From Trichoplax adhaerens (taxonomy: Eukaryota; Animalia; Placozoa): 64,000 bases of DNA. Shown in pieces: positions 1 to 64,000 of the stretch. A program made the translations under genes and the position numbers. The stretch covers positions 8,518,159 to 8,582,158 of the forward strand of contig NW_002060944.1 in NCBI RefSeq assembly GCF_000150275.1, given 5' to 3'. The number at the start of each line of letters is the position of its first letter. Positions within the stretch are counted from its first letter, which is position 1. The notes under the pieces were generated by a model. That model saw only the letters and a list, made by a program, of their open reading frames with translations. It did no database searches and had not been told where the DNA came from.

Positions 1-978
1 CAAGTTGTACTGTAAACTTCATCGTATAATAGAGTAAAATAATTTTTTATCCACATTGGGAAAGAATCTAATTTGACGCTTTCCAATAAATGAACCACGT
101 GTTATGCAGCTATTGATTGAAGTATTCAACTCGATCATCAGATAGGAAGAGAGTCCAGTCAGGAAGTATAATTCCTATAGGATTTATAATCAACCATAAA
201 TTAGCAATCCAGGAGTGGTGGTAACCACTGCTACCTTGGACGTCATGATTTTCATTTTTTGTCTTGTCAATGATAACAATAAAAATGGACAAGCATGATG
301 AAGATTGTTTGATAGACTCGATCTTGAATAGTTTTCATCGTATTGACTGGGATAAAATCAATTATTTCCTATCTTTTATTTTATGAATTTTTCACTTTTC
401 TTTCAATGTGATCGATTGGATGATTTATTTTTTCTTTATCTTGATATTGTTCTCCAACTTATTCAATTTTACAATTATCTTCCCCACTTTCATCCTGTTG
501 TATATATATGGATATACTTATGTGCCTATATATGTATGCAAGTGCATGTTTGTGTATGTGTGGCATCTCTTCTTTCTCTCCACCCCCATTTTTCCTCGTC
601 TTTCTTTTTCGTTCTCTTCAATCTTTTCTTCTTTAGTGGATTTTTGTATTTTTAATTGTCAGTTGTAATCATTGGAAGGAGGGAGGAGCAGGTAATGATG
701 AATGAACTTTGGTCGTGATGACTTTTATTATCAATCTGCACATTATTATCTACAGTTACTTGCAATTAGGCTATGAACAACGCGTGGGTGTATATTATTG
801 TCCTATTAAATTAAAAAGTCCACCTTCAAAATTGGTAGTATGATAAATTGTGATATTTTAAGACTACCCTGGGAGTTAGTCAATGATTCGTAGACTCGAA
901 GTGTGATACGGTAGCAAAGAAGGAGAGAGAAAGAGAAAAAAAAATTCTTTTTAAAAAATTGATTATCATTTAAACTCA

Positions 979-3900
979 ATGGATGAAATTCAGTTATTAC
1001 CTTGTCCTTATTTAGATACACAAGTCAGTAATTTCCCAATCGTCACCGTCAAGACTGATGGCGAAGCAGACAATGTTCATAATTGTACCACCAATGTCAG
1101 TTTTGATGCAAGTAATCAACGCTACGTGAATGAACAACATTCTCCACCAATTCATCATACGCCGCCATCACCATCCAATCAACATCCTCATCATCATCAT
1201 TCACTTCATCATCACCATCCTTCTCTTCCACATCATCAACAGCAACATCCACAACAACAGCAACAACAATCTCAACAACATCAAACTTTATTCAGAAGGT
1301 TATCCGATAGTAGCGCTTATATATCAACTTTAGCCAGTCAGGAGAAACAACAACTAATGCGTCGATCGTCAGACAGTACTTCACTGATGGCCACAACTAA
1401 TGTTGATCGATTGAATGTGAGAAGATTATCCGATGGGATCGCTTTAAATAATGGCCATTTCCATCCACCCATGTTTAATAATCAATGCCAGCAGCAACCA
1501 ACTCAACAACAGCAACAACAAGCACCACCACCGCCACAACAGCAACATCAACGTTTATCACCAGCCAATAGCTTAAGTGGTACTGTCTTTTCAGGCAATC
1601 CTAATCCATTTCAGCAAGGATTTCCTAACGTTAAGCAAGAGTGTCAAGATAATTGTTATGATGTCGGTATGTAAGCCAAATGTTAAAAATGTGGGCGAAA
1701 TCAGTTTTTATATTAATCCACTGCGTTGATGTAAAGTAGTGGGCGATTGATTTCCATCGATTTCTCCATGTTATACAATATCCTATTCGCCATTTCATTT
1801 TTATACTTTTCCATTTTTTCTCTCCCTCCCCAATAATAATTAATTATCCTTCTTTTAATTTAATTTAATTTTACTGTACACTAGATAATTACTGACTAGT
1901 TCATATAATTTTAGACTTGTTGACATCGGCTAATAAGTAAAAAAAATGGTTGAAGATAAAATGGTTATGCTACTGTACTATTAAATTGGGTAGTAGTTAG
2001 TAAAAATGTTAACTTCTCTACATAGCCAGTCATACGCAGTTTACGATCATATAGGATAGTATTATTTCATCTATTATAAAATAGCCTTTCTAGTGGTGTA
2101 GTATTGGCTATGGAGTAACCATTATGAAATTATCAGGGGACGTTGACTGCAATATTCATTTTCTTTGTAATATACTTTGTATTTGGCAGAGAATATACTT
2201 AATTAAACAACTCAAAGTGTTATGATAAAGTAGACAGTCTTTAGGAGACTAGAAATAGATTAATCGAGTAACAGTTTGATATCCTTTCATCAAACAGAAC
2301 GGTCTCTTTAGTATTTTCTCGTTATTATTGAATATTTTTAGTTTTGATCTTATTATTGATCCATTTCGATTTTTTTTTCCCCTTATACCTTTCTGTTCGG
2401 GGTTGTACGTATGACTGTAATGATTTATAATATAAACATCAGTTGTTAAAAACTTTAGGAATTAATATTAGTAAAATTATCGTAAGTTAGTAAGTTATTG
2501 ATATTAATTTTACCGTTAAATCAGCAAAAAAGGATAAAAATGAAACTAAACAAGTTAATATAACTCAAAATCGATCTTCATAGAACTATTTTAATATTAG
2601 ATCGTAAAGTTATAAGGATATTGTAGAGTAAAATTGAAGCTAGGATGGGAGCTATGAAAATGATGATTCCCATAGTGAATGATATGGACTTTGCTGTTGT
2701 CTTGAAGCTGTTCTGCTATATGTTAACAACGATCGTAGTTAATTTTTAGAACATCCAATGAAATAGACAACGAAAATAATTAAAACGATAGAGTTGATAG
2801 ACGTATAGTTAGTATAGCAGTTGATGTATTTAATATCTACAAGTAATTCAGTTAAATAAGTTATAGACTGCAGTATAGATATTATTTCCTATGACTCTAC
2901 GATAGTTCCAATATGTTATCCTGAACGGTTGGAATTGATCTGCCAAACACTAACGTGATCGACTGTACTACTATCTATTAATGTCATGTTGAATAAACTT
3001 TAACGCTATAGATGAAGAAAGATTGATCCTGATGTTAAAGCCATCAAATATATTGAATAGCGAATTTGCTTTCAGTTTAAACAATAAACTATTGATAATC
3101 GAAATAAAACAAAGTAAAATTAATTTGAAAATCCCTAATGTTCAAAGAATATCTATTATTATTCAAATCTAACTACCGATGTTTATTAACGTTATAAACT
3201 GTAGAAATGGCATCACCATCTTCAGCTATGAGCGATAGTCGAAGTCCATATACTCCAATGGTTAATGCACCAGAAGTTCGATCTCCTTATGATGTCAATT
3301 CTATGTATGATGATCATAGTGAACATTTATACAATGATGGTGTCGGTAAGATGCAATCATTAAATTCGTCCTAGCTATTTTATAAGTATTCGTATAATTA
3401 TGCAATAAAATTTCGAATTTTTTTCCATTATAAATGACCATCATAAATAACTTATTTAATCATCGCATTAATCAGATTACAAAAAAATAAAAATTGTCTT
3501 ACCGTAAAATGAAGTATTATACAGAAAATCGATCCTTTCAGTGATGCCAACTCCCTTCATGATCAACATACCTTAAATAGATTTTATGCCTATCGAATTA
3601 GTAACTGATATCAATTACTTAATCATTAATTAGCTATTATTGTAGAAAGCACACGGTAGTCTATATTTTACATGTATAACGTTTCGTCAGGGAAGAATAA
3701 AGGCTTTTCAAAGTGATCTTGATAACTTACTTTATCTCTTCTATTAATCATCAACAATGTAAAAGTTAGTAGTATACAAGGTAATTCCAGATTAATATTT
3801 TCTGAATACACATATATAAGACCTAAAAATAATATTATCGTATATGATCTAAAAGTGCGGTCCTTTTTTATTATTTAGATAAAGCTGTAGACGAATCATA

Positions 3901-5060
3901 AATCAGCATAGTACTACAGCCAATATAAAGATCATTCCAAGTTTTTAACATATTGCGTGATTTAAATATAGGGAAATTAAGTAAATGATTTACTCGTCGC
4001 AAAGTTTTCAATCCTTTTATTGTTATAGTAATACAAATTAGCTAAAGTCATAAAAAATATTCTCGTTATATAGTGTTATGTAGTTAAGGTTCTCTATTCA
4101 ACTATGACTTTTTAATAATTATGTACATAGTCGTCAAATCTAACCTCTTCACTCCTGTGTTAGAAATGGATGTGGGAGTATATTTCGACTGTTAAATATC
4201 AAACATTTCCTTTACATCGTTAGCGTAAAAATTTATAAAATCACACAAGAACTAGTAACTCAGTGCCTTTACTTGACTAATTTATTGCCATTTATTAAAA
4301 TATGTTTATATCATCACCTGATTATTACTTCAATCGCAAAACGTGTTATAAAATATACCTTTTGCTGAGCGTATATTGACTGCTAATGCAAAATTAATGG
4401 CCGTTCAATATACCTTCTTTCTACTCTAGTACTGTATATTAAATGTAACTCAGGGTATGATCGATAGGAATTATCATTGTCAATATTTTAGAAACAAATT
4501 ATCTTTATTTGTTTTTTGTAGCAGTTGCTGAAAGCAAAGGTAGATCTGAAGGTTATGATCTACCTACCTTTCAACGCCGTGGCTCATTACAGCTGTGGCA
4601 ATTTTTAATAACTTTGCTAGACGATGCTGAATGTAGTGGCATTATCTCATGGACAGGGCGTGGAATGGAATTTAAATTAAATGATCCAGAAGAAGTTGCA
4701 CGCCGATGGGGACAACAAAAGAATCGTCCAGCCATGAATTACGATAAATTAAGTCGATCGCTACGCTACTACTATGAGAAAGGTATTATGCAAAAGGTAG
4801 CTGGAGAACGTTATGTCTACAAATTTGTTTGTAGCCCAGACGCATTATATAAAATGGCTTATCCTGATGCTAACAAATCAGTTCCAAGGCAAGAATATCG
4901 GTCACCTTTAATTCAACAGGAACATCCTATTATAAACATCTCGAGTGTACGCCATCAACCGCCTTTTCAACGTTATCTTGATCAAACACACTATCCTGAA
5001 CCCGGTCGTTATATTGAAAACTGTAATAGCAACACGGAATGGCAAAGCAACATTATGTAG
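979..5060 (+). CDS. ETV1/4/5: PEA3-subfamily ETS transcription factor (ETV1/ETV4/ETV5-like); exons 979-1666, 3205-3345, 4522(or 4525)-5060
   Basis: The last exon encodes an ETS domain with the PEA3 signature [18 protein letters not shown]...[42 protein letters not shown]. The N-terminal YLDTQV resembles the PEA3 N-terminal YLDQQV motif, and VKQE is a SUMO consensus. Phase-1 GT-AG junctions (G|gtatgt at 1666, tag|AA at 3205, G|gtaag at 3345, tagcag at 4519-4524) join in frame. Confidence 0.93.
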
Positions 5061-5267
5061 GCCATCTATTTGTAGAGACTTTTTAATGTAAACCTCCCTA
5101 ATCAGAGTCAATGATAATGATTTAATTGTGATTAAAAATTTAAAAAAATTGACACATTGTTACCTGCCTAAAATGTTGCACACACTGTTATGATCAACTC
5201 GGTACTGTAAACTTTTTATTTGTAAGGCTTCATCACCAATGTAAGCATGTGATATGTACATATACGC

Positions 5268-5283
5268 GTATATATATATATTG

Positions 5284-5313
<30 letters not shown>
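5268..5313. repeat. (TA)n microsatellite in the presumed ETS 3' UTR
   Basis: Interrupted run of TA dinucleotides read directly. Confidence 0.9.
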
Positions 5314-5314
<1 letters not shown>

Positions 5315-6057
5315 TGATGCTGTACTGCATTTGTGTGTTTCTGTTTGCTTATATATGTGTACCTGTATATATGTACTGGATGCGCTATATATATTTACAA
5401 GTGTGATTATGTTTATAATTATGGAAATGTTTCTCAATCCTCTCGTAAACGCAATTTTTTCTTGGCCTCATTTTATGATGACTAGCAGCTGACGTTTTCA
5501 ACCTTAACCAGGCTGACCAATCAACTTGAGATATGTTTAAGCTTAATTCGTTCCATTTCTATTTATCGAATGCTGTTTATATTGTTTAACGTATATTAAG
5601 TATCTGCATTGTAAAAGTAATCTATAGCCATATTTTATGTCGTTGCCATGTAACTTTTTCGCTACGTGGAAAAGTGAAATTAGTTTATATATTGAGGTAA
5701 TAGCTATAGAAACATTATTGTTAATTAATTAAGGAATATTGTGATGATGATAATATCCGCCACAATAGCATAATTATGAATTCTTGTCAAATATGCTATT
5801 CGCTGAGTAGTATTCACAAAGCAGTCTAGCCTAGTAATGACAAGTCATTAACAGCTGGTAGTGATAGACTAGATAATTTCACGCTAAGCAGATTACTTTT
5901 TGTGTCTATTGAGGCAGTAATACCACTATAGTAGACTAATGTAGGTATTGTTATGTAACCATTTTATTAGCTCGCCTTATTTCCTCTGCTACTAGTATTA
6001 TCGCGATCTATTCACTTTTCTGTATAATAGAATTACTACACATATAAATCGCTTGTA

Positions 6058-6098
6058 GGTGTATGTATGTATGTATGTGTGTGTATGTATACATGTGT
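6058..6098. repeat. (TATG)n/(TG)n microsatellite
   Basis: gtgtatgtatgtatgtatgtgtgtgtatgtatacatgtgtg. Confidence 0.8.
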
Positions 6099-6548
6099 GA
6101 TATGCGATAGCTATTTGCACGATAGATGTTCATGTTTAAAGTGTATATGAATACCTTTATGTAGCGGCTATGTGCATGGCCGGCCACATGTAAATATTTA
6201 TTGTGATTCTAAGCCTAACTATGTTAAAATAGCATATTATGTCTATTACTTATTTATATACGTATACTTGTAGATATATATCCTTAAACATGCAATTGGA
6301 CATGCCTACCAGTTAATATATACAGCTGTAACCAAGTAATAACATTTATGCTAGTATAAGCAATATGGACAGCGTGGTTCAAGAAAAGAATAAGGTCAAA
6401 TGAAGACGCAAAGACAGGAATATTGCGCATGAAATTCAACACTTTAAGAATGTTGCTATATGATGAATTGAGGATTAATAACATGGGTTTTTATTTCTTG
6501 GCCTCGGACTAGGTTCCAACGCTAATTTAAAGAGACAACAAAAATTTC

Positions 6549-6760
6549 GCCTCTTGCTGCTATTAACAAGATAACTAATAGTTTCATCGCTGCTACTCTA
6601 CGTTGTCTTTAAAAGTGAATCCACTTTAATACAATGAAAGCCTGCAGTACTATTCTGCCTCTTAGCGCTATTAAGAAGATAACTAATAGTTGCATCGCTG
6701 CTACTCTACGTCGTCTTTAAAAATGAATCAACGTTAATACAATGAAAAGCCTACAGTACT
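6549..6760. repeat. Two-copy tandem duplication, unit about 108 bp
   Basis: gcctctt...gctatta(c/g)aagataactaatagtt(t/g)catcgctgctactctacgt...gcct(g/a)cagtact starts at about 6549 and again at about 6657. Confidence 0.9.
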
Positions 6761-9700
6761 CAAGTTAAAACTAAGATGGTAACATAGTTTTGCCTTCGTA
6801 CTATCGATATCATCCAATGCTATTGCAAATAAATACCACTATGCCTTAAACCATAATGGAAGGTTTAATAAGGTCTGACGATATAGAATGTTCTCGATAA
6901 AACGTACGATTGCTATCTAGGCCATTACGTTGCTACCCGAACCTGGCCATTTATAACGGTACCGGTAACCATACTATGTCAGTCCGTTGGCAAGTAATGA
7001 TTGACTTCTTACAAGCTTTCTATTAGTCCATGGCCACGTTGAAGTCTAGTAGAAGTAGTCAGTGTACCTCATTTGCCTTGGATGATTAATACGATACCGT
7101 GATGGCTTTTACATCTGAGAGGTAGGATAGGATTCATCGCAGAGCAAAAGAATCATAAATGCCAAGCTAGAAAAGATGGTCCCACAACTTTTTTTTCGTG
7201 ATAAGAATGGTAACCGTTAAAGGACAAGCTACAATAACTAGTAATTGCTAAAAGTGTTATATCAGTCATCGCCTTGTACAAAATTACAAATGAAATACGA
7301 ATTGGCATGATGGAATAGCAAGAACTTCAACGACAGCAATAACATTAGCAAAATTTAAAACATTGTCGGTATGGTATTCGAATGTATAGGTGTATGCATA
7401 CCTTGAGTTGTAAAAAGAAGAAATTTCAAGTCATATAGCTGAGACAATAATAAAATAATTTGTTATTTGTTAGCCTCGCTATTTAAAAGAAAGAACGAAA
7501 AAATTTTGAAATGATCTATAATGGTTTAGATCTCTTTCTAAGGCAGGAAAATAACCCAAGAAGTGAAGTATAAGCATAGCAACATCTAATTAAATTTACT
7601 TATAAATTAGCCATAGAGTCTCTACCTTGGTTAGATAAATCTTTAACTGGTAAATATCTAATGTTATCAAAAACATTTGCCATGTATCTATGTATATTTG
7701 GGCTACTATCAAATCTTGAAAAGGGTTTTAATTACAGTACATCATCAAATTAGGTTAATAGATTTGGAATGATTTTTAAGCGTTTCAAGCTACGTATATC
7801 TTTATTAGTGATAGCGATAAAATGATTCTCTTGCTAGATAAGATTGCTGCTTGATTCAAATTTTTCGTTCAGATTTTCGTGATAATAATTGCGTTTTTAA
7901 TTTTAGGTAATAATTTAAGGAACGGTCGGCTATAGTAAAGTATAGCACGATCTTATGTGAAGCAATAACTTTAAATGTGTTTAAATTTAATTAGATATTA
8001 TATAGGGCTTGTGCGAATGTTACTTATAAACTTTCGTCTAAAAATATTCATAGTAATGCTGTAATGTAGCTAGATTAATACTAGTTACGATGATATCTTT
8101 GTTTTGAAGCTGGATATACTCGTACATATCTACCACATTAAAGTTGGTTTCTACGCTTTCTACTATTTTAACCCTTGTTTTCTTCACGGTTAATTCGGAT
8201 TGTATTATCTAGCTGTTCTACGTACTGTTGATTTACACTACTTACATCATGCAAAATAAATAATACTACTAATAATTGCCACTTGCAGATGATATCAAGT
8301 TACAATCCAAATTTAACAGTTGTTTTTAAGAAATACCTGTATCAGCTCTATTTCTACGTCCTAGATACTCTTGCAATATTATTAATAATTTATTGACAAA
8401 TAATTTTCTCAATTTGTGAATTGATAACTTTAATTGTGATTACGATACTTAATTTGACTTCAGAAGTACAGTAATTTGTCCAATTGGATTGTGTAAAAAA
8501 GAAATTCCATTTTTACATAACGTCTTTTTTTGGGTCAATCTGCTATTACATTGATGAATAATTCAATTCTAAAGTAGTGACTTAAAATAACAACTGCTGT
8601 AATTTTAAATTTCCGTAATAGGATTAAATTTAGACAGACAATAAAATCATGAAAATATAAAGACACTCACAACTAACTTATTGCTAGACAAGCCAGTTTC
8701 AATGCATTCTTTGAAGACAAATAATTAAATGATCAATTCCTATAGTTTAAAACATCATTGTTAGTAGAACTACATCATTTTGTTACCTAATAAATGAAAA
8801 TGGCTCAGCGGGGATGTGTATAGAAGAATCTAGTTGCATCGTTATTACATCAGTCATTATTTGATTTTGACATAACGCTAGAATAGGCGACTTGGTGCTA
8901 CTTAGGTATAACGTCATTTCATTAATTATTGTGGCGTTTGCCAAGGCTACCATTAGTTAATATAGCGTCAATGATGATTTAATGTCAGTTAGTCCTTTTA
9001 TTTTCTTTATTGTTAGTAATATAATTCACGCAATGACGCGTGAATTATATTCTAGATCAACGCTATCAATTTCCTGTACAGCCGCTGTTATTTAGAATGA
9101 CATTAGTATCGAATTACAAAGTTAAAATATTATCTGTTGGGTTTGTATTTAAAATTATAAGAAAATAAATATATCAGTCCAACTGACCTGTGTATATGTG
9201 TTCCGGGGCAAACTAAGCAATATTGTACAAACGATTTATTTAAAAGCAGATAAATTTATTAGTTATGCGTAGAATGCTTTGTTATTGAACGAAGAACAAC
9301 ATTTACTGTCGTCATTAACTTAAAATATGTGATCTATTATAGTCACTATTTTAGTTATGATTGCAGCATATCTATTCCTTTTTACTTTGATTTTTCTTTC
9401 GAAATCCTCGAGATATTTCCTGCTACTCAACGTCATTAACAGATATAAAAATAGCTAATGCCAAGGATTTGTAACAATTAATAATGCGTACAATAAGTAT
9501 GATGTCTGTGATAATTAATTGCTCGGAAAGTAAACCCAATAACGTTTATCAATTACCTTCGATCGTAAGTTGTGTTGAATTATACAGTAGTTCTAGCTAT
9601 AGGAAGCACCTTATTATTTTTCTTTAAAATACATTGATGATTCACAAGAACGATTTATACGTTATTTATTCCATTTTATCCCATGCGTAATAGCTTATTA

Positions 9701-12700
9701 GGTATGGCATGTCTTTTCCCCTCCATATGCTTAAGAGAAATTGGAAAAATAATATTTATGTAAAATTTAATTACTTTCAATTTGTCTGCATAAATGATCA
9801 AAATTATGGACAACAGTAATTTGGAACTATTTCATATATTCGTGTAGCATATTAGAGAATTACATAATTTTGTTAACTTAAAATTAGGGTTATGTGAGCA
9901 AAACCGCAGTAATAGTAGTAGACTATTACACGGTCATTACAAAACCTTATACACATAAGAATATCATAAAACTAGCCGAAATATTATCACTTTAACACTT
10001 GGTTGATTAGAAAGATTTAAAGATTTATCAATGGTCGTTTGCTCCATCAAGGCCATACTATTAATTAGCCAGACCACTTATTATTATTCTGTTTTCAGGG
10101 TAAATATGCTATATTCATCTTACACTAATTTAAATGGCTTATAATAGGGTACGGTACGGTATACAGTAGCCACAATTTGTTTAATTTCGTAGCTTGTGTA
10201 CGCTTTTGTCAGACCTAGCATTGGAATATAGAATGGGTAACATATGCAGTATGCAGTATTCATGTTGCTCATACAGCATAAGTATAGGTGCATGTGTTCC
10301 AGCCGTAAGGCTGCGTCCATTCTCAGAAATAGCTAAAACATTTGCTTACTTAAAAACTGAAATAGACAAACCAGTTGTTATACGCACGTGGCATATCCTT
10401 TGCTAATTGTTGTAAATTAAAGTTTATTTATGAATGAAATTGTTAAACAATCGCTACAAGCAATTAAATCATATACCGCATATAAGAGCATATCAAGATA
10501 GCTAATTTCAGCAGTATCAGAGAATATGGAGAGATACTGCTAAAGCCGGGTATTCTCCAGTTTATGATAACATAGACTAGCATAACCTACTATTTAAGGA
10601 CAATTGATGATAATATTTATAAGGGGATGTTATTAATTGGTGTTGAAATCTACAATTAGGGTATTTTTAAGCCATATTAGATATGAGTGACAATATAGTG
10701 TACAATCAGGTTTGGGATATTATACGCTTATTACCTTGATATATTTATAGTCTTGTAAGTTATTTTGAGCTCGTTTAACATGCAATAGAGTAAATTTAAT
10801 AGACTTTTACTACGCGTTTTTTACTTATTAACAAAATTATAGTTTAAATATGGATTTACAGTCTTCGGTTTCATGAAGCACCTATTGTTTGATTCTCATC
10901 ATTTTCTGAAGCAAGTAAAAATATGCGCTGTAACACGCTATATGATTTGCCTTTCAATATTTAACCACAATGCAGTAGATCAAACGGCTGCCAAAACGTA
11001 TTCATAGTCGTTGGCATCCTAAGATGCTTTGCGAATTGCTAGAGAATGTTTATGTTTAAAGCATTCCTGCTGTTATGGCATCAAATAATACTCTTTCACG
11101 AAATTTATCAATTTAACATTTTCAAATTTAATTATGAAGCCAGAAATATTCCTAATTTCACCATGATTATTTTATGTTAAGAGCTTGAATATCAGAACAG
11201 AATTTTAGCATTATTCTTTTCGGATCAAGATCCTTCATTTTTGCAGAGTTGTACTTAAGACTGTATAATAATCCAGTTATTATTTCTTAATTGCTTTATG
11301 ATTGGGACACTTTAAAACAAGGTGGAGATTAGGGGATAATACCGACTTATTATATTTTATCTATCAAGCCACTTACAGTAATCTGGGAATTTTGCAAATA
11401 AGTATAACTATGTGGCTGAATTCTAAATATATTTTAAAGCTTACAACCGATAATATCTATAACGCTTACAGAGAAACTTGCGACTTCTGGTTCAATGATT
11501 ACTTTAGCTAAACAATTAACTTCTAACGATTTCAATACAACCAGGAACTGCAGCAAAACAAGACTAAAGTAATTTGGACTACTCCACCATTTTATATGCT
11601 TCACAGAGCGGTTGGTGGCCTCTCTACTATGAATCATAAATTCTAAAGTAAGCTAAAAGTTATTACCAACTAGGATACTAGCGATCAATCTACATGTCTT
11701 AGGACAGATTATACTCTACGATTCCCTTCTACATGGTACATACATATATATAATGTTAAACTTACAATCCTACGGTAAACGAATATTATCAATTAACAAT
11801 CATTACCAGCCATCCTCAATATTAAGTAGTCAGCTACAATCATAATCATACAATGCAATATTCAACATTCCTTAGTCGGGAGTCAGTTACGACTTAAAAG
11901 GACACAGTTCATATAAATATTACATGATATCTATTGACTGGTCATCAATATATTATCAACGATGACTAATCAAGAACTTAAACAGTATTAACTATATTAG
12001 CATCTTATATCTTAGTAACGTTAACTATAGTGGAGGGTTCACGTTATACTGGTTGACACAATCCATCCACTACCATCTAAACTAATTTAGATATTATTTA
12101 CGAGCTATTACATTAAATCTGAAATTACGCTACGGTTCATCATTAAGTCTACCAAATAAAAAAAATACTCTATGAAGGAGACAACTAAATATTAACCTTC
12201 ATTGCAAATGAGTCTATATGATGTAAGACTAGCAAGATCACTAGTTTGTAAATTTAAACGCGATCCATACTCCTAGATGTTTTGCTAATTTTGCTTCTTT
12301 CTTGCAAAATTTTTACGCTGTTACTAACTTAACCTTACCCTAACAACGTTCGAAAATACGTTACGGTGGCTAATTGGATCATGAGTAACAAAGAAACTAT
12401 TTAGTATTAATAATGCCGCAATGATCTTCTACGTCTCTGATTTTAGTTGTAGCAACGATAAAGCAAGATGTACAGAATATACCTGTCGTATAAAAAGCTA
12501 ACGAGCTAAAGAATTTAATATATTAGCTGTAATTTTACTCCCTTATAACGAGCAACTAGTAAAAATGGAGTAAAAAGTTTGACCATGATTTAAACCGCCA
12601 GCTTATAAAGAGAAATAATTAAGTTAATTCATACTGCATTCTACGAGTAACTAGCAACAATGTTTCAGCTAATTAATTGTCGGTTACTATAACTAACAAT

Positions 12701-13290
12701 CGAAATTTCAAGCACGGTTGTTGTTAAGTAAACATTCATGATGCCAAATACGAGCTGTATTTACACAATTTACATTATGAAGGCATAAATAAAAGACTTC
12801 TTTCAAGCAATTATAATGATTTATTTCGCATTCGTTTCCTATATCTCTATAAAATCAGCATGATTTTGATGTTTGTCGTAGGTGTTAACTTTGTTACAAG
12901 ATGATGCAACCTTATGGATTGCTAAAGCCGTCATTTGATAAAAACTTCGCACTCGAACCATAGAAATGGTTAAGGATATATTTTAAACGATAAGTAGGCT
13001 TATTGTACAATTCAAAATTATTTGTTGTTATCATATCTGACTAAACATTATTAGTGTAATCATAACATAAATTTAAAGTTTATCTATTGGGAATAATTTT
13101 TTTACATTCATAGCATGTAATGATCAATAAGTATGCGAAGTCGAACTACTGAGCACAGTTGCTAATGGTATTATTGCTCATCTGACACTCCAAAACGATA
13201 ATAAAGTATGGTATCGCACTCGATAGCGATAATTCTAGTTATTATACAGGTTTGTTGAGATATTTTATTAGCAATTATACATAAATAGAA

Positions 13291-19395
<6,105 letters not shown>

Positions 19396-20074
19396 TGGCC
19401 CAATGTAATTTCAATTTCCTTTGCTAAGCAATCAATCCGCGCAGACGATAACTGTACTTCGACTGTCTATGACGATGTAGAATCCAATCCCTACTGGCAG
19501 AGTTGACGAACTGAGAGTCAACGACGTCTCGACATAGACCACAACACTCACCACTTGACACCACAGATTCAGAGAATGTTACTAACTGCTAGCAATCAAT
19601 AAACCACTTTGAAAAATCATAATATGATAGCAGACTGAATGAAATTGTTGCGCATTCTTCATTCACAAAAAACAAATATGGCGTCCAAGCGATTGCTCAG
19701 CCATCAACATGTGAACACTGCTAGCGCTCCACTTCCCCTCCGACCCTATACAAACATAAGTGGATTCCTGTACAGTATGCGACATGCATAAGCTGGTCAA
19801 AGAAGAAAAAGTCCTCAGTGGCGATTGCATTGTCCTCACAATGGACTACAGTACTTTCCATTGGCTTACAGCTCTTGCCCAATTCCAGATCATAATAGAT
19901 AGGCTTGGTAACGGGACAGTATGACATGCTCTGTACAGTACCCTGTCAATAGTCCAGTAGGCTACAGTACAATATACTGCTGCTGCAGTTGTACTGTACA
20001 CTACCGCACTGTAGACTGTACAGTACTGTACGGTACTCTGGACCATGGCCGTGTGAACAGATACCCTGCTATGG

Positions 20075-20795
20075 ACTACTGGAAAGAAGGATTCAAAATG
20101 GAAGATTGAAAGTTAGAATAATGTAGTGTAAATATCCAATCCTGTGATCAACAATGATAGCAGAAAATGACAATTTCGTCACAATTTTGAATGAATAAAA
20201 AGTTTCCTCGTCGAATACACACTGATACTTGATACTGAGTGCAGAAATCGGTCATGAGATGAAGGTGGTCAAACACTTTTGCTCACGTACACCACTGGAT
20301 GGTGTATGGGTTGAAAAGCCGTGAATGAAATGGAGTAAAAACGCCACCCAAACCCGATCCAATGGTTGATTTTAGAACCCTAAATGAGTGCAATCGCTAT
20401 GCAAACACTGAATCAGTGCGGAATGACTTAAGATTACTAGAAAGAACGATTCAAAATAGTAGATTGAAAGATAGAATAATGTACTATAAATATCCACTCC
20501 TGTCATCAACAATGATAGCAGAGAATGACAATTTCATCACAGTTTTGAATGGGTAAAAGCTTTTCTCGTCGAATACACACTGATACTTAATACTGGAGTA
20601 CAGAAATCGGTCATGAGATGAAGGTGGTCAAACATTTCTGCTCATGTACACCACTGGATGATGGATGGGTTAAAGAGCCCTTAATGAACTTAAATGGAGT
20701 AAAAACGCCACCCAAACCCGATCCATTGGTTGATTTTCGAATCCTAAATGAGTGCAATCGCTATGCAAACACTGTCTCAGCGCGGAATTACTTAA
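20075..20795. repeat. Two-copy tandem duplication, unit about 358 bp, upstream of CUL1
   Basis: Shared blocks ctcgtcgaatacacactgatactt, cagaaatcggtcatgagatgaaggtggtcaaaca, aaatggagtaaaaacgccacccaaacccgatcca and ctaaatgagtgcaatcgctatgcaaacactg each occur twice. Confidence 0.92.
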
Positions 20796-21799
20796 CCCGA
20801 ATCCCTTCCCTTGAGTCGCGCTTTGCGTTGACATTGAAGGACGCTGGTGTGTTGGTATCACGTTAGTGTTGAAATGGCGGACGATTTGCTCTCGTCGTCT
20901 ATTATGATTACGAGTTCACCACAACTTCTCACTTTCAGTATTCTGTTTTTGACTATAGTAGCACAGCCACTTTTAGGCATACAATTTGCAGTATTGTAAG
21001 TCCATACAATTGATCGGCTCTCGCCGCCACTCGCACAAGTCCTGCTGTCGTACTCAGCCTTCGGGTACAATATTTGGCCAGCGAGACTCGATGACATTTG
21101 ATCAACTGCAAAACAATATTGATCCACGCAAGGGTTGAAATTTCTACCGTGGAAAACGCTCATTGTCATCTGTGCAATATTATTACTACACAGCATCAAG
21201 ATTACAGTTATGATATACAGTACTGCCTCATCACAATATGTCGGCCACATCAGCCACTATAGCATGACTATTTAGAAAAACCTCATAGTTTCTGATATAC
21301 GATTCTGAAAATTTCGTCTTGGCTTGACTTTTTAATTAACTAATGGGAATGAAACCCTACTACTTTATTTTGAAGCGAAACTTCATCCATTCATGATACA
21401 GGAAGTCAATTATTTTACAAAATGTAAACAAGTTACAATCCTTAAGTACACTGTTGTGCGCCGATACCCTATCATAAGTTGGCTTGGCAGTAGGATATAC
21501 GGTAATTAATTTATAACCAGTATTTCAATGATGAGGAAGTACTATAGTGGACGCTATTGAAAGGCCTACGCAATCAAAATGGGACAAATTAAATATGGAT
21601 TGCATCAAAATTCCCCTTAAGAAAATTCCATCCAGTACTACTATGCAAAACTAAGACTTCATGATAACAACATCACCATCAAAGCCAAAGAGCTACTCTA
21701 TCATGATGCATTTATTATTCCTTATGAAAATGGATCCAAAGTAGAGATATACGCTTACACAGTATAGTTAGACATGCTTTTGTACAGTCTCTAGTCTCT

Positions 21800-22450
21800 C
21801 TTCTCGTTCATGTCGAAGAAGAGGCCGGCAGTCAAACCTAGTACAATCTATAAATTACCAGAATGGAATCAATCCTGCCAGCGAAGTGAGGACTATTGCC
21901 TTAATCAACTACTGTATTATCAGAATGAAGTATGCCAAAAGTCTAAGATGAGGCTTGAATCTAGTAGCAATCTGAGACATGGACTTTTACAGTAGATCGC
22001 ACAAGTTTCCGTGACCAAGATATACAGCAGTGTAAACCAGTGACGTACACGAACTAGTTTGACGTAAGCTAGAATCAGCAATTACGAGCCTACACGCAAC
22101 ACAAAATGGTGAAAGAGAACAGCACCTTCGACATATCAATTCGCAAACTCTTCTAGCATAGAGAAAACGGCCGACAGTCAAACTTAGCACAATCCAAAAT
22201 CGATTCTACCGGTAAAGCGGGAAGGATTACGTTAATTAACCATCATCAGGATAAGATAGGAGAAAGAGTCTAAAACATGGTTTAAATTGAGTAATAATAG
22301 ACATAACTGTAGCATAAAATAGAAGCACTCTCGGCAACTATAGAATACTAATGGAATATAAACAGAATCAGCAAGTTGGCTACGCGGAACACAAAATGGA
22401 GAACCAGAGCCATACGTTCGACACCTTGATTTGTCCATTCTTCTATTCAT
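21800..22450. repeat. Diverged tandem duplication, unit about 300-345 bp
   Basis: ggccg(g/a)cagtcaaac(c/t)tag(t/c)acaatc at about 21823 and 22169; agaatcagcaa...aacacaaaatgg...ttcgaca at about 22071 and 22363. Confidence 0.7.
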
Positions 22451-25115
22451 CTATTGTACTCGTAGGTGCAGTACTGTATATGACTATGTTTAATTGAATA
22501 AATCATAAGCTAGACTGTATATAAGCGGGAGCATCGAGTCCGTAGAGAGTTCTTCTCATCGATTCTTTGTTATAGTACCGTTCCAGTTAAAATTATGTTG
22601 TAATAAAGCTTAAAAGAGTAGATCTTGCACTAGACTAAATACAGTAAAAGGTGGGGGGGGGGGGGGCATCCAGTCAATGGAGAATTCTTCTTGCCGATAG
22701 TGTACTGTAGATATCATTCCGGTTAAAATTTATTGTAGTAAAGCTTAATTCGGCTTTAACAATCCAGCTAGTCATACAGACTGTCAACTCTGAAAATGGC
22801 CTTTTCTACAGCCCCACATACGTAAAGCGCTAGAGTACGGGTTTTCGATTGATCCATATCACTCAGTATTTAATAGCTAGTACCTAAAATTACATAATCA
22901 GCATGAATCAGCCAAACATGATAGAGATGCTAACAAGCCAGATTAACTTTGTAACAAACGCTTAGATTGGCAAGTGTGACAATTTTTAACGCAGTTTTAC
23001 TTCATTTTAATTGTTGAAAATGCTCTAGGAATAATTAATTGAATCAAAATTAGATGATGGACTGAAAGTGATTACGGTTATTAATACTAATTTATCATAT
23101 CAACGCCTATGTTTATGATATCAGTGCGATATAAAATACAACACTTGCCATCTTGATATATCATAAGCGGTTACTGTACATAATAAAGTAACCACAAGTT
23201 GTAAAGAGTTACGATATTCCTATCCGGGACTTCTACGTAAGCAGGGGGGGGGGGAGGGACAAATAAGAGACCGAGTTAATATTATATCTATTCATCGCTA
23301 AAAAAGTGGTCAGATAATTGCAACCTTGATAGGATGCAGCTGTCGGAGATGGATTTCAATACAATCAAAACTAAATTTACTACCTTTGTATATTCATTAA
23401 AGAGTATTTATTTATTTGACATTATCCAACAATCAAATTAATCACAGTAGAATTTGAATAGAAATCAATATCATTTAAGATATAGCTACATCGATATTAA
23501 TACTTGTATAATCGCTATTCAATCCAAGATTGTATTATCTTTAGGCTGGACTAGGTGTCGTTGTTGCGAAATAATACAATCTTTCCAAGTTATACGAGAA
23601 GTTGTAATGCAGTAGGATTACTTTTAGCTAGATATTCCTTGTTGTCGTCCGCCTATTCGATCAATATTAGCGTCAAACTAACTAGATGCCAAACGTACTT
23701 ATATTTTACCAATATAAATACGAAATCAACCGCACGTGTCTCTGTAGTGATATCGATTTTTATAGCCCAGTAATAAAACATGCAATGATATATCAGAAAT
23801 TGTAGGTTAATTCCTAGCTATAATATGCTCAATTTATCCCATTGTAATTGTAATTAATCCGATAGAATTAAAGCTAATATTTGAAATAGATGACTGGCTT
23901 GGTAAATAAATTAGACGTGAATATACTGTTTTAATTTATCATTATAGATAAGTTTACCAATACAGCAATATCGGATCTGATGAAATAAATGATATCATAC
24001 AAGCGACTTAGATGCTACAATGGAGTGCATTCTATGATTTTCATACATGTGTCGTAGTGTCGCCGCAATTTGAATTAAAAATTTTGCATTTTTACATATG
24101 CATATGTAATTTATGTGATTTTTGAGCCTACAATCATCGTCAATTACTACTACTGGATGTTACTGTACTGATTCCGAAAGTAAAATGGAACAACTACAAA
24201 ATAAGAAATAAATCGATAACATAATTGATGGAAATTAAATCACCGTAACATCAAAACAGTAACCTAAGCCAGCACGATGGTGATCTTAGCAATAATTTTA
24301 AGCACAATCATCTTTAAGCCCAGCTATTGAGTAATTGTCTGCTTTAAAAAAATGAATTACTACAATAAGTATACAGTAGGTATCATGGTAAAACGATAGT
24401 TACAGAAATCAGCTGATACCTATATCAATTGTGATGTAACGAAGCACACCTATATCTTTCAACAAGGAATATCTATTTATATCAGACGTTTATAATTGCA
24501 ATGTTAACGGTAATGGTGATCGATCAAGGCTGACGATTGTTCTTAAAAATAGTAGACATAGTTATTGCTAAAAAGAATGATGAAAATCTTTGGAAATACT
24601 GATTAATATTGCATTGTTCGTTTAATTTTCGCCATTGTATTCTTGATCGATATCATGATATACATATACTCATATACGTCGCATATATATATTATATACG
24701 GCAAATGTCTAGATATATAGAGAGGTGCGGTATATTCTTGGATGTAATCTATAATTGCTATTGATAACAGCTGAATTGATTAGACAACAGCAAGCAAAAT
24801 GATTATTGAAGGACTAACATCACTACCATCTAAATAACAGCACCTGTACATTGTTTAACAATTAAATTCTAGTTAATTCTAGTCCTAACCTTAGGAATGA
24901 TGGCCTATAGTTAATTCTAACAGATATAAGATCCAGCATCAACTATAGAATAAGCCTTACAATGTATTACTTCTTTATATGTCAAATTATGTAAAATTTT
25001 TTTGTTTTATACAATTTTCTTTCGTTTTCTTCAAAACTTGTTCGTGTCTTCATCGATACAGATTGTTGTAGCCAATTTATGAGCTCGTATTCATATCACG
25101 CCACTGTTTACTTTT

Positions 25116-26725
25116 TTACGCTACGACAAAATAACTTTCAAGGCTGCGCTTGAGAATTTTTTGCTTTGTTTCATTTTGCCTTCTCCGATAGCGCTTGCAT
25201 ACGCATTTACGAACAACTGACGGGAAAGCATATTTCGTAGTACCATCAAAACAATTCATTTTAACGCGTATAGTTTTACGAAAATGGGCCACACAACGCC
25301 AAATATAGCGCTTGCTAGCGCTAACATCTTGTGGGATATTATTCGGTCTACAAGCGCCTTCGCATAGTAAATCTTTAATAGATCGCTTACTAATGCATAA
25401 GCCCTTCATAACATAGCGATGAATCTTCTTTCCATCGCAACAACTTGATGTATTTGCTAAACGATTGAGGAAAAAAATGAAAATAATTTAAAATGTGTCA
25501 AAAAAAATCCGACAAAATAAGAAAAATTCAAATCAGATGCATATCCTGCCAGCATAAGCCATAAACTAGTTACTCTCCCTCTTATCTATAAACGCATAGG
25601 CACTGGGAAGCAAAAATGTTTTTATAATATAAGGTAATAAAATGAAGCCCTTTAAAATAAACTTTTAAATATTAAATTCTTATTTAAAGTAACAAAAATT
25701 TGATCATCAAATTGACAGGTACTCTAGTTGGTTACAATTAAAATAAATTGGCCATGTCATAAAAGTAAAAAAGTGATAATATACTACAGGTATTAAATCT
25801 TGCTAGAAATCTAATATTGATATATCAAAATAGTCATTTAAGACTATTTACAATTCCAATCCTAAAATTCATCTAATATTTGACCTGGTTGAATGTCGGT
25901 GAACGACATGAATTGCGACGTTTGATGAATCTTAATTCTTAGATAGTAAAAATTATATGATAATTCTTACTTGGAGCACAATTTACTATCTTATGTTCAC
26001 AATATGAAAAATGCATTGCAATTTCTGGTAAACTTCTTACGTGTAATCGTCAATCAACAATCTAAATAATTTTTTTCGACATCTTTATCGCTTTAAGAAT
26101 TAAAACCTAGCAACACATTCTCAAAATGAAACTAATACGTGCAAATAGTTCATGCAAAGTGGCGATTTGATTAATAAGTATTATCCTTTCAAATAATATC
26201 TAAATTAATTAGCTATCATGTAATAGGAGATAATTTAATACACAGATTACAAAGCCCTTAAAATTAGTAAATTGTCAAAAAAAAATAAAAATCCGATCGT
26301 CAACACTTTCCAAACGTTTATGTTACAAATGGCAAAAATCTTCAATATGTCATGATTATCTAAGGCTATTACATCAGCCGCATTCAAGTCAACAAATGAT
26401 AGACCTAAGTTGGCATATTAATTACAAGATAAAATAAAAGTTTATTATCAACGTTGGTATAGAACAGAAAAATTGCGAAAAATTGTAGAACAAATTCAAG
26501 AGAGCAATGAAAAAAATACGGCATTTTTATGTACAGAAAATTTAGATCAGTTCACTTACCAATACTAGTGCATTTCTTTGTGAAAACTTGCTGTTCCTTT
26601 TTAGGTTTAACTTGATCCGGTGACTGAGTTGGTGGTGATAATTTAGACAAATCAATTTGGCCATCCACTGCTACAATCAATATAGCGAAGAAAAGGCACA
26701 AGCTAACTAGCATCAATTTGATCAT
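25116..26725 (-). CDS. SOSTDC1: Secreted sclerostin/SOSTDC1 (Wise)-family cystine-knot protein; exons 26560-26725 and 25116-25456 (about 168 aa)
   Basis: Exon 1 encodes a signal peptide, MIKLMLVSLCLFFAILIVAVDG|Q, and ends at a phase-1 G|gtaag donor. Exon 2 encodes CCDGKKIHRYVMKGLCISKRSIKDLLCEGACRPNNIP...WRCVAHFRKTIRVKMNCFDGTTK...VVRKCVCKRYRRRQNET, with CxGxC and CxC knot motifs. Residues match the SOST/SOSTDC1 pattern as recalled (RYVTDGPC..., WRCV...C.DG....CKCKRYTRQHNES). The symbol denotes the family, not a tested one-to-one orthology. Confidence 0.88.
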
Positions 26726-29700
26726 GGTCGGCCTGCTGTATCACTTATCGTATATAGAGGTGGAAATCGCTAGATGATAGCTATACTTTAATTTTCGAGA
26801 TGGTTGGATAATTGGCTTTCTACCAAGAAACAGCTATAGTAGTCCAACTGTCTTTTCTTCTATGTTAAAAGATGATCCTGTAAGTCAACTAGGGATCGAA
26901 TAACAAATAGAGTATTGATCTGACTGATATGCCTAAATAACGATATAATATCAAGGAATGGTCTAAATTGAAGTGGCAGAGTTGAGGAGATCAAAGTGTG
27001 ATCCGATGATGGCGTTGTCTGGTTAATATAAATTGATGGTAAGACAATAAAGTTAAAGTAGTCTGAGAAAATTTGAACTACGATAACAATAGCATTGATA
27101 AGGTAAGATCAAGATAACAAAATATCAGTAAGAAAAGTAATGTTGTCAATGATTATTGTGATATATAGATAAAATGATAGGTTAGGTTTTGATACAATTA
27201 TCACACCAATCTTTCTGAACTAGTCATAATCATACTTGTTGCCAATACAATGAGTTACCTAGCCAAGACTAAAGGAAAACAATTATACAATATTGTCTTA
27301 TTCAAAATCAACACCAGGTGAAAATTTAATGCGTCCTTATCTACGTTATTTACTTTTCTGGACATCAATGTTATCCATTCAATTACTGAAATAATTTCCA
27401 AGATGAATAAGGAGCCTTAACTAGTAACTGGAAGAGAAAACTATTATCATTATCGTCGTCGTTATTATTCCGCTGCTTGACTGTATTGCAAATAGCTAGG
27501 AATGCGGTAGACCAATTGATTTTCCCTTATTTTGATTTCCCAATTAAATACCCAAGCATTAACAGAGATAACTAGTGACTTATAATAGTAATTGTTTAAT
27601 TACAATTTAATTAACGATAAATTAGTAGGGGGTAGGCAAAGAGTTGTTTTTCTCTTTGATTCTACACCTACAAGCAAAAGGATATATTAGCAACTTACAT
27701 TTGGTATCGCTATAGATATTTACTAATTCAAAAAGAGTGCCATAATGTCTTCTATTTATATTTTACGGTAAACTTTCTTCATAAATAAATGCGATTTTAG
27801 AGCTAAAAATGGCAATATAGACTAGCAGTGGAACGATAAGCTAATCAATCAAATTTTATCATGACAGATTGACAATTTTTTTGACAACTTGTTAGTACAA
27901 CTTTTGCATATGAGATTAACTACAGATCACGCCAAAAAATAAGTTATTTACTAAACCTGATCTTATACGATAGGGCAACAACATGATTACATAGTAAATT
28001 GTATACTCAAACTACAAAATATTAAAAAAATATGATTTCATTTTCAGTAGCACAATTTACTTTTATTGTCGACTCAGCCATAAATGATAGTAGATTACAA
28101 TTTTGTACATAGTATAAAGCGTCTAAGCTAAGATGGATTATAGCGAGCAGATGGATGAAGTAAGAGAGCAGGTGGCGGATGGGCAAAGGCCATGAGAACG
28201 AGTATTAACTGTTGTAATAGTATAGAGAAGATAAGAGAAAAGGGTAAAAAATATGGAGTAATGTCATTCACATTAGGTATGTCTATCTGCAAAAATAGAT
28301 TTCCACTCAAGTGTAGCGTTATCAAATTTAATTTATAAAATTTCGATCTTAATTATTGAGAATTAAATAAGAGTATTAGATTATCTACGTTTCAATAGGT
28401 TGGATAGTTAATATCGATGATTAATTTAATTCATCGCTGAGGCTAGATAAGTTCCGCTTAATCAGGCTGGATATGTAGCCCTATGGGCTGCTTTATGGCT
28501 ATTTAATCAGTGATTATAAAATTCTATTATATCTCTATCTTATACTATTCATGTCTAGAAAATTTTCTCACACAATCTATAGTCATTTCTGACTTATTGA
28601 TGCTATTCTTGACGTCGATAGGGCATTTATCTCTTCAACCATTATCAAATACAATAAAATTATAATTGTACTTATAAAGAATTAATCAGAACCATATTAT
28701 TTTTATCGGTTCTAAATTAAATACAGAATGACTTTGATCAGTGATTGAATTCAATATTATCTTCCATGCAACAATTTTTCACGATTATCTTGTAACCTTT
28801 AAGGAATTATCTTACTCAAAATTATGATACCTCGCAATCTTCATTAAAAACTAATGAGATTACAACCCTTATCGTTGTATTAGCTTGTTCAATCCAATAT
28901 CACCAATTCGTTTTGATGTAAACCCACCTAGTGTAAACCACTATTATCGATAATATCTAAAATTTGGATATGGTTGGCTATGTTCAGTTTTGATGCCATT
29001 TAATCGCCTATCTAAAAGGTAGATTATATTATAATTTCAAAAAGTTTCAATTTTATCGTCCAATCAATAAGCAAGTAAACAAGTTTATTCCAAATTTTCA
29101 ACGACATAATCAAAATGTACTTCTTTCTTACTTGATGGCTAAGTAATGAATATTTTGATCAATTTCGTTATTTATTTGTTATCTCTACATCTAACCTAAG
29201 TTAAAGTAATATTATCATCGATCTTTTACTTTCTTTGTTTCTTCTTGATCGTCATAAAGTGGCAAAATAATAAGTCAAAAACATTAGACTTAATTAGCCG
29301 TGACATTAAGATATTATTTGCAACAATAACTCTAAATGAATAACGAATTGTATCGTTTTTATTCCTACCGAAATCAGGTGAAGGAAACTAGAGTAATCTA
29401 TTCTTAAATTGGCCAATCTTAAGAATTTAATAGCTTTAAAAATGATTCATACGGTATAAATTAAAATGAATTCAATAATAATACAGTTACTATGTCAACT
29501 GCCTTTATTGGCTTACTATGTGACGGCTTCTGAATTACCTTTGCCTAATAAGAATAAGATTGTTATTGCCTGAATTGAAAGCATTCAAAGCTCTTGAAAG
29601 TTATTCAACGAACCAAGCGGTCAGTAAGTGTTGTTAACCACTTTTAAACCGGATATAATAAAATTGCTATTGCGAAGGAATCACGAATCATCTGCTCTAG

Positions 29701-31611
29701 TCTTATTGTCCATAAATGATTGCAATTTTAATTAATCTAATTTATCAGACAGAATTCATGATTTGGATGCCAAGAAAATATGGATATGGAATGAATCAGC
29801 ATATTTTTTCCATTCGTTCAATTACAGCCAAGCATGTATTACTAAGTAGTTAATATTTGCACGCATTTTCAAAAATAATTTTTATTGAAAATAAGGCTAT
29901 TTGGTCAACATAGTACTATGTAACTATCAGCTATTCAATTCAATTCCATACATTTTATAATTACTGGCCAAACTTAAATTTATGGGCATAGTCCCACAGA
30001 CGCTATTAATTTTGGATTGAACCATACTAAACTATTGATATATTCAGGTATAAATTTGTCTTGATTAGATTTATGATGCTTGGGATGTTAATTGCTTATA
30101 TTAGATTCTTAACATAACTTACTATCAAGAACATGGAGATCTTATAAAGTATTACACTGCTTCTTTATTGAGCATTTAAAAGATCTGTAAAGACACCTAT
30201 TATATTGCTATAGTACAGGTGCTGCCGATTTCTATAGAAGAAAATAATATGAAAGATACTTTCGGTCTGTCTTAAGAATAAATTATTTCTTGGAATGAAA
30301 AAGACGGAGTTAAAGGCAAATAACTTACCATTGTTAGCAAGAACTTGTGTTTCAGTGATATAGCTCAGGTAATTACAAGATAATGAATAACGAGTGTAGT
30401 CAATTATCTAGAGTATACTTGTAAAATTCTTATAGAGATATTAATAACACAAACATTATGTAATTATTGATGAGAAGATGGGAAAGTATAAGGCAAGAGC
30501 TTGATACCTTTAATATATAGCAAGTATTCCTTATTATTATATAGTCAGTTTATTCCTACTCTCTCGATCATGCCACAAATACTGTATTACAGATAAGTGA
30601 TTTTAGTGAAGAAATTTTATAATCTACTTATATGCTAGGAATACTAAAAATCTATGATATCATAAAGGCAAGGCTAAAATATGTAGGATATGATATAAAT
30701 ACGGTGAATTCTTTATGTAAAATCGGCATTTTTAAAGAAAACTCTGAATTCATAGAGGGAGGCTATCGGAAATTTTGAAACGTACGATTAGGATTAATGC
30801 GACCTGGCATGAAACCGGTAGCGTATTAAAAGCTTCCGTGATGGGAAATAAAAGCTGAGAATTTTAATAACAAATAATTTCTGTCTAAATCGAATTCTAT
30901 GAGGAAGGCGAACCTTCATAAAATTGCAAAAGTCTTGTATACAATCACTTGTTGTTAATTTGATCTTGCAACATTTAACTATAGTATTCGTAATGATCAT
31001 CTATTCTAGCTTGCCCTTTAAATTATAACATCGAACCCACTAATGCTATTGTAGAAAATTTGCTGATCTATGTTCAGTGTTAAAATTTATATCATCAAGA
31101 AATTCCAGCTACGTATAATCGTGGCTTTGCATTTGTAATTTTTATTAAGTTCCATGTTTACCTATCCTATAGGGCCTTATAAAAGCGTTATTGAAGGTAT
31201 ATTAATATCGATCATTTATTAAAGTTCCTATATCTCGATCTATCATAACAAAGGTCGACTAGAATGTCAGCTAAATTCAAGTCTAAATAAAATTGCATCA
31301 AGATAATTTATTTGCAAACATGCAACAGATATTGTCATAGCTAAAGATTAACCGTTAGCTCAAAAATATAAGAGACTCTTTTAGAGCCATTATATTGATA
31401 ATCAAGAGCTTGAAACTGTACTACTCGCTTTGAGTAAAAACAAGCTACAATTTGTAAATAAACATCCCCATACTCTACATTGAATCGCTCATTTTTGTCT
31501 CGACGCTATATCAAGTTACAAAGATTAAAAGAGAAATTTGATTTTTTTAGCATTATTATAAATTCGATGTTAACATGTTTGTATTCTTTATAATGGAGTT
31601 GAAAAAAACTT

Positions 31612-31922
31612 TAGAAAATATTGAATATTATTCTGATTATGTTTCCAAATATAATGTCATATTTGCTACCAATTGTGCCATAGACAGGTGAAGAGTATTT
31701 ATAAAATACGGATGTCATGGCTAAAATATGTCGAAATAATGTTAACGTTATTGACTTCCGAAGTATATTGAAATAGCCTATCGTAAAATATTGAATATTG
31801 ATATAACTGTTATATTTGCGATCGATTGTATCAGAACCAGGTGAAAAATTATTCTAAAGCTGGGAAGTTATTGCTACAATCTATCAAAGTATTGTTGATG
31901 TTGTCATCTTTCGAAGTATATC
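31612..31922. repeat. Diverged two-copy tandem duplication, unit about 170 bp
   Basis: aaaatattgaatatt...atatttgc...caggtgaa...cgaagtatat occurs twice (about 31615 and 31785). Confidence 0.65.
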
Positions 31923-34900
31923 AACAAACAAATGATAAAAAAATCTATCTAGTAATATAGTTAGCTCATTTTCATTTGATAATTTCATACCGGTATTGAT
32001 ATATGATCAGTTACACTTTAAGAAAGAATTTAATGATATCTTGAAGATATCAAAACCAAATTAATATTATTACTTTAAAGCAAGCGATAATTAGTATTTT
32101 GGATTATGATTTAACACTAGCTCTTCCCTCTTCCTTCCTACGCACAAAAACCCAAAAATAGTATTGATAATACCGTTCAATAAGGATTTATTTTACAAAA
32201 ATGATCATTTTAGAACTATTCATTTAAATCCATTTCTGATAAGTTTGACAGGTGGATCGCGACCTTTCTAGCACGAATAGCTGCATTATTTATCGTTGCA
32301 CTACGTTTGATTGAACTAAAAGTGAATTACTGCCATATTTCTACTGTACAAGTTGACATTATACGATTGTGGGATGGCATTTTTGTTATAATACTGGTAG
32401 GAGTCTGTATTCTATTGAACAATGCGATATAGAAATTAGCGTCATATTATAGTTCCATTTTCTATGATATTGTTTAGCCTTGCATTCTAATTTTTCACCT
32501 GCTTCCCATTTTTATATTCAATCATTTGACGTTAGAATAACTTGCTATGCTATTGTGATAGCTTGTTATCATTCTTCACTTCAAATACTTATTATTATCA
32601 TAATAAATTAATTCAAAGCAGAAATAATGGAGTTGACTAGTTAAGTTTAAATAAACACTAATGCTAGCTTAATCATATTGATGATATTACCTGCAACAAT
32701 GTAAACTTATCTTTCAGCAAAGTCATAAAAATAAATCTTGCGATGCCTGATGGTAGTACGTTTGATTTAAATTAATAGAAGTAGACTAACAATTTGAGAA
32801 TGCCATCGCATTGAATGGAGTATTGATATCAATGGAGTATCTTGAACTGTCAGTACCATATTATCGAGTCAATAGAGAGTATTTCAGTAGCTTAAAAAAT
32901 GATCGTGATTATAATTTTTGGCGAATGGATGCTTTTAACAAATCATAATCGTTAATAGAATCGGCCAATTCGAACTATTGCGGAATGGCATAGGTGAGAT
33001 TGATCTAATAGTCATTTTTGCACAGCATCGCTGCAATAAGAACAACCAGGAATGATCTAGCTGCCTTCTTTAGATTTCGAAAAAGATTAGAAATGATTTT
33101 TTTACTTATACTCATATGGCATGGTGAATAAGTAGACGACGAAAACAAAGGTAAAATTATATTTCAAATCGACAAATTACATCTACAATAATCTGATATG
33201 ACTTAAAAATAACATGATAAGAACTTTAATATATTATTAGAATTACTTTTTTACAAGAATTAGTTCTTCTACCTAGGACTATTTACATTCATATCTAACC
33301 TAAAAAATGATATATTTAGAAGTTACAATACAAGTAATCTGGCGTTCATATAGAAAAAGAGATGATGCTAATGCATATAATCTTCGTGCCAAAAATAAGA
33401 TGAGAAATAACGCATTTGATTCGACAAATTGGCCATATATTTGGTAACTTGATATCTCTTACTATGCTAAATAGATTTTATAATTATCTTGACTATTACA
33501 TATTACTTGTATATTTAATATCTACAGGATACTATCAATAAATCATTTGGTAGATTTTCGACTGAGCTTCTGAAGAAGCGGCAGCTATGATGAGACTCTA
33601 TCATAACTGCCAGCATTCTGACTAATTATCAGTATTCTGACTTTTAGATGTGGGTCACCTATCCGGCAAATATCTATAGGGTATTAAGAATAAATGGAGA
33701 AGTAATTGTATAGTGTAGAAATGAAAGCTAAACGCGTTAACTAATATGACTTTGAACTAGTTGATTTAAGGATAAAAATCTATCTCCAGCTATGATAAAA
33801 TAGACAAACTTATAATTAAATTCATCACGGTAGCGGCTGAAATCCGAAATGTAACATCATGCGGATAAATCTTATTCTTCTGCTAATGTTGTATTACGAG
33901 TTCGTATTAACGACGATAGAGATTTTCTACGCCATAGCAATTTTACGGCATTGTGTATTGAAGTCTTAGTAATTTATTAGAATGCCCATACAAAGTATCA
34001 ATAATGCTGAAATTTACAAAGAGTAGTAATTTCAAGTAAAAGGAGTCTAGGTAACGAGCAAGAAAATTATGAACTGAAAGTCAAATTGCTAATGTTGTAA
34101 AATTAATGACAGTAGAAGTTTTCTAAGCGATGGCATTTTTAAGACATTGTGATATTGAAAATAAATGAATTCTAAGCTGAATTCTTGTGGTCGAAATACA
34201 AATTGATAGTATACAGACATCTATTCTAATATAAAGGGTGATGAAATTGACTATGAGCAGTAATTTTAAGTGAATTCAGTACTAGATAGCATGCCAGCAA
34301 ATTATGATCTGAACCTCAAATATATTATAATAGTGCATAACAATTTGTGTTAATGCTTACGTAAAAAATATTAGCAAAGAAGTAAGTTCACTTTGAGGTA
34401 ACAAGTTCAAGCTGGTATGTACTAATATATAATATGCGTGAATTACAAACGGAAACCTGATTTATTTAATAAGAATAATGATAATATGAGTAATCACAAT
34501 TGTGGCAATAAATGAATTATGTTGCAAGGCGAAGTAATATTCTAAAATGTAGAATATCAATAATAATATCGGCCTCGAGTAAATTTAGTTCATATTTCTT
34601 CTAATTACCGACAATCTTATATTATTATATGCATTAATTAGCATCAATGAGAAAATAAAATCCACACAACCGTGATCAGAGAATGTTGAAAAATCATCAA
34701 TTCTAGCTTACTATAACTTAAATTACAATCATGATTTGCCATAAAATTGGTGACTACCTGGCAAGTTCGCAATCGAATTTATAATTTGTTTAAATTGAAA
34801 TGATATTAAGCACAGAGCAAAATAGTTATTAAAACGATTTCGATATACAGTATTCAGAAGTGATATCGAGTTAAAGTAGAAGAATATAAATTAAAAGAAA

Positions 34901-35126
34901 TCGTTAACCAAATCATATCCAAATCTATAAAACAAAATTCGTATTAATCATCTAGTCAAGTTTATTACTGTACAAAGCAATAAAATTTGGTAATTAAACC
35001 AAAGCATCAGATATAATTTTCCTTCTAAATATATACTATATATATACACGCCTATATCGATGAATATATAAATATAAATAAGAATAGAAATATAATTATC
35101 ATGCCTAAAAGAACTTTTGTTTTATG

Positions 35127-38100
35127 TTAATCATCCTCTATCGAGCTATTATTATCAAAACCGCTACTGCTACTGCTACTGCTATTACTCAATCTCCTAT
35201 CTAATGCTATGGCTGTCATAGCTGTATATTTAGGATTTTGGTTGATTGAAAATGTTCCATTTTCTTCGTCTTCTACGGTTACAACATGATTTTTAGTTGC
35301 CACTGGAGCAACTTTCTTATCATCTTGTGAATCATCTGATTGCGCTAGACCTACTGGTAATTTTGACGGATATCTCTCGACATAGACTGTATTCGCTTGA
35401 TCCTTGTCTTTCTTTCGCCGACTACGGATGATGTGATTGATTTGGATATAAATCAAAACTGACAGTACAGAGCATAAGACGCTACTAACGCTGCTGACTA
35501 CTACTAATGTAATGATATTTAGTTTAGAATTATCGTCGTTCCTAGCAGAAACAGTTGAATCTGTTGTACCAGATTGAATTTGTTGTTGCTGGCCATCTAA
35601 TGGAAAACATAGATTAAATAAAAGATCTTAATTAACCTTACATATATATATATCAGACAGATAGACAAGATTTTAAAACTACAGCCAATTATTCTACTTT
35701 TTATTGGTCAATAAATGCAAGATTGCATTAACGATGCGGGCCGAAATTAAATCCTTTATACTATCTGCAAAATTATTCATCAACTAAACTGAAATTTATT
35801 GGCATTTGACGATTCCATGCAGTATCTGAAATTTTAGATTGCAGAATCGCGTTTTAAACTAGTTTATTAAGTTTACCTGTATTACTACACTGAGCCATAG
35901 TCGGATAAACTTCACCACAAGTTTGAATCTCCGTTTGGATCACATCGCAGCTTGTACTATTATGACAATTACAATTTCGCGATCGAACTTGGCGATTATT
36001 AATGCAAGCTGACCAAATTGTCCAATCATCGCAAACTTTATCGCTATCAGAATAGCAATCAAATCGATTACAACTCTTGGATTCTCGCATATCATATCCA
36101 CCACATTGATCAGCATCTAAAACTTGATTGGATACTCCATCACGGCATGTTCTAGTTCGAATTTGATTGCCACCACCACATGTTCGACTACATGGCGACC
36201 ATTCCGTCCAACAACTCCAAATTGGAATGACAGCAGCATTCACCACTAATCATTTATTAGTAGTAAACAAATTAGTATCCACATTCATACGTGTATTCAA
36301 ATACTCGTCTATTAATCAATTTGGTCGCTATTTGCGGCAGATTATTTTAATGGTTCGTTATTAAATTAAATTGAAGGCTTTAATTCTCAATCTTTAAAAT
36401 TTTAGTTATATTCATCGGAATGAGTAATTAGGACATATTTATATGACGTTTTTAAGCTTGATGATCAAATCCAATTACGAATAGCTCGATTATTGATATT
36501 CGAGGTATCCGTCATGGGTATGACTCATTTTTATGCAACTATCAACACCTGAATAATTTTCTCTCCTATATTACAATTATAAGAAAATTTTTACCTTCAG
36601 TTGTGCATGGATTCAAGGTGCAGACGACGGTTTCAATCGAATTACCATGGCATGGTTGACCACCGTCGGTGGGAACTGGATTATCGCAGGTTCTATTTCG
36701 AGTGCGGATACCAGTTCCGCATGTACTACTGCATGGTGTCCATGGCTGCCATGATGACCACTGACCATCATTACTTTGAAATTTTTGGCATTGGCCATTA
36801 GCATCGCAATTACGAGATTCTGTTTCCATTTCATTAATTCGCATATCCTTCTCTTTACGTTCTGCTGGTAATCGAGCAAAACAAGTAAATCGGAATCGTC
36901 GTTGCGTAGTGGAATGATTTACGGCTAGCCATGGTGTCCAAACACTCGTTAGCGTTTGCTCTTGGCAATATTGACTCGCAAGGCAGGATTTCTGCTCGAG
37001 ATAGTCACCAGAGCAATCGCGACCACCATATTGTGGCGTTGGATTATTACATTCTCTTTTTCTGGTTGTTACCATGTCATTATCACATTTCTTATTGCAA
37101 GATGCCCAACTAGACCATTCTGACCAAGCTCCGTCGATTGCTAAATGACAGATATGGAAAGAAATTAAGTAAGCCTCTCTACCGTATATCATGCTTTCAA
37201 CACATAATATCAATATACATGTTAGAAATGGAGATCGGAGATGAATTGGAAATGATAGATTGTAGATAGATGCATACCTGGGCAAATAATTTGCTGATTA
37301 CAGGAACGAGTTTCTTCTGTCGTTTTGTCGCAAGGTGGACGACCACAGCTTCTTGTACGTCTCTGAACACCATCAAATCCGCATGATTTTGAGCATGGAG
37401 ACCATTCCGACCATGGTGAATAATTTTGTACACCTTTATAGAATTATTCATCATTAGCAACAACTTTCCACTACTATGGCAGTATTATAGGCTAGCATGA
37501 CATTGTCTGGCTAAAGAAGATGCTATTTTAATGCTAATTTACCTGTGCAATTAACTGCATCGATTTTAACTATTTGCGTTGTACGACAACCTAAGCAATA
37601 TTGCTTTCTACACTGACATTTGCCAAGATCACTCTGATGGCAACTATACCAATTTGTCCAACCCTCTATAAGATAGATGCAACAGCAATGGAAATTTTGT
37701 GTTAGAATCGATTCATTTTAATATGATTAAAACAAAACCTTCAATTCATACCTGAGTCGATCTTGGATGTAGGACACTTGCTTAAATCTTGTATCCAATT
37801 AGAACTAAATTTTGACAGTTATCATTCAGTCCAAAATGGTGATTATTATATATTATGATAATTATAAGTAATTGATTGCTTACAGTGGCGTATATTCGGT
37901 ACATTTGTTGTCCTTAACAGACCACCCGCAGTATGGATCATGAGCTAGAAGGCACTGGCTATAGGACAACATCGAAAGCATACAAATATTTTGTTAGAGG
38001 TATTTCCTTAATTGCATTCTTCCAATACCAGTCTACTTACCTTTGAGTGGCATACCGACCGCATCGATTGATGCCAATTCTTAAAACTTTCGTTTCAGTA

Positions 38101-41100
38101 GTTATGAAGAGATATTTCTAGATTATGAAATGATGTAAGATCAGTATAATCTCTACAATCTCTATCGTAGCTTTATATATATATATAATAAATCGATAAC
38201 TGATTTAGGAAATTCATTTAAAGTTAAGTTAATTATCTTCTTAGCTAAGTCATTCGGTTTACCTCTTTCTTAATAAAGAGCATATTAGTAATTTTCTCTC
38301 CTTTCATAGCCTATTATGATGTGATTATACTTATTTAATCAATCCATGCATCAAAGGGATTCTAATGTGGAGAATAACTATGGAAAATTAATGAGCTAAT
38401 TTTACTTACGGATGAAATTTTAATTTCCTCAATGGTACACAATTTTTGTCGACCGTGTGGTTGATACATTTTAAGTACGGTCCCATGATCTGGTTGATAA
38501 TCATATCATTTAATTTGGTTAGATAATTGCGTCTTTTATAAGTAGAATAGAGACGTTAGTTGGAATTTAATTGCATAATTATGCATCCTCTGATACCTGT
38601 AGCTACAAAAAAAATTTGAACATGTTGTCCACCACGGATTTGAACTTTATCAATCATTAATTTGGAAAATCGAACATCATTCATGACAACCAAAGGTATT
38701 TTTTGTATTGGTTGAACAACTTTTGCCATCGATTGATATTTCATAGCCTGGAAAAGATCACGTTTGGTAGTTCCAGCTGGTTGCCCTCTTGAAATACTGG
38801 TTTCGTATGTTTCACACTAAAGAGAAGAAAGGCAAAGTGAGCAATAGGTGAGAATCAATTTTGTCCAAATTTACACGTTCTGTGCTATCTAAATCTTGAT
38901 GATAGCTTGCATCTTAATTCACTATTTTATATGCTAGATTTAATTGATGTATGATCTATTTTAAGGCTAAATAATTAACTACAGCAGTCCTTTAACCGCT
39001 GCTAACCTTTTCTATATGTCCTGGATTAGTCGCTTTTTGCCATTTGCCATTTTCATCCCGACGAATATAGTCACTGGCGAAGACAGCATTAATAGCTTCA
39101 TCTTTAAATGCGCAAATAGCAGAGCCTGGTAATCCATTACTATATAGCGGTAAGGTTAAAAAATATGAAAATGAATGAATTTTTGTAATTCATTTCTTTA
39201 TGTCGTATTCGATTTAGACTACTTGATTAATGTAACTTGTTCGTAGAATTATAGCACCTACCTTAATGTTGTAAAGACTGCATAAGTGGTTTTAGTATCT
39301 TCCATTCTAAATATGTCTTCTACAATGTGCAAATACAAAGTGATAATATTTTTATTTTTAGCAGGAATAACTTGAAGAATACGAACAGTTTACGATACAT
39401 TTGTACATATTGAATTATTTAGGAGTGAATATTTTAGATCTTATTAATCAGTTCATTTAGATAATAACACTAATTATTACTTGCGACGAGACTTACTGAT
39501 ATTGCGGAAGTAGAAGGGAAATTTACCAGGAAGAGAACAGTTAAGTCTGGCTTTGGCGAAAGTTGTCCATTGGTTACGAAGGATGTATACCCCACCAATA
39601 TCATTCTGTGCATAATTATGATTTAGATTAATAGTTGCTTTTGTAGCTTAATTGATTGAAATTAAGTTACGATATTGATTCAATACTACATGAAGCCGTA
39701 GAAATAGACAAGTACCCTACTTGATGGTTAAATTTTTATAACTTAGGTAATTGTACCATACTATTCATCGCATTTCGCCTAATTTACCTTGCAAATACGA
39801 GCAATACGTGGGTAAACAGCCTAATTATGTAAATCAAGATAGATCGAGGTAGAATTCATATTATTAATGACGCAAAATAAAGAATTTAAGAGCAAGAATT
39901 ACAAGAATAGATTCTTAAGACTAATAATAACTAAAGTAATCTGCATTCCAATAGTATTCAAATTTATAAAACTCTACAAGATTCTCCTCTACGTAGAATT
40001 ATAGCGCAATGATAGACATTTAATTACATTATCTGCTTCTTGAAACTCTTGAATTGTTTCAGAAAACCAAACAAACATGTGATTTAAACTTTCATGAAAG
40101 CCGGCAAATCGTGGGGCTGCAAATTTTAAAATAAGATTGATTAGATCGAGAGATTTGCACAAATTCAAATATTAAGATATTATATTTACAGAAGTAGATG
40201 GGTTGATATTATGGATAAGGGTTTGCATTTGCTTATGTCCCAAAATATACCCAGTAGCACGACACTTATCATTATAATTTAGTATACTAAAGTGACCGAT
40301 TTTAGGCCAAATTATTACCATTAAATATGCATTACACTTGTGTTTAAGTTACTAAAATTCATATTTTGATTGCGTTTACGCTATGCTGTATCTTCATTCA
40401 ATCTGAGGGTATAATCTCTAATTACACTTCATGCCAAATCATGATCATTCTATTCTTACCATTTAACCAAGTCGGACTACTACCGTCCGTATTCAAGGAT
40501 ACTTTTCCACCAAAGCGGCGCTGAATGGTGTAACTTTTCCTATCGATATCATAGACTGTTCCACCATAAAGGCTTCCATCCGCTATTTTTGTAAAATTAA
40601 AAAATATCGATAATTAAAATTAAAGTATATTTTTCTAGAATTCTTTGTCATATATTAAAGGAACAAGAATCATTCAGTATTTTTTTTTAAATTGCCAAGC
40701 AACCGAACTGCTTTTCTCTTAAATTAGTGATAGTTAGATGTGCTTTTACATTTATACCTCATGGTAATGCTATTTTTAATGCCAAGCCTACTTCTGAAAT
40801 TTTGATATTCTATATACTAGATATCAGTAAACCTATTTCATTAAATTTACGCTTCCAAGTGCTACATAAGTAAGCATTACATAATGGAAATGATTTATGA
40901 CTAATAAGTCTACTGATCCGGTTAATATAGCCACATAAACCAATTTATTAACCAATTTTGTGCTAATATTTCATATCAGCATTGGAGACTTTATAATTAT
41001 CCTGCACTATTCATAAATCAATTTCTACAATGTTATTCTACTATTAATTACCGTATGTAATTGAAAGATTTATGCTTACTCTCTAGAGTTGCCAATAAAT

Positions 41101-44100
41101 TTACGTGCTCATTCTAGAAGTAGGATGTAGCTGCTACTATCTTAAAGCTACTTTCTAACCGTAGTAACCCATAATATGTAACAGTGAAATCTTGCTTAAG
41201 GCAAACTGATCAAATTATTCTTATTACCGTAATGCAATCATCAAATCTGGTTTTATATAGTTGCTAATTATAATTATAACAGCTAGTGCTAGTCGGATGG
41301 ATGGACAGAGCCAGTTGCTAATTAAGCGCGAAATAGTTAATTAAGTATTTATAAATTCATCAGTATTAGAATATAGGAAGAGGTAGTCAACCCTTAGCCC
41401 TAATTATGGGTAGTTATGATCGAAGTTTGCTTTTTACATCAGTTTGGTATGTTCGTTTTGTAAGAAGTATAAACTAACTGTCCATGTTTGCCCGATTAAA
41501 AATATAAAATATCGAAAAATTCTGACAGTTAGGTACTATACGCATATGATCGTCATTGTTAATAAGAACCCCTACTGTATTAATTATCCTATTAAACCAG
41601 ATTAACGGATTTTCTTCAGATTAAATTATTACTATTGATGTGGATATGACCATTATCTTATTTAAAATTAGCGATTGCTCTGGTGGATAAATATTTTGAA
41701 CAGTTAGAGGGCGCGTAAATGCTAAATTTACATTTTAATTGTGATTTTAATAGACTAGAAATAGAATGAAACTGTTTCTTTTACTAGACTAATCCTTCTG
41801 ATAGATCTACTAATTTAGCTGATTCATATGAAAATCATGTGATTAAATCGAATTAATAAACGTTTTCGATATTAGAGTTTGAAAATAGTTTGTATTGCTT
41901 AATTTAATTATATTGAGCTGTTTAAATATTCGTAGCGTCGTATCTTCATACCTGAGATGGCATTGATACTTGGTAATGCTGGATTAAAGGAGACTAGACC
42001 ATGTCCATCGTGTGTATGTAATATTTGATGTAAATTGGAGAGCTAAAAAATAATCGGCCAATTAAGAAAACAATTCTATTCAAGATCAAGCAATGCAACG
42101 ATTGACAGCAAGTTGTTAGTTTAATCTGTTAGGGTCGCTAACTATCATTACATTATCATGAAAATAAATTCATTTTGTTGATAGAATACTAGCTAGAACG
42201 TTATTTGCATTAATCGTGTTGATTTAGCATCTAGATCATGGTTACGGTCAGGCTTATTATTTACCTTTCGGATGGTACAATTAGGAGCCAGCGAATAACT
42301 GCCACAGGAATATAGGTTGCGCCCAACGATAGCCAAAAAAGTCACATAATTATTGCATAAATTCTATTAATGATAATTTGAAAAAATTAAATGAAATCCC
42401 TTACAAGTGGTTGATAGTGATGTTAAAGATATCTGTGCTAGATGAACCTAATCATTTTTAAGCTAATCAAGCTTAAAATAATGACGACAGCTTAAGCTTT
42501 TCAACGGAAAAGATATAATCGAATTATGATGGTCCATTTGACAAATGCAGTGATTATAAATGAAGGGCTTATTTATCGCTCGTTATGGAATGTTCGTAGG
42601 AATGATATCATATGCCAATTATGATCATGTATCGAATTTAATTAAAAATAGATTACAAAGGAGAAAGCTACAATGTGAAATATTTGTCAAATTTCATTAT
42701 GCGATCACTTTAATATATGATAGGAGATTGTAGTATGCCGCTGTTGAATCTCTAAATGCTGCCTTTAAAATGTCGAAATTAGTGTGTTTAAGCGTATTTT
42801 AGTAATTGGTAGTTAATAGTTGGACTATAATGATGACCAAAACGGTATAACGGTGCTAAGTAAACAAATGAATTCTATGCCTATCTATCAATAACTTGAT
42901 TATGTATATTATGGCGGGGTCAGCTATGATTTAATTGGATCGAGAGCAGTTGTTACCACGTAAGAAAGTAAACAGCGATGACCTAACGAGGGTAAATATC
43001 AATCTGCCAATGAATTTGATTCTTTTAGATCATTTTTTGACCGATAAAGTCATAGTTTGATCAGAAAAGTAATCATGCTAGTAGGGTACGTCCATTTCAT
43101 CCTTTAAATTCAAATTTATCACGAAAGCGAATGTACTAACTCAACTATCTCTTTATATTTGATTAAAAGTAGGAAAAAGTTACTGATTCAGTTAATTTAC
43201 CAGGAAATCTTTCTTATAGTTATTATGATAGACTATAGAAAGAATAAGAGAAGTTTTTAAGATAGAAATGGTACACCAGATTATCATATTAAATAGATCT
43301 TATTGTTCATCTTCAAGCATCAATACTGAGCTACGGGTTCAATAACAAAAAAACAACCACTTGATGAATAAAGCCAAGATAGAATATCTATGCTCTTCAT
43401 AAATCTGGCATTGAGATTAAAAATAAAAACTACAGAAATTGCTTATTTGCACTTTTCTAAAATACCGGACTAGATGTTGGTTGTAATATGATGGTGTCAA
43501 CAACATCTGGTCCATAGTTTAAGAGAAGTATCAAAAACGATCAAAGCCGAGATTAAGATTGTCATTGTCTGTAGTAGATAGAATGAAGCTAAATTACTCG
43601 GCAATAGATCAAACGGGCGTTGGTTGATGAATAGTTATTGGTCGAATGTATTATTTGTCTTGTCACGCCTTACAGTTTCTCTGCCTTTCTTTTTCATCAA
43701 TCCAATCAAACAAATAGTGCACAGTTGGATAACTTACCACATTAGGTGATGATGATGGTCGGAATTGACATTGGCGCTTTTGCTGTAGCGATGAATTATA
43801 AGGAACAATCTATAGTTCCAGATATGAATTATCAACTATTAGACACACGACCATAACAATAGAATCATCAAGATAAGATGATTGGATTAAACTAGGCAAC
43901 AATACATTGGAATGATGTTGATTGTCGAAAAAGCGTGTATGGAATCTAATCTTAGTTATTCTATCATGCGATTTGAATATTCAAATCATGGGATCCAACA
44001 TTTAAATATATACACATATCTATAAATTTAAATACAACACGCTAAAACTTTATTGACTTTAAGACGACAATAGCCAAACTAAAGTAAGTTATTCATTAGA

Positions 44101-47100
44101 AAGTAATTTTCAAATAGTCTACCTAGAAGATGATTCTTATTCAATTGATTCAGAACTCTTAATAACTTACTTGCAATAAATTTAAGGATTGTTTTCGTAA
44201 GGCAATAATATAATTCCTAAATTATATTGTAAGATAAAAATAAGAATTATCTAAAAGATGTGTTATCAGTCATTAGAAAAGGTACTAGATACAAATAGAT
44301 AGATTCGATTGTCGGATCAAATGATCAAAATAGGAAATATCACTTAATTAGTACGTAGAAAAAATTATTTCCCGTGGAACGTACTTTGCGCCCAGAATAA
44401 TTTGATCATGTGTTGGATCTTCGACGATAGAATAATAACTTGAGACGTAACTTATTTCAAAGCTACTCTTGATGGAATCTATTCGTAACATATTCAAAAA
44501 ACAATATGTCATAGTTAGCTGACGATAATTACATATGCATGATAATCGACAACGTCATTGAGTTGATGACATCTAATATGCTGCTTAATACAGCCATTGA
44601 TAGACAAGGAGAGTCAATACCAATATAAAAACAACTAATTATGTTGATCATGAAAAAATAGTATATACTCCGTTAAGTAAATAAAGTCCTAAACGGCCGG
44701 GAAACCAATTTCTAATTAATTAACCATAGAGTTATGTAATAGTCTAACACCGATGATAAAGATAATAACATAATATCCTAATTAATTAATAGACTTAATT
44801 GGATTGAGCTTACAATTTGAAAAAAATTTGTGAAAGGAAAGGAAAGAAAGTCAATATTCAGTTCATATGTCGTCACCGTTTTCATTTTACTTTACTAAAT
44901 TTTATAGAATATCACCATGATGACAAGGGCTAAATGAGATTGGATTAATTGATATTTTTTCGGAGTAAGCTCGTTTATTGGTTTCTAACTCAATTCAGTT
45001 TCTGTACATTGCCCTACTTTTCATCTTTTTTTATTTAGTTTGATATAGTTAAAATGATTTTAAAGACTTTCTATTCCTTAGTATGTACTACCGAGAATAT
45101 TAATGCAAAGAATAACCCCAACACTCATTTATTTATAGCCAATTTAGATTATACAGTGCAAAAGTAAAGCATACCTTTAGGATACTTTAAAATTATAAAT
45201 CGTCGATAAATTAATACTAATATCTTACTTTATCCCTTATAGCGATTTATATTAGATAGTAAGCTAGAAAGTTTTGTGATAACGAAAAGAATACTTGTAC
45301 ATGTGACATAAACTACCATACCATGTCTGATCGTCACGGTATAGGTGTAAAATAACGACTAATGATTGGGGTCATTGACGATAAAGTAGATACAATTAAT
45401 GCTTTATTCACAATTCTAAACATGGGTACGGAATGCGGTAGCTATGATCGCCCTTAGTCTTTTCCCACTTATAACTTAATAATAATAGACAAATGCCTTA
45501 GATTGTTACTTATGTCTTCATGTCGACAAATGAAGCGTAACTATAATTATCGCTTTGCTTCTATTGCAAACGAATTAATGACACAAAGAATTGAATTGGA
45601 GTACAATTGTGACCTCATTCTGATTTGCTATTTGTAAAATAGTTAAAATTTTAATTTATGATCGTCATGAACAATATCAAATAAATAAGTTAAGATCGTC
45701 TTGAGGATCTCATACGAAGTTTACAAGAAGAGCGTTGAAATAGTTACAACAATTATCAACAATCTTGACTCATCTTTATCTATAACAAATCAATTAAATC
45801 TGGATTGTACTGTATCAGTAGGAATCCAGTCAGCGGGTGATCAACAGGTGGGATAATCAAATTTAGAATGCAACTTGCTCTCATGGCATCCCACTGTTCA
45901 ATTGATTTGCTAACGTGCCGTTGATTAATCAATCTAACGTAGAACGGCTCCTATCAATCATTAATATAAAGTCTGCCGTACACCAGGCACGAGTATACTT
46001 TTAAAAGTAGTAAATAATATCAGACAATTATAAATAAATCCTATTGATATTTTATGCGGTGTTTGTATTCAATAAACTATTAGGAATGAGATTGCACCAT
46101 CACTCCATTTATTTTCCTTAAAATATTCTAACACTATGGCCGTTACTATTCATCAATGGTACGATGCTGTTTACCATTCATACTAGCTAGTTATTGTTAC
46201 TAACTGGTGTAATTAGAAAAAAAAATTGATTAGGTATAGTGCTGTAAATGTAGATTTATAGAAAGCATAAAATAGAGATGAATTTAGGAAACGATATATT
46301 GCAATTTCAGATATAATTCGTGTGTAACTAGATACAAATAAGATTGAATGGACGTCGTAAAGCTTAATGAATGATTGTGACATCGCTGACTTGCTTTTGA
46401 TGGATTAAAATATCTTCACTTGTTATTGTTAAAGTCTGTTATTTAAAAGTATAAAGTTTTGCTTATCTAATCCATGAATTATTATCTTAAATACACTAAC
46501 TTTGTATAGGCTCCTTTTTATTACGATCAACTAACAGTAAAAAAATAAGCGACATCAATTTCAAGAAAGATATACGTAACAAGAGATGTAACCTATATGA
46601 CCTATTACTGATTTCTATCCCCACAACATCATAAAGTATCAAACTATTGATTTTATAATTAAGTTATCGTTGCATGATCTTCCCGATTTAGATTACAATC
46701 TTTCGCGCATTCGTAGAAAACATATTGAATTATAGTGCTGTGGGATGGTTGAAAAAAATATGAAAGGTCTCATTATTAATTATACGATGGCAGAAATGAA
46801 GTAAAGATCACGCGATATAAATTTTAATCTAATTGATATAAGCATGAGAAAGTTGTAGAATAAAAGAATAATTTTTATTGCGTAAAAAAAGAAAACTAAT
46901 AATATCTATCGATCGGAACAGAACAATACAAAACAATTACTAAAACAATAGCAACGACTTGATGAGATAGATAACAATAAAGTCATTCATCTTTATCACC
47001 GAAGTCTTTTATTTGCGTTCTAATCTTTTTAGATAATACATACAAGAGAAGAGTTATACAATTGGGATAGTTATCTTGGCTCAATTCGTTACCAATACAT

Positions 47101-50100
47101 TATATGATTTGATGATTGCTATGATTATAATAATAAGTCTTATCAATTGAATAGCTCGTTATCTTAATATGAGTAATTAAGATACAGCTTTAAATAAAGT
47201 TTCGATCTAATTAATGATTTACTGATAGTCAATGATTTGAGCCAGGATGAAATCATAACTAAATAGTTGATGACAATAATCTATTGTAGCTTAAGTTAGG
47301 AGAAGAGATTGATGGTTAATTTGGTGGCAGTTTGTAGGATGAAGGAAATTATTCAGTAAGCTGAAGGGGTGGGGAAAATTAGCCAATAGACTGTAGTTTC
47401 CCCTTTTATGACAGGTGATCAACGCTATTGAAGACATCGGCAACAACACAGACGTCAAGACACAAAAAGATGGCAAAAATTAAAATATAAATTCAAACTG
47501 TCAATGTATTGAACGATTATTGGGATTTACTTGTCAAAACAAATCCTATCTAATACGAGAATTATCCGATTTTAGCATTACTACAAATAACAACAACACT
47601 TTCTTCCTGTCATCATGGTGTTAGAATTGAAGAAAAACTAGCTTAATTCAAAATGGAATGATCAGCTTAGTTTTATTGCGTTTACTCTTTAAAACTCAAT
47701 TTAAAATTGATATCCTACTTATTTCTATAAACGACTACCATGATCCTTATTAGCGTCCTATCCAATACGAAAAGAGATAACAATAACAGTACTGACAACG
47801 TCAGTAAAAGTTATTCTGTTCCATCTCTTTTCCCTGCTATAAATAACATAGCCATTCTACTTATTACTCGATATCAGTATTTAAATACATTAAGTATCTT
47901 CAACAGATCAGCCAATAAAGTCAAACGCGAAAGTTAAAATTACTTTTATGTAGATCAGAAGTAATTTACTCTGTCATCGCGTTACATCATCGATCATCAT
48001 ACAATGCAACGAGTTGATTATTCTAGTTTAACTAATTATGTTTTCTATTCATAGCTTTTAATTTCTTTTGTAACAGTCTTCTAATATTGTAGCACGATAA
48101 TTTTTAGCGCCATTGAAATTTGTGGATCATTTTTTAACGATCATAGAAAAATGGAGAAAAAATGGTTTCGTTTTATGTATAGTTGTTCGTATCTGTACAG
48201 TTATTAAATAGGATATTTTATGGTAAATATAAATGATATGAAATGATTTGAAATTGAATAGCTTAAGCCAATAACTCGTTGCTTTTTTACGGCAAAGATA
48301 AGGTTGAAAACAATCATTTTTCATCTAACAAACAACAGCTTGCATCTCTATCCTAGATTTATTTTAATATGAAGGAGATATAATCCTATGTGCATATAAT
48401 TTATGTTTAAGAAATAGAAGACCCTTGCTATATGAAATTTTACTTGAAATCCAAGCCTAATTTGGATTTTCGGCGTCACTATCGGTTGTTTATCGCTTTT
48501 TAACTATTTCTACTGGCTAAGCAAATAACAAAGATCAAATAGTTAAGAGAAGGTCTTTCTTTAATTTATTTTAATATAGATGGAGAGTACAAAGTTACGC
48601 CCTTATATTTAACATCATGTTAATCTTCCCTCTAATAACCTACTGAAAGCTATTATTCCTTCAAATAGAGGATTGCTCATTAATAACGTAATTGGTCGTT
48701 ATTAAAGTGAGAAATACTTGATGTCGCGTCATGTATGCTTATCTTTAGTTCGTTAATGACATTAAAATAATGGATGGTCAATTTTTCTTGACTGGGTAAA
48801 GTTAATCAATACATTTTATGTCCAGAAGTAAAAGCAACACCTGGATAGACCCGATCCCAAAATATGAGCTCGATAACGATGTTCATGCAAAGGATACATT
48901 GTTCAAAATAAATCTATGCACCCTTAATCAGATTAACACCGCAACTGTATACATTTCTACCTTCGTCATCATTTTACTTATTATCTATCGTAGAATTGTT
49001 TTGCATTTTACGAATGGACTGAAATTAAATCAAACTTAACGGTATACAAATAATGATTAAAAATAGGTTCAAAGTCAATAAAACGGCAATAGCTATTAAC
49101 GGAGGAGAGCAAACATTCCTCAGCTTAATTAGCAATAAAATTTAAACTGAATAAAATCGAGTAGTAACACTGTAGTCTATAAGACAATAAATTCTCTGTA
49201 ACGGAATTAAAGCAAGCTTAAAATTACTGCTACTAGACTATTTTTAATTGCTGAGAACTAGTCAAATTCTAACTGTATATCAACAAAAGTACACAATGAA
49301 GACCTAACGATGTACTAGCTATATACGGGTAATTGTGAAGCATACTAAAAGGATAAATCTTTAAATTCAATCTTAAAGTAATTGCTAGGAGTCTAGTACT
49401 AGTGATATTCGGAGTAAATAAATTTATATTAATCTAATTTTAATTTATGGGCCCGTATTGAGATGTACTCATCGGTTTCAGTTAATTAACGTGTCCAAGG
49501 CGTTGTATTATACTACATATTGCAATCTTGGGGCTGATAATTACTATATCGTCGCTACTATGTTAGAATGATAATTAGGAAGCAAGGTAGAGCTACTAAT
49601 AATTTCAAAAGTTAATATATAATATCGCTGCCTTGTGATAAATAGGATTTGCAATTAATATCTAGATCAATATCGGCCATAGTATTTGATTAGAGAAATG
49701 GCCACGTAGGCAAATAATGAATTTATGGCGATTGTTATAAGCGAATTATATAAATGGTCAAATCATTTAAAAATATCACTCTGGCCATCTTTGTTAGAAT
49801 AATTTAAGACGTAACTTGGTGCGAAAAACAAGAGTATCGATAACAGATAAATAATCATCGATGATTCACGGGTATAAATCACGATTAAGCTAAATCCGGG
49901 TAGATTCTGATAATTGATAATCGTATTCTTCCGCATTCAAGTTATATCGATGAAATAGGATTTTAAAGGTGTGCTCAATTGAGATTAATTTAATGGACTT
50001 AGAAGAATACTGAAAATAGCAATAAACTAACCTGTTGATTGAATGACATTTGGTGTTGGAATTTCCAAACCGTTTTGCAGCTTGGGTGATAGAACCATAA

Positions 50101-50134
50101 GAATGAAAATAGTTATCCATGATTTGTCAATCAT
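35127..50134 (-). CDS. SEMA5: Semaphorin-5 (signal peptide, Sema, PSI, 7 TSP1 repeats, TM, cytoplasmic tail), about 23 exons; 5' exons 50032-50134, 44385-44478, 44171-44216, 43738-43809; 3' exons 37278-37433, 36595-37140, 35877-36245, 35127-35596
   Basis: Signal-like N-terminus [16 protein letters not shown]. Sema motifs DQIILGAK|[21 protein letters not shown]|[34 protein letters not shown] domain [14 protein letters not shown]1 WSxWSxC repeats, including the Sema5-typical degenerate WTPWLAVN...[10 protein letters not shown] segment [24 protein letters not shown] followed by RSRRKK. Confidence 0.93.
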
Positions 50135-53100
50135 CTTGGCCTTGTTGATCTTCCTTGCTTACTTATCACTTTCCGTCACTTTTTACACTCGATGTTGTGA
50201 CAACTCAGGACAACAACAGGTTTTGTATATGGATAAGGCCGGACAAAACTAGAATGGGCCAAGTTAATCAATAGAGCAACTGGTTGAGCCAAAAAATGAT
50301 GACAGGGGGTAGTGAATAAAAGCCAGTAATAATAGTGATGCTGTCTTTTAAACTGAAGACAAAGATATTACAGTAGAGGTTATGGCTGATTAAAAGAATT
50401 GGTCCCCAAAAGTCATTGATTCAGAATTGGTAATAGTAAGATGATATATAGCGTAAGGTAATCTCGTCGTCGTCGATTGTTAGTCCAAGGAGAAAAGAGA
50501 GAGAAAAATTTTTTAGACAATAAATGATACTTTCGATGTAGCCAACGATCGATAATTTTCCTATCCAATAGATCATGGGAATAGAATAAATTTGTACAGT
50601 GGTGACGGCTATTCTAGTATAGATTGAATTAATTTATTTAATTCTATCAAGATAATTAAATAATTTAAGAAGGCAGTCTAGTAAAGTCCAAGAGGGTAGA
50701 TGGCGATGTTAATGATGTAATAGAGTGTTGCGCTTGACTAGATCGCTCCTTGCCAATGACTTGTAATAATGTGAAGGTATGTGCGTGTGTATATGTTTAT
50801 AAATGTCGGTTCAATGCTTTCTTCCTGTTGACTCTACCTGTATCACATGAATAAGTTGATTTTTCTAACAACATACTAATCAGTTAACGTAGAGAAACAA
50901 GCGATAACCAGTCGTCAATGGGAGGGAGCTCCTATTTGTTGATCTAACCCCACATTCTTTTAAGGAATCAACGGTAACGACAATAGTTATAAGTCTATTC
51001 AATGCAATACAATCAATAATAATGGAAAAGACAATCAATAGATAAGAATATCTTTAAACAATAGATAACATTGATTGAATAGTGGCATTGCTATAGGCAA
51101 GAGAAAATGACATGCATAGTCTAGACAGGCGTTTCAATGCATCTTAACTTGATGTAACATTCAAGTAATATACAGTCAAGCCGTGATGACGTCCAATGGA
51201 CATTTTTTCAATTTCTCGAGCTGATTTAAAAAAAACCACCTGTTGATATATCATAACAATTCAAATTAGCTCCATAGACGATCATAAATAATCAATATGA
51301 TTGATTTCTCAAATCAGTATTACTGTTTATCTTCTTCATAAGATGACATTAATGGAATAGATACTAAGCAATTAACTAGCTAGTAGTACTCATGATACAT
51401 GCTATTCCAATCATTGTCTTTGTTTAATTAATTAACGATATAAATCAAGCCAGGAACTAGTGGGCTTGCTGACTAGTACAGTTGATGAATCTAATCAAAA
51501 TTAAAACAAGAAATAAAACGCATCTTATTTATCAGTTATTTCATCAAAATAGTACTGTAATCTAATTGCATATTATATAATTATCTATTCCTTATGATGC
51601 CGTTCATTTATCGTCGTAAAATCGGTCTGATTACAGTTATTGACGTGTAGAATCTTAGTGTGTAGCAGTTACAGAGTAGATGTAGTAATACGGTACTCTT
51701 TATGTTTATTCGAAGTACGCTAGCAATATTAATATAAATATCTTGATTAAAAGGTGAAAACGGATATGTGCTATTTATTGGCTTTAATGTTATAGGTTCA
51801 ACTTGGATAAGTGAAATTGATGTTAAGATAATTATAATTCATTGTGAATAATAAATTAGCGATAGTAGAGAATTTCAATGGTTATGTCGCTATTAAAGTT
51901 TATGCTTTGTTAAAAATCTTGAGGCGGTTGTGGGAGAGTACACTAAATTAAGGGTTATTTATTTAGAAAGGTAAAATTCGCTCGTATTTACTTCCAGGAC
52001 ACAGGAGAAGCTTATTTAAATGCTACCATTGATACTAAATCAAATTAATGTTGCAAGAACTTTATATCCAAGCAGGATATTATGGAAAGATCATCGATCA
52101 GGCGGTATATGACCGAAATACTCTAGTTAATAGTACACTGAGTAAGCTTCCGTGAGATGATAGATGCTTGCCTTTAATTTCGCTGAAGCTAGATTAAGTA
52201 TACAGTATGCAATTAGCATATAGTGATTTAGTGATCAATAAAAAAGGTTGATGATCTAATTATCTGTAATGCTGTATTGATAGCAATATCATCGTGACGA
52301 TGAATACGAATTTGCGTCATGAAAGTGGTACTTAAAATGATAATAATACATTACTTCAAGCTGTATTCAACTAAATGATTAGATCACTATGACTTTTACC
52401 ATGAGATTGGATAATAAAAAGGTTAAATGATTGAGAGGAAAGAGGGTATAGTATATCATCAAGTAGATGAGGATAAAAGAAGGCCATATTCAATCATGAC
52501 TGTCATGAATAATCATTAATATTTTTTTCATTTGTTTTTCTATTGAATCAACTCCGCTATCAAAATGAAAACATGACTAATCAATGTGATAGACTATGAT
52601 AAATTATACTCATACTGCTTTTAATCGTTAGTAGGATGTATCTGTCATAATGAGTATAATACAATCATTAATAACAGTAGAATACAATGTTGGTAGCATC
52701 AAGTTATGATTGAATAACGAGGTGAAAGATAGATGCCTCGATTCATCGAAGAGTTAATGATATAATTACTATATCAATTATATCATTATCGATCGTTATT
52801 ATGTTATCTGATCGTAATTAAACTAAGTTTTAAACTTTAATTGGGTACTTTTTAAAATAATTTAATCGTAAAAAATATAAATTTATTTCTTGTCCCTTAA
52901 AAATAACAAGAGGGCATAAGCTATCCGATTATCGATTTAAATTAGTTATTATCGTTGGTTAGTATTATAGGAAGGTTAATAAATTATTCTTTCTTTCTTT
53001 TATTCCTTTGATTTTGGTAGATCTGTTTTGTCCCTCTCCTTTTCTCTACTTTTCTATTCTGATGATGCTTATTCGTCAGTTTTATCCATATTCGTCATCT

Positions 53101-56100
53101 CATTTGAATATAAAGCCAATGATAATAGCTGTGCCGTGACCGATAGAAAAGCAAAAAGTTATTGATCTGTCTTCTTAAGTCAATGGTATAGCTATGAATG
53201 GAGAAAATAACAGGCATAGGTCGATCGATGTCGATTGTATTAGGTAAATGATTGTTATCTATTGAAATCATCTGTTCCTCTATCCCTGACTGATAACTTA
53301 TGATAAGCTTTTAATCTTGTAGCTTTGTTATCGGCATATCAAAGTACTAACTCAGTTATTGTTCATATTTTGACAGTTAATTTCAATAGCTGATTGTTTC
53401 TTTCTAGCTATTGAAATAACCAGTGATTCCAATATAGGATAGGAAGAAAGAGATTTAAGTCCAATAGAAAAATGATCATCATTAAATATAACCATAACAA
53501 TAAATGTTGTATTCATATGACGATTAAATGATGGCATGCCAATCCAACTTGATCGTTATATTTTCAACTCATGTTCAATAGCTATCAACAATATCGATCT
53601 AATATAATAAAAATGATGTTAAATGCATTGATAATTGCAAAATCCTTTCCATACTTCATCGTTAAAACAGAAAAAAAGGAATTTGTACTTCATTCTAATT
53701 ATTGGCTGTTTTTAATTAATGGCAACCATCATAACGCAGCTAGCCTATTGTATTGACGAAAGAAATTCAAAAGCATACACGTTGACTTCAATTTAAAATT
53801 GTAATTACTTCATGTCATGATTGTTTAAGATACTCATAAACGATAAATAAAATGGTAAAATATTTCAAATTTTGTATTTGATAATCGTAATATGCTCTAT
53901 CGACCTATTACATCTATTTGACTACGTCAATTTTCTATTCTAAACAATGATATTAAATGTTGCGTAGAAAGAATCAAAAGTAAAAATTAAAAAAATTAGA
54001 ATAAATTTCTTTTTTCATACAATATAATAGTATTTTCAGTTATGAAGTTCAGACTGAAAAAATTGGAGGTTATCTTTACTATTTCTCTATTTCGATTTGT
54101 CTATTTTTGGCAATAACCTTAAAATCGCCTGATTTCGATCAGGTTATCAAGTTGTTACATTAAATATTAGCTACCCTATCTATTTTTATTATTTCTACTG
54201 TTTAGTTTATCAATTTTAGTCTATATATTACATCTAAATAATCAAATATTTTTTTGACCAGAGCAATAAAATTCTGCTATTTTCTATTGCAAACGTTACC
54301 AGAATGATATTATACAATTGAATTTCAAGTTAATTATCTATCATGATTGTTATATCTTCGTAAGGTAGGACCTAACGAGCCAAGATATTATTTTGTATCA
54401 TCAATTAATTATCATCGCGTGTTTTCTTGTCCTCATAACAAAGCCTGACCGTCCGTGAGGGAAGAGGACAAAGACACAAGTCTTTTATGCATCGTGTAGG
54501 AAACGTCAGTTGTTTCACGCGCACCATCGAATTAGTTATTGCAATCAATGAATCAATCAGTAGATTCTTTCCATAGTTCTCTATTGATCTATTTGTTAAT
54601 TTTGATGATTAGCAAGAGAACGATAGCCCCGTTGTTATATTGATAGCGTTTGTCGTTTGAACCAACGGTAACAAGTTGGTAAACATAATGACATCTTTAA
54701 GTTACTTTAACCATTAACGTTGCCTGTCCTCTGTAACAGTCAGTATATGAGCTCGTACATTCAGCATAGCAATAGAATGCATTTAAAATGAGACCGTACT
54801 GTTCTACATTTATTGATAATTGTAGGATGAAAATTATGTAATTAATCTCTGGGTTAACTATACTTTGAAGAGAAAGATATTGCGTTCAAGTGATTTCAAT
54901 CTATTGAATCTTAATTTTAATGCAGTCTTGATTCCCATTATTTTGATGTAAGTACCAAGCTTAGCAAGTAATTGAAACTGAATTTTTTACTTTTTCATTT
55001 ATTGACAATGATGCCCTCTAACGGCCGTTAGAGCCATCACCTATTACACTGTTGACGTAACCATAAGCGATATGAGAACAAACATATGCGGCGAGTCAGA
55101 AGAACAATACAAATAAATACAATTTTTGACCGTCATGACTAGAATAACTTTCATTAACTGTTATATTTATCCGATAAGACAATACAATATTAAGAACAAG
55201 CTTTCTGACTATCACTATATTAATAATGACAATGATAATTATCATAACCGCAATTAATTTTCCGATTAGTTATAGTAACTGTAACAGCGGCTGTAAGAAA
55301 TGAGCTAACAACTGATTTATTATCTTCTACAGTAAAAGGTCATAAATCAATATCGAATGATTTTATTACCCAAATGAGGATATAACCAACGCGAGGGCAA
55401 TGACACTTAAAATAGTCTCCACTTTAGCGTTTGTCGTACTTTCGTCTTTGTCCATCATAGCTAATAAGGATATTTCGAATCAGTACAGTAGCGGTTATTC
55501 TTATCAATAGTCATTATTGAGATGGTGGAGTGGATTAATTATAATTAATTATTGATGAGATGTAAACTTGATGATAATAATGAGGTGATTCCTTTACAAA
55601 GGTAGTTATCAATTATTGTATCATTTTCATTCCCATAAAAAGATTAGAATGACGGACTTTTTTCTCCTGTCTATGATGACGGTATTAATCGCCTTATTTT
55701 CATATCGTAAACGATGCCCTCAGCCTTTTTTACTTCATATTTCAATCCGTCATATTTTCTCCTTAATGCATCATTTTTTAGATTTAACATTTTATAAGCA
55801 GCATTAAGTTGTGACAAAAAGGAAGCTATTTTAATAGGTCGCTGATAATCTTCGTGGATTACACAGTTGACAGCAATCCTTGTCTAAAGTTTGCAATATA
55901 CGGAAAAGTAATCATAATTAGAATATGAATGGCGAAGAATAACTTTCAAGCTAGAAATAATAATATATCATAATTACTGTCAATCTTACTAATTCCGCGG
56001 GCAATAATAATACTCCTTGTAAGTAATCTTCGAGGGTAATATGGAAACCATCAGCTTTGTCCGTACTTACTAAAGTTTTATTAATAAAGGCAGGTACGGT

Positions 56101-59100
56101 AAAAATTAAGCAATAGAATATAAAAGATCTTTATTGACCAGTAATAGTACAACTTGATATCCAGTTAGTTTACAGGAGGTACATCACAAGTTTTAAGATG
56201 ACTAAAAAATTATAACATTGTTTAAGCAATGCCGTCACTAATTAGTACCAGATGTCCGATTACAAAAACATTCTACATCGTTCTGTAAACTTACACCTAC
56301 TTCATAATAGTTAATTAAACTAAGAGTTTTTAACTATTTAATTAGTTTCTAGTCGTAAAATATACATAACAGATAATTCAATTCAAAGCGAGCATACCAT
56401 AAATAACAATATCGTAAATTAGGTTACCTCCCAGTAATTGCGCAACTTGATCCCGCGTTACTAAAGTATCTTCTTCCATATAGATAATTAAACTACATTG
56501 AAATACTAAATTTTGCATGATGTGATGCCAGTGATCGGCATACCTAAGACGAAAGATAATATAACCAACTGTAATATCACGTTAATTAAGGCAATTAATG
56601 AGATAATATGAATAAGTCTATTGTCAGCGAAAACAATTTATTTTGTCGAACTGAGCCCTTAAAATAACACCTTTCATTCTACCTGTAATAATCCGATAGA
56701 GGAAAAGTTTTTTGCAATCCAGTTATATCTTCTTTGACTTTTGAGAATAATTTTCTGGCATGATTACATATCTCTGTCACTAAGAAAGTCCAAGGAAATA
56801 GCACCAATTAATATACGACAGACATAAAAATCATATTTATTTGAACATTCCATCATCTATTCTCCACCCACAACCAATCTAGCCATCGATGATGACAACT
56901 CATTAGCAAGATGTTATTATTACAAATTATATTACAGTCGATAAATCAATCATAGGTGAAGGCTATTTATGAAATGGAGTTCAAGTATAAGCCGCCCAAC
57001 TACGATATTGTCCTGAGTGTATTATAAACAGTAACGTTATTGATGACGTTGACGTGATATACGAATATGAAGAGTAATACTGATTAATTTTATTTAGCTT
57101 AGAAGAATTTGGCTGATTTTATATAGGGCGAATGACTAATTATAATGTAACAAAAACTGTACATGTATCTTAATGTCGATGTGGAAATGATTTGTTACAA
57201 ATGAGTGTTAAAGTAACAAAATTTTCGAAGTTACGGTAGGCCTAACCTTTATTTCCAACCGTCACATACATGCGAAAAATCGTTGTATTCAATTACCAGA
57301 CCATTTTAATTACCCAGTAAAACGAACCATCGACTTGTGTATACACAATCATTAAATGACTAATTGACCTTGGGTCAATAAAAGCATGACGGAAATAGGC
57401 TATTGCCATTGCTATCATCTCTTATAGTTATGATACGATAAACGATTCTAAAATTACTCAATTAGGCGAAGTAGAACAACATTACGTTTCCTTACTATCG
57501 TAACAAACATGTGGATCGATACTACTTCAAGATTGTCATCCTGACAATCATTTTAGCAATTATTTTAATTTTATAGTATTAGCTTCGCAAGAATAAGAAC
57601 AGCAATTATTACCCGAGTCCAAGTCGTAATTGATTTTCACCTCGGGCAATATTTTCGTCCATAACAATAGCTAACAATAACTTCGAGTCCATTGTTGTTC
57701 TTGAATAGTGAAAATATTTGTCCAAGTATTACTAGCAACAATAGGTCATGATTTGACTAAATTGAGGTTAATCTAACCAACAATATTAAATCTAGATGCC
57801 ATAGGCATTATACTGTCGTTACTCTACTAACTACTAGTCGATTATAACTCATTGAAATCCTTGAAATTTTCAAGTACATACGATGGATGAATTATTTATT
57901 ATACAATTGACACAGTGATCTTTTTATATCTCTTGTGTTAATAATTGTAATCAAACGGAATACAATCTTGCGAATAGTGCGATATAAACAGTCGTAAACT
58001 ATATTTCTTTACATCTACAACCCTCTGGTTTACATTATCGCATTACGGAGGAGGACAATCAATTTAAATTTCATGGGGCTACGATAATGTTTAAAACGGT
58101 CATGGAAGAAAGTCGTTATCACGGCAATTGTTTTGACAAAGGATCGTTAAAAATTTTTTAAATTAGACGCAAACTTTCTCTCTATTAAAACAATAAGAGG
58201 ATAATAATATCTATTATGCATTTACCTAAGCTTAGGCAATTCGATCAAATTAATTAGAGCGTTACAGTATACTCTAACGCGCTTTTTTTCTTGTCGATCG
58301 TTTAAAATTTACCCTCCTAGAGGAGAATATCCTTACTCCTTACCAAATATAACTATAGATTCGATATTAACGCCATAGCATCTTTAACTACCCTTTCATG
58401 ATCCATTATTACAGGTTATAGTTTTGGATATTCCACTAAGATTAAAATTGGATAGGATAACTGTCTATAGTATGCGCAGTAACGATGTGACCGTTATGCT
58501 ATGTACTTACAGTACTACTATATTGTACAGGGTACAGTAGGTATGGCGTACCTAATACAAAATTCATTCGGTCGCTAGGCAACATATCTGCACATTTTAG
58601 TAGGACACACCTCGCCAATTAATGCAGTAGTATGATTCGAAGAATTTATTTAATATTGGAATTGTCTCTAGTGATTCCCATATTGATATACCCAACCCTG
58701 TAAATAACAGAAATACTTAACCGATTTCCTTCTGCAGAAAATCATTTTTCATATACTTACAAAAGAGAGGCAAAAAACGAGCCGTACAGCTCTTAATCGC
58801 ACATTATAGTAGTACAGTATAGCACTATACGTGCATATTACATACCCGATATCTAAGTAACAAATGCTATCAAAATTTACACTACAAACTTTTACAGATA
58901 ATGTACCAATGTCCCTGATTTCCGTCAGTGTTAATTAACGCACCACCATTTCTGTTACATTTATATTTAAATATCCACAAAGTATTTCGATGCAAGCATA
59001 GAATCTGCAGATACGTATAAACAATTCTTAACTTTCGGATGCCTATATCATGAAGCCTTTAGTCATAGTTAAAATGTTATTGTTATTCAGCTTTATTTTA

Positions 59101-60124
59101 TTTACACTATATGAAAGTAATGAACGCACTAGCATATTATAACTTTAGTTGCAGAATAATTGCCATAGGTAACAATTTTAGTTTAATTAACCCATGCAAT
59201 TATGAACCCTAGAAGCCGGTGTCCCTGATCGGGCCCCGTTTCAAAAGGTATGAAAAGTTTTAGGTGACAAACGATATTTCATTAATTTTGGTACTCCTAG
59301 AAGCTGTTAATAAGGAATTAACGAAAATTTTATAGTCACTTTATCCGAATCAATATGGTATGTACTGTATACGAGTACACTTGTCTGTACTGTAGTAGTA
59401 TTAAATTCCTGTTGTATTATTAAGGCAAATTTCTAAACGCTTCGTAGAATGTGATAAAACCTCCATTAACTTAAGATGCCCTACATCTTTTTGTTCACTA
59501 GCTAATATAATGATAGAAGATTACCTAAGTTGATTCCTGATCGGATCAGCTCATCTAAATATATGCCCAATACTGTACAATCGTATAGAAAAATATTATT
59601 GATATGCCACATTTGTTATAAACCCGAAAAACGTCTATTGTCATTGCTAGGGAAATGTCAATAAGAATCTTACTCGTTTTATATAGCAGTTTTTGCACAG
59701 CTAAAATTAGCGAAGATTAAATTAAGATTTTTAAATGGTTTCATATTACCGGTACAAGCATCAGTATGCCAATTTTTGTAATTTAAAGATCTAGATTGCA
59801 ATATATTAGGTTCAAAGGTGGACAAAATATTTTGGTGGCCGCCGATGTACAAGGATTTTCATTCATTCGGTTTTTTATATAACTACTGTAATTGCCTATA
59901 TATTACCGATAAATTATTGATTCCCTATATGCAAAACCCAGGACTATGTGAGCTACGAAGTGAATACATAAGGTAGAACAAAGTGATCTAAAGATAGATA
60001 CGAATTTGGTCATAAAAAATTTAAATTTGACCTCGTTACGGGCGGTAAGCATTATACGGGTATACGCGTGCACAAGTATTTCGATCTATTTAGATGAATA
60101 GAACACGGTATAACTTCAGATGGT

Positions 60125-61930
60125 TCAAAGCCGCAGGTACTCGTAGACTGATAGATATTGTGAAAAAAATAGCGATTTGTTAAATCTGTAACTAGATACA
60201 CAGCCATGTTCATTACTTTATGGTTTACAGTGTTTGTAATCCTAGTTTAAAAGATCGCTAATATGGCTGTGATAATACTGAGTAGTATATCGCACCTAGA
60301 CATGAAATGGTGAATTATAGGAGTAATAGAAGTAACTAAAGAAAAGCACGCAAATTTTTTAAAGTATGGTATATCAATGTACATAGGTACAGAATATTAT
60401 CGAGTAATTTAAAGCTTACCGTAATCAGCTGTTGTATTTTGATGAAAGTTTTGCAATTCGTTAAAGATGGCTTCGGATGTTGCTTCCAGCTTATCGACTG
60501 CAGCCTTTACTTGCTATAGGTTGTTAAAGAGGAGGGTATCAACTGATTAAGGAGTTGGTCGTAATTATAATAATATTCATAAACGATTTTATATCTGTAT
60601 ACAACATAATATAGTACTGATATCAGTCGTCCCTAAATCGATTTATACATAATTATTTTCATCATGCCAAATTTATGTACTTCTAGTTTACGATCAATAT
60701 TTATAAATATACGGGTCCTGTATGTTAATTACTAGGTTTGTTTGAAATTTATGTACAGGATGTACAAAATTATGAGCCTACAGCAATTTTGCTTGTACAG
60801 TAGCGTCGCTTTCGGTCGTTCATATAAAATCTGAGCACCACACACAGCTAGTCAAGGTCTACTTAAACAATGTGATGGGTAATATATCTACATAGCCATC
60901 TTTAATTTAGAGTTTGCAACATGCAGGTGTCAGATTACAGTAATGGCTCCTGATATAAGATTATACCTTAATTTATCGCATAGCTACGTAAAGTACCACT
61001 TCCTAAATTTTTTTTCGTAAAATAGACGACTCTGACAGTACCTTGCATGGATGCATGCAACATAGCTTGATAATGGATGCTCGTAGTATGCATGAAACTA
61101 GAACTTTCGGATTAACTTGATCCAAACTTTCTACTGTTATGATAGGCAATACAGCAAGATATCGTTCTGACTGTTTCTGGTCTGGAGTTTGCTTGCTATA
61201 TCGAGCTATCAGATCGTGCATATCAACTCTTCCAGTTTGCATCTACTTTGGCGCGGTGTAGCAACATTCCTGCAGGCAGAATGCACGTGCACCAATTCCT
61301 GTACATTGCATAGAGCTTAGTAAAGTGAGCTCCTTGTTTGTTTGCTTTTACTGCTTGCCAATATAGTAATACTCGTATACCGATGTGATTGTTTGAATCT
61401 TAATTAAACCCTGGGATTAGACTAGCTAGCTGCTAACATCAATTTTCCAAGATTGCATCCTATAGTTGTACTTGTGCAAGAAAATAGTTTTAACTTTATG
61501 CGATACGTGCTTGGAAGTGGATAAACCAACAATGTTGCATAATGTATTAAACTGCAGACTGCAATGCAAGACACCGATATTGGCAAGTCTTGGCAGTAGC
61601 GAGTTTACTTCATTATTCTGCTATCAAATGCATGATTCGTTCGGTATGATACAGTAATAGGGGTAGGATCAGCTACAGAAGGAAATCTTCAAGTAGATCG
61701 AGAAGGACAACAAATTGAACGTTGCATATGCGACCATTATGTACTACACACTGATGCACATTTTAACCTGAACATTGTGCTGATAGAACCTAGTATAGCA
61801 ATCAATTTTAACTACTATGACGCTGTCAAGCTATAGTAGCTCCTTTTCTAACCTCCTTAACAGAATGCAAGGTATCCAACTCCAGCTTGAGTTCGTTAAA
61901 TGCAGCTTCCACACTTTCTTTGGAATCCAT
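60125..61930 (-). CDS. Small coiled-coil protein, possibly BBLN/C9orf16 (UPF0184)-like; exons 61853-61930 and 60420-60513, tentative last exon 60125-60147
   Basis: MDSKESVEAAFNELKLELDTLHSVKE (GAG|gttag) joins in phase 0 to tag|QVKAAVDKLEATSEAIFNELQNFHQNTTADY (G|gtaag) with a continuous heptad pattern. It is absent from the ORF track because the exons are short. The last exon is uncertain. Confidence 0.6.
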
Positions 61931-62191
61931 TTCCTGATTCAAGATTGATATACTGGTGTTCAAGAAGAATAGAAGAAGGTATTACTTAATATAGGTTCAA
62001 CTTTCTTCCTTAGCTATATCAAAAGTTCTAAAGTTTCTATGGGTTGCCAAGCGTAGTTTCTGTACTCTACCTACTAAAATTCCAGCGGTTTACCACGGTA
62101 TATTGATGTATCATACAGTACTACCCAGGCTATAGTTACTTCTATTAAAATAAGGCCAATTACGGACTGCCGAATGATCTTTTAAGTAGGC

Positions 62192-62227
62192 CCTAGTAAC
62201 GCATGCGCATGCGATTGCCATGGCAAT
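62192..62227. promoter_or_regulatory. Bidirectional promoter core: NRF1-type palindrome abutting an RFX X-box
   Basis: cgcatgcgcatgcg (62200-62213) is followed directly by the palindrome attgccatggcaat (62214-62227), lying between divergent ATGs at 61930 (-) and 62306 (+). Confidence 0.7.
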
Positions 62228-62305
62228 ATCACTCATCGAATTCATTGCGAGTGATATATTTATATTCAATATAAACTTTCTGATCATGATTAACTCTAAA
62301 ATAAG

Positions 62306-63943
62306 ATGAAGTCCAACAAGTCCCCACGTACGTTGCCATCTAAAGAGAAGGTAATTTATCTATCTTTATTTTAGATTAAGATATTCGACTCCGTACCCAT
62401 CAGTAGCAGCTGGGAATAGATTAACAAAGGAAAGCATAATTTAATGTTAATATTTCACTTCATGAAATGTCGGTCTTTGGCATAGCAATCGCTCAGCTAT
62501 ACGTTGTCTACTATTGATTGCTAATACATACGTGTGCCAGAATACGCTGTAATAAGTAGTCGTTAGAAGATTTTAATAGGATTACATTATTTATTTATTG
62601 CAGCTTTAAATTGGACTATATTCATGATCTTCAGATACGCCGTTCAAATCAGTTGTTCCTATAATTTCTTACTGCTATATAGCTAAGTACTCGTATGAAA
62701 GGATGATTGTAATACCAAAGGGTTGATTAAGCTAAAGACATTAAGATAAGTGCCATAGGGATGTAGAATGTGGCAATTTATCAATCGTTTGATAAGTTTA
62801 CGTTTATTAATTAATAATTATATAACTGATGATCCCTAGTAATCTAAGGGAACAGCTACTGAACTTGTGATATGCTTTACATCGTACTCAAACTAACTGA
62901 TCAATATATAGTAGTAGTTCTGATGATAATGATGACAATTATTAATGAGTGGAGCTACATCGTAGGTAGTAATAAGACAGTCTATCAATTCCTTTCAATC
63001 CAGCTAATGATTCTACCGCTAGGTCGTATGCAGCGTTCGTCTGACCATAGCTAGCATAAGTAGATATAGTTAATGAATATGCTCGTAATCATTCCTGTTA
63101 AAGCTGTAAATTGAACAATAATGTAACTTTATTGTTAATAGAAAGATAACCTTACGTGGACTGCTGTTGCTCTACAAGATCACCTTGTTCGATCATTATC
63201 ATTAAACGATCCCTTGAATAACAGAAAATCTTATGTAAGCCCGAAAAAGTCTACCAGGAAAACAAAGGCGGTTTCTAAGATTGATACCGGGGTTAAAAAA
63301 CCGACACCTAAAAAGACACTAAATACGGCAAGCCATGAGAAGGAATATGTAATCGAATCGAGAAGTAAACCCCTTACTTTAGGTAAATGATTTATTATTA
63401 AAACTATTTTTGTACTGTTAGAAATTTAGTATAATTAAACCATACTCTTTATCATATAATCTGTGCCATTATTGCATCACTATTGCTATTATAACCTATG
63501 TTGCATCCTCACAGATGTAGTCATTATTCACGGCTAAATATAGTAAATATGATCTAGACTTTATCCAAGTTATCTTATCTGTACCTTCACAGCAAGTACA
63601 ACTATAAATTAAGATTTTATTTCATGAGCTAATATTTATAAGTTAGCCCTTATTTTGGATTTTCAAATTAAATTGAACCTTTCATTTTATACTAGCACAA
63701 AAATTTGGAATTATTGATACTCCTAACAAGCCCTTAACGGAAGAAGAATGGGCTAGACTAAAAGACAAATCAAATGAACGACAAGATTCTTCATTACCCT
63801 GTCCAATTTGTCAGGAACACTTTGGAAATCAACAACAGGTAGGTAGCATTTTTTATGTCAGTATTATTCACCTTGTTAACGAATTAAAAATCTTTTATCT
63901 CTTTATTTAGATTTTGCTTTCTTGCTCTCATGTCTTTCATCGG
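62306..63943 (+). CDS. RNF32: RING finger protein 32, 5' part (continues beyond the window); exons 62306-62350, 63142-63382, 63696-63838, 63911-63943
   Basis: Spliced translation MKSNKSPRTLPSKEK|KDNLTWTAVALQDHL...IDTGVKK...EKEYVIESRSKPLTLA|QKFGII...PLTEEEW...PCPICQEHF...QQ|ILLSCSHVFHR follows the recalled RNF32 motifs (AVALQDH, IDTGLKK, EKEYVL, PLTLAQKLG, PCPICKEEF, LLSCSHVFH). Confidence 0.92.
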
Positions 63944-64000
63944 GTAACATAAAAGCATAAATCTTGATATTTATAGACAATTTATAATGTACTACTTGTG

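What the first reader, a model, noticed from the sequence alone, without database searches (positions are those of the whole stretch)
25116..26725. Sclerostin/Wise-family Wnt-BMP antagonist with an intact NxI LRP5/6 motif in an apparently early-branching animal
Seen: a two-exon secreted cystine-knot protein with SOST/SOSTDC1-type cysteine spacing, the C-terminal CKRY..xNET sequon, and a short loop 2 that starts with P-N-N-I. Established: vertebrate SOST (PNAIG) and SOSTDC1 (PNWIG) use an NxI motif in loop 2 to bind the first beta-propeller of LRP5/6 and inhibit Wnt signalling, and both are two-exon genes. Inference: if the organism is a placozoan, this LRP-directed Wnt brake predates bone, teeth and possibly Bilateria. 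The ORF track misses the signal-peptide exon, so the gene is easy to mis-annotate.
Basis: partly seen in the sequence, partly recalled or inferred. Interest (0 to 1): 0.85.

Follow-up and report, generated by a model that had tools for sequence, protein, structure and literature searches.

The report
Known Trichoplax sclerostin-like gene; motif unsupported
This is a real, expressed gene of the simple animal Trichoplax for a secreted sclerostin-like protein, but the same protein was already listed as such in a 2014 paper, and the short "NxI" motif that made it look like a Wnt-receptor blocker is most likely a chance match.

Summary
A two-exon minus-strand gene (26725-26560 / 25456-25116) encodes a signal peptide and a sclerostin-type cystine knot. 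RNA contigs from three studies join the exons exactly at the predicted GT..AG intron. Pfam Sclerostin scores 44.9 bits (cut-off 27), the only PDB sequence matches are sclerostin, and all 70 patterned deep-search hits share SOST/SOSTDC1 cysteine spacing.

The genome is Trichoplax adhaerens. Exon 2 is identical to the row "SOSD_Placozoan" (XP_002110162.1) in Roch & Sherwood 2014, which also reported cnidarian orthologues. The gene, its family and its pre-bilaterian age are therefore published. I add that the SOSD-Cul1-ETV1 neighbourhood they describe in other animals is present in this window.

The "intact NxI" reading is not supported:
- N-N-I sits at loop-2 positions 3-5, while the vertebrate motif is at 8-10, and three alignments place it upstream of that motif.
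- A 92%-identical placozoan relative has D-N-I.
- Anthozoan, mollusc, nemertean, echinoderm, hemichordate, amphioxus and lamprey orthologues lack NxI.
- No basic residue follows the tripeptide.

What is conserved family-wide is the tail CxCKRYxRx[H/Q]Nx[S/T]. Function is untested. The scan had not noted this gene before.

The parts
26560..26725 (-). Coding exon 1: start codon, signal peptide, linker with one extra Cys (C52). It ends in phase 1; the last base G starts the split codon G|CA = Ala.
   Evidence: The junction is seen in RNA contigs.
26660..26725 (-). Predicted signal peptide, residues 1-22 (MIKLMLVSLCLFFAILIVAVDG|Q).
   Evidence: Hydropathy of 3.14 over residues 4-20 and small residues at -3/-1. 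No dedicated signal-peptide predictor was available.
25457..26559 (-). Single intron, 1103 nt, GT..AG.
   Evidence: Skipped in contigs of X6, X7 and X11.
25116..25456 (-). Coding exon 2: the whole cystine-knot domain, the C-terminal tail and the stop codon.
   Evidence: Pfam Sclerostin 44.9 bits and DAN 33.7 bits. Identical to the published SOSD_Placozoan row.
25197..25439 (-). Sclerostin-type cystine knot, C6 to C86 of exon 2. One extra Cys (C5) lies immediately before it.
   Evidence: Spacing 13-10-CxGxC-18-13-15-CxC, shared with all 70 patterned homologues. In the AlphaFold model the core has pLDDT above 90, and the top three fold matches are sclerostin chains.
25296..25349 (-). Loop 2 (RPNNIPQDVSASKRYIWR), 18 residues, among the shortest in the family.
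   Evidence: It has low model confidence and no secondary structure.
25335..25343 (-). I judge it a probable chance match.
   Evidence: for alignment register. P0001 has D-N-I. Chance estimate.
25167..25196 (-). Family-wide conserved tail KRYRRRQNET, with the N-x-T sequon at 25167-25175. It corresponds to the SOST segment KRLTRFHNQS, which contacts LRP6 propeller E2.
   Evidence: N-x-S/T is present in 65 of 69 homologues, preceded by H in 37 and Q in 20. PMC7585440.
26726..26987 (-). 5' untranslated region, as far as the RNA contigs reach.
   Evidence: Contig pieces end at 26955-26987.
24500..25115 (-). 3' untranslated region. It continues beyond 24500: the X6 contig runs about 350 nt further.
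   Evidence: table 8.
4509..5060 (+). Syntenic neighbour: ETS-domain exon of a PEA3-type (ETV1/4/5) transcription factor.
   Evidence: Top PDB matches are ETV1, ETV5 and ETV4 at 182-187 bits, against 137 for ETS1. Pfam Ets 120 bits.
14448..19395 (-). Syntenic neighbour: cullin-1 gene. The N-terminal exon is at 19009-19395, and Cullin-family exons lie at 14448-16332. The gene may extend further down.
   Evidence: The N-terminus matches only Cullin-1 in the PDB. Pfam Cullin hits on three exons.

Best explanation
This is the Trichoplax adhaerens orthologue of the sclerostin / SOSTDC1 (SOSD) branch of the DAN cystine-knot family. The same protein is listed as SOSD_Placozoan, XP_002110162.1, by Roch & Sherwood 2014. 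It is a transcribed, correctly spliced two-exon gene under purifying selection. It encodes a secreted, probably N-glycosylated protein of about 146 mature residues with the eight canonical cysteines plus one lineage-specific pair. It lies in the ancestral ETV1/4/5 - CUL1 - SOSD neighbourhood. Those points are shown here.

Inferred: it acts outside the cell as a pathway antagonist. My single best guess, at about 40%, is sequestration of BMP/TGF-beta-type ligands, the ancestral DAN-family activity that vertebrate SOSTDC1 retains. Docking on an LRP-type beta-propeller through family-wide features (the fingers and the KRYxRx[H/Q]Nx[S/T] tail) is the next option, at about 30%. The N-N-I tripeptide in loop 2 is most likely a chance occurrence and not the LRP5/6 propeller-1 motif. 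In the sequences examined here, that motif occurs only in vertebrate members.
For: Gene reality: the splice junction appears in three studies, and the five coding differences listed between runs are all synonymous. A second placozoan is 92% identical in protein.

Family: Pfam Sclerostin 44.9 bits against a cut-off of 27. It is the only Sclerostin-model hit in the whole genome, whereas the other DAN-model loci are of NBL1/gremlin and bursicon/GPH type. The only significant PDB sequence matches are sclerostin. The fold search puts three sclerostin chains on top. A profile search of 1.84 billion proteins gave 71 hits, 70 of them with SOST-type spacing, and the nearest are anthozoan 'sclerostin domain-containing protein 1'. 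In the tree, placozoan plus anthozoan form a clade at 100/100.

Identity with the published sequence. Synteny: against the paper's statement on Cul1 and ETV1.

Against NxI: alignment register; DNI in P0001; 0 of 37 non-vertebrate-type loops carry NxI; lamprey has NWA/NLA, amphioxus DYA, hemichordate, snail and nemertean WYA. The tripeptide is followed by P-Q-D, whereas SOST and DKK1 have a basic residue there that contacts acidic LRP6 residues (PMC7585440). Any replacement of the Asn abolishes sclerostin activity (PMC3843708).
Against: No function was tested. A short-loop member of the sclerostin group (P0010, RPPNSIGGKWW) shows that NxI can sit near the start of a shortened loop, so the register alone does not exclude function. 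The Trichoplax runs laid all keep NNI. Trichoplax has an Lrp5/6 and lacks Dkk, WIF-1 and Cerberus (PMC13128682), so an LRP-directed antagonist would fill a gap. The D-N-I relative rests on one assembled contig. The split between BMP and LRP targets is my judgement, not a result. My outgroups in the tree were only this genome's three other DAN-type proteins, on very long branches.
Confidence: 0.8

Rival explanations
1. One reading: P-N-N-I is a working NxI motif that docks on the first beta-propeller of Trichoplax Lrp5/6 and blocks Wnt signalling. On this view, an LRP-directed Wnt brake of the sclerostin type predates Bilateria.
For: N-x-I preceded by Pro lies in a flexible loop 2. The tripeptide is kept in all Trichoplax runs laid. 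The genome has an LRP5/6-type locus, with about four propellers followed by LDL-A repeats at G000:C1414:3702612-3710056, and a published, broadly expressed Lrp5/6 (PMC13128682). One vertebrate-type homologue, P0010, carries NSI in a similarly shortened loop.
Against: It is not in register with the vertebrate motif in three independent alignments. The Asn is Asp in the only other placozoan sequence. NxI is absent from every anthozoan, protostome, echinoderm, hemichordate, amphioxus and lamprey orthologue seen, so it would have to be convergent. There is no basic residue after the Ile. The chance expectation is 3-7%.
Confidence: 0.1
2. The protein does bind an LRP-family receptor (Lrp5/6 or an LRP4-like protein), but through features conserved across the whole SOSD family. 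These are the C-terminal tail KRYxRx[H/Q]Nx[S/T], which in human sclerostin sits on LRP6 propeller E2, and/or finger loop 3, which sclerostin uses for LRP4. NxI would be a later vertebrate addition that raised affinity for propeller 1.
For: The tail is the most conserved element outside the knot (N-x-S/T in 65 of 69 homologues; N94 and K87 are nearly invariant) and is intact in the window. Kim et al. show that the HNQS tail contacts E2 and contributes to Wnt1 inhibition, and that the tail is also needed in WISE (PMC7585440). Both vertebrate paralogues bind LRP5/6.
Against: The key contact in sclerostin is His174. The window, the anthozoans and fish Sostdc1b have Gln there. The conserved Asn may simply be a glycosylation site: in the crystal its side chain points to solvent. 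Nothing here tests binding.
Confidence: 0.3
3. The open reading frame is a decaying or non-functional remnant, and its sclerostin likeness has no present function.
For: Loop 2 is unusually short, and the placozoan branch in the tree is long (1.84 changes per column).
Against: It is transcribed and spliced in runs of three studies. All cysteines, the CxGxC glycine and the tail are intact. The five coding differences listed are all synonymous. It is 92% identical to another placozoan's protein.
Confidence: 0.03

Closest known systems
SOSD_Placozoan, Trichoplax adhaerens XP_002110162.1 (Roch & Sherwood 2014, Genome Biol Evol, PMC4079206, supplementary Fig. S1 and table S2D)
   Same: The knot and tail in their alignment are identical, residue for residue, to the window's exon 2, including CRPNNIPQDVSA and KRYRRRQNETKQKILKRSLE. 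It is the same gene.
   Different: The paper gives no splice evidence, does not discuss NxI or LRP5/6, and (in the text I read) describes the Cul1/ETV1 synteny for limpet, amphioxus, sea anemone and human but not for the placozoan. I could not see whether the public model includes the signal-peptide exon.
Anthozoan 'sclerostin domain-containing protein 1' (Acropora cervicornis KAK2570075.1 cluster, Exaiptasia diaphana XP_020917250.1)
   Same: These are the nearest relatives (65-79 bits, 36-41% identity). They share the cysteine spacing and the tail KRYTRKQN[QM]T, and form a clade with the placozoan at 100/100. Neither has NxI at the vertebrate position.
   Different: Their loop 2 is 24 residues (LPMDQLPFFPNFSKIISRHKREWR) against 18. 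They lack the extra Cys pair of the placozoan protein.
Vertebrate sclerostin (SOST) and SOSTDC1 / Wise / USAG-1
   Same: Fold, eight-Cys pattern, two coding exons, secretion, and a C-terminal [H/Q]N-x-S/T tail. The chromosomal company of an ETV1/4/5 gene is also shared (human positions are from the paper and my own knowledge).
   Different: About 30% identity. The vertebrate loop 2 is 24-34 residues with LPN[A/S/W]IG at positions 6-11, followed by basic residues. The window has IPQDV at the place where HMMER aligns LPNAI. It has no long basic C-terminal cluster, and Gln replaces His174.
Other DAN-family proteins of the same genome (NBL1/gremlin-like at G000:C1409:4480561-4480770; bursicon/GPH-like pair at G000:C1386:79599-84814)
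   Same: Cystine-knot CxGxC...CxC core. Both match Pfam DAN.
   Different: Their cysteine patterns differ (CxCC or CC in finger 2), they give no Sclerostin-model hit, they lack the KRY...NxS/T tail, and they lie on very long separate branches in the tree.

Membership tests
Sclerostin / SOSTDC1 (SOSD) subfamily of DAN cystine-knot proteins (Pfam PF05463) | Scores above the curated cut-off of the Sclerostin model, and better than on the generic DAN model. | tested here: met
   Sclerostin 44.9 bits against a cut-off of 27; DAN 33.7 bits. It is the only Sclerostin hit in the genome.
Sclerostin / SOSTDC1 (SOSD) subfamily of DAN cystine-knot proteins (Pfam PF05463) | Eight-Cys pattern C-13-C-10-CxGxC-n-C-13-C-15-CxC, lacking the additional finger-2 cysteines of gremlin, NBL1 and bursicon. 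| tested here: met
   The spacing is identical to all 70 patterned homologues. Roch & Sherwood define SOSD by the missing 6th and 7th Cys. The window has one extra N-terminal pair (C52 of exon 1 and C5 of exon 2).
Sclerostin / SOSTDC1 (SOSD) subfamily of DAN cystine-knot proteins (Pfam PF05463) | Nearest relatives and tree position lie inside the family. | tested here: met
   Caveat: the outgroups were only this genome's own DAN paralogues.
Sclerostin / SOSTDC1 (SOSD) subfamily of DAN cystine-knot proteins (Pfam PF05463) | Conserved tail CxCKRYxRx[H/Q]N-x-[S/T] directly after the knot. | tested here: met
   CVCKRYRRRQNET. The tail is found in 65 of 69 homologues.
Sclerostin / SOSTDC1 (SOSD) subfamily of DAN cystine-knot proteins (Pfam PF05463) | Conserved gene neighbourhood with Cul1 and an ETV1-type ETS gene. 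| tested here: met
   A PEA3-type ETS exon at 4509-5060 and CUL1 at 14448-19395 lie within 22 kb of the gene.
Sclerostin / SOSTDC1 (SOSD) subfamily of DAN cystine-knot proteins (Pfam PF05463) | Two coding exons with the intron a few residues before the first knot Cys. | tested here: inconclusive
   Two exons and the junction are shown. Whether the intron position and phase match those of vertebrate or cnidarian genes could not be compared, because no genomic DNA of those genes was available here.
NxI-motif ligands of LRP5/6 propeller 1 (sclerostin, SOSTDC1, DKK1) | N-x-I at the position of sclerostin N117-I119 (loop-2 positions 8-10). | tested here: not met
   The window's NNI is at loop positions 3-5. 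The position aligned to NAI/NWI reads Q-D-V by HMMER, a gap by MAFFT, and D-V-S in the paper's alignment.
NxI-motif ligands of LRP5/6 propeller 1 (sclerostin, SOSTDC1, DKK1) | The Asn is invariant, since any substitution abolishes activity. | tested here: not met
   The 92%-identical placozoan P0001 has Asp. The requirement is stated in PMC3843708.
NxI-motif ligands of LRP5/6 propeller 1 (sclerostin, SOSTDC1, DKK1) | A basic residue just after the motif (NxIGR or NxIK) that contacts the acidic patch of propeller 1. | tested here: not met
   The window has N-N-I-P-Q-D. The requirement is described in PMC7585440.
NxI-motif ligands of LRP5/6 propeller 1 (sclerostin, SOSTDC1, DKK1) | Physical binding to LRP5/6 propeller 1 and inhibition of Wnt signalling. 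| not testable with these tools
   This needs protein biochemistry. The one complex prediction gave no verdict.

The most novel reading that the evidence does not exclude
Trichoplax SOSD is a working secreted antagonist of Lrp5/6. It would bind through the family-wide C-terminal tail, through the N-N-I tripeptide, or both, and would help shape the central-peripheral Wnt axis recently described in this animal. There only SFRP is so far counted as an extracellular Wnt inhibitor. That would make LRP-directed Wnt inhibition by a sclerostin-type protein older than Bilateria.
Probability: 0.2. Interest if true: 0.55.

Novelty: already known. Interest (0 to 1): 0.22.

Why it matters
The gene adds nothing new to the catalogue: its family, its presence in a placozoan and in cnidarians, and so its pre-bilaterian age were published in 2014.

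Three smaller points are worth keeping:
1. The Wnt literature on Trichoplax (Pang 2010; the 2026 MBE paper) lists its secreted antagonists without this gene. Groups who can now overexpress and knock down genes in Trichoplax have an untested candidate.
2. Across the 70 family members compared here, NxI at the vertebrate position occurs in one clade only. Its named members are teleost fish, and human SOST and SOSTDC1 carry it too. Lamprey has the Asn without the Ile. Amphioxus and every other invertebrate orthologue seen have neither. This dates the propeller-1 contact to vertebrates and warns against reading function from a three-residue motif.
3. The ETV1/4/5 - CUL1 - SOSD gene neighbourhood extends to Placozoa, which is a clean piece of ancient microsynteny.

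Tried and rejected
I therefore could not fetch the DNA of the 92% relative P0001, could not compute dN/dS, and could not name its species.

2. A metagenome scan with the two-sequence alignment found no further placozoan copies.

3. Complex prediction: I supplied the two exon-level halves of the Trichoplax Lrp5/6 propeller 1 as separate, unjoined chains, with SOSD exon 2 as the partner. The result was 'no answer' (median 0.33 against a mark of 0.34).

4. Joined model left out. Every search used exon 2 (window:25119-25454:-) or exon 1 (window:26561-26725:-) by reference. Consequently no signal-peptide predictor or full-length fold was run. In one script the residues of both exon translations were pooled, only to count amino-acid composition.

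5. Outgroups: this genome's bursicon/GPH-like and NBL1-like proteins sit on very long branches, and one fell inside an unresolved fork in the quick tree. The tree shows where the gene sits within SOSD. The exclusion of other DAN branches rests on the Pfam, PDB and profile-search results.

6. I could not align the Trichoplax propeller-1 pocket residues with LRP6, because the PDB search prints only the top alignments, which were LRP2.

7. Whether the public model XP_002110162.1 includes the signal-peptide exon is unknown. It did not appear among candidates of 62-196 residues, and the supplement part I read did not show its N-terminus.

8. Literature searches for Nematostella + SOSTDC1, placozoa + SOSTDC1 and the accession returned nothing. 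Earlier scan notes held nothing on this gene.
Full report
WHAT IS THERE

On the minus strand an ATG at 26725 opens a 55-codon exon. It encodes a hydrophobic leader (MIKLMLVSLCLFFAILIVAVDG|Q; mean hydropathy 3.14 over residues 4-20) and a Pro/Gln/Lys-rich linker containing one cysteine. The exon ends at G|GTAAGT (26560/26559). After 1103 bases, an acceptor TTTAG|C (25457/25456) opens exon 2, which runs to a TAA at 25118-25116. The split codon G|CA reads Ala.

Exon 2 holds the whole domain: C-13-C-10-CEGAC-18-C-13-C-15-CVC, followed by KRYRRRQNET. Each was used by reference on its own.

IS IT A REAL GENE?

Yes. Laying four runs from four studies on 24500-27300 gave contigs in three of them (X6, X7, X11) that skip exactly 1103 bases between 26560 and 25456. 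The X11 joint is drawn two bases to the side, which a synonymous T>A at 26561 would explain. The transcript reaches about 26987 at its 5' end and runs beyond 24500 at its 3' end.

The five differences listed inside the coding sequence (25122, 25197, 26609, 26627, 26696) are all third-position and synonymous. The other differences listed lie in untranslated regions or, in one case, in the intron. A protein from another assembly (P0001) is 92% identical over exon 2. It is evidently an ORF called on genomic DNA of another placozoan, because it reads through the last intron codons.

WHICH ORGANISM?

The window's genome has 105.6 Mb in 1414 contigs. Three of its cystine-knot proteins read the same as the rows B/GPH_Placozoan, NBL1_Placozoan and SOSD_Placozoan in the supplement of Roch & Sherwood 2014, which are Trichoplax adhaerens sequences. 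Earlier notes of this scan had called the genome Trichoplax, and this check confirms it.

WHICH FAMILY?

- Pfam: exon 2 scores 44.9 bits on Sclerostin (cut-off 27), 33.7 on DAN (cut-off 22) and below threshold on Cys_knot.
- Own genome: it is the only Sclerostin-model match. The DAN model finds three further loci, one NBL1/gremlin-like and a divergent pair of bursicon/GPH-like genes.
- PDB sequences: the only significant matches are three sclerostin entries (best E = 5.9e-6). No gremlin, NBL1, PRDC or norrin appears even at E <= 10.
- Structure: an AlphaFold model built on 67 family sequences has a confident core (pLDDT above 90 for 55 residues), with a low-confidence loop 2 and tail. Its three best structural matches are sclerostin chains.
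- Deep search: a profile search of 1.84 billion representatives gave 71 hits at E <= 0.001. Seventy of them have exactly the spacing 13-10-CxGxC-n-13-15-CxC.
- Names: clusters with names are sclerostin or SOSTDC1 of Acropora, Exaiptasia, Acanthaster, Bulinus, Glandiceps, Branchiostoma, lamprey and teleosts. Tubulanus (nemertean) and Diadema (sea urchin) clusters are unnamed but have the same architecture.
- Tree: in a maximum-likelihood tree the two placozoan sequences join the anthozoan group at 100/100 support.

That test is not met, so the family assignment stands.

AN INDEPENDENT LINE: SYNTENY

[quoted passage not shown] The window carries both:
- An ETS-domain exon at 4509-5060 (+). Its best matches are ETV1, ETV5 and ETV4 (182-187 bits, against 137 for ETS1).
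- A cullin gene on the minus strand. Its N-terminal exon (19009-19395) matches only Cullin-1 in the PDB, and Cullin-family exons lie at 14448-16332.

The three genes lie within about 22 kb. This supports orthology, not mere likeness, and extends the published microsynteny to Placozoa.

IS IT NEW?

No. [quoted passage not shown] The aligned row is identical to the window's exon 2, loop 2 and tail included. The main text reports SOSD orthologues in sea anemone and coral, and a hemichordate WISE/sclerostin was cloned by Darras et al. 2018. The pre-bilaterian age of the family is published.

What the literature does not do is connect this gene to Wnt signalling in Trichoplax. Pang et al. [quoted passage not shown] The 2026 MBE paper lists Dkk, WIF-1 and Cerberus as absent and SFRP as present, without mentioning SOSD.

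THE NxI CLAIM

Established facts: sclerostin binds LRP6 propeller 1 through N117 and I119 of loop 2, helped by R121. DKK1 uses NAIK. N117A impairs Wnt1 inhibition (PMC7585440). [quoted passage not shown]

1. Register. In all 27 hits with NxI in a full-length loop it occupies loop-2 positions 8-10 (LP..L[LM]PN[WS]I). The window's NNI occupies positions 3-5 of an 18-residue loop. HMMER aligns human LPNAI with the window's IPQDV. MAFFT aligns RPNNI with LPxxL and leaves the NxI block as a gap. The 2014 paper's alignment puts D-V-S under N-W-I.

2. Close relative. P0001 reads R-P-D-N-I.

3. Distribution. Anthozoans have LPFFP. Snail, nemertean and hemichordate have LPWYA. Sea urchins have WY[YF], the sea star has NEG, and amphioxus has PDYA. 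Lamprey has PNWA and SNLA. None of 37 non-vertebrate-type loops contains NxI anywhere. The position-8 motif is confined to one clade (SH-aLRT 98 in the quick tree) that holds the named teleost Sostdc1b and sclerostin. Human SOST and human SOSTDC1 have it too. The simplest history is Asn at the vertebrate stem and Ile in jawed vertebrates, so a placozoan NxI would have to be convergent.

4. Context. NNI is followed by P-Q-D, not by the basic residue that contacts the acidic patch of propeller 1.

5. Chance. With this protein's own composition, 0.034 NxI are expected per 18-residue loop. With a more Asn-rich composition my estimate is about 0.07.

One caveat: a sclerostin-group sequence (P0010) has a shortened loop, RPPNSIGGKWW, so distance from the knot is not an absolute bar.

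WHAT IS CONSERVED INSTEAD

Outside the cysteines, the family-wide features are R-Y in finger 1, Pro at loop-2 position 2, Arg before the fifth Cys, and above all the tail CxCKRYxRx[H/Q]Nx[S/T]. N94 and K87 are nearly invariant. N-x-S/T is present in 65 of 69 homologues, preceded by His in 37 and Gln in 20.

Kim et al. 2020 showed that this segment of sclerostin (HNQS) lies on LRP6 propeller E2, that His174 is the key contact, that the Asn is probably glycosylated and points to solvent, and that the tail also matters in WISE. The window has QNET, with Gln in place of the key His, like the anthozoans and fish Sostdc1b. The tail may therefore be an old receptor-docking element or only a conserved glycosylation site. 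I cannot tell which.

THE RECEPTOR SIDE

The genome has a locus at G000:C1414:3702612-3710056 (+) with many YWTD repeats followed by LDL-A repeats. That order is typical of LRP5/6 and not of LRP4 or LDLR. Its first two exons align to LRP6 residues 27-263, which is propeller 1. This fits the published, broadly expressed Trichoplax Lrp5/6.

A complex prediction, with the two propeller-1 exons as separate chains and SOSD exon 2 as partner, returned 'no answer'. I do not count it either way.

MECHANISM

Shown: a secreted-type precursor with a sclerostin fold, expressed and constrained.

Inferred: an extracellular antagonist. I commit to BMP/TGF-beta ligand sequestration as the single most likely activity (about 40%), because it is the ancestral DAN-family function and SOSTDC1 retains it. 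Docking on an LRP propeller by family-wide features comes next (about 30%), and NxI-dependent propeller-1 binding last (about 10%). The two extra cysteines (C52 in exon 1, and the first C of 'CC') probably form an additional disulfide that ties the N-terminal arm to the knot. An intermolecular bond is also possible.

VERDICT

The feature is already known, and its interest is low to modest.

LIMITS OF THIS WORK

No full-length joined protein was analysed.

Noticed in passing
window 4509-5060 (+), 14448-19395 (-), 25116-26725 (-): ETV1/4/5-type ETS gene, CUL1 and SOSD lie within about 22 kb. This is the neighbourhood Roch & Sherwood 2014 describe for limpet, amphioxus, sea anemone and (loosely) human, so ancient microsynteny is kept in Placozoa.
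   Followed up: partly
window 979-1674 (+): A 231-codon ORF rich in His, Gln and Pro runs, with no Pfam match, lies 2.8 kb upstream of the ETS-domain exon on the same strand. It may be the N-terminal activation-domain exon of the ETV1/4/5 gene. No ETS_PEA3_N match was seen.
   Followed up: partly
window 35854-37285 (-): Two large exons encode several thrombospondin type-1 repeats (TSP_1, SEMA5B-like TSP1_2, properdin-like). They belong to a multi-TSP1 secreted or membrane protein gene.
   Followed up: partly
window 20858-21250 (-): A 130-codon Cys-rich ORF with no Pfam match lies in the slightly G+C-richer stretch 16-24 kb (0.37 against about 0.31), between CUL1 and SOSD. It is not explained.
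   Followed up: no
G000:C1386:79599-84814 (L003 1423-1752 +, L005 1489-1923 -): Two single-exon bursicon/glycoprotein-hormone-like cystine-knot genes lie 5 kb apart on opposite strands, an arrangement reminiscent of paired hormone subunit genes. One matches the published B/GPH_Placozoan over the stretch shown in the supplement.
   Followed up: partly
G000:C1414:3702612-3710056 (+) (L006, L007): An LRP5/6-type receptor locus: about four YWTD propellers followed by LDL-A repeats. Propeller 1 is split over two exons, L006:3541-3960 and L006:4215-4604.
   Followed up: partly
window 24500-25115 (-) and beyond: The SOSD transcript has a long 3' untranslated region: at least 616 nt inside the stretch laid, and about 350 nt more in the X6 contig. 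That is long for a 168-codon gene in this compact genome.
   Followed up: no
deep-search hits P0025, P0033, P0039: Lamprey SOSTDC1-type proteins (and one unnamed relative) have N-W-A, N-L-A or N-W-T where jawed vertebrates have N-W-I. The Ile of the LRP5/6 motif may therefore be younger than the Asn.
   Followed up: partly
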